Part shown: positions 1 to 64,000 of the stretch, piece after piece | Position numbering within the stretch: position 1 is the first letter of the stretch | How the letters are laid out: each line of letters begins with the position of its first letter | Assembly: GCF_964204865.1 (NCBI RefSeq) | Contig: NC_135261.1 | Span: 12,276,001-12,340,000, forward strand | Direction: 5' to 3' | DNA from: Styela clava | Lineage: Eukaryota | Length of the DNA: 64,000 bases | Program-made: the position numbers and the translations under genes | The notes under the pieces: generated by a model | The model's database searches: none | Seen by the model: only the letters and a program-made list of their open reading frames with translations | What the model was told of the DNA's origin: nothing

Positions 1-185
1 TTACGCAGATTTTCCTGAATATAAAGTTATTATGTCAATATTCGTATAGCACGACAAAATCAAGTGCGATAATTCCAGTAATCGCCAGTTTATTTCTATT
101 GGGAACTGATTAGTGTTTACAGCCTAATTTCTGGGATCATGAATGCGTAAGTTATGCGAATTGTTGTGATATTAATTAAGTTACA

Positions 186-478
186 AACGAGAATATCGGT
201 CGGAGACCGAGGACTTATCGAACGGAGGTTAGGGGATCCCCCAAAACAGCGCTCTTACTCCATAGTGACACCGTGTGTCCCATCACTAATTTTTTAATAA
301 CTCGCTAATTATACGACATAATTTATCGAAAATCAATAGGCTTCTGTTCCGAACTATGATGAATGCACATGCGAAATTTGGAGCAGATTCAACTTCGTTT
401 TCGTGAGATATCGCGTGTATCTAACAGACAAACAAACAAACAGACAGATACCTATCAACATAATAAGTAATAAGTAAT
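186..478. mobile_element. Short non-autonomous Helentron/HINE (DINE-1)-like interspersed element
   Basis: 5' hairpin TCGGTC-gga-GACCGA (196-210), internal (CAAA/CAGA)n microsatellite (~425-450) and a (TAATAAG)n tail. This layout is typical of HINE/DINE-type elements; the class is inferred. Confidence 0.45.
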
Positions 479-597
479 AACTGACACAATAAAACGGCTT
501 CTTGATCAATGCTATACTATGTCAATATTTTATATTCCGGTATTGTCCAAATAATGGCAATTCAAATCGATATTTGGAAAATGGTACAATTTATAGA

Positions 598-1636
598 TCA
601 CATTATCTGCATACAAGTCTGGTGAAAAAAAGACAGATCGAGTAAAATATTGAATAAATTTGAAAGCAAAATATATACACACATGCTCTTTAGCTCGAAC
701 TTTATCCATTTTCTCGTTTTCTTTTTTGAAATTGTCCATGGAACACTTCAACGCTTTCAAATCGCCGACTATCATATCTATGTTCTGTTTCATAGAATCA
801 ACCTTGCAAAAAATCAAACAAACTTTTATTTTTTAATTTGAACGCTATTTGCATTGTAAAAATAAAATTAATTTTATCGAAAAAAATCGCCAGTTTTGTT
901 GCATCTATTGATTTTTATATTGATCCTATCCAATTGCACTGATATTTCTATGGAATAAATCGACTTAGCTACGCTAACCTCTCCATTCAAGCTGTCCATG
1001 CTTCCCTCCAATATCTGGACTTTATCGGACAGATCTTTCATCAATTTTATTTCTTTTTCCATGTCGCTGTGCAAATCATCAACTCTGACGCGTACGGAAT
1101 CGTCGCGGGAAGCATTATTTTTTAGGCTCCGTAATTCCCGTCCAAACTCAAGTCTTGTTTCTTCAATTTTCTCGTTCAGTGTCTGGATGATTTTCAGCAT
1201 GTCCGACTTCGTCTTTTGTTGGTCTTCTCCGAGTTGCATGGTCGCCTCGCGGTTTGTCCTTTGGATAAGGCTAAGTTCACTAATCCATCTCTCGATCTTG
1301 ATGAGTTTTGTTCGCATCCATGACTGAAATGTTTTTTTTTTATTAAAAACATTTATTGTTCACAAAAAATTACTTTGAACTGTCAAGAACTGTGAAAAAC
1401 AGCCACCTTTCATAGCGAATGTCAAAAATAATAATCTGCAATTTCAAATTCTAAGAATGTGTCTGCTAGTCTGAGCTCATGAAAGATTTGTTTATTAGAA
1501 AGAATACAATTAGATTATATCTGAATTATACGATTGCGACTAGCCAGACTAAAAATATTGTAGTATCACTCACCTTTCCCTCTTTATTGCCACTTTTACC
1601 TACTTTATTATTTTTCAACACATTAACGTCGGACAT
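598..1636 (-). CDS. Uncharacterised coiled-coil protein (multi-exon; 3' end uncertain)
   Basis: Exons 1636-1574 (MSDVNVLKNNKVGKSGNKEGK, donor gtgagt), 1323-979 (SWMRTKLIKIERW...LNGE, ag/gt bounded) and 802-~683 (VDSMKQNIDMIVGDLK...) are all phase 0 and join in frame. An in-frame TGA lies upstream of the ATG. The sequence is heptad-like and E/K/L-rich. A possible last exon is 618-598 (TCMQIM*). Confidence 0.65.
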
Positions 1637-1914
1637 CTTTCAAGAAAAATGTAAGCTGCTGCAAATTCGACCAAATTGTACCAAAAACGATCTTAAAAAT
1701 AAATCATATATGTAAATATATATATGTAGTCGACGCATTTTATAGGGCGATGTACCTACAATATACCCAGGAAACCCCCAGTTTAAATTCTACTGTAATA
1801 TTGAATAACATTCGTAATCAGCTATGCAAATAAATAGATGAAGCCCCATCCTTCTTTGTCAATTCGGTTGCCATAGTATACTGATTAACAATTTAGAGGC
1901 GTCCTAACTCGGGT

Positions 1915-3247
1915 ACCTCTATTTGAACAAGCAGCGCTTTACGAAAGACGAATGATAATATAATGAGTTTACCAATCCTAAGTTATTCTGTTTCGTATAT
2001 GAATGGCATCATAGGTATATAAAGCGAACAGAACGTTGTAATATTTAGGGATACAATATTTGTTCTATATGACATGGCCGCACAAGTTTTCGTCGTTGTA
2101 TTCGTAAGATCAACCCCAATAAGCAATTATTTTCTGTAGCTGAAAAAACTGACATCAGACCAATCCTATCCAGATCACATGTGGGAGGCTCTTGTAATTT
2201 AAAAATGCATTTCTGCCATATGACTCCTTTCTACCCAGTGAGTTAATGATAAAATGCTGATGATAATGTTTCTCATTATGTGTGACAGCTCAGCAATCCG
2301 ACTGCGATATTGAACACATCTGGTATTCGAAAATGCTCAGACTCACTTTTGAACCGTATAGAAGGTCCTTGAACTGTTGGTCTTTACTGAAAGTCTGAAA
2401 AATGCTATTTTCTAATTATTCTATGTTCGAATTTTATGTCCTAAAAAGTGTTTCGACTCGAGATTCTTTCGATTTATATGTACAAATATGAATTATGAAA
2501 CTGTGATTTTATATAAACTCAGTACATATTTAATACTATGATATTTCAAGTCTTTTATACAGGTAGTCATGCCTAATATATTTTAAAACATATAAAAGCT
2601 GGTATTTATATTTGATATGCTATAATGTTCGCAAAAATTTCTAATTTAGTATTGAGTAAATAAGTTAACTTTAAAATAAGACAGGTTATATACTATATAA
2701 TTACAATATAATAAAAATACTGCACAGTAATAAATTTTTGGTATTATATGTGTAAAACATATAATTATGCATATTATTGCTTTTCATGGAATGCGGGTCA
2801 AATAGTCGTTTTTTTTTTATTCGATTATATTATTCTCGTCTACTAGCATATGGGCGAATTGTCACAAAATGTCTTTTTCATCCAAAGTCGTGGATTAGTC
2901 GGGATTATTAGAAGATTTATCCCAAAAGTTTGGAAAGGTCCTTAATCCGTTTCACCGTGGGATAAGGAATGACATAAATTGCGGACGAATTATAGTAAAA
3001 ATACAGGATCATTTTTCAGAAATGTACTATTTGAGGAAGTAGCGCTTCACGAAAGGCGAATAAAAAGGTTTTACAAAGAACAAAAGGGTGCAACCCCCAT
3101 GGTATTCTGTCTAGTATATGAATTACATCATAGGTTTGGAACAAAGCGTTGTGGATAATTTAAAGTTTTATTTGTTATTTGGTGATATAATATTTGTTCT
3201 ATATTATTGCGCAACTGACATTGTCGCACAAGTTTTTGCCGTTGCAT
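1915..3247. repeat. Diverged ~190-220 bp direct duplication (1915-2100 vs 3025-3247)
   Basis: Colinear shared blocks: agcgctt(t/c)acgaaag, tatatgaat..catcataggt, atatttgttctatat, cgcacaagtttt. Confidence 0.6.
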
Positions 3248-4188
3248 AGTTACGGTGGTACTGGCAAACTTTTTAAGTCGTACATTTTAGGTCACGTAAC
3301 TAAGCACCACAAAAAACTTCCGCCCTCTTTGTGCCACGTATTCGTCTAGTTCTCATTTTCGTGATGGTATGTTTAGAAATCGTTTCATTTTCCGATGATT
3401 TGTACAAAATTTATTCAGCCTAGATATTGGAGCTGCAACAAAACATCAAAGCGATTTGATAGCATCATAATGTTTCAATCGACTTTAAATAAATTCTAAA
3501 AATTCATGTGCAAGACTGAAATAATAATATCAACATAGACCGCTAATTGTGTTGCTTTTTAACATAATAGTGTTGCTATAGTGCGATCGCTACGGTTATT
3601 GCAGGAATTATCACGAGGTATCCTAATTGCAAACCCGAAACCAGTATGGTAGAAATGGGTTCGAATTATGTGAAAATCTTGAACCAGTTGATATTCCTTT
3701 AAGCATATATCTATATACATATGTAAATATATATAGAATTATGCGTAGAAAAGTTATCGGTTATAGATATTCACAATTACTATTTTCATTACCAAAATTC
3801 GAAAAATATTTAATCCTATGTAGATAAATTGATAATGTTTTGACAAATTTCCTATTCCACTTTGCGATCGCATCGAAGTACATATGACTTGCTGGATGGC
3901 GATTTGTCAATTATTTAACCTAATTCTCGAATAGTAAATCAACTACGCAATGGCAAATATGTCACGACGCATTAAAAACTGAATTTGCAAGCTAGTCGAA
4001 CTAAATTAGAAAAATGTGTTACTTTATTTTAATATCTCATCTTGAAAATAATCTTATTACTAGATAATCAGAAGCCCTCAACAACAGAAAGAAAATTGCT
4101 CACATTCTAAAAACACAAAATTCAAGATTAGGTTTATATATTTCCTCAGGTCAAATAATTAACAATCACAAATAAATTTAAGCCTAAA

Positions 4189-4426
4189 TTAATCGGAAAA
4201 TTTGAATGCATCTGGAAATGCATACTTGATCATTTTTCCATTTAAGAATAGAAGTGGAATCTTCCTAATTGAAAAAATTTACTTTCGATAAAAAGTGATA
4301 TTCCGATTATCGGAAGTTAATTTCATAAATGAAATCTTTTTTTTCACATTTGAATATTCCTCTTCTTTTCTTAAATGAAAAATGATCAAGTATGCATTTC
4401 CAGATGCATTCAAATTTTCCGATTAA
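4189..4426. mobile_element. Foldback MITE with ~75-bp near-perfect inverted arms and TTAA termini
   Basis: 4189-4264 (ttaatcggaaaatttgaatgcatctggaaatgcatacttgatcatttttc...) is the reverse complement of ~4352-4426. The centre is also palindromic (ttccgat-t-atcggaa). Confidence 0.85.
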
Positions 4427-5659
4427 CACATATCCAAGAGATATTCTCACACTAACAAAAATCACTCTGTGTGAATCAATATTACCTATATCAGAAATGA
4501 TATTAAAAACAAAGATCTTCAAGCTTAATGAAATTATATTGACAAGCTTTTGCTGCTTGTTGCTGAATTTCAACATTGACCATTCATGTATCTGCATGGA
4601 TCGATTTTTAATTTTAAATAACATATATTCTTGGATTTTGTTGAAGAGTCTCAGTCAGTATCTTAAATAAAGTTTTAAAATATTAAATGTTCATTATTTC
4701 ACTCCAGCCGTTTTCGCTTAGCTTCCCCCCCCCCCAAAAAAAAAATCGCCAATAGCATTCCTCCCTACTCTGATATTGATATTGATGAAAGCGTTTTTGA
4801 GAATGCGCTTTGATCTACTGTATTTCAATTTTTATTCGAACGGCACGGAAATCTTTTAAATTATTTAATTAAGTCTTTCTTTTGACATTTTTTCATGGTC
4901 GAAATGAATGGCTCGAAATGAAGAAAAATAATACGATTGATTTCAAAAAATAAAGTATAATATAAAAATTTTTATCTTAACCAAAAAGAAATATCACGTG
5001 AATAAAGAATGCTCAGGCAAATTTATAATTACATTTGTTATTAGTTATTCTTGCGTCGGAGTTAATTATTTAAACCTATTTTTAAGACTTCAACTATCAT
5101 TATTCTATTTGTATGTTATTTGTAAACAAATATCGTTTTTGTATACCAAGTTTGTGCAAAAACTTGATTGCCGTCGAATACATGTTATAGTTATGACCAT
5201 ATTATCAAGGCATTGTACATTATATCTATTATATCTGAATCATAAATATCTTTTCTTGAAATTAAAGTTGGGAATCGGATGGTTCATAACAGGTCAATAG
5301 ATCAGCCGGTAACCACACAGAAAAGAAGCGTGTTATTAACAAGCAAAAGCCCTACGAAATTCCCCTATGATTCATAGACGATATTTGAAATCAAATAAGA
5401 TTGCAAATAATTTTTACCAAATTTAGGTCGATTTCACATTCACTATATATACTAGCATTCATTACTATTCAGCGTGACTTGTGGATGGCACGATCCCACG
5501 GGCTATTATAAATAAAATGAAATTTTATAAACGATCTATTCAGACGTACTGATTGACTTTGAAAGCACAAGAAAGCACTTTTGCAAACCGGGTTTGTAGT
5601 GTTTCCTTTTTCTATTGTGCTTCTTCGAAGCGTTCTGGAACATAGCGAAAGTAAATTAA

Positions 5660-7590
5660 ATGAGTTTCACGATTGACCAAGCGTAGAACTTTAGATCTGC
5701 TGGATCGCAGGCTGAAGAATTTGGGTCAAATCTGTCCACCACTTCACCCTGGGTGAACTGAATTTAGTAGACGATGCCGAGCAAAAATATGAAGATTCGG
5801 ATGCGCCTAGAAAGCGTTTTCGCATTTTTCGTGACATTGTGCTTATTCGTCTCTGCATCGAACAGATTGGTATTTAACTGAAATAAGGGCCAAAAATGAT
5901 GACTGTAAAGAGGAATGTGTTTCAACTACCATTGCATCAAACAAATTATTCTTCTGTGGTTCCGGTACAATTGTACGTTAAATGTATTCAATTTGAAACC
6001 GATTACATACTTACGTTGACGCGCAATTATCTGTATTCAAATGTACCGATATTCGAATGCATACATAGGCGTCCGTTTAGTTATATCTATGTAGTGTATA
6101 GCGAAAGTGGGATGCAACTGGATTGTAATGTTATTTACCCCATTTGTATTAATAGCATGTTGAATTCAATGGAAATATGTCCTTTTAGCGATTTCCCTGA
6201 TGATGATTTATCGTAGAAAAGGCTTTACTTTTTATGCTTCGTTGTATCGACAAATTTGTGGCGTGTTTCCGGCATCCTTCCGAGAGTTGAGGATTCAGTA
6301 TCGAATTTCGCTATAAATCGAATTTTAAAATTTTCAATTCAAAGAAATTTGGATATATTCTTTTTGCAATACAGATACTCGACTCAATTTTCTAAAATGA
6401 ATGTCATTAGTTTTTTTTATTGTTTTCAGAGAGTCGACATTAATGACCTGCGTCTTCAAAATAATAAGACAGTTGAATTGGCGATATCGAACAATGAGAT
6501 CAACTTGACAGTTTTGTGGCATATATGACTGCAACTCTAAAATTGAGCACCAAACTTTTTAAGTATAATCTTAGAAGTCATCTTAAAATTTAATAATTCA
6601 CGATACTAGCTAAGAAACGAAAAGAAAGTCCATGGAATGGACAAATGAATATTTGTACATATATATATATATATAAATATATATATTGCTAGCCATAATC
6701 AACATAGTTGTTAGAACCAAATTTAGTAATTATTTAATATGCGGCGTTGCTTAAAATTATGGCATGAGATAATAGATATGCAAAAGAGAGAAGTTTAGAA
6801 GAACGTTTTTCTGTTATAGTACTGTACATTGTTTTATATTGTTGACCACGAATCCACTTTATACCTGAATGTTTGAAAAATGTCCGTTCTCTTTACAAAG
6901 TTTTTTCCGGTGTATCAAACAAATCCTAAGATAGAATCTAGAAATTTTTTATGTATACAAATTTATTTGTATAGCATTTGTTAGATTAACCATTGACGTC
7001 AGTGAGTAGTTGACACCCAAAATAAATCTGCCAATGCGTTACCATTAAGTTTATATATTAATTTGTAAATGCTACAAAAATGTCAGTTCTGAAAGTAATA
7101 TTTTTGTACTTTTAAATGTACTATGAACGTTATAAATATTCAAAATGTTGCATTATGCATTATTTGTTCATTAATAAAATTAGACAATTTTTCTCATATA
7201 ACCTCCCCAATCGGGATTATAAACAGCTGTTATGACGTCACGTTTTCTTCTGCCATTACTTTTAATACAATTCTTCTCAACTCATTTTTGTATTTAAGCT
7301 ATACATTTTTCCACAGCGAAATTGTAGCTTGAAATAATCTGCATATAAATTCGTATTGTAGTTTACAATGCAAGACTTTCGTTGTGACCTCATCGGGTGT
7401 GAAATAATGGCATTATCTTATGATGTCACAAATTTACAATTTTTGAACATCTTCCCCTACTGCCAATGTCGCCCTGGCTGCAAGCTTGCTTTCCTTTCCA
7501 CCGACTTCCATAAACATAGAGATTCTTTTTATCACCGTTATCGTTGTAGCTTCTCGATTGGGTAACTGTCCGAAATTTTTTTTTTCTCAT
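5660..7590 (-). pseudogene. Possible decayed multi-exon gene for a secreted protein (furin site; weak hemopexin-like motifs)
   Basis: AG/GT-bounded segments with in-frame stops: 7338-7203 (IISSYNFAVEKCIA*IQK*VEKNCIKSNGRRKRDVITAVYNPDWG) and ~6924-6864. There is also an acceptor-led segment from ~5877 (…RIFIFLLGIVY*IQFTQGEVVDRFDPNSSACDPADLKFYAW). Weak evidence. Confidence 0.25.
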
Positions 7591-9358
7591 TTGTAAATCT
7601 GAAGAACACACAATTTTTTTTTGATACATCTTCGCAATTGCAGAAAATTTAAGTCATAGTTACAATGTCTGCATAAATATTGAAAACTGGTCCATACAAT
7701 GTCTTTGGATAGTTATATATATATAGCCTATTCCGTTTCTTAGTTTTTGTTTAAATATGCTCATGTAATAATACATCATAACGTATATGTTTATAAAGAC
7801 CTCATGTGACCAATGAAATAATTTTCACTAAATATTGTTTGTCCTAAGCTTTACAGGGGTGAACGGGCATGGGTGAGGAGACAATGTACACCGATGTGAT
7901 CTCCTGTTGGTGATATCTAGTCCAGTCGTTTTATCGAACAATTCGTTGCATATGTTTATTCTGCCTGTCTTTTGTTTTGCTCGAGGTAAATATTAGATGA
8001 TATATCGTAAGAAAATTTGATTCAAATTAGGTTTTGATAACATACGAAATACTGTTCAGTATCAAAGTGATTGCAACACTAGAAAAATTTCAGTTTTATG
8101 TGGAATTCTTCATGTCAATATCTCAAGTTGAAGCAGTTTTTGCAATATAGTAGACCGGATCTGAATTCTGTTTTCAAGTTTTGTGCACATGCATGAAGTA
8201 TGAATCTATAAAATCTGAAGTATACCATTTGTAACACACGGAACGGAAAAAACAGTCGAATAAAAGCTATGTGAACATACAGAGTTAAAATAAATTTCAT
8301 GAGATTTGGATTTTATTTAAATTTTTGCGTAATCTCAACTTGAAATCTGTCCGGTATAAAAATTGACAAAATTATAAAAATGCCTTCGAAAATTATCTGA
8401 AAACACTATTTTCTCGTTTTTTCTTTTTCAAATTTCGATTTTCAATCAGCGTCGAGGATATATATAAACGCAGATTTTATCGTGAAAAAATTGTTATTTT
8501 TTGTTTATTTTGATTGATGGTTTAATCGATTCCTGCGGTTATGCCGCAGAAGGGTAAGAACGCAATGTTCTGCATTAGACGATTGTGTGGTTTGGCCTGA
8601 AGACAATTCAAAGTTTATCTGAACTCATAAAATTCGTACAGACATTACGCCACTAATTACAAGATGATTGAGTCGCACTCCTCCAAACTGTGAATTGACT
8701 TTAAAAATGTGAACTGAATTTCCATTATTACCTAAAAGACTTTGAGTAAATAAAATATATCTAACTGGTTTGAACAATAGTGGAATTAATGACAAAATTT
8801 GTCTCTAGTTTTCTAGAGACATTATAGTTTGTACCAACTATTTGAAAAAGAACCTCAGAAATATAATTACAACTGAATAATGGACTGATCATAGAAAACC
8901 CACATAAGCAATTGCTTGGGGCAAGGGCGTTAAACTCGCAAAAGGATTTTCAAATACCCGATTTTCCGGTTTTGCGTGCTAATGGTATTTTGTTATATAA
9001 ATGTTAAGATGGTATTCATGAGCTAAAAACGACACAAACTAGACTAAAGAGAGAGATTTCTTACTAGCATTAAGTCGATACATTTTCTTCTTTGAAATAC
9101 ATCTCTACAATTGGCTGCTTGAAATTTTTTTTTATTTCTGATTAGTTGAAATTTACAACTCGAAGTTGAAATTTTATATATTAATACCAAAATAGTTGTA
9201 CCGTCACATTAAGGGCGTTTATTGTATGGGAATGACAGTATTACCTGGGTATAATATTGAGAGTGCATAATTCGTTAATAGTTCTAAAAAAAAAATAAAT
9301 CAAGATTTATTTCAGCTGCAAGAATAATTTTAATCAAACCGAGATAACTTGTATAAAT

Positions 9359-11359
9359 ATGAAGTATTTGGTTGTATTCCATCTTCTCATTGTTGGTGTC
9401 TTTGGCACCATGTATGAGAACGAAGTCAATGTAAAGCAACACTTCGCTAGTTTTGACAAGCAGGTATTTCTTATTGTAAAAGTGATTTACTCAGTAAATC
9501 ATTAGTTTCTAGCGTTTTTTACACATTATTCAAGTTAGAATACAACTTGCTTATAACTTGCTCAACATCATTTCACGTGAAGTATCAATTGTATTTATTT
9601 TTATTTTTTGCATTCAAGGTATCCAAAGATGAGGCGGATAGGTTTCATTATCCGACAGACAGAGATTTTGAATTCCACAAATTTCCAAATTGTGATACTT
9701 TCAAGTAAATATTTTAGAATGCCCAGTACTTATCACATTTTTCAAGCTTGCAGGGGACTGGAGGATGAATTGCACATTGCGGGAAAATCGGACTCAGTTT
9801 TCCGCAATGTTAATTCGAATCGTATATTTTCTCTGTAAACATGAATACATACATGTACATATGTAACGATTAGCTAAATTGTTGTTAAGATGATATTCAT
9901 TGTTTGGAAAAAAAAAACTAAGAGACCTATTTCAAATATTCAGTAATTAATGATAGTTAAGCCGCTAAAAGCTATTTTAATTTTCGAAATTTTCTATAAG
10001 CTCTATGAAGCACGATATCTCACCCCAAATTCTACAATGCCAGTGCTCATTGATTTCCGATTTTGATTTGAAACTTTTAAATGGTGAGATGAGGTTTCAG
10101 TGATTGACGCATAATTAATCTACCAGTACTTGTGTACGTCAATGGATCTCTGTGACTATTTTAGAATTACTCTATGGATTTCAAAAAAAAATCCATACTG
10201 TTTCGACGACACCCAGAATGAACTTTGTGTTTCCACTGGCAAATAATCTCAATTAAAATATAATTGAGATTCTAGAACTCTATATATATATATATATATA
10301 CATATATATGAATTGATGTCTCAAATATAAATATGTAATTCATTTCTCTAGGTTATTCTCGGGTCCGGAAGAATCGTGCACCGCTTCTAACCATGTCAAA
10401 CAACATCATATTGATCATATTGATCGCCCGAAAACAAGCTGCAGTGAGAAGATATGCATTCAGCGTTCGCATTTTGCTTCAACAAAATGCACCAGAGTGG
10501 TCAAGTTATACAAACCTTACGTTCACAAAGCAGTTCAATGCAAGTTCGTGTTTTTTATATTAAATATTATCATAATAACAACATATATTGTAACTGCATC
10601 CTTAAGTTGAAAGCGTATGTAGATACATATTCTTACGATCATATAATGTGTGTAGATCATTGCTGTACTACTACTGCAAGAAAAGCGTAAATGCTTCCAG
10701 TTAAATTAGGTTGCATTGTTTATCTAATTCTTTATTGTTTATCTAATTTACCGCTCAAAGGTAATTTTTTTTACGCTATATGCGAAACACCACTGGGGTA
10801 AAATCGAGTGAAATGATACAATGTCGTTCAAGAAGTTTTTTTTTCAAATTTCCAGAATTCCAGACCAACATTGTGATCATGAAGAAACTAGTTCCGAACA
10901 CCTGTATCCTTCTCCGAATGATCACGTTCAAAAACACAATCATGATCAAAGCTCTAATTTGTATCCATCACCAATGAAATCAAAACACGAATCTAAAGGC
11001 CAGTGTAGATGTTCCACCATATGGTGTTACCGCAGCATTCTAGCAATCTACAAGAACTACGGAAAACTATACAAAGGAAATGTTGATGTGAAAGTATGTA
11101 GAGTTTTTGAACTCACATTCCCTTTCTATCTTCTTGAATTACCTTTTACTTTTTTCGTGCTTTTTATTTTCTTTTTTAATCTTCTCACTCATCCTTTTAT
11201 GTTCACTGTTCACTAACATCTGCCAATATCATTTCATCTATAACCCCCCTTTTTTCTGTACGTCGTTATCGAGTAATATGTTAATGAAACATTTATTTTC
11301 AGATTCCATGCGGATGCGATTGTAGAAAGCACAACAATCACAATTTCCCATTACTTTAG
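9359..11359 (+). CDS. Secreted His-rich cystine-knot protein, Spaetzle/coagulogen/neurotrophin-like (225 aa, 5 exons)
   Basis: Exons 9359-9463, 9619-9704, 10352-10543, 10856-11093 and 11303-11359; all GT-AG, intron phases 0,2,2,0, 678 nt open. Signal peptide MKYLVVFHLLIVGVFG, 13 Cys, C-terminus QCRCSTIWCYRSILAIYKNYGKLYKGNVDVKIPCGCDCRKH. AATAAA at 11461. Confidence 0.8.
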
Positions 11360-12399
11360 CAGAAATTGAATAACATTTGTACTCAATATAACATTGTCAA
11401 CAATAATAACTACAGTATATACATGTCGATTTATATGGTATATTGTTGCAATCGAATGAGAATAAAAAACTAACTAATAATAACCGAGTTTCCTAGGAAG
11501 ATATAGTTTTAAATCCTCGAGAGCCATGAGCTACCATTTACACGTTGGTAAAAAAAACATTTTTGAAGATTATTTGTTAAATGAATACAATCATTTTGTC
11601 TGAGCACCTGACAGCAAAGTTTTAGAGATTAGGACTTGAGCTTTTGAAATATAGTAGTGCGATATTTTTTTTGGAATAGGGAACCCATCGCCGACAAAAT
11701 AAGGATGTTATAAAAACCCAATAGCACTGATGAATTGACTATTTTATGGTAGAACGCTGATAAAGAGCATTGGCAAGAGCAAATGACAAACGAAATTTAT
11801 TTGATTCGTAAACAAATATCGTACTATAAGCGGACTCGAGGTAATGCCTAAAAAATGAATTTTTCATAGATAATCCACAAAAGAATAAGCTGACACGGCT
11901 AATTTTATGCCAGAATGTTTTTCGCCCCGTTACTAGTCCAAGTTCAATATAAAAATAGCTAACTGGGATGGGGCAAGCTGTCAGCGATAAGCGGATACGC
12001 GTGCCACCACAAGCCATCGTGACATCCGCAAATTCCAACGTGTGAAGACGTGATGTGAGGACGCTAAAATGTTTCACAAACAGTCGAAGCGTTTTAGCCC
12101 TATTTGAATATTTTGGTCCCGAAGCAATAAGCGGTAGATTTAAACATCAATCAGGAACAATATCGCCTTTCCTCTCTAAAATCATTCAATCTATCCTACT
12201 TTACTGGCAGTTATTTTCTTTTAATCACGTTGGGAAATGCAGCGTATAAAACGACTATTCACCTGTACAATGACAATGATAATTCAAAACGCCGCAAATC
12301 TAAAATACGAAAATATTACTTATATTAAGTCATGGCCTTATTTGAGAGTGAAAATTTATAGAATTCTTCTCAGGATGAGTCGTTTAGTTTGTTACTCAA

Positions 12400-13600
12400 T
12401 ATCTCGCGTACCACCAGAAATAGACCAGCGTACCACCGGAGAGCGTTACGGGTCCCGCAGGTTCGGAATTACTGCTCGGCCGTTTACACAGATATTTCAT
12501 ATAGTAGGTCGGGGGAAGTCGGACCCACTAATAAGTTAATTTTAAATAACTCTTCAAATAATGTCGTAGCTGCATTCGTTCTACGTTCGATTTATGCACC
12601 CACCCTCCAGCTATCTTGCCACATTTGCACATTGTTGCCATAGCAACGAATCGGAATTTACGCCCGATTTTCAGCTAAAAAAATATCGGGGTAAGTTAGA
12701 CACTTTGTGGGCAAGACGGACACACACCAAAATAAATGGTGTCTAAGATTTCGGTCATAAGACTTCGGTCAACGCCTAGATGGCTCAAGATTCTGTCTCT
12801 TAATTTTTTTTTAAACAGATCACTTTTCTTGCATATTAAAAAGTATGTCAGTCTTACCCCATAAAGGACATAACAGGGCAATATTCAAAAGAGTTTGACC
12901 AGTTTTAGGAAAACTAGAAATTTAAAATTTAGTTTGCACTTTTTCAACTGCAATTTTTATATCTGCATAATCTTGGGCGTATTTTATACGCATATGGAAA
13001 AAAAAATTGGACGGGTTAAGATGAAATATTACGCCGGGCCTAACTTCTGAGAGACCCAGTATAAATATGGCGATGAGTGTGCTTTTGATCTTTGTTGTAA
13101 AAGGATACTTAGTACCAAAAAATAATTATTTATAAGTTTCGATGACGACGTCCCATTGACATTCTCAACAGACTATATTGAAAAAAATCCTCCCACCTCC
13201 CCCTTCCAAAATCCACCCTACCTCTTAAGTGACCCTGCCAACCCAAAAATGAGTACTGGCAGTCTGCTAAAGAATTTATTCTATCTAATGCAACTACTTT
13301 CAACAAATAAACAAAATAGAACCGAGTTCGCAGACTTTTCCGACTAAAATTATTCTTTGCCACCACGTTTTTCTGTCCCAACAGAAACACCCTTTCCCCA
13401 AAAAGCACCGCCTTGTAAGTTGTCGAGCCTGAAATGTGAAATCTTGGTTTTGTCGTTGTCCGCATGATGACGCTCTTTCACGCGATGCGTTCTGAGCGAC
13501 GAAAAAGCGCGAGGTGTCGCTGTTACGAGGATTTTATTTTGACTGACCATCATACCCCGGGTGTCCGATTTACCCCGACCGAAGATGTATGGTAGCCAAA
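12400..13600. mobile_element. Mosaic of degraded DNA-transposon ends (pogo/mariner-like)
   Basis: Related TIR-like motifs ggtcgggggaagtcggaccca (~12506), tcggggtaagttagacac (~12686) and inverted gtgtccgatttaccccgacc (13561-13580). Mariner-like end ...gagagacccagTA at ~13060. Locally higher GC/CpG. Confidence 0.35.
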
Positions 13601-14550
13601 TTTGTGATTCTCGAAATTGACATGAAAGAATTTCCCCGCTTTTTGTTTCGTGTGGTTGCAATGCCAGGTGTGATGAAATACGCTCAAAATCATTAAAATG
13701 GTGACCATGGCGACATTCGTTTATGTATTGTGGCCAAATAACTAAATGAAAATAGATAGAGATAAAGCTCACGCTGACGATTGCGCGATGTTGCAGCATT
13801 GTCGGAAACGTGTCTTTATGACGTCGAGGACTCGATAGATTCAACTCGAGTCCCTTACTTATTACTGCAATTCGCCGATTCTGCTAAATTATGAACTCAT
13901 GTCGTCTCCAGTAGTATGTGAGAAGGATTTAATAACTATATTCAAAACATGCTTTGTTTTGCATATTGATCTATTTGAATATACATCATGTTTTAAATAC
14001 TGCATTTTAGACAACCTCTGACTATTGTCACTATTAGCTTACCTACTCAACTGCATGGTTCATAAATTGAAATTCGTATTACTATACGTTCTACAATATA
14101 GTTTATTAATAATTGTAATTACTATTGAAGAGTCATACGATATATTAAACAAAGCGGTGTTTCTGTTAATGAAAAAATCTATGAGGAATATTTCAAATAT
14201 ATATTATCTTCATCCTGTGATAAATTATTAGGGCATAAAAAATGACACACATAGAAAGTTACGGGATTTCATTGAGAATTTTCAAAAACAGCAATTCAAA
14301 GGAAAATAAATTACAACTGTAAAGAATGTACTATGAACTATATGAAAAACACGATTAAACGGCACATGCTGTGGCTATTATTACTGTCCAACTAAAAAGA
14401 TCCGTGTAGCATCGCTAGAAAGTAATATTTACCGAACTAAAGCTGCAATTTTGACTATGTTAGTAGGCAGATATTTATTAATTTATAAAATAATCATAAA
14501 AGTAGTGAATTTAATATTAATGGTATATCATTATATCAGTGATACCTAGG

Positions 14551-17500
14551 TTAATAATGTCGTGACATCATGTAGCACGTGATTACGATCATGTGAGCGG
14601 TAACCAGCATTATTGTGTTCACACTCAGTCTTGAAGCGTGACTCGTTGTAGATTCAGATGAAGACTCGGTAAACATTGATGTTGAATTACTGGGCGTTTC
14701 CATGGTAGATACATTTTTAATAAATGGACCTCCATAACCAAGATCATCCCAAAAGTCACAAATTTCGGCTCTAAATTCATACCTAACCTCACTAGATTGC
14801 GAACGGATGTACATATACGGCCATGGTTGACTTGAACCTGTAAATATCAGGTAATGCGAGTGTTTAATATTATAAAATGGCTAACCTCGAAATATTTGAT
14901 TCATGAAATGGAATTGACTATTTTATTCGAATCTCACAAAATATTAGAATTTTCACATCGCAATTTGCAGTTCCTATAAGTTGACAATGTTCAAACCAAC
15001 AATCGCGTGGGTGGTATAATAGTTAAAGCATCATATGACAATAATTCATGAACTTTCATATAATAAGCGTCTATTTCATTTATGATCACTTAGGCGTAAA
15101 CTGACATAAAGACGGAGAAAAGGTTTACTTTAAGCGATATGTCACATGAAAAACTGTTATATATTTTATTTTTAATAATTGTACTTAGCCAGGATATACC
15201 AATGAGACATGCTAATTATGAAACATATATTAACTACCTTATTATAATTGACACGGATAAGTGATGCGAAAGTTCGCAAATAATATTTTAGTGTAATAAT
15301 CGTGTAACAGAAGGGAAATTTTTTTGTGTCTAATTGACAAATTGGCGATGAGAATCTTGTACGGATAATAGTTAATCATAATACTTACCGTCACCGGTAT
15401 TGTACTTAGGCCATGATGGAAAATTTTCTTCAAAGTTTAACAAACCACTGGACGGGTTTCCTGTTTGAGCGAAGCCAGCCCAATATATGCTGAATTGATT
15501 CTCAACAGATAAGTGATCTTCCGTGTAGGTTTCGAAGCTGAATAATAGATTTAGATAAATAAATATAAATAGGTTTTCAACAAACTTGACCCAACTGATC
15601 GATAACAAATTCAATAAAAAAATGACACAAAGTGATGGCTGATGAATCGTATTATAAGAAGTAACTTTTTTTAGATTAAATTTAAAACCTAACGCACAGT
15701 GTTTTTTCCATTCCTAGGTTTCCTTATTACATACCTAACTTCTTCAACTGTTCTGAAAACAAATGGCACATCAGCTGAATGGTAAGAATAATAACATCCA
15801 GTGGCGTTTCCGCCATTCGCATAAAAGCAACCCAGAAAAAGTACCTTTTCATCAAAAACATAATAATACACGGAAGCAGATGTCGTATTTGCTGCTAATC
15901 TAAAACAATGTAATACAGTAGATAAATATTTGAGATTTACTTAATTATATATATTGGGATATTTTTCGGCGCTCCACAAGTGTGTGTACCAATATGGAGG
16001 TAACTAATTTTGTTCGTCTACTTTACATCAAGTGCGTAAAGGAATTGAAACCTATGTGGGTACATTCACTTGTCTAACATTGACAGTACCCGAACTCGTA
16101 ATAGAACTAAAATACGAAAAATCGGAATCAAATTATGGCCTAACCTTAACCTGGGACACACACTACGGGAGTACCCATTTTACAACGTATTCTCATTGCT
16201 CTAATGATAAAACTAATAAATCATATACTGATGTGAAATAGTAAAGACTTATTTTTCGTCAGCAATGGCTATTGTTTCTTTTATTCGGGCATGACGGAAC
16301 ACCTGGTGAGTATCATGGTTCGTTTCCAAACAATAATCTGTTCTGGGAATTGACGTTCTATTTTTTTTTTATTTTTTTTTTATGTCAAAACTTGTGTCAG
16401 CGACAAATACACTGGTAGGTCATGAACGTTATTTCAAATACTTTCTAAATGTTTTTACAGTGATATATAGTTAGTTACCTTGCCATATGCCTATTTGGAC
16501 ATGTGAATGTGTATTCTGTTGTCTGCTTCCCATAAGTTACTCGATAATCTTCACCTTGATTGGGTGGATATATTTCCATGTATTTGTCAACGATGCTTCT
16601 TGCCATTCCTATATCACCAAATGCGTCAACATTGGCAGCCTGAAACGAATTTTCAAACTTTCTATTACTAATAAAATACAAATTAAATATTATGTTTACA
16701 TAAGGTCTCACTATTTGTTGATCTATTTATGTTGACTAGAACAAAAACATACCTTTAATCAATAACTTACAAAAAATATATTTTCAGTGTAGTTGAATTG
16801 TTTTGGAATGGAAAACATGATGATGTCGTACTCTTCGGCAGTAACACCGATAATCATATCTTTTTCAGAATTCCAATTTCCGCTCCTGTATAACTCCATC
16901 GGCCAATCGGTAAATTCAACCCCATCAATTATAGGTAGATAAGTTTCGGATGTATAAAGCCCAAAACCTTCTTCCTGAGCCGTCGATTCTTGTACCAATT
17001 GTGTTTGATTTATAATATGTTGTGCGGACGAATTGCTGTTAGACGAAGATATAAACAAAAAATATGAATAATGCTATAAATTATATTAGAATAGGAATTA
17101 TCATAGTGGCTCCAGATTTAATTACACTAAAGCAGAAAATAGGATAAAATATAATACATCACATCAAATAGAAATGAAAAATGTATCATGACCTATATAC
17201 TCATGTTGCCAAAATGACAAGCTTACATTAAACAAGCTCTTTCGTCTCCGGTACATCCTAAACTTTGTAATAATCTGTTAGTAATCCTCAGTGACATCTC
17301 CGGTGAAGGATAATAAAATGAATAGGCAGCTGGATTACTTTGTTGAATTGAGTTCGTGTAAAGATTTTTACTGATGGGGGAAAGTGTATGGAACATGACA
17401 GATTGCGCTCCAGCACTGTCTCCAAATATTGTGACCTGAAATGAAAAGAAAAAATTCAAAAACACCACAAAGCATGAAGCAGTATGTAACTTGAAACATT

Positions 17501-19718
17501 CCATTTCTGCAAATAGTTTATCATTTCAACACTTAAAATACTAACGAAACAACAAACCCTGGTTTTATCTCCTCCGAAATTTTCAATATTTTCTTGGACC
17601 CATTCTAAAGCAAGTTGCTGATCTTTCAATCCTTGATTTCCACCTATGCTATTTTCTTCTGCTTGTTGATGCATCAAAAAACCTAGAGGACCTTTGCAAA
17701 CATACGTAACGCTGTTTATACTCATTATACGTAGATAGTACGTAGAAGGGTGAATTTTGCCAAATGAAAACATGCAGTGAATCGTAATTTGATATGAAAT
17801 GTTTGTCGTTCAACATTTGCGAGTGCTTAGATTTACATAGGTTTTTTCTGAACCAAGTACGGACATGATACATTATACATAAACTATTAAAAAGATAATT
17901 TATACCTAAACGGTAATTAATGGTAACAACCACTGTATTTGTGAAATTGGCAAGTTCTCGTCCGTCCGTTCTCGGCTGTGTTCCTGAATTTATTGTAAAA
18001 AATCCTCCATGAATATAGAATAATACAGGAAGACGATCAGATGGAGGTTTAGAAGAATCACTCAAATCCAAAGACGATGGCGTGAACACATTTAAAATTA
18101 AACAGTCTTCTTTCATCTGCAATAATTCACAATACCAAATTTATTATCATTATAAATTGTAGAGCCTTTGTTACAATTATTATAAGGTTAACTATAAAAC
18201 AACTTTTAACTGATTTACCAAGAAAACGATACATACATACAATGCAGTTTGTGTATTGTTAATGGGGGTTTTATAACAATTTTATATTCTCTATATATAT
18301 ATATGCAAGTTATTTTCAATGATGAGCTATATATAACGATATATATTTGTTAGAATCGAAGTTATCATAATTTCACCGCTTACATTTAAAATACATTGTT
18401 CTTCAGTGACAGATTTACAAACATCCTCGTATTGATAGCATTGAAGGAAGTTGTTTGAAGTTCCATTTATATGTTCATGGGGTATTGTAATCTTTTGAGG
18501 CGGCTGAAACCTGAAAATCAGTAATAATATTTATTTACATTGCCTCGGCATAATTTTCAATAATATTGGGGTACTTGTCATTTTATAATTACTTTTAAGT
18601 TTGTTCGTCTTATAAATGTACGATTGAAGATATCAAAACTTTTTCAGTGTTTTTTAATATGTTTGATTTATTGTATTGATTTACTATTTGTTTCTAACCA
18701 AAAAAGCTCGGCAATTAGCGGATCTATCTTTATTGGATAAATAATCACATTTACGATAGAAACATTAAGATGAATATATAGTTTCGGACAATGTGCAATA
18801 GATATTGAGATGAACTTTTGCGCAAACTTATTGTATACTGAAAATACTAACCTTAACTCGCCTATGGGTGGTTGAGCATAAGGAATCTCCCAAAATGCAT
18901 TGGATTCGGCGGTCTTTGCTCCAGAAACTAATCCCGACGAGGTGTTTACTTGAGGGAAATCCAGTGTAACTTCTACAAATAAAGCGATGTATCGAAGTCT
19001 ATTCACGTGTTTTAATAATATTTTGTGCAGTTTCATTTATTCAAGTACTATTATCAATTACAAATCGTTTTTTTTCAAATTTAGATCGACATCGTAACTA
19101 ATATTGGTATATGTCAAACGTAAAACGATTATGTTTCGTTCCATTAATGGAGTTCAACCATTTTTACAGAAACTTATTTTTCTGCACCTTAGGTTGCTTT
19201 GCTTCGAATTTTGTTAAAAAGTTTCGAATACCAAGTTTACAAGCAAAGAACAAGAAATATTTCGATTATTTAACTAACAGTTTAGTTTGCGTGAAACTAA
19301 GTACATTTCCTTGCTCTCTATGCCTTTGCGCAGGTGGATGCGTATTACGCAAGGCTGTATGCGTATTACGCAAGGATGCTGTAGCAACAGTGTAAATGGC
19401 TATTCTATTCAATTCAAGAGTCTTGCTGCACATGAACACAAATACATTTCTGTAACGTTTCGTCTGACCGAGGTCAGAAATATATTGTGTTCGTGTACCG
19501 CACGACTCTTAAATTGAATAGAATTCGATTATTGTTGTTATTTTGTGTTGAAACATACCACTAATTCTTCTCGATGCACGAACAGATTCAATTTTCAATC
19601 GGTTACTTTGTACTTCGCGTTTATATGATTCATACAAATTAGGGCCATTTGGTACATTTAGAGATTCTACAATAACAATCCCATAAAATGCTATGGCAAA
19701 TGATATTTTAGAAACCAT
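14551..19718 (-). CDS. Type-B carboxylesterase (cholinesterase fold), predicted GPI-anchored; copy A (662 aa, 11 exons)
   Basis: Exons 19718-19559, 18972-18852, 18510-18384, 18116-17906, 17691-17558, 17435-17227, 17035-16771, 16639-16479, 15899-15735, 15537-15389, 14837-14551 total 1989 nt with no internal stop. Motifs: [43 protein letters not shown] (Ser), GVTAEE (Glu), YHSAD (His), CDFW; S/T linker plus hydrophobic tail. Confidence 0.93.
15968..16175. mobile_element. ~210-bp non-autonomous element in intron 8 of copy A
   Basis: Imperfect terminal inverted repeats ggcgctccacaagtgtgtgtacca / tgggacacacactacgggagtacc, a subterminal cctaaccttaacc motif and T-rich flanks. Confidence 0.55.
19285..19480 (-). 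repeat. Penelope-pLTR-like short repeat with partial hammerhead-like core (intron 1 of A)
   Basis: Minus strand reads TCTGACC-TC-GGTCAGA-C-GAAACGTTA-CAGAAATGTATTTGTG. The downstream part aligns with 57540-57670. Includes a tandem atgcgtattacgcaagg x2 (19338-19375). Confidence 0.55.
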
Positions 19719-20101
19719 TATATTTAAACAATAAATACAAACCAATCTGTGTAAAACAAGTTCAAAAACAACTTTTGATTAGGATTGTCGATTAGATTAT
19801 AATGACTTCAACGTCAACGCATACTAATTGTATATTGAAGCTAAAAAAGCATTCCAAGATGGGAGGAGTTATTTAAAAAATAAATAGTTAAGTGTCATAG
19901 ACACGATCATATGTGAATGTGAGGCATTAAAAGTGGCTAATTTACAATCGACAGCTAAATTAAGAAATTTCGGCATTAAACTATACGATTAAAAAGCACT
20001 CAAGCAAACTGGATCAAAATTTTAAACAACTCAAGAAAGATTTTGTATAGTTTTTTATCAGTAAGATCCGAACACATATTTCGTCTTTAAACACTCTACA
20101 C

Positions 20102-20780
20102 CAGTGGTTCTCAAACGGTGGGGCACGCCGCACAAGTGGGCGTAGACAATTTTTTAAGGGGGCGCAAAGCTAAATAAAAATATGTTTTTTTTTTTAGATT
20201 CGATCTTGTTGTGAACTCCCAAAATGTAAACTTACAAGAAATCCATTCATTGTCAACGAGTACAGTCTGCCAGAAAACTGCCAAGAAGAATTCTTAGAAA
20301 TTAATTCAAAAGACGACTCTGGAACAATGCCACTCAGCGAAATCTGGGTTGAATATGCGAAAGTGTACAAAAATGTGGGTGATGTTTCTCTGCGAATTTT
20401 GATACCATTTTCTTCAACGTATATATGCAAAATTGGGTTCTCCACTCCAAAACACGTGGACACAAAAGCCCTAAACCAGCTTCCCTATGAAAGCGATTTA
20501 CGATGTGCATTTTCCAACACAAAACTTCAAATTAAAGATCTTGTCAGTTAAAAACAACTGCACCAATGAAAATAACAACAAATTTTGCTTGTTTTTAAAA
20601 CTCTTCAAATATTTCATTATTTACGTCCACGTATTTTCAACGTGTATTTTGAATAAACCATACTTTCGACATACTATCTGTTCTTTGTAACTTATTGTTA
20701 GCTAGTTATTTTTGTGGTAGTGCGCGAGACTTGACAAATTCTAAAAACCAGGTGCGGCTTAAAAAGTTAGAGAACCACTT
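20102..20780 (+). mobile_element. Internally deleted hAT (Buster/Charlie group) transposon
   Basis: TIRs cagtggttctc / gagaaccactt and 8-bp TSD ctctacac/ttctacac. The internal ORF 20327-20551 (…LRILIPFSSTYICKIGFS…ESDLRCAFSNTKLQIKDL) resembles the C-terminal dimerisation domain of Buster/ZBED5-type transposases. Confidence 0.9.
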
Positions 20781-22156
20781 TTCTACACCGTTTAAAAGAG
20801 TGAATGCAATTATAGAATTACAATATATTTTTTGTTTTATAACAATGTCTTTAAGTGTGAATAAATTTTATTGCAGTAAATAGGCGTGCGATATATATGA
20901 GTAAAATGATAATAAATGAAAAAAGAGACACAACATACTCCCTGCTGCATTTAAATAAATTAACTATTTTCTGATAATTGAAAATATGGAATGTTCAAGA
21001 AAAGTCAAATAATAATAAAAACCTATATTTAAAGAGCCATATTTAGAGCTAAGTGGAAGTTTCCAGATCAGACATACAAGGTCAAGAGGAACTGAACTAA
21101 TCATTTAATTGTTATACACCTAGGTCCTAGTTATAATGATAATGTCTTTTGTATAGGCTACAACTAAAGTCTGAAATATCTGAACAAATATTTTTCATAT
21201 AAACACTAAAATCAACTTTTTTTAATTTTTTATTCATATATATATTTTTTTATTTAATATATATAATATTCACAAAATCTCTATAATAAAAAATTCTAAT
21301 GTCAAGAAATGTGAACATCGGTAAAATCGTATTTGAAATTATTCTCTCAATGCCAGAATGTTATCAATAGAACAAAATTGGATAAGTGAGTACGTGGAAT
21401 AAAATAAAAAAATTAGAAAAAGTATTTTCCCAAGCCTGGTATTGTTGTTAACTATCTATGCAGTTAATTAGAATACGCTTACTACGATATGCCAGTACAT
21501 TTGCTGGAATTCCTCACATCGTTATCCTCAACCTCACACGACACACCTGCAAGTATTTTGATGCCCGAACAAACACGATTTATTTCCTGTTTACTCTTCT
21601 CTACGTAATTTTTTTGTGTCTAAAGACGAGGAATTCTTATAAAAGTTGGTAATTTTCAAATTCTGCATTTTTTGGCAAAATTGTTTATCAATCATAGTTT
21701 TAATTTACATAGTTAAATTTTGAAAAGTGTATAATTTCCTATTTTACATTGTTCGACATTTTTTTATTTGACAAATATAATATTAGGTAAAACTTTTTTT
21801 ACAACCTCAACTTCACTTTTCCCTATTCTTCTAATATCTGAAAATATTTTGTACCGATTCTTTCACCAACCAGTCGTGAGTAGCAACTGACTGAAAATTT
21901 TTAGCTTGCGTTTATCACAATGAAATTCAATGAGGTATAACCAAATATTTGCCAGTCAAACAGTGAAAATAACTCGGTTTAATCACGCGATCCTTTAAAA
22001 TGCGATCCAGCGTAGCGATATATGTCACATAATAGAATAGTATGGCCTTGAGAAAATTATAGGGTTAAGGAAGCGTGGAGTATAAACTAAAACTCAGCCT
22101 ATGAGCTAGATTGCATATTTGCCCATACTTTCGAGAAATCGGTCACGATGGCTTAA

Positions 22157-22364
22157 CATTGGTATTGTTCTCGATTTACCTAAAATAAGTGAACAATTGG
22201 AAAAAAGAGAACAAAAATTTACCAGGTCTAAAACCATTCTTGGGGTGGTGTGGCGTTGTACATTGGTATTGTTCTCGATTTACCTAAAATAAGTGAACAA
22301 TTGGAAAAAAGAGAACAAAAATTTACCAGGTCTAAAACCATTCTTGGGGTGGTGTGGCGTTGTA
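22157..22364. repeat. Perfect 104-bp tandem duplication
   Basis: 22157-22260 is identical to 22261-22364 (cattggtattgttctcgatttacc…ggtgtggcgttgta). Confidence 0.95.
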
Positions 22365-23941
22365 AATGATCCATCTAATACGAAACTAGGTTGCACTTTG
22401 CACATATATTCACCTTTTCGCCGTACTGGAGCAGTAATTATTACCTGTTGCCTTGTGTCGTTTTATCTTTGTTGTTGCAGCCACGCCTCAAATTCGACGT
22501 GTAAGAGTGAGGAAAATTTTACGTGGATAGATTTCAGATATTTGGTTTTAAACAGAAATATGATTTTGTATTGCACCGATGAAGTAATAATTGTCTACGT
22601 GCTATTTCATTGTGAAGATATCGGTATCTTATTTTTAAGTTGTAATATTTGTCAATATCACGGTACAAGATAAATCTGCGATAGATTGGAAGGCTTGCCC
22701 TTTTGCATAGTAATTATGGGTAAGATTGAAACTATGGGGCGCCACCTACCGATTCAATCATATAGAAATCACACACCGACTTCAATTGTTTATTCATGCT
22801 TCCACAATTGCCATCACAAAATAAACTGATTTCAATTGCTTAGTGGATGTAGTGCGTAGCATAAAGAAGCTTTTTATATACCATCCACTACATACCTATC
22901 TGAAATGAGTACTGAACCAATTTTATTTCTGTGTAGCTAAAACTTTGTCCAGTATGCATGTATGACGAAAAGATCTAAAACCCCGATATGACCAAATTTT
23001 CGAAACTGTACTAGAACGAAGAGGTCACTAACTCAACATTGTATTTGCGATTTTACACAACTTTAGCGTGGATTGCTTCTGGCTGTCGAAAATAAAAAAA
23101 TCAGTTGTAATGACTTGACCAACCACCTAGATTTTGATTTTTTTTTTAAACTTTCTGTGCATATTAAAACATTGGTCTTTGTAAGGTTTGTAAAGGTGTA
23201 ACACGGTAAAAAAAGGGGGGATATCACTATTATAAAGCATAAACACCAACCAATTTAAAATTGGCAGGGACTCAAAGAAGTAATTTATTGATAACACGGG
23301 CCGCCACTGTACGTAGGTGGTAGCTTTTTTATTAAATTATTTTAACGCCAATGTGTTTTACTGATGCTCGTTGTATCCTCGTAGTAAGATGAACTACGCA
23401 TGGCCAAATCAGCTACATGGAAATCGCATATGTTACATAGTAATTTTAATTGAATATGGAACATGTTTTGTCAAATATTAGGATATTCTGAAGCAGTATT
23501 ACTCTCTGTTCATAAATTAATTGATTTTTCAATGGAAGTCATTGGCTTGGATATTTTGAAATTTCAGAATAGAGTTTGGTACGAAACACTTTTTACATAA
23601 ATACCAACACCCACATCAAGGACGTTCATTCTTGTTCAAAGGCGTGCACAGCTCAATAAGACATTCGGGTAAAATTTAACTGAATTTTAGGATGCGATCA
23701 TGGGATACTGTTTTAAGCCGCAGTCTGAAATGGGACTTGTGAGGACTCCTTTGAAATCATTTAGATTGAAATGAATATGTCCCAATATTGAGTTCTGTCT
23801 TCATAACTTTGATTTGATAAAACTATATTTTGTATGTCAATCATCTAGTTTTTATATTTAATGCTATAATCTAACCTATAAATGTGACATGCAATTATTG
23901 TTCAAATTAACCTTAAAACATTTTCATGAAAGAATTCATAA

Positions 23942-30913
<6,972 letters not shown>

Positions 30914-31147
30914 AATGTTTTATAGATATATTCTAAAATTTGTGAAATATTAGGAAAAACATTTCAAACTGTGTTCTATTAATTGTTCGATTTCCTGCTT
31001 CATTTATGCGTTTTTATTCATTTAATAGCCCTCTATGTGGCTGTAGCTGACTTATTTCTTTTGTTTGTGCTAGCTTCTGATATTTTCGTCAATTACAAAA
31101 GTGGACAAATAATAATGCTCGTATATGTCTTGTTTCATGTTCTAGAT

Positions 31148-32199
31148 CAGGCCTGCCGAACCTTTTTCGTCTCGCGGGCCACTTTCACGTGACGAAATTC
31201 GTTGCTGGCGCAGACGTTTGTACCAAACATTAATACCAGCTAAGTCCTGATTTCGGTGTAGGTCAATTACATAGCACATGAAAGGCAAGTTTATCAACAT
31301 AAAATCAATCAAGTTAATAATTGCTTTCTTGTTACTGTGCAGGGCTGGCAAATTATTCGAATATCATGTCGAATATTAGAATAGCAGTTTACTATTCGAA
31401 TATTTATTAACACGTGCGTGGATGACACTCGCGGGCCGCCGGATCAAAGAATTAATCATTAGATTCATTACACAACACACTTGCGGTTTTTTGACGAACA
31501 CACACGCATCACGTCAAAATTGAGTGTAATATTTGCGTTATAGTGTTTTTATTCATTCATTTTCAGTAGCTATGATACTGCTTCAATGTTTAAATGAGCA
31601 TAATGTGCGCCAATGTCGCGGTTATATCAAGTTTAGGCGGGCCGTTTTGTAAAATTTGAAACACCAGTACAAGTATTTAATGAAGTGACATTACAAAGAT
31701 TTCTGGACGAATAGCCTATATATACTAATTTGTGACTAATATGTAGCAATGTCAACTTCCTCAGAATTATTGACGGACACGACTTTTGTGAAGACATTTC
31801 CGAAATCTTATTTAACCCAAACATAACAAAACCAAAGATATTGTTGACTTTTTATTTTACGTTTGCGATAACCTATAATTGCGCTCAGTGTTCGTCCCCA
31901 GTGATCACACAATATGTTTCGAGTTTGTCCAACAGAACGTACAGTTTTGCGAGAGAAAAAAAAAACTGACTTCGATGTCCACCAGGGTGCAAGACTTGAC
32001 ACATATACGTACTAATATGAACCGGCATTTGAATGTAGATAGATGGCAGAAATAATCACACTAAAATCACGAAACATACTTAAGCCTATATATAGTATAT
32101 ATTGATATATAAAATAGTGAAAATTTAAAAAGTCTGCTTACAAACATTATAGGCGGGCCGCAAAAAACAGTTTGGCGGGCCGCGGGTTGGGCAGCCTTG
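31148..32199. mobile_element. Non-autonomous hAT (Charlie/Buster-type) element, ~235 bp upstream of copy B ATG
   Basis: TIRs caggcctgccgaacc / ggttgggcagccttg, TSD ttctagat/ttctaaat and subterminal gcgggccgc motifs. The orthologous sites upstream of D and E are empty. Confidence 0.88.
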
Positions 32200-32739
32200 T
32201 TCTAAATAAACTTGTTAAATTTACATTTTTTACTATATTTTACTGATAGAGAGACAAAACTATTTTGTCGATTCAGGTGAATACAATACATCATGTATAT
32301 CGCTTCAGGAAGTTTCTACTTTAACATGTGATATATATTCCTCAGAAAATTCTCCCGTTATTTTAGTATTGAATTTTTTTCATGATTGGTTTGAAGTGTT
32401 GGCGATTATAAACTGGTTCACAGGTTTGAAGACGTCGTTTTTACTAAAATTATTTAATCACATGCCGCTTGCACAGATAGTCTACTGATAGATGATTTTA
32501 GCCTATGATAATCACGTCGTTTGCGAGAATTTTGATTACCGCAACCAAACTAAAGCTCCTCGGAAGAAAAAATGAAAATTACGGAATTGAAAAATGCAAC
32601 TATTTTTTGGAAACATAACTAAAAACTGACAAATAACTTTGTAACGCAAAACTAAGAAAACGAAGCTGCTTAAACATCTGACTGAGCGACTGCAGAAACT
32701 GCAATTGTTATGTCATTCTAACACTAAGTGATTCTATAG

Positions 32740-32810
32740 TCTTGCTTCACACTAACACAAATATATCTCTTTAACGTTTCGTCTGACCAAGGTCAGACTT
32801 CTTCATAGTT
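32740..32810 (-). repeat. Hammerhead-like repeat copy
   Basis: Minus strand aTGAAGA-A-GTCTGACC-TT-GGTCAGAC-GAAA-CGTTA. Confidence 0.55.
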
Positions 32811-32974
32811 CAATTTAATCGATAGCACACGTATGTCATTGTTGGCTTCTTTTTGATTGATTGTGGTTAAGAAAAAATCTAAATGTTGAGTAGCTGAGAT
32901 TGCTATTGTTGCACAATAAATACCTGTATTGTATTTTAAGTTATTTTAATAATAGACAGTAGAATGGACATCAA

Positions 32975-33350
32975 AAAAGCCATGAAAAACCCAAACGAAT
33001 TCTGACGCCAAATGTGTTTCAAAATAGTCAAAATCGTGAAATTTGGCATTAAAAAGCCAATATGGCAACCCTGGTATACCACACGATATTAGGCACTTCA
33101 TTTTTAAACCTTGGCAGCGGAAAAACTTGCATTTGTTAAGTAATAATGTGCTTTACCGGGCGTGCCCAGACTCAAATACTGCATGTTTATGTTGTATTTC
33201 GCGCATGCAAAGTACTGCATTCTCCCTGTTGCAAAACACACAACTGGTTCGAGACAATTTTTGAGGGCATTTCAATAAAATTCACATCAGACGCGATCGA
33301 CTGCTAGACCCGTGGCAATAGACTGGTCGATCGCGATTGACGTGTTGGCC
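32975..33350. mobile_element. Fragments of hAT MITE ends (duplicated at ~45030-45405)
   Basis: Terminus …aagccaatatggcaaccctg (~33073) and a gtcgatcgcgat-type subterminal motif (33292-33350). No paired ends were found. Confidence 0.45.
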
Positions 33351-36300
33351 TATATAAGTGTAACATTAATGATAAATAAAGAAAAGTGACAAAATTCCCT
33401 CCCAAGTACAATTAAAAATATTAACTAATGGCTGATAAATGAAAATATGAAGTGTTCATTCCAATTCAAACAATAAAAAATATATATATTCAAAGATCCA
33501 TGTCAGGTGTGTCTTTATATACTCTGTTCTTATAAACATGGCTGCATTCTAACAGTAAATGATCCCAAGAAGAATACTAAATTTCCCAGATCAGAAATAC
33601 AAGAGGAACTAAACAGTAAACTAGTTAGTGATATATTCAGTAATATTGATAATGTAAGCTGTAAAATCTGCAACTAAAGTCTGTAATATTCGAACAAATA
33701 ATCGTTCAATAAACAGTCGAATAAACTTTTTACTTATTTTATTTAATATACAATATTTACAAAACCCTTATAATAAAATTTGAATTTTGATAAATTTGTA
33801 TTTGAGATTACTCTGTCTATATAAATTAATATTAATAGAACAATATTGAAAGAAATGAAATCGTAGCTTCAAGATAGAGCGTGTGAAATAAATAAAGTAA
33901 AAAATAAATTTGAAAAAAAAAATTTCCGAATTTTATTATTGTTGTTCTAACTACCTATGCAGTTAAATATTCAGAATATGAATACTACGAAACTGATAGT
34001 GTTTTGTTTAACCTCACATCTGCAGATATTTCGATGCCAAGTCACAAATAAAATTGTCTTTACATTCTTTCTTTTCTATTTCTTTTCTATTCTTTTTGCG
34101 TCTAAACTCAAAGAATCGTTAAAAAAATTGGTATTTTTTAATTTCTACGTTTTTCCGTAAAATTGTATATCAATCATAGTTTTATTTGAAATCCCTAAAA
34201 AACTTTTTATCCGTGTAAAATTTCCTATTCTACATTGCTCGACAGTTTTCATTTGAAAAATTAAAATTGGGTGAAAACATTATACATAACCCCAAATACA
34301 ATAATTTCTTTTTTCTAACATTTGAAAATATTTTGTACCGATTTTTCATCAATTAGTCATTCGTGAGTAGCAAATAGCTTAAATTCAATAAAAGATTTAA
34401 TGATGTATAACCGAATATTAGCCGTTCCAAACCTAAAGAACAGTTGTTTCAATCACGCGATCCTTTAAAAGGCGATCCGGCAAGCGATAAATGCTATATT
34501 AAATAAAATAGTATTGTCCTGGGTTAAAGAAGCGTGAAGTATAAACTGAACCTCAAAACCTATAACCTAGATTTTAATTGTGCTTTTATTTTTCTGGAAA
34601 TCGGCCACGATGGCTTTACATAAGTATTGTCTTCGATTCACCTTCGATTCACCTAAATAAGTTACATAATTGTTCCCAATTTTCTCAAGTGAACTATTAG
34701 AAAAGATGACAAAGATATACCAAGCCGAAAACAGTTATTGGGGTAGTGCTGCATTGTTCACGATTCATCCAATATGAAACTAGGTTGCACATACATTTAA
34801 TTATTCGCTGTAACGAATTTTTACCTGTTGTCCGTATCGTGGACTGTTTGTACGTATCACAAACTGCTATATTCTAATTGCATTGTTTTACCCGAATTGT
34901 AATACGCTTGGTAATAGTCCTGACTGTGCTGGTTTAGTAGCAATAGGTGATCAAACTGTCCATTTCAACGGCCTGATTCACCGATAACTTGGGTTTGGCA
35001 TATTATCTGTAGCACTAGCTGCTTTGACGTTGACCGTTCATTCACGGATTTGTGGTTTATACATTGCAGTCTTAACTAATCGATTGTTTTTTCTTTTTTT
35101 CGTCAATTTTTCGCCTTCGTCACATATGTTTCCGCTGTTTTAGGTGAACGGATTCTACTGATTTGTTCGTAATCATTTTAGAACTGTATATTGATTGCAG
35201 ATAAAGTTAATAGTTAGTGAAGTTAATAGTGGGGTGGGATGCCGCGTTCGAGATCTTTTCAATTTCATGTTCGGCTACAAATTTCGGATATTTGGTTTCT
35301 AACATATAAACAGAAATAGAATTTTGTGTTGCACCCATGCAGTAATATTTGTCTACGTGCTATTCCATTGTGAAGATATTGGTGTCTTCCTGTGCGAGTT
35401 GTTATATTTGTTAATTTCGCGGCACAAGATAAATCTGCGATAGATTTGAAGGCTTGCCCTTTTGCATAGTAACTATGGGGCGCCACCTACCGATTCAATC
35501 ACTGAGAAATTCCACAACGACTTATTCATGCTTCCACAATTGCCATCACGGAGTAAACTGATTTCAATTGCTTAGCGATGTAGTGCGTAGAATGAAGAAG
35601 CTTTTTGGATGCCATCCACTACATATCTATCTGAAATGAGTACTGAACCAATTTTATTTCTGTGTAGCTAAAACTTTGTCCAGTATGCATGTATGACGGA
35701 AAGATCTAAAACCCCGTTATGGCCAAATTTTCGAAACTGTACTAGAACGTAGAGATCACCAACTTAACATTGTGTTTGCGTTTTTTACACAACTTTAGCG
35801 TGGATTGATTCTAGCTGTAAAAATAAAATATTCAGTTGTAATGACTTGACCAACCACCTAGATTTTGATTTTTTTTTTAAACTTTTTGTGCATAATTAAA
35901 CATTGGTCTCTGTAAGGTTTGTAAAAGTGTAACACGGTAAAAAAAGGTGGATATCACTGTTATAGAGCATATACAGATATACACCAACCAAGTTGAAATT
36001 AGGAGGAACTCAGGGAAGTAATTTATTGATAACACGGACCGTCACTGTACGTAGATGGTAAAATTTTTAGTAAATTATTTTAACGCCAATGTGTTTTTAC
36101 TGATGCCCGTAGTAAGATGAACTACGCATGGCCAACTAAGCTACATGGAAATTGCATATGTTACATAGTAATTTTAATTGAATATGGAACATGTTTAGTC
36201 AAATCTTAGGATATTCAGAAGCAGTATTACTCTCTGTCATAAAATTAATTAATTTTTCAATGGGAGTCATTGTCTTGGACATTTTAAAATTTCAGAATAG

Positions 36301-36673
36301 ATTTTGGTACGAAACACTTTTTATATAAATACCAACACCCACATCAAGGACGTTCATTCTTATTGATTCAAAGGCGTGCACAGCTCAATAAGACATTCGG
36401 GTAAAATTTACCTGAATTTTAAGATGCGATCATGAGATACTGTTTTGAACCGCAGGCTGAAATGGGACCTGTGAGGACTCCTTTGAATCCATTTAGATTG
36501 AAATGAATATGTCTAAATATTGAGTTCTGTCTTCATAACTTTGATTTGATAAAAGTATATTTTGTATGTCAATCATCTAGTTTTTATATTTAACTTCATA
36601 ATCTAATCTATAAATGTGACATGCAATTATTGTTCGAATTAATCCTAAAACATTTTCATGAAAGAATTCATAA

Positions 36674-43054
<6,381 letters not shown>

Positions 43055-43287
43055 AATGTTTTATAAATATATTCTAAAATTTGTGAAATATTAGGAAAAA
43101 ACTTCAAACTGCATTCTCTTAATTGTTCGATTTCCTGCTTCATTTATGCGTTTTTATTCATTTATAGCCCTCTATGTGGCTGTAACTGACTTCTTTCTTT
43201 TGTTTGTGCTAGCTTTTGATATTTTTGTCAATTACAAAAGTGGACAAATAATAATGCTGCATATATGTCCTGTTTCCTGTTCCAAAT

Positions 43288-44324
43288 CAGACGGGCCGAA
43301 CCTTTTTCGTCTCACGGGCCACTTTCACGTGACGAAATTCGTTGCTGGCCGCAATCGTTTGTACCAAACATTAATACCAGCTAAGTCCTGATTTCGGTGT
43401 AGGTCATTTAAATAGCACATGAAAGGCAAGTTTATCAACATAAAATCAATCAAGTTAATAATTTCTTTCTGGTTACTGTGCAGGGCTGGCAAATTATTCG
43501 AATATCAAGTCAAATATTAGAATAGCAGTTTACTATTCGAATATCTGGTAACACGTGCGTGGATGACACTCGCGGGCCACCGGATCAAAGAATTAATCAT
43601 TAGATTCATTACACAACACACTTGCGGTTTTTTGACGAACACACACACATCACGTCAAAATTGAGTGTAATATTTGCGTTATAGTGTTTTTATTCATTCA
43701 TTTTCAGTAGCTATGATACTGCGTCAATGTTTGAATAAGCATAATGTGCGCCAATGTCGCGGGAATATCAAGTTAGGTGGGTCGTTTTGTAAAATTTGAA
43801 ACACCTGTACAAGTATTTAATGAAGTGACATTACAAAGATTTCTGGACGAATAGCCTATATATACTAATTTGTGACTAATATGTAGCAATGTCAACTTCC
43901 TCAGAATTATTGACGGATACGACTTTAGTGAAGACATTTCCGAAATCTTATTTAACGCAAACATAACAAAACCAAAGATATTGTTGACTTTTCATTTTGC
44001 CTTTGCGATAACCTATAATTGCGCTCAGCGTTCGTCCCCAGTGATCACACAATATCTTTCGAGTTCTTCGAACAGAACGTACAGTTTTGCGAGAAAAAAA
44101 AACTGACTTCGATGTCCACCAGGGTGCAAGACTTGACACATACGTAATAATTTGAACCGGCATTTGAATGTAGATAGATGGCAGAAATATCACACCAAAA
44201 TCACGAAACATACTTAAGCCTATATATTGATATATAAAATAGTGAAAATTTAAAAAGTCTGCTTACAAACATTATAGGCGGGCCGCAATAAACAGTTTGG
44301 CGGGCCGCGGGTTGAGCAGCCTTG
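43288..44324. mobile_element. Duplicate of the hAT element at 31148-32199, upstream of copy C
   Basis: Same ends and interior; TSD ttccaaat/ttctaaat. Confidence 0.88.
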
Positions 44325-44799
44325 TTCTAAATAAACTTGTTAAATTTACATTTTTTGCTATATTTTACTGATAAAGAGAGAGACAGCAGTATTTTGTCAA
44401 TTCAGGTGAATACAATACATCATGTATACCGCTTTAGGAAGTTTCTACTTTAACATGCGATATATATTCCTCAGAAAATTCTCCCGATATTTTACTATTG
44501 AATTTTTTTCATGATTGGTTTGAAGTGTTGGCGATTATAAACTTGTTCACATGTTTGAAGACGTCGTTTTTAATGAAATTATTTAATCACATGCCGCTTG
44601 CACAGATAGTCTACTAATGATTTTAGCCTATATAAATAATCACGTCGTTTGCGAGAATTTTGATTACCGCAACCAAACTAAAGCTCCTCGGAAGATAAAT
44701 GCAAAACTAAGAAAACGAAGCTGCTTGAACATCTGTCTGAGCGACTGCAGAAACTGCAATTGGTATATTATTTTAAGTGATTCAATACAATAGTCTTGC

Positions 44800-44862
44800 T
44801 GCACACTAAGACAAATATATCTCTGTAACGTTTCGTCTGACCAAGGTCAGACTTCCTCATAG
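44800..44862 (-). repeat. Hammerhead-like repeat copy (duplicate of 32740-32810)
   Basis: Minus strand aTGAGGA-A-GTCTGACC-TT-GGTCAGAC-GAAA-CGTTA-CAGAG. Confidence 0.55.
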
Positions 44863-46880
44863 TTCAATTTAATCGATAGCACATGTATGTCATTGTTGGC
44901 ATCTTTTTGATTGATTGTGGTTAAGGGAAAATCTAAATGTTGAGTAGCTGAGATTGCTATTGTTGCACAATAAATACCTGTATTGTATTTTGAATTATTT
45001 TAATAATAGACAGTAGAATGGACATCAAAAAAGCCAAGAAAAAGCCAAACGGAAATTCTGACGCCAAACGTGTTTCCAAAAAGCCAAAATAATGAAATTT
45101 GGCGTTAAAAAAACCAATATGGCAACCTTGGTATTGACACACGATATTAGGCACTTCATTTTTAAACCTTGGCAGAGGAAAAACTTGCATTTGTTACGTG
45201 ATAATGTGCTTTATCGGTCGTGCCAAGACTCAAATACTGTATGTGTATGTTGTATTTTCCGGATGTAAAGTTACTGTATTCTCCCTGTTGCAAAACACAC
45301 AAATGGTTTGAGACAATTTTTAAGGGCATTTCAATAAAATTCACATCAGACGCGATCGACTGCTAGACCCGTGGCGATAGACCGGTCGATCGCGATTGAC
45401 GTGCTATTGCTGATAAATAAAAGTATGAAGTGTTCATGCAAAGTCAAACAATAACAAATATCTCTATTCAAAGATCCATGTCAGGTGCGTCTTTATATAC
45501 TCTGTTCCTATAAACATGGCTGCATTCTAACAGTAAATGATCCCAAGAAGAAAACTAAATTTCCCAGATCAGAAATACAAGAGGAACTAAACAGTAAACT
45601 AGTTAGTGATATCTCCAGTAATATTGATAATGTAAGCTGTATAAGCTGCAACTAAAGTCTGTAATATTCAAACAATCTTTCAAATAATCTTTCTATAAAC
45701 AGTCGAATAAATTTTTTACTTCTTTTATTTAATATACAATATTTACAAAACCCTTATAATAAAATTTGAATTTTGATAAATTTGTATTTGAGATTACTCT
45801 GTCTATATAAAAAATGATTAAGTGTCAAAAATTAATATTAATAGAATAATATTGAAAGAAATAAAATCGTAGCTTCAAGATAGAACATGTGAAATAAATA
45901 AAGTAAAAAATAAATTTGAAAAAAAAAAAAATTTCCGAACTTTATTATTGTTGTTCTAACTACTTATGCAGTTAAATATTCAGAATATGAATACTACGAA
46001 ACTGATAGTGTTATGTTTAACCTCACACCTGCAGATATTTCAATGCCAAGTCACGATTAAAATTGTCTTCACTTTCTTTCTTTTCTATAATTTTTGCGTC
46101 TAAACTCGAAGAATGGTTAAAAAAGTTGGTATTTTTAAATTCTACGTTTTTCCGCAAAATTATATATCAATCCTAGTTTTAACTGAAATCCTTAAAAATC
46201 TTTTTACCTGTGTAAAATTTCCTATTATACATTGCCCGACAGTTTTCATTTGACAAACTAAAATTTGGTGAAAACATTATATATAATCTCAAACACAATA
46301 TTTTCTTTTTTCTCACATTTGAAAATATTTTGTACCGATTTTTCATCAATTAGTCGTTCCTGAGTAGCAAATAGCTTAAATTCAATAAAAGCCGTTCCAA
46401 ACCTTAAAAAGACTTGGTTCAATAACGCGATCCTTTAAAATGCGATTCAGCGTAGCGATAAATGCGATATAAAATAAAATAGTATTGTCCTGGGTTAAAG
46501 AAGCGTGAAGTATAAACTGAACCTCAAAACCTATAACCTAGGTTTTAATTGTGCTCTTATTTTATTGGAAATCGCCACGGTGGCTTTATGTAAGTATCGT
46601 CCTCGATTCACCTTAAATAAGTTACATAATTGTTCCCAATTTTCTCAAGTGAACAATTAGAAAAGATGACAAAGATATACTAGGTCTAAAACTAGGTTGT
46701 ACACACATTTAATTATTCGCCGTACCAAATTTTTACCTGTTGTCCGCCGTATCGTGGACTGTTTGTACGTATCACGAATTGCAATATTCTAAGTGCATTG
46801 TTTTACCCGAATTGTAATACACTTGGTAATAGTCCTGACTGTGTTGGTTTTGTAGCAATGGTTGATCGAAATGTCCATTT

Positions 46881-47915
46881 AACTTTTGCCCAAAAATATT
46901 GGGTGGTTGGACAATAAAAAAATTAGTGAAATAGGTCTTCAATTGCATTTTCACAAAATCCACAAAAATTCGAATTCGCCAAGTTAAATTCATATAAAAT
47001 ATTATTTAGTACAATGGCCTTCAGAAAAAATTTAGTTTGATAAGATTTTAGTTTAGTTTCAATTGTTGAATTGTAATTACAGCCAATTAAATTCGTTGGG
47101 TAAATTTAGATTTTCTTTCCAAAACCCTTGTTGTTTTTCCGTGGGAATAAATTTATTTTCTATAATACGTTTATACGATGAGCGGCACGTATTTTCACAT
47201 AATGTACTGGATAAAAATTCATTAAAATCAGACATATTTATATTCTGTAAACAATTAAGATCACTAGAATTCAACATTCTGGTATGCAGCCAATTAATTC
47301 ATAGTAGTTATAGTAGTATTTATCGATACTCATTTACATTATATTCTATACCGTAACGTTCTATCAGTTGAAAATAAGGGAATAGAGAATTTCTGTTCAC
47401 CAAGTGGTGTAATTTACAGACTGCTTGTTCTTTCCATTTTTTTTTCATTAAAAATGGCATTCTTGCATGTTGCAATTTATTGTTGTACCATAATGATTCA
47501 TTGGATATTGGCATTACATGTGCCAACTCGCATGAAGAGAGAGTTATACCATAAATTTCCTTTTAGTAAACAATGTATTTCTATATCTCGTAAATGATAA
47601 AGTTTAATTGTTTTCCAATTACTCTCTCTCGACTCATCAATCAGGTGATACAACCATTTCAGTTTTTTAGAAATAATGACACTTTCAACATCTACCGTAT
47701 CAATTCCACATTTCATTTTCGGGCTAATCAGTGTTTTACGCTTGACTCTTTCCCAATTTGAATTCCACAAAAAACGAAATATTATGGAAGAATTCAGTGA
47801 TTTTACGAATTTTTCGGGTATCGTAACTGGTAAAAATGTAAATTGATATGTAAAAAGGAATAGAATTATTGATTTGATTACACACACTTTTCCCAGAATT
47901 ATAAAATTTGAAAAC
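46881..47915 (-). mobile_element. Frameshifted internal fragment of an L1/Tx1-type LINE ORF2 (post-RT region plus zinc-finger/zf-RVT)
   Basis: ILGKVCVIKS…IFRFLWNSNWERVKRKTLISPKMKCGI…KLKWL; ESLWYNN; FCGFCENAIEDLFH*FFYCPTTQYFW. Truncated at both ends with no poly-A. Confidence 0.85.
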
Positions 47916-48894
47916 TCACTTGATATGGCCCTTCGAATAGGGATTTTTATTATTATTTGACTTTCCATGAACTCGTTGTTATTCATTTGTCAAAAAGTAA
48001 TTATTATTTTTTTAATGCATCCGGGAAGGAATTTTTTCTCTTCTCTTCATTTATCATCAATCTTCCTCTGGTATATCGCAATGGTGTAGTTATAAAAGAT
48101 TACAGTTTACGATTTAGTTTCATTCAGTTTTCTTATTTGTTTAGTGCAATAAAATTTATTTACACTAAAGACATTGTTATAAAACAGGAAATACGGTGTG
48201 AATAAATATTTGCATTCCAGCTTTAAAACGGTCAAAAGGCAAACAGAGATAGTATATTTTTTCGGATAATACTCATAAAAACTACATAAAATCTTTCTTG
48301 ACATGATTAAATCATTGATCTAGTTCGCCAGGGTGCTTTTAACACTGTAGTTTTAAATGGCAAGATTAATTTAGTATTGTAAGTGATGGAGGTCGTATTA
48401 GCTATATTCGAATCTTCAAGTTATAATCTTTGAGCAAAAGTTGCGTTCAAGTTATCAGTTTTGCATGATTAACACAATTGAAGTATTTTCTGGTTTATTT
48501 TAGCAAGCATTTTAACTGATTTGGATTTTAAGAACTATCCGCAATATCCTTTCCACTTTAAAACAAAGGTTTCACAATTTTACGTTTAAAATGACATTTC
48601 TATATTAACGATATTCTGTGAATCAGTAAAATATAGCAAAAAGGAAAGAATTAACAATTTATACAAAATATGAAACAGGATCTATCTGCAGCAATATTGT
48701 TTTTCCCACTGTTGTCATTGACAATATCAAAAGCTAGCACAAACAAAAGAAAGAAGTCAATTACCGTCACATGGTGGGCTATTGAATCAATAAAACACGC
48801 CATAAACAAAGCGATCAATTGAGCGAATACTAGAATACAGATTGAAGTTTTGTTATAATATTTTAGAATTTTTAGAATATATCTATAAAATACA

Positions 48895-55946
<7,052 letters not shown>

Positions 55947-57364
55947 TTATAAGTTTTTCATGAAAAGGTTAATTTGAACAATAATTGCATGTAATATATA
56001 TAGAATCGATTATGGAGCTAAATATAAATACTAGATGCGTGACATATAAAATATATCTTTATCAAACCACAGCTTGGAATACCGAACAGAACATTTAGAA
56101 ATATATATTTCTGTCTAAATGATTTTCAAAGGAGTTCTCACAGGTCCCATCTCAGTTGGTGGGTAAAAACAGTAAACATTGGTTTCCACTCAAAATTCAA
56201 TCAAGTTTCACCCGCATGGCTAATTAAACTGTGCATACATTTGAATCAATAAAGATGAACGTCTTTGAAGATGGGTTTTGATCTTTGTGCAAAAACTCTT
56301 TCGTACCAAAGTCTACTTTGAGATTTGAAATGTTCAAAACAAGGACTTTCATTGCAAAGAATTATTTAATTTTATGAACGGAGTGTAATGCTGCTCCTGA
56401 ATATCCTCAGATTTGACCAAAAAGGTTGCATAATCATTGTAAAAGAAACTATGCAACATATGAAAAACTTATTTCTTTAAACGGTAGGTTCCAATATGCA
56501 CTGAGAACGCTTGAAAATTTACTGCGGTTGCCGCGTAGGTGGTTTGGCCATGCGTATGACATCTTTCTACGAGCATCAGTAGAAACACATCGGCGTTCAA
56601 AGTAGGTAACTAAAAAATTTACCAGATACCTACAGTGACGGTCGGTGTTATCAATACATTATTGACCTGAATCCCCACCTATTCCCAATTGGGTGATGTA
56701 TATGCTCTATAAGAGTGATCTCCAACCTATGCTTTACCGTGTTACACCTTTACAACGACCAATGTTTAATTCTGCACAAAAAATAAAAATCTAGGTGGTT
56801 GGTCGAACTATTACAAATGATTATTTTAGTTTTTACTGCTAGAAGCAATTAATTACCCATGCAAAAGTTGTGTAAAAAAAAACAAATTCAATTTAGTGAT
56901 CGTTCTTCTATAGTATAATTTTGACAATTTAATCCTAACGGGGTTTTAGTTCTTTTTCAATTGCTCCCCGCATTAAAGAATCAAATTTAGTTTCTCTTTT
57001 TGACTTGATTGATTTTGACTGATTTCAACAAGACTAGAAAACACTTCTTCCCACATATAAGTTTTAGGCATCTCCACTAAGACAGCAGCGGCTTTTTCGA
57101 CAATATCTTTGATCTCGTGAAATTCGAGAATATATTTTAAACTAACGATACTGCGATATCACCATGCAATCTTATAGGCTACAGTCCCCTATTTGCGAAC
57201 GATGTAATGTTGTTTTTTCGGTCATAGATTCAATGCTAATAATGTTCAACGTCAAACGAGTCACGTGTATGGTAGCCGGCATCATCAATCCACCACGCGC
57301 CTGCTAGTATCTATATTAATTCTGATGTAACAAAGTGCTTTGCGTAAATGATATTTTATATTTC

Positions 57365-57580
57365 ATTCTATGCAGTTCAAGAATCCTGCTACACACTAAC
57401 ACTAATGTATTTCTGTGGCGTTTCATTGATCAAAATCAGACTTACTCAGACAAGCAGTTTATAACATTATTGTATATTGTTGTAAACTGCTCGTCTGAGT
57501 AAGTCTGATTTTGGTCAGACAAAAGTTACAGAAATACTTTTGTATTACGGTGCAGCAGGAATCTTGAATTGCATAGTATA
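57365..57580. repeat. Inverted pair of hammerhead-like repeats forming a ~100-bp-arm hairpin
   Basis: …aaaatcagacttactcagacaagcagtttataaca-ttattgtatat-tgttgtaaactgctcgtctgagtaagtctgatttt…; the arms extend to ctatgcagttcaagaatcctgct / agcaggaatcttgaattgcatag. Confidence 0.8.
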
Positions 57581-58061
57581 GTATTTTAATTCTTCTTCAG
57601 CATTCTTGCATTATACGGAAACACTAGCGCAAAGACATCCAGAGTTAGGATTGGGAGTTAGTCTTGCGCATTCTCTACTGATAGATATATTTCATTGTTT
57701 TCAAATACTGTACCAAAATTAAAACATTGTCAGTCGACAATGAAGGATGCCTTTAAAGATATTTTTGAAAATTTAATGGGGGTCGGGTCGCGCTAGCCTA
57801 CCCACTCTGGTTATGGCCTTGTATAGGCAGCCGACATGCAGCCAAGCTCACGACAAAACACTAAGGATTTTCGAAGTTAGCTGCAACATGAAGGCAGGTC
57901 GGTAAATTTTCACACTCAAATCTGAAGGAAAAAACTGAATCTGAAGGAAAAAATCCCCAAAATGTGAATGTCCCTTTCGACGGTCTTCCCTATCGATGTG
58001 CGCCACGTTTGCATTGTTGTCTTAAATGTTCTATCATATTAGAGTTCAGACGCCCCTAGGC

Positions 58062-58424
58062 CAGCGATCTGCAATTCAATGGAAATAAAGGCATAAAGCC
58101 AATACTCCTCACTTGTTACACACCACAGTCGGTCCCAAAGTATAAGTAGCGAGCAGTGAAAATGGGCCGCATTAGAAGTGATTCAAGTCTGTCAAAACAA
58201 ACGGTTTTTTTTTTCATTTTTTCCTTTTTTTTTCACCATAAACTGATTTATTGCTTATACGGACCCACTACTACAAAGGAAGTATTGGCGGTTACTGTCG
58301 CGCAACAAAACTTATATTTCGTATTTCCTTCGTCTTCGTCCTAGTAAGAGCTGGATTATTGCATCATAAGTGGATTGAAATGGTGCCAAATGATTCTTTC
58401 AATGCTAAAATTTGCCGACCCGTG
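58062..58424. mobile_element. Degenerate hAT MITE
   Basis: Imperfect TIRs cagcgatctgcaa / ttgccgacccgtg; 8-bp TSD ccctaggc/ccctacgc. Confidence 0.55.
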
Positions 58425-58439
58425 CCCTACGCTGTACAC

Positions 58440-59217
58440 CAGGGATCGACAACCTTTTGTCGCTAGCGGATCAAAATTAAGGGTTGCAAGTCATTGGCGG
58501 GCGGCACATATTTTTAGAAAGTTAAAATCCAAACGGATGGCCTATGAATCACATTTTTTCACACAGATTAGAAATTAAATTTTGAGCATCGCACGAAGAC
58601 TGCGCCAGCTCGTGAACTCAACTTGGTTGAAAAAAAAAAATTACATTTGATGTGACACTTTTTGTTGCAACACGCTTTTCTAAATTGGGCACTGGATAAA
58701 GCCAAGATTATAAAACATTTCATAAATAGGAATCACTAATCCAACTTCTCAGCTTATTCTTTGGTATGATTTTTTTTTCGAAAATATTTGTTCGCATGCA
58801 TATGTACTTCGAAACATCGATGTGAATTTTTTTTGCATGTTTTGTAAAATTTGGATCGAGTTTTCTATGAAGACAATACTTCTTATAATGAAAATCAAGC
58901 AGTAATACATCTCTCGAATAGAAAATAGATTTATTTCCTCATTGCATTGCATCTCCAAAAAATCCATTTGAATATTTTCGGCGCCACTGAACCCTTTTCG
59001 CTTAGCATCAACTTTTCTGCGTTTTGTTGCCATTTGTCTAATTATAATTAAATTATAGGCTCGTTAAACGAGTAGTTGTGAATAACATACATGGTAGGTT
59101 ATAATATAATTTAGTCTACATGTGTCTCACAATAAATTCTGTTACGTGAAGAATATAATAGTCAAAACATACATTACGGATTATATTACTCCGCGGACCG
59201 TGATTTGCCGACCCCTG
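58440..59217 (-). mobile_element. Internally deleted hAT (SPIN/GTF2IRD2-like Buster group) transposon
   Basis: TIRs cagggatcgacaa / ttgccgacccctg and TSD ctgtacac/ctgtacag. ORF 59033-58749 fuses a transposase-like N-terminus (MATKRRKVDA.R.F) to a C-terminus (SMFRSTYACEQIFS). Confidence 0.88.
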
Positions 59218-59821
59218 CTGTACAGCCTTCGTCTATCATTTTTCAGTTGTATAATCTACTTATGATCCATTGTACACTTGGGTATATATAACGTATATCC
59301 GATTGAAGATTACTATCCTACAACATGCTGTCCTAATAAAATAGAAAAGAAGAAGATGTCAAGTTTTAAAATTAAGTTCATTTGTATTTTTGCTTGCATG
59401 AGTTCATCAAAATTTGGAGGAGACATTATTTCCTTCGTCAAGAAGGACAATGTTCCCATTCATTCTCATTTATATCAAATCAGTATTCAAACAACTGGTT
59501 AATATAAACCCTGATTAACAAATAAAAAAGAAGGATGTTCATCATCTGGTTTATTTTTGTCCATTGAACTTCAACCGACCAGCCAGAAACATGCTACATC
59601 AATGCGGTTCTGCCCTTCTAGAAATCCTACGCCACGGCACACCTTACTCTGCTAAATGTTGCTCTGCTCTCATGTTGGCGCTCAAATATTATTTGACTGA
59701 TCTGTCCCATTTATGCAGATTTATATATAAGGACCGGAATCATTCATGATGCCAACCCCCACCTCCTTGCACCCCCTTCCCCCAAACAAATTATCTTCAA
59801 ATTGTATGTGTCTAAAACGAC

Positions 59822-59870
<49 letters not shown>
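59822..59870. repeat. (TA)n(TG)n compound microsatellite
   Basis: Read directly from the sequence. Confidence 0.95.
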
Positions 59871-60166
59871 ACGTTTTACAAAATAAATTGTCACTGATCC
59901 ACAATGTGAAATAACGGTAAAGATATATAAACTCCAGCTACTCCCTTCCTTAGCTAGATTTTGACGGATATGTAAATTTAATCGTTAGGTATAATTCCCC
60001 TAAAATCTCACTGTACAAAACTACAATGGAAAGTGATATGTACTTTGGCCAGCTTTGGGTGAAGTTATTTCTTAAAGACTAACACAGTACACAACCATAA
60101 CTCTGATATATAACTTCTGTAGTCTTAATATTTAAATGCATTAATTCACTATATATCTATTTGAAA

Positions 60167-60630
60167 TAGGGATGTTTCAAAATTTCAAATCGAAGCGATA
60201 CAACTCAACATCGATTCGATTCAAAGCAATTTCAGAAGAAAACGGCTTGATTTCCGCGCAATCATTGCTTGTAATTCCATGCATTTATTATTTGGATTAT
60301 TTTGAAGGTTCATTTTAGAAGCAAACAATAACTGTACGTTTGGTATTGTTTTCCAACAAAAATTATATGTAATGAGTGTAGGTTTTTGTAACGAAAAACA
60401 AATTTTCTGATCTCATATATATTGGGTATTTCCTTTTTTCTATACTAACTTTAATCATTCTTCAGTTCATAAAACTATTTAATCACAATTTATTCTGTAG
60501 CTGTTCCAAATTCAAAGAAAGTTAACGATGATATGATGCTATACTAAATAGAATCAAATTCAGAAATATTCAAATCGAAACATTCCGATTCGAAATTCCA
60601 TTAGAAAATGAAATATTCGAAACATCCATA
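60167..60630. mobile_element. hAT MITE
   Basis: TIRs tagggatgtttcaaa / ttcgaaacatccata, perfect 8-bp TSD atttgaaa on both sides, and ttcga(a/t) subterminal repeats. Confidence 0.85.
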
Positions 60631-61887
60631 ATTTGAAAAGAGTACTAAACCAATTTTATTTTAGTGCTGCTAGACAATGCCAACAGTCTGTATGATTAAA
60701 AAAAAGTAATGAAAGATTTTTTTTTACTTGAGAATGTTTTAATATAACGATTTTGTAATTATTGTATATTAAATAAAATAGGCAAAAAGATTATTCGAAT
60801 GTTTAGAGAGTGATTATATGTTCCAATATTTCAGACTTTATTTACAGCCTATACAGCTTACATTATCACAGGCGCTGAGCATTTTGAGCTGTTGATTCGA
60901 ATCGAATAGTAAATTAGTCGAATCGGTTAAAACGGTAGAGGACGAATTACAATAAAATCACCACACACAATTGAATATCTTCCAAGTGTTCGGGATTTGA
61001 TTAGATTTAAACAAAATATTCGATTAGATCTAAAAATCAATAGTTATTAGAAAATACCCATTACTAATAATAACCAGGGGTATAACTAGTATATAATTCG
61101 TTTTTCTTGTATATTTGTTCTGGGAAACATAATATTCTACACATATTTATATGTGTTCACATATGTTATCATGGGTAGTTATAAAAGATTACAGTTTACG
61201 ATTTTGTTTCATCCAATTTTCTAATTTGTTTAGTGCAATAAAATTTATTCATGACATTGTTATAAAACCTAATATATAGTGTAAATAAATATTTGCATTC
61301 TTGCTCTCAAACGTTTTAAAATATTCAAAGGCAAATACTGACAAAATATTTTGTCGGATACTACTAATAAAAACTACATAAAATCTTTATTGAGATGTTT
61401 AAATCTTTGATCTAGTTCGCCAGGGTGCTTTTAACTCTATAGTTTCAAATGAAAAGATTAATTTAGTATTGTGAGTACTTTAGGACTAGGTTATATTCAA
61501 ATCTTCAAATTATAATCTATGAGCCAGAATTGTGTTTGAGGTAACAGTTTTGCACAATTTTCAAATTGAACTATTTTCTGGTCAATTTCAACGAGCAATT
61601 TAACCTGTTTGGAACTATCCGCAATACCTCTTCCACTTCAGAACAAAAATTGAAAAATCAACAATTTATACAAAACATGAAACAGGACCTATCTGCAGCA
61701 TTATTATTTACTGTTGTATTTGGCGAAAATATCAAGAGCTAGCACAAACAAAAGAAAGAAGTCAATTACCAATAAAAATATTTAAATCAATTATAAACAC
61801 CATTCAAAAAGCAAGCAATTGAAATACTAGAATACAGTTTGAAGTTTTCTTCCTAATATTTTAGAATATATATATCTATAACATACG

Positions 61888-62062
61888 ATGGATTTCAGAG
61901 TATTTGTAGGAAGTATATTATTAGGAATTATAATCACTGGTGGTAAAGCAAACAAGGTCACGGAAGGTTTGCGACTGTTTCTTCCCGATATACTTCGCTT
62001 CGCAAAAGTGGAAAGAGGAAAGTTTACATCGGCCGAAGCTTCTGATTTAGAAAGGATGAATG
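61888..62062 (+). CDS. Exon 1 of a fifth carboxylesterase paralog (copy E); remainder outside the window or lost
   Basis: MDFRVFVGSILLGIIITGGKANKVTEGLRLFLPDILRFAKVERGKFTSAEASDLERMN followed by G|gtttgt. The exon is 175 nt, as in D. Upstream 61175-61887 and intron to ~62442 align with D. Confidence 0.8.
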
Positions 62063-63056
62063 GTTTGTTATATCAATAATATATATTTATTCGCCAATAA
62101 GAAATATGTGGAGACTGATACTAGATCACAGACTTATGACAAAATTATTGTCATCTGTGGCATTTTTTAAGTATATTTTTCGAGTATATGATCTCGGCTG
62201 AGAAACATAAATTAAAATATAAGTGGCTGTTTAGTAAGATAGCAAATCATTAACGAATGTTTTTAAATTTTCGTCTATAGCTATCAATATATATTAGTTA
62301 GAGGATACTATCTCTAAGGATAATGGACTCAGTTGACAGATATGTAGCGTAATAAAGAGCTAAAAAGTTTGGTAATTTAATTGCCGGTCATTGTGTTCCA
62401 AATGTTACTTCAAAAATACTTTCAAACGACGTGAACGTTCAGTTGTATTAGGCCACGAGCCGAGGCCCTGAAAAACGCCTAGAAAGTGAGTTTCGTAGCG
62501 CACATCAGGTAACTACCTGAAAATGATTTTAAAATGTTCCCTAAAAATTTAGTAACAAATATTGCCTCGTTCCCCCTTCCAAAAGTTGCACGTTTTACGG
62601 AAAAGACGCTTTTACTACAAGAAATATGTGCTGCGATCTGTCTTATATTCTCTACATTTTCGGCAATGAACAATGACTTCTGCACGACGTAACAATTGAA
62701 TCGAATCAGCTGTTAGCGAGCGGATGAATATTAGTTATTATTGCTCGACCTTGCGTTGAGTTGGGCAGCCTTTCCACAGCCCTGTTTAGTTATTATTATT
62801 AATTAAGTTATGCTAAGACGTTGTTGAAAAATGTATAAGTAAGTTATTAAACACTTGTAGATCCTTACCACGGATATGGGCCGTGAGACGAAGCCTTGAA
62901 AACGCCCAGAAAATGAGTTTCGTAAAATTCTTCAGTTTCGTGTGAAAATGAACATACTGAACGCATCACAGCTTGTTCCACAATCCTGATGCGAAATTGA
63001 ATATAAGAGGTTCCCGGAAATTCAATAACCATAAGTTTACAACACATACATAAGAA

Positions 63057-63140
63057 CTATGCAATTCGAGAGCCCTACAGCACACTAACACAAATGTATT
63101 CCTGTAATGTTTTGCCTGACCAAAATCGGACTTCCTCAGT
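63057..63140 (-). repeat. Hammerhead-like repeat copy (intron 1 of E)
   Basis: Minus strand CTGAGGA-A-GTCCGATT-TT-GGTCAGGC-AAAA-CATTA-CAGGAATACATTTGTGTTAGTGTG. Confidence 0.55.
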
Positions 63141-63370
63141 CAATCATAATTTATTAGGTATATTACGAAAAAAATGGCATACATGTAACCAACAACAAAA
63201 AAATACTTTAATTGTGTGACAGGAGTCGCGAGTGACCTCGAAAGCAGCGACACCAACAACGCTGATTCACATTAGCGAATAAATTTTATGTAATAACCAC
63301 AAGCAGTTTATAACAAGAACAGCATAAAAAGCTACATCCGTTTTATAGAAGCTATCAAACGTATTTATTT

Positions 63371-64000
63371 TTAACCGCTTGAACCCGGCAAGCCGGTTTA
63401 CCGGCTTGTTTGAGTACGCTCTGTGCCCCGGCAAGCCGGTTTACCGGCTTGTTTTTCGTGTCGGAAGGAATCAACTTTATGATCTCGTATCTCAAGAACC
63501 ACAATGAGTATTTAAATAAATTTTAGATTGCATGAAAGCTTGTTATTGGGACTAATTATATTGTAAATATCGGTGCTCTAATATACGATGTTTCAGTAAA
63601 ATTTGCAATTTGAAAGTGCGTATGAAATTATTGTATGATAACAAATATTTAATATAAAGAATTCAGACTTCTTGCCTAAATAGTCACATATTCAATCGGC
63701 AATATATGCGGAGAATTTGAATAGCTTTTTATATACGTATCCAAAACGATTTTACGATGAGCCATTCAAATTTTATGGCCAAATATATTAGATTATCTGT
63801 GATTTAACAGCGACGCTGCGTCAAAATGATGTTCTCATTGAAGAGAGGCTACGTCTCGTCACGCACAACTTTACGTATATTACGCAAATGCAACTAAACG
63901 TGACGATATCCGCAATGACGTTACGTCGAGATGTTATTATTTAAATGTCCGCAGGAAGTAATTAATTAACCCGATGCTACGCATTCAAAATTCGCACTAC
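63371..64000. mobile_element. Left end of a piggyBac-like non-autonomous element (right end not seen)
   Basis: TTAA followed by CCGCTTGAACCC, then a 28-bp direct repeat (63384-63411, 63427-63454) each containing the palindrome CAAGCCGGT-TT-ACCGGCTTG. Confidence 0.55.

What the first reader, a model, noticed from the sequence alone, without database searches (positions are those of the whole stretch)
9359..11359. Hidden secreted Spaetzle/coagulogen-like cystine-knot gene
Seen: five exons splice cleanly into a 225-aa secreted protein; only exon 4 appears in-frame in the ORF track. Known (recalled from memory): Drosophila Spaetzle ends ..EECEGADQPC..ICKQHYTQQTLASIKSDGELDVVQNSFKIPSCCKC, and horseshoe-crab coagulogen ends ..CCGCPCR. 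This protein reads ..VQCKIPDQHC[insert]QCRCSTIWCYRSILAIYKNYGKLYKGNVDVKIPCGCDCR, with similar Cys spacing and a beta-hairpin pattern. The odd Cys count (13) leaves one free for a disulfide dimer, as in Spaetzle. Inference: an NGF-fold cytokine or clotting/matrix protein. If the host is a tunicate, a Spaetzle/coagulogen-type ligand in a chordate would be notable, as a possible endogenous Toll ligand or wound/tunic gelation protein.
Basis: partly seen in the sequence, partly recalled or inferred. Interest (0 to 1): 0.85.

Follow-up and report, generated by a model that had tools for sequence, protein, structure and literature searches.

The report
Sea-squirt secreted NGF/Spätzle-fold cystine-knot gene
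This is a real five-exon gene of the sea squirt Styela clava, already in RefSeq as "uncharacterized", for a secreted cysteine-rich protein predicted to fold like nerve growth factor and Spätzle. It is one of at least 41 copies of a family seen only in this species so far, and its function is untested.

Summary
Five exons with GT..AG introns (9359-9463, 9619-9704, 10352-10543, 10856-11093, 11303-11359, + strand) splice into a 225-aa protein with 13 Cys and a signal peptide. It is letter-for-letter the current RefSeq model XP_077974727.1, "uncharacterized protein LOC120330410", of Styela clava, so the host is a tunicate.

The gene is not unique. A profile of its paralogs finds the same five-exon layout and Cys frame at 40 more loci in this genome. 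All public relatives are from Styela clava.

No sequence method places it in a named family. Pfam, PDB sequences, and the NGF and Spaetzle HMMs run on the genome gave nothing. A profile comparison with the genome's own IL-17 genes gave 0.9% probability.

An AlphaFold model gives a confident four-strand core. Its best structural matches are vertebrate neurotrophins (Z up to 6.3). Gremlin, IL-17, PTTH, coagulogen and Spätzle follow at Z 3.4-5.1. Language-model features point to Spaetzle/NGF clusters (0.91).

The cystine-knot reading is therefore supported at fold level. Membership of Spätzle or coagulogen is not. Toll-ligand and clotting roles are untested, and three probable RNA runs held no transcript.

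The scan has flagged this family before on other DNA of this genome (s1-815906, s1-829438 and others).

The parts
9359..9463 (+). Exon 1 (35 codons, ends in phase 0). It holds the ATG, a signal peptide (about residues 1-16) and the start of the conserved N-terminal segment.
   Evidence: Translated. Mean Kyte-Doolittle hydropathy is 2.36 over residues 3-16. Matches family HMM positions 2-37 at E 3e-5. Donor is CAG|gtattt.
9619..9704 (+). Exon 2 (86 nt). It holds the conserved FxFP-like motif and the first conserved Cys (Cys60).
   Evidence: Translated. HMM positions 29-64 at E 3e-5; acceptor ttcaag|, donor CAA|gtaaat. This Cys is present in 38 of 38 paralog loci where exon 2 was found.
10352..10543 (+). 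Exon 3 (192 nt). It holds Cys73, 94, 99, 110 and 127, and the first long beta-hairpin of the knot domain.
   Evidence: Translated. HMM positions 64-122 at E 8e-17. AF2 strands at residues 34-46 and 52-67 of P0001, pLDDT 80-95.
10856..11093 (+). Exon 4 (238 nt). It holds Cys134, the variable loop, the CxC-x4-C cluster (Cys178, 180, 185) and most of the second hairpin.
   Evidence: Translated. HMM positions 125-195 at E 6e-19. It has 54 six-frame matches in the own genome, this locus included. AF2 strands 117-134 and 137-155 of P0001, pLDDT about 94.
10875..11003 (+). Variable loop of 43 residues, rich in His, Ser and Pro, with two LYPSP motifs. It lies between knot Cys134 and Cys178.
   Evidence: Composition. 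pLDDT is below 50. The loop is 27-61 residues long in 32 paralog loci, which carry 0-3 YPxP-like motifs.
11303..11359 (+). Exon 5. It holds the CxCxC end of the knot (Cys210, 212, 214), a short tail and the TAG stop.
   Evidence: Translated. HMM positions 190-207 at E 2e-4; acceptor ttttcag|.
11461..11466 (+). AATAAA, a likely polyadenylation signal about 100 nt after the stop. This is an inference.
   Evidence: Pattern position. No transcript data are available.

Best explanation
LOC120330410 of Styela clava is an intact gene for a secreted protein. It has about 209 residues after signal-peptide removal.

Its C-terminal two thirds fold as a cystine-knot growth-factor domain: two long beta-hairpins tied at one end. 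The predicted shape is closest to vertebrate neurotrophins, within the NGF/Spätzle/coagulogen/IL-17 group of knots.

Three features go beyond that basic fold:
- A conserved N-terminal segment carries its own Cys, so it is probably disulfide-tethered to the core.
- A disordered loop bearing YPxP motifs, variable in length, sits between knot Cys3 and Cys4.
- The frame has 13 Cys, which allows six disulfides plus one spare Cys.

The gene is a diverged singleton. No paralog exceeds 50-61% identity to it in the best-conserved exons. It belongs to a family of at least 41 loci that has been found only in Styela clava.

Inferred, not shown:
- It works outside the cell as a ligand, possibly a covalent dimer through the spare Cys. 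The best candidate is Cys110 at the tip of hairpin 1.
- The receptor is unidentified.
- The size of the family and its variable loop suit immunity, wound response or self/non-self signalling.

My odds: real gene with a cystine-knot fold about 0.85; signalling ligand about 0.45.
For: Gene model:
- It is identical to RefSeq XP_077974727.1.
- The same five-exon layout recurs at nearly all of 40 paralog loci.
- The 13-Cys frame is complete in 22 of 41 loci. Single losses occur at HMM column 103 (Cys110 here; replaced by R, R, W, W, Y) and column 172 (Cys185; S, S).

Fold:
- The AF2 core has pLDDT 80-96 and four long strands.
- Foldseek's top 7 PDB hits are NGF, NT-3 or NT-4, at E 6e-3 to 3e-2 and probability 0.99-1.00; coagulogen ranks 8th.
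- In the VIA search of 48,161 chains, almost all of the 42 hits at Z>=2 are cystine-knot factors, with NGF top at Z 6.3, rmsd 3.1 Å over 81 residues.
- In the second look, rows 1-25 are all neurotrophins, Z 5.2-6.3.
- An independent model of paralog P0002 gives the same ranking.
- ESM features of the full protein score 0.91, sharing 189 of 256 features with clusters that carry Spaetzle or NGF domains.

Secretion: the N-terminus is hydrophobic, and signal-like N-termini are present in the paralogs.
Against: - No sequence method links it to any named family.
- The structural Z scores are modest (6.3 or less). The tool warns that Z under 8 can reflect only a common arrangement.
- The alignment behind the models is shallow: 13 sequences from one species.
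- I could not read model coordinates, so the knot disulfides are inferred from Cys spacing and from the aligned ranges, not measured.
- No transcript was found in three probable RNA runs.
- No receptor or processing site was identified. There is no RxxR or dibasic site upstream of the knot.
Confidence: 0.62

Rival explanations
1. It is a coagulogen-like clottable or matrix protein. A trypsin-like protease would cut after the conserved basic residue at the exon 2/3 junction (Lys64 here). The N-terminal piece would stay disulfide-tethered, and the cut protein would polymerise in haemolymph or tunic repair.
For: - Coagulogen (1aoc) is a consistent hit: Foldseek rank 8 and rank 6 at probability 1.00, and VIA Z 4.5 and 4.4.
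- In the full-length paralog model, coagulogen has the longest match (107 residues), running from the N-terminal segment (model residue 35) into the knot. The IL-17A (from residue 30) and Noggin (from 39) rows also start there but align fewer residues. It also has the highest identity, 18%.
- The N-terminal segment carries a conserved Cys.
- A basic residue is common just before the FSGP-like motif.
- The loop is rich in Tyr and Pro.
Against: - No Pfam family, the coagulogen family included, matches any member at E<=10.
- The Z values are tied with or below those of neurotrophins.
- Forty or more diverged paralogs with a variable loop are not what one expects of a bulk clotting protein.
- No cleavage has been demonstrated.
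Confidence: 0.13
2. It is a very divergent interleukin-17 family member. Styela has many IL-17 genes, and other notes from this scan propose IL-17-like families in this genome.
For: - IL-17A and IL-17F are structural hits at Z 4.5-5.0.
- Some Atlas clusters carry PF06083.
- The genome holds at least 32 PF06083 matches above the cut-off.
Against: - None of the PF06083 matches coincides with any of the 54 family matches.
- hhalign of the family profile against 14 IL-17 domains from this genome gives probability 0.9%.
- The family keeps Cys in the positions inferred for knot Cys 1 and 4. [quoted passage not shown]
- Neurotrophins rank higher in both models.
Confidence: 0.06
3. It is a non-signalling cysteine-rich effector that happens to use a knot scaffold. 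Examples would be an antimicrobial, toxin-like or adhesive tunic protein.
For: - The family is a large expansion restricted to one lineage, with a variable loop.
- The mature protein is basic, pI 8.5.
- The loop is rich in His, Tyr and Pro.
Against: - All structural neighbours are ligands, ligand antagonists or coagulogen.
- The hairpin faces are well conserved across paralogs: 48-61% identity in the exon 4 core. That fits a binding surface.
- No direct data exist.
Confidence: 0.12
4. It is a silent or decaying copy, annotated only by prediction.
For: - Three probable RNA runs contained no contig of it.
- It is a diverged singleton.
Against: - The frame is intact, all splice sites are canonical and all 13 conserved Cys are kept.
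- A second haplotype or assembly (P0001) also has an open frame, with only 3 substitutions in 161 residues.
- A DNA run shows no change in the exons.
Confidence: 0.05

Closest known systems
Vertebrate neurotrophins (NGF, NT-3, BDNF, NT-4; Pfam PF00243)
   Same: - They are the best structural match in two independent models: Z 5.0-6.3, with 79-95 residues aligned at 2.7-4.5 Å.
- Both are secreted, and both have two long hairpins.
- A Cys lies where the aligned ranges put knot Cys 1, 5 and 6 of NGF and NT-3. This is an inference from the ranges, using neurotrophin Cys numbering recalled from memory.
   Different: - There is no sequence match: PF00243 finds nothing above its cut-off in the genome, and identity is 12-18%.
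- It has 13 Cys rather than 6.
- It has no furin RxxR pro-site.
- It has a 27-61-residue variable loop between Cys3 and Cys4.
- It has a Cys-bearing N-terminal segment.
- The family has 41 or more members.
Spätzle / Drosophila neurotrophins (Pfam PF16077)
   Same: - Language-model features are nearest to clusters carrying Spaetzle (0.89-0.91).
- The Atlas structure search gives a best TM of 0.42/0.54 to a Spaetzle cluster.
- The Cys count is odd, which is compatible with one interchain disulfide.
- The C-x6-C and KIP..CxC motifs resemble those of Spätzle.
   Different: - PF16077 gives no match to the protein or to the genome.
- The structural Z is only 3.4-4.9.
- No activating cleavage site was found.
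Horseshoe-crab coagulogen (PDB 1aoc)
   Same: - It is a consistent fold hit.
- In the full-length paralog model it gives the longest match that runs from the N-terminal segment into the knot.
- Both end in C-G-C-x-C-R. The coagulogen side of this comparison is recalled from memory.
   Different: - There is no sequence-level match.
- The Cys number differs.
- No clotting cascade or cleavage is known in this animal.
Interleukin-17 (Pfam PF06083)
   Same: Both have a cystine-knot-type fold (Z 4.5-5.0). Both families are expanded in this genome.
   Different: - The profiles are unrelated (0.9%) and the loci are separate.
- Tunicate IL-17s lack knot Cys 1 and 4 (PMC11087794). This family retains Cys at those positions.

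Membership tests
Spaetzle (PF16077) | Sequence match to the Spaetzle cystine-knot domain profile | tested here: not met
   No Pfam family matches at E<=10 for the exons, P0001, P0029 or 13 family members. PF16077 has 0 matches in the own genome, but that search matched nothing in the control genomes either, so it is weak evidence.
Spaetzle (PF16077) | Cystine-knot fold closest to solved Spätzle structures | tested here: inconclusive
   3e07 scores Z 3.4-3.6 and Aedes Spz1C Z 2.7-4.9. Both are below the neurotrophins, but they lie within the same superfamily cloud.
Spaetzle (PF16077) | Pro-domain removed at a protease site just before the knot domain; binding to Toll | not testable with these tools
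   There is no RxxR or dibasic site upstream of the knot. A basic residue is common at the exon 2/3 junction. Neither cleavage nor receptor binding can be computed here.
Neurotrophin / NGF (PF00243) | Sequence match to the NGF profile | tested here: not met
   No Pfam match. In the own genome PF00243 gives only two sub-threshold matches, and they lie elsewhere.
Neurotrophin / NGF (PF00243) | NGF-type fold with six knot Cys (1-4, 2-5, 3-6) | tested here: inconclusive
   It is the top structural match (Z 6.3). A Cys sits at the positions expected from the aligned ranges. I could not inspect model coordinates, so the disulfide pairing is not verified.
Coagulogen (Coagulin family) | Sequence match to the coagulogen profile or sequence | tested here: not met
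   No Pfam match at E<=10. phmmer and hmmsearch against PDB sequences, which include 1aoc, return nothing relevant.
Interleukin-17 (PF06083) | Sequence or profile relation to IL-17 domains | tested here: not met
   No PF06083 match at this locus or at any paralog locus. hhalign against 14 own-genome IL-17 domains gives probability 0.9%.
Cystine-knot growth-factor superfamily (fold level) | Two long beta-hairpins joined by a Cys cluster, with structural neighbours drawn from that superfamily | tested here: met
   AF2 gives four long strands at pLDDT 80-96. Almost all of the 42 VIA hits at Z>=2, and all leading Foldseek hits, are cystine-knot factors.
Styela clava LOC120330410-type family (unnamed) | Five-exon layout, 13-Cys frame, CxCxT[IV]W and PCxCxCR motifs | tested here: met
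   The HMM built from paralogs hits all five exons. All 13 frame Cys are present. The motifs are seen.

The most novel reading that the evidence does not exclude
Tunicates are described as lacking the neurotrophin/Trk/p75 system. Styela clava would instead carry a lineage-specific family of 40 or more neurotrophin/Spätzle-fold ligands with complete knots. These would be true descendants of the ancestral bilaterian neurotrophin/Spätzle ligand, acting as endogenous ligands of Toll-like or other receptors in immunity, wound repair or allorecognition. This gene would be one old, diverged member.
Probability: 0.15. Interest if true: 0.8.

Novelty: new variant of a known kind. Interest (0 to 1): 0.45.

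Why it matters
Neurotrophin signalling components were not found in Ciona (PMC2772990). Complete-knot IL-17 types are reported lost in tunicates and vertebrates (PMC11087794).

A large, unnamed, secreted family with an NGF/Spätzle-like fold in a tunicate would give concrete candidates for orphan ligands in chordate innate immunity, tunic repair or neural signalling. It would also be a case of a cytokine-type scaffold expanding rapidly in one lineage.

For this locus alone the gain is smaller. It confirms the RefSeq model, adds a fold assignment to an "uncharacterized" protein, and defines the family's 13-Cys frame and its probable spare Cys.

Tried and rejected
- **Pfam.** Each exon, P0001, P0029 and 13 family members gave nothing relevant at E<=10.
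- **PDB sequences.** phmmer and a profile search gave nothing; the one hit, a zinc transporter at E 0.6, is noise.
- **IL-17 reading.** This was my leading guess. I rejected it because the loci do not overlap and hhalign gives 0.9%.
- **Word-based homologue searches.** They found only Styela clava proteins. HMMER against 1.84 billion representatives gave 10 hits, all Styela clava.
- **RNA evidence.** There were no RNA contigs, and the DNA run showed two changes, both outside the exons. These were contigs, so absence is not shown.
- **Literature.** Nothing turned up for the LOC identifiers, for ascidian with coagulogen, or for Styela clava with cystine knot.
- **Spliced model.** I searched exon by exon by reference, then used the public proteins P0001 and P0029 by id. 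A local script joined the exons only to count length and Cys and to test identity with P0029.
- **Cys co-loss.** I looked for paired loss of Cys among paralogs to infer disulfide pairs. There were too few informative losses beyond the two single-loss columns.
- **The search of earlier findings by sequence.** It came back blank, which means nothing.
Full report
**What is in the sequence**

The window is AT-rich (about 32% G+C) and lies at contig 16, 12,276,001-12,340,000 of its assembly. Reading 9000-11800 and translating each proposed exon by reference gives five pieces on the + strand:
- 9359-9463
- 9619-9704
- 10352-10543
- 10856-11093
- 11303-11359

A script confirmed four points. The exons sum to 678 nt, which is 225 codons plus TAG. 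There is no internal stop. There are 13 Cys. Every intron is GT..AG, with lengths 155, 647, 312 and 209 nt.

**Is the model more than a hand-picked path?**

Yes, on three counts.
- A search with the ORF that contains exon 4 found P0001. This is the 164-aa RefSeq model of "uncharacterized protein LOC120330410" of Styela clava, and it joins exons 3, 4 and 5 exactly as proposed.
- The same 90% cluster holds P0029 (XP_077974727.1, 225 aa), recorded on a contig of 21,360,319 bases, the length of contig 16. P0029 is identical, residue for residue, to the spliced window model.
- An HMM built from paralogous public proteins, with the locus's own protein left out, hits exactly five colinear + strand pieces between 8000 and 13000. 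The E-values run from 3e-5 to 6e-19, and the next best piece is at E 6.7.

The gene is already annotated, without a name or function. The older model lacked exons 1-2 and therefore the signal peptide.

**A family, not a lone gene**

Exon 4 has 54 six-frame matches in the own genome (this locus included), clustered on contigs 16, 19, 4, 6 and others. I fetched 40 of those loci and ran the family HMM over their six-frame pieces.
- Nearly all show the same five exons with the same profile boundaries.
- The 13-Cys frame is complete in 22 of 41 loci.
- Two columns are lost singly. One corresponds to Cys110 here and is replaced by R, R, W, W or Y. The other corresponds to Cys185 and is replaced by S twice.
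- Gaps at one further column (Cys134) come mostly from local alignments that stop short of the variable loop, so I do not read them as losses.
- The loop between Cys134 and Cys178 is 27-61 residues long across 32 loci and carries 0-3 YPxP-like motifs.
- This copy is diverged. Its best paralog identity is 50% in exon 3 and 61% in the exon 4 core. It is also the only family member in the window.

All relatives in public protein collections are from Styela clava. phmmer against 1.84 billion representatives gave 10 hits, and the profile-seeded word search gave 11. One hit, a 967-aa "ferroxidase HEPHL1-like" model with the family domain at its C-terminus, looks like an annotation fusion with a neighbouring family member on contig 4.

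**Which known family?**

By sequence, none.
- Pfam gives nothing at E<=10 for the exons, P0001, P0029 or 13 members.
- PDB sequences give nothing for the protein or the profile.
- The NGF HMM finds only two sub-threshold matches elsewhere in the genome.
- The Spaetzle HMM finds none, though that search matched no control genome either.
- The genome has at least 32 true IL-17 domain matches. None coincides with a family locus. A profile-profile comparison of the family (A2) with 14 of those IL-17 domains (A4) gives 0.9% probability.

I had favoured IL-17 at the start and now reject it.

**Fold**

AlphaFold2 on P0001 with the 13-sequence family alignment gives a mean pLDDT of only 63.7. The core, however (residues 31-69 and 115-159 of P0001), scores 80-96 and consists of four long strands in two hairpins. 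The N-terminus and the loop are disordered.
- Foldseek against the PDB ranks NGF, NT-3 and NT-4 first (E 6e-3 to 3e-2, probability 0.99-1.00), with coagulogen eighth.
- VIA-align against 48,161 representative chains returns 42 hits at Z>=2, almost all of them cystine-knot factors: NGF Z 6.3 (rmsd 3.1 Å, 81 residues), proNGF 5.6, gremlin 5.1, IL-17A 4.9, PTTH 4.7, sclerostin 4.5, coagulogen 4.5 and Spätzle 3.4.
- In the second look at Foldseek's list, rows 1-25 are all neurotrophins (Z 5.2-6.3). Gremlin, IL-17 and Aedes Spz1C (4.9) follow.
- A separate model of the full-length paralog P0002 gives the same order. There, coagulogen (Z 4.4) has the longest match, 107 residues running from the N-terminal segment into the knot.
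- ESM Atlas features point to clusters carrying Spaetzle and NGF domains: 0.89 for P0001, and 0.91 with 189 of 256 shared features for P0029.

These Z values are modest, and the tool warns that Z under 8 can be a common arrangement. The uniformity of the hit list, in two models and two aligners, supports the cystine-knot growth-factor fold. It does not resolve the subfamily.

**Knot assignment (inferred)**

The aligned ranges are model 29..158 to NGF 11..115, and model 30..155 to NT-3 11..112. I combined them with neurotrophin Cys numbering recalled from memory. In 225-aa numbering this places:
- Cys94 at knot position 1
- Cys212 and Cys214 at positions 5 and 6
- by spacing, Cys127 and Cys134 (C-x6-C) at positions 2 and 3, and Cys185 at position 4

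Seven Cys remain (60, 73, 99, 110, 178, 180, 210), enough for three more disulfides and one spare. Cys110, at the tip of hairpin 1, is the column most often lost alone. That makes it the best candidate for the free or interchain Cys. I could not read model coordinates, so none of this pairing is verified.

**How it probably works**

Shown:
- an intact gene
- a hydrophobic N-terminus typical of a signal peptide (mean hydropathy 2.36 over residues 3-16)
- a conserved Cys frame
- a confident knot-like core
- a basic mature protein (pI 8.5)
- no N-glycosylation sequon, and no furin or dibasic site before the knot

Inferred:
- The protein is secreted.
- The N-terminal segment stays tethered through Cys60.
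- The protein acts as an extracellular ligand, perhaps a covalent dimer.

The family's size, tandem clusters and variable loop suit immune, wound or recognition functions. The main rival is a coagulogen-like clottable protein. A non-signalling effector and a silent copy are less likely.

The genome shows at least three TIR-domain exons in one cluster on contig 10. Toll-like receptors therefore exist, but nothing links them to this protein.

**Expression**

The run search found four DNA-like holders and no RNA holder. Contigs of three probable RNA runs laid on 9200-11600 gave nothing. The DNA run covered the whole stretch, with two changes, both outside the exons. These were contigs, so absence of expression is not shown.

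**Context in the literature and the scan**

Ciona was reported to lack neurotrophin, Trk and p75NTR (PMC2772990). Tunicate and vertebrate IL-17s are described as lacking knot Cys 1 and 4 (PMC11087794). No paper mentions these LOC identifiers.

Earlier notes of this scan flagged the same or similar families elsewhere in this genome. One of them, s1-829438, sits exactly on the paralog I fetched as L045 (contig 16, about 6.923-6.927 Mb), where my HMM finds all five exons and all 13 Cys. The follow-up on s1-815906 reached a similar fold verdict on a ten-gene cluster. I did not test whether that cluster is the same family. My tests here were run independently on this locus.

- Searches were exon by exon by reference, then with the public proteins by id.
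The statement that the family is restricted to Styela clava therefore rests on a single-sequence HMMER search and two word-seeded searches.

**Verdict**

The finding is moderately interesting: a new, lineage-specific variant of the cystine-knot ligand kind. It is already annotated as uncharacterized, and this scan has already noted the family at other loci.

Noticed in passing
P0007 (XP_039248989.2, 967 aa); own genome contig 4, about 17.93-18.01 Mb: A RefSeq "ferroxidase HEPHL1-like" model carries this cystine-knot family's domain at residues 839-956. Several family exon-4 matches lie on the same contig. It is probably an annotation fusion of a hephaestin-like gene with a neighbouring family member.
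   Followed up: no
window 17652-18122 (-): This ORF matches the carboxylesterase family (PF00135, E 2.5e-20). It belongs to the esterase duplicates that other first-reader notes describe at 17227-26495.
   Followed up: no
window 877-1317 (-): A 147-aa ORF matches Paralemmin weakly and below the Pfam cut-off (PF03285, E 2.5e-5, 24.4 bits against a cut-off of 27.3). It may be an exon of a paralemmin-like gene upstream of the finding.
   Followed up: no
window 9307-9358 (+): A pyrimidine-rich tract ends in CAG at 9313-9315, about 44 nt before the ATG. TATAAAT sits directly against the ATG. That is too close for a TATA box, so the CAG might be a spliced-leader acceptor, as is common in tunicates. 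There are no read data to test this.
   Followed up: no
own genome contig 10, 21,227,269-21,249,627: Three TIR-domain exon matches lie within 22 kb, and one of them contains stops. They are a small tandem cluster of TIR-bearing genes and are candidate receptors to test against this ligand family.
   Followed up: no
window 10271-10317: A simple (TA/TATA) repeat lies in intron 2. Read laying skipped it and contigs break there.
   Followed up: no

Follow-up and report, generated by a model that had tools for sequence, protein, structure and literature searches.

Why does one exon of an otherwise divergent esterase gene in Styela clava closely resemble that of an inverted paralog? Self-comparison and translation of the window, the entire 64-kb stretch of DNA analyzed here, identified four complete COesterase (cholinesterase-like) paralogs, A, B, C, and D, together with exon 1 of a fifth, E (Table 1). 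Genes A, B, and C share the minus strand; D is inverted relative to A and is read from the plus strand. The adjoining stretches of the genome contain the remainder of E as well as F, and members G, H, I, and J are located approximately 1.5–1.7 Mb away. Exon 6 of A and that of D are 94% alike, with 12 of 209 nucleotides differing, whereas their exon 4 differs at 61 of 211 nucleotides; B and D differ at 25 of 209 in exon 6. These values reproduce exactly the approximate counts of the first-pass annotation. Exon 6 of A also resembles those of B and C (24/209 and 23/209 differences, respectively; 89% identity), and in exons 2–5 and 7–10 the identity of A to B, C, and D is 58–77%. An unseen D-like copy had been suggested as a possible partner in an exchange, and such a copy was found: E, whose exon 6 lies beyond the end of the window, matches A at 95% of the 206 nt compared in this exon. 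A genome search with exon 6 of A returned nine matches, with E and D level at 95%, and no paralog among these nine DNA matches carries a displaced exon 6 of the 70% type. A protein search of the genome with exon 4 yielded 17 matches, none of which was closer to A than B–E are (76–81%). When introns 2–10 of A were compared with those of B or D, none of the nine exceeded the shuffle maximum, whereas all nine introns aligned between B and D, in agreement with the earlier impression that the A introns are unalignable and the D and B introns alignable. A retains its own introns 5 and 6, and D and E retain B/C-type introns. Gene A is a mosaic in which the similarity stops at or inside the edges of exon 6.

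Table 1. Genes, exons, and sequence tracts of the esterase cluster, with positions counted from the first letter of the window.
Feature	Position	Strand	Remarks
Gene A, COesterase-family paralog, 11 coding exons, motif GDSAG	14551..19718	-	Exon 1–11 splice joints in RNA-like contigs; Pfam PF00135 on its allele P0001
Exon 6 of A: predicted nucleophile elbow with catalytic Ser, then helix and strand, second Cys pair; homogenized exon	17227..17435	-	
Putative recent conversion core, exon-6 nt 17–178 of A	17258..17419	-	2 private changes each in A, D, and E per 162 nt
3' flank of A exon 6, nt 179–206, putative older layer	17230..17257	-	Differences per 28 nt: C 2, B 4, D or E 4, G or H 10
A-specific Asp codon preceding the catalytic Ser	17418..17420	-	Asn in B, C, D, E, F, G, and H
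29-nt tract in A exon 4 that matches D exactly over FYIHGGFFT	17992..18020	-	Not significant
Gene B	23942..30913	-	Exon 6 = 26823–27031
Gene C	36674..43054	-	Exon 6 = 39579–39787
Gene D	48895..55946	+	Exon join agrees with record P0030
Exon 6 of D	52492..52700	+	Core common to A = 52508–52669
29-nt tract in D exon 4	50762..50790	+	
Exon 1 of gene E, end approximate	61888..62064	+	Other exons beyond the window; exon 6 = G000:C16:12347612-12347820

Several features of the gene models and the surrounding sequence were also observed. The source records break E into two models, and B likewise, and exon 5 of E (G000:C16 about 12346870-12347000) contains an in-frame stop in this haplotype. In the source models, exon 1 of B (30742–30913) and of C (42883–43054) is shorter than that of D and E, which points to an alternative donor site within this exon. 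High-copy short repeats occupy parts of intron 8 (~15966–16170) and intron 1 (~19272–19470) of A and show very deep coverage in all runs. Ahead of A, a segment at 20088–20780 has similar inverted ends and, judged by eye, is possibly a small DNA transposon; a tandem duplication of 104–108 nt, 99% identical, lies at 22156–22367.

Silent divergence (pS) was calculated by the Nei–Gojobori method and compared by Fisher test between exon 6 and exons 2–5 plus 7–10. Neither the pS counts nor the trees include exons 1 and 11; F, I, and J contribute exons 4–6 only, and K and the five weaker family matches on C1, C2, C6, C9, C17, and C18 were excluded from both analyses. Between A and D, pS is 7/49 (0.14) in exon 6 vs 196/296 (0.66) in exons 2–5 plus 7–10 (p = 5.8e-12), and between A and E it is similarly lowered relative to the other exons (p = 2.4e-11). 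For A–B and A–C, exon-6 pS is 0.33 and 0.31, vs 0.73 in the other exons. A simpler tally of differing codons among codons for the same residue agrees with these results. The exon-6 tree groups A with D and E (bootstrap 87–90), whereas exons 2–5 and 7–10 place A outside B–E (98–99). In AU tests, the grouping A+(D,E) was rejected for exons 2–5 and 7–10 (p = 0.020 and 0.021); for exon 6 alone, the standard topology was barely rejected (p = 0.046), and A+(B,C) was accepted (p = 0.23). The exon-6 signal resides more in branch lengths than in topology. A GENECONV-like permutation over 534 polymorphic sites identified exon 6 as the best segment for both A–D and A–E (p = 1e-4, the lowest value attainable with 10,000 shuffles). 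Within exon 6, 12 sites show A=D=E against B=C and 3 show the reverse pattern, and only 4 sites separate A from all of B–E, vs 24–59 in each other exon. Per-exon trees, silent divergence, and a GENECONV-type analysis, all suggested in the first-pass annotation, thus favor conversion, the exon-6 tree being discordant.

We consider it probable that the exon-6 mosaic of A arose by repeated non-allelic gene conversion that was possible only inside exon 6 and that left two layers. Within nt 17–178 of the exon, A, D, and E differ from B and C at 14–17 sites. The five changes common to D and E relative to A and to B or C (nt 3, 179, 189, 193, and 201) all lie outside this interval, a clustering with maximum-gap p = 3.8e-4 over all sites and 2.3e-4 over variable sites. 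Nucleotides 179–206 of A are still B/C-like (2/28 differences to C; p = 0.003 vs 31% expected). Since this flank is close to C and far from G and H, it appears to have been homogenized earlier; the two-layer test draws on 5–8 sites. The earlier proposal of an exon-scale conversion between inverted paralogs is therefore retained, but not as a single event between A and D, given the older layer in B and C and a recent tract limited to approximately nt 17–178.

In the proposed sequence of events, an old exchange between A and the B–E lineage, around the time of the split between B/C and D/E, would have made nearly the whole of exon 6 alike. It probably began at the 5' end of exon 6, where the coding sequence is most conserved; sliding windows at the exon 5/6 junction show 75–88% identity even to the distant G and H. 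Exon 6 would then have stood above the identity required for efficient conversion, which would have permitted a later exchange of ~162–175 nt between A and the D/E lineage. As the introns on either side share no homology, the tracts would not run past the exon edges. According to one review, conversion occurs mainly above ~80% identity and is rare below it, with an efficient length of ~200 bp (PMC3924818). A feedback in which one exchange eases the next is likely, as a 209-nt exon lifted to ~90% identity fits these reported thresholds. Counting against this best explanation, the first exchange would need to start at roughly 75–80% identity, a range in which conversion is uncommon. A double crossover with subsequent loss may have taken the place of non-reciprocal transfer.

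A simpler history would be one single conversion from the D/E lineage that replaced nearly all of exon 6 of A after the B/C split, with later changes clustering at the ends by chance. One event would suffice, and the silent divergence of B/C from D/E in the core (8–9/47 codons, 0.17–0.19) matches that of the introns (0.14–0.25), as if the tract were native to D/E. We nonetheless regard this history as unlikely, given that all five D/E-derived changes fall outside nt 17–178 (p = 2–4e-4) and that the eight differences between A and D/E are themselves clustered (p = 0.007–0.009). Furthermore, an E-type contig of run X6, with 21 differences from D in exon 6, would require at least one further exchange in the cluster.

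The template may also be questioned. Reverse-transcribed mRNA, most plausibly that of A, could have served instead of a neighboring chromosomal copy, as the tract is wholly exonic and spliced contigs of A carrying the mosaic exon 6 occur in 5/5 RNA-like runs. However, no paralog has lost an intron, and the tract never extends into exon 5 or 7. The conversion between D and E described below includes introns, so DNA-to-DNA conversion is active in the cluster, and the exon limit is already explained by the absence of intron homology. An mRNA template is accordingly very unlikely.

Purifying selection on the protein and on silent sites, for example through an RNA or splicing element, could in principle preserve exon 6 with no exchange at all. 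This exon encodes the catalytic Ser, and across the family its first 19 residues hardly vary. However, the control pairs D–G, D–H, A–G, A–H, and G–H are all saturated in exon 6, with pS of 0.68–0.75, equal to that of their other exons (p 0.38–1), and nine pairs with F, I, or J reach 0.59–0.85. Exon 6 is therefore not constrained at silent sites in this family, and the loss of silent divergence is confined to pairs of A with B–E. Likewise, pN to G and H is 0.19–0.23 in exon 6, like that of the other exons, and constraint cannot bring A nearer to D and E than B and C are. Within this genome, the control pairs refute constraint, and we assign it a minimal probability. Neither a congruent exon-6 tree nor a uniformly low exon-6 dS, both named in the first-pass annotation as observations that would speak against conversion, was seen. 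Exon 6 thus shows several marks of interlocus gene conversion: a bounded segment that is alike including its silent sites, a discordant tree, and the exclusion of constraint.

Sequence data from other samples bear on whether the mosaic exists in transcripts. Spliced joints were read from contigs, not from reads; no run is recorded as RNA, and the designation RNA-like is a guess made by software. In contigs from X5, X6, and X9, which represent three studies, the exons of A are joined across canonical introns, with no differences in exon 6. A-type contigs from X7 and X10 differ from D at 10 and 11 positions within nt 1–206 (10 for A of the window); D/E-type contigs of these two runs lack cover of exon 6, which is not evidence of silence. 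The junction between intron 5 and exon 6 of D has an exact match in a 151-nt record of X11, and the Hi-C run X12, with ~1–2x depth on A, was of no use. In the protein record P0001, a second allele of A, 21/662 aligned residues differ from the window-type record, none of them in exon 6. Insertion of D/E-type sequence into A by an assembly or polishing error, conceivable in a repetitive cluster whose best DNA runs may come from the assembled sample, is refuted by the independent spliced contigs, which in three studies join exons 4-5-6-7 of A with the same exon 6, by the identical exon-6 peptide of P0001 despite 21 differences elsewhere, and by private sites that separate A from D and E, so that its probability is negligible. 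A sweep-like reduction of polymorphism in exon 6 of A was also considered but is not supported: exon 4 likewise has no differences in 3/3 runs, and 0/69 residues is compatible with ~3%.

For repeated conversion in two layers, the direction of the recent exchange is about evenly balanced between A and the D/E lineage as donor, and both directions fit the reference haplotype. In the core, the silent divergence of B/C from A/D/E (8–9 of 47–48 codons) equals the B/C-to-D/E intron divergence of 0.14–0.25. This fits a D/E donor, and it also fits an A donor if the older layer dates from about then. A single exon-6 type of A in all five runs and in both protein records, set against the divergent exon 6 of the E-type contig of X6, would speak for A as donor. 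Direction was also sought through branch lengths to G and H, GC3, and intron-vs-tract divergence, all of which were uninformative. Three word-indexed searches and one full scan found no sufficiently close ortholog in related species; hence, age and direction are judged from this genome.

The X6 contig mentioned above is 429 nt long and covers exons 5-6-7. Its exon-7 part shows three differences from D, the same count as E, and its exon 6 has 21 differences from D (E 4, C 24, B 25) with a C-type base at nt 110. It may stem from an E allele that escaped conversion, from conversion of E by C, or from a graph switch within the 40 nt that C has in common with D/E (exon-6 nt 139–178). As a spliced contig of E type (compared with window positions 52488–53182), it suggests that E may vary in exon 6 or that hybrid haplotypes may occur in the cluster.

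The protein record P0001 matches Pfam PF00135 with 354.5 bits (cut-off 27), and the best match among solved structures is a cholinesterase (E = 1.7e-58); the source labels of the Styela clava records are "crystal protein-like" and "cholinesterase-like". By sequence alignment alone, a Ser-Glu-His triad is predicted from the Ser of GxSAG, the Glu of GVTxEE, and a His in exon 9, each at its cholinesterase position. Exon 6 codes for the GxSAG elbow and continues up to the second Cys pair. Across codons 7–59, A differs from B or C at three residues and from D or E at one. The residues that A, D, and E share against B and C in the core are Pro20 and Tyr38, the latter located two residues ahead of a Phe whose aligned counterpart in the cholinesterase QSGxxNxPW loop is Trp. 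This Trp is an acyl-pocket residue of cholinesterases. The recent core is thus predicted to alter two or three residues, none of them catalytic and one or two beside the position of the acyl-pocket Trp. The catalytic Ser is invariant, and the base that distinguishes the A-specific Asp, nt 16, immediately precedes the recent core; selection, or mere closeness to the exon edge, may account for its retention. The earlier statement that conversion "shuffles active-site modules" was therefore overstated. The predicted structure has pLDDT < 50 over residues 258–294, most of exon 6, and is unreliable there. A bolder functional reading holds that exon 6 is a catalytic cassette copied repeatedly, under selection, among escaped paralogs, with the Asp as a one-codon island and with E possessing two wild exon-6 types that differ near the acyl pocket and hence in substrate range; we consider it unlikely.

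The first-pass annotation had also treated a 29-nt tract over HGGFF as a sign of conversion. The tract is indeed identical in A and D and broken in B and C, and E breaks it too, but it does not stand as a conversion signal (p = 0.055 for one pair, uncorrected). In a simulation of 10,000 trials that kept the amino-acid pattern and reshuffled synonymous matches by degeneracy class, a run of at least 29 nt occurred in 5.5% of trials for the A–D pair, and the site patterns of exon 4 are symmetric, 5 vs 5. A separate micro-conversion of this tract is possible, but the tract is within chance, and runs of 27–41 nt occur in exon 5 of distant pairs. The oxyanion loop itself reads HGGFF in A–D and F, HGGSF in E, G, H, I, and J, and HGGAF in K, and has a third Gly in cholinesterases.

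Further similarity was observed elsewhere in the cluster. Introns 5–8 of D (51872–54306) differ by 3–4% from those of E (G000:C16 about 12347000-12349400), and introns 2–4 differ by 10–14%; the low divergence in introns 5–8 reflects a long D/E conversion that includes introns. Exon 5 together with the end of exon 4 (D ~50800–51871) is 98–99% alike among B, C, and D (permutation p = 0.003–0.007), and their intron 4 differs by 20–23%, which indicates further exon-limited similarity. In exon 5, silent divergence is low in distant pairs too, and silent-site similarity near the active site may there have other causes. A 41-nt identical run between exon 5 of B (27642–27775) and G (L007) covers an 11-residue motif (simulation p = 8e-4), and over the same motif, identical runs of 32 nt (D–G) and 27 nt (G–H; L007/L008) were found. 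Either ancient micro-conversion between clusters separated by 1.5 Mb or constraint on silent sites would account for these exon-5 runs.

Regional gene conversion between loci is an established process, of which exon 6 of A is a well-supported further instance that points to no novel mechanism or enzyme function. Its low background identity (~70%), its limitation to a single exon, and its layering make it notable: one exon remains accessible to gene conversion when the remainder of the gene, with its unalignable introns, has already escaped. In practice, trees or primers based on the catalytic-Ser region misplace gene A. A–D have the same fold family as the PF00135 COesterases, with the GxSxG elbow and with Glu and His at the predicted triad positions. 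Cholinesterases carry a third Gly in the oxyanion loop, whereas A–D have Phe at the aligned position. Deuterostome carboxyl/cholinesterases are reportedly treated by Johnson and Moore in 2012. Among titles and abstract openings, we found no published account of this esterase cluster.

Exon-1 exchange alleles occur at the human CES1 locus. The copies CES1, CES1P1, and CES1A2 are also carboxylesterases, arranged as inverted neighbors in structurally variable haplotypes; unlike A and D, they share ~99.5% identity and are distinguished by promoter and exon 1 (bioRxiv 10.64898/2025.12.03.692062), and the word "conversion" is absent from that text. The mammalian pairs BMP8A/B, DDX19A/B, and TUBG1/2 show a similarly prolonged homogenization of specific segments in old duplicates (PMC2720389). 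However, those pairs were chosen for at least one similar intron and were demonstrated across species, whereas here no intron of A aligns and one species is considered. In GOT1 of Tigriopus californicus (PMC3728101) and in the HMA4 model (bioRxiv 10.1101/2025.10.29.685298), enzyme or transporter paralogs likewise form a mosaic of converted and divergent sequence with inter-paralog haplotypes, and introns escape earlier than coding sequence. GOT1 and HMA4 contain islands of divergence in mostly homogenized genes, whereas gene A contains an island of identity in an otherwise escaped gene.

The Dlx duplicates of Capitella teleta (PMC3199776) resemble the present case in that inverted, linked, and divergent paralogs share a segment of ~150 bp homogenized down to its silent sites. 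In that study, 25-bp identical runs in conserved motifs were viewed as possible chance, and the converted tract lies over the homeobox and reaches 12 nt into an intron. Unlike in Dlx, the tract in Styela clava lies inside one 209-nt enzyme exon, the exchanges span 35–54 kb with two other paralogs between the partners, and the homogenization is resolved into two putative layers.
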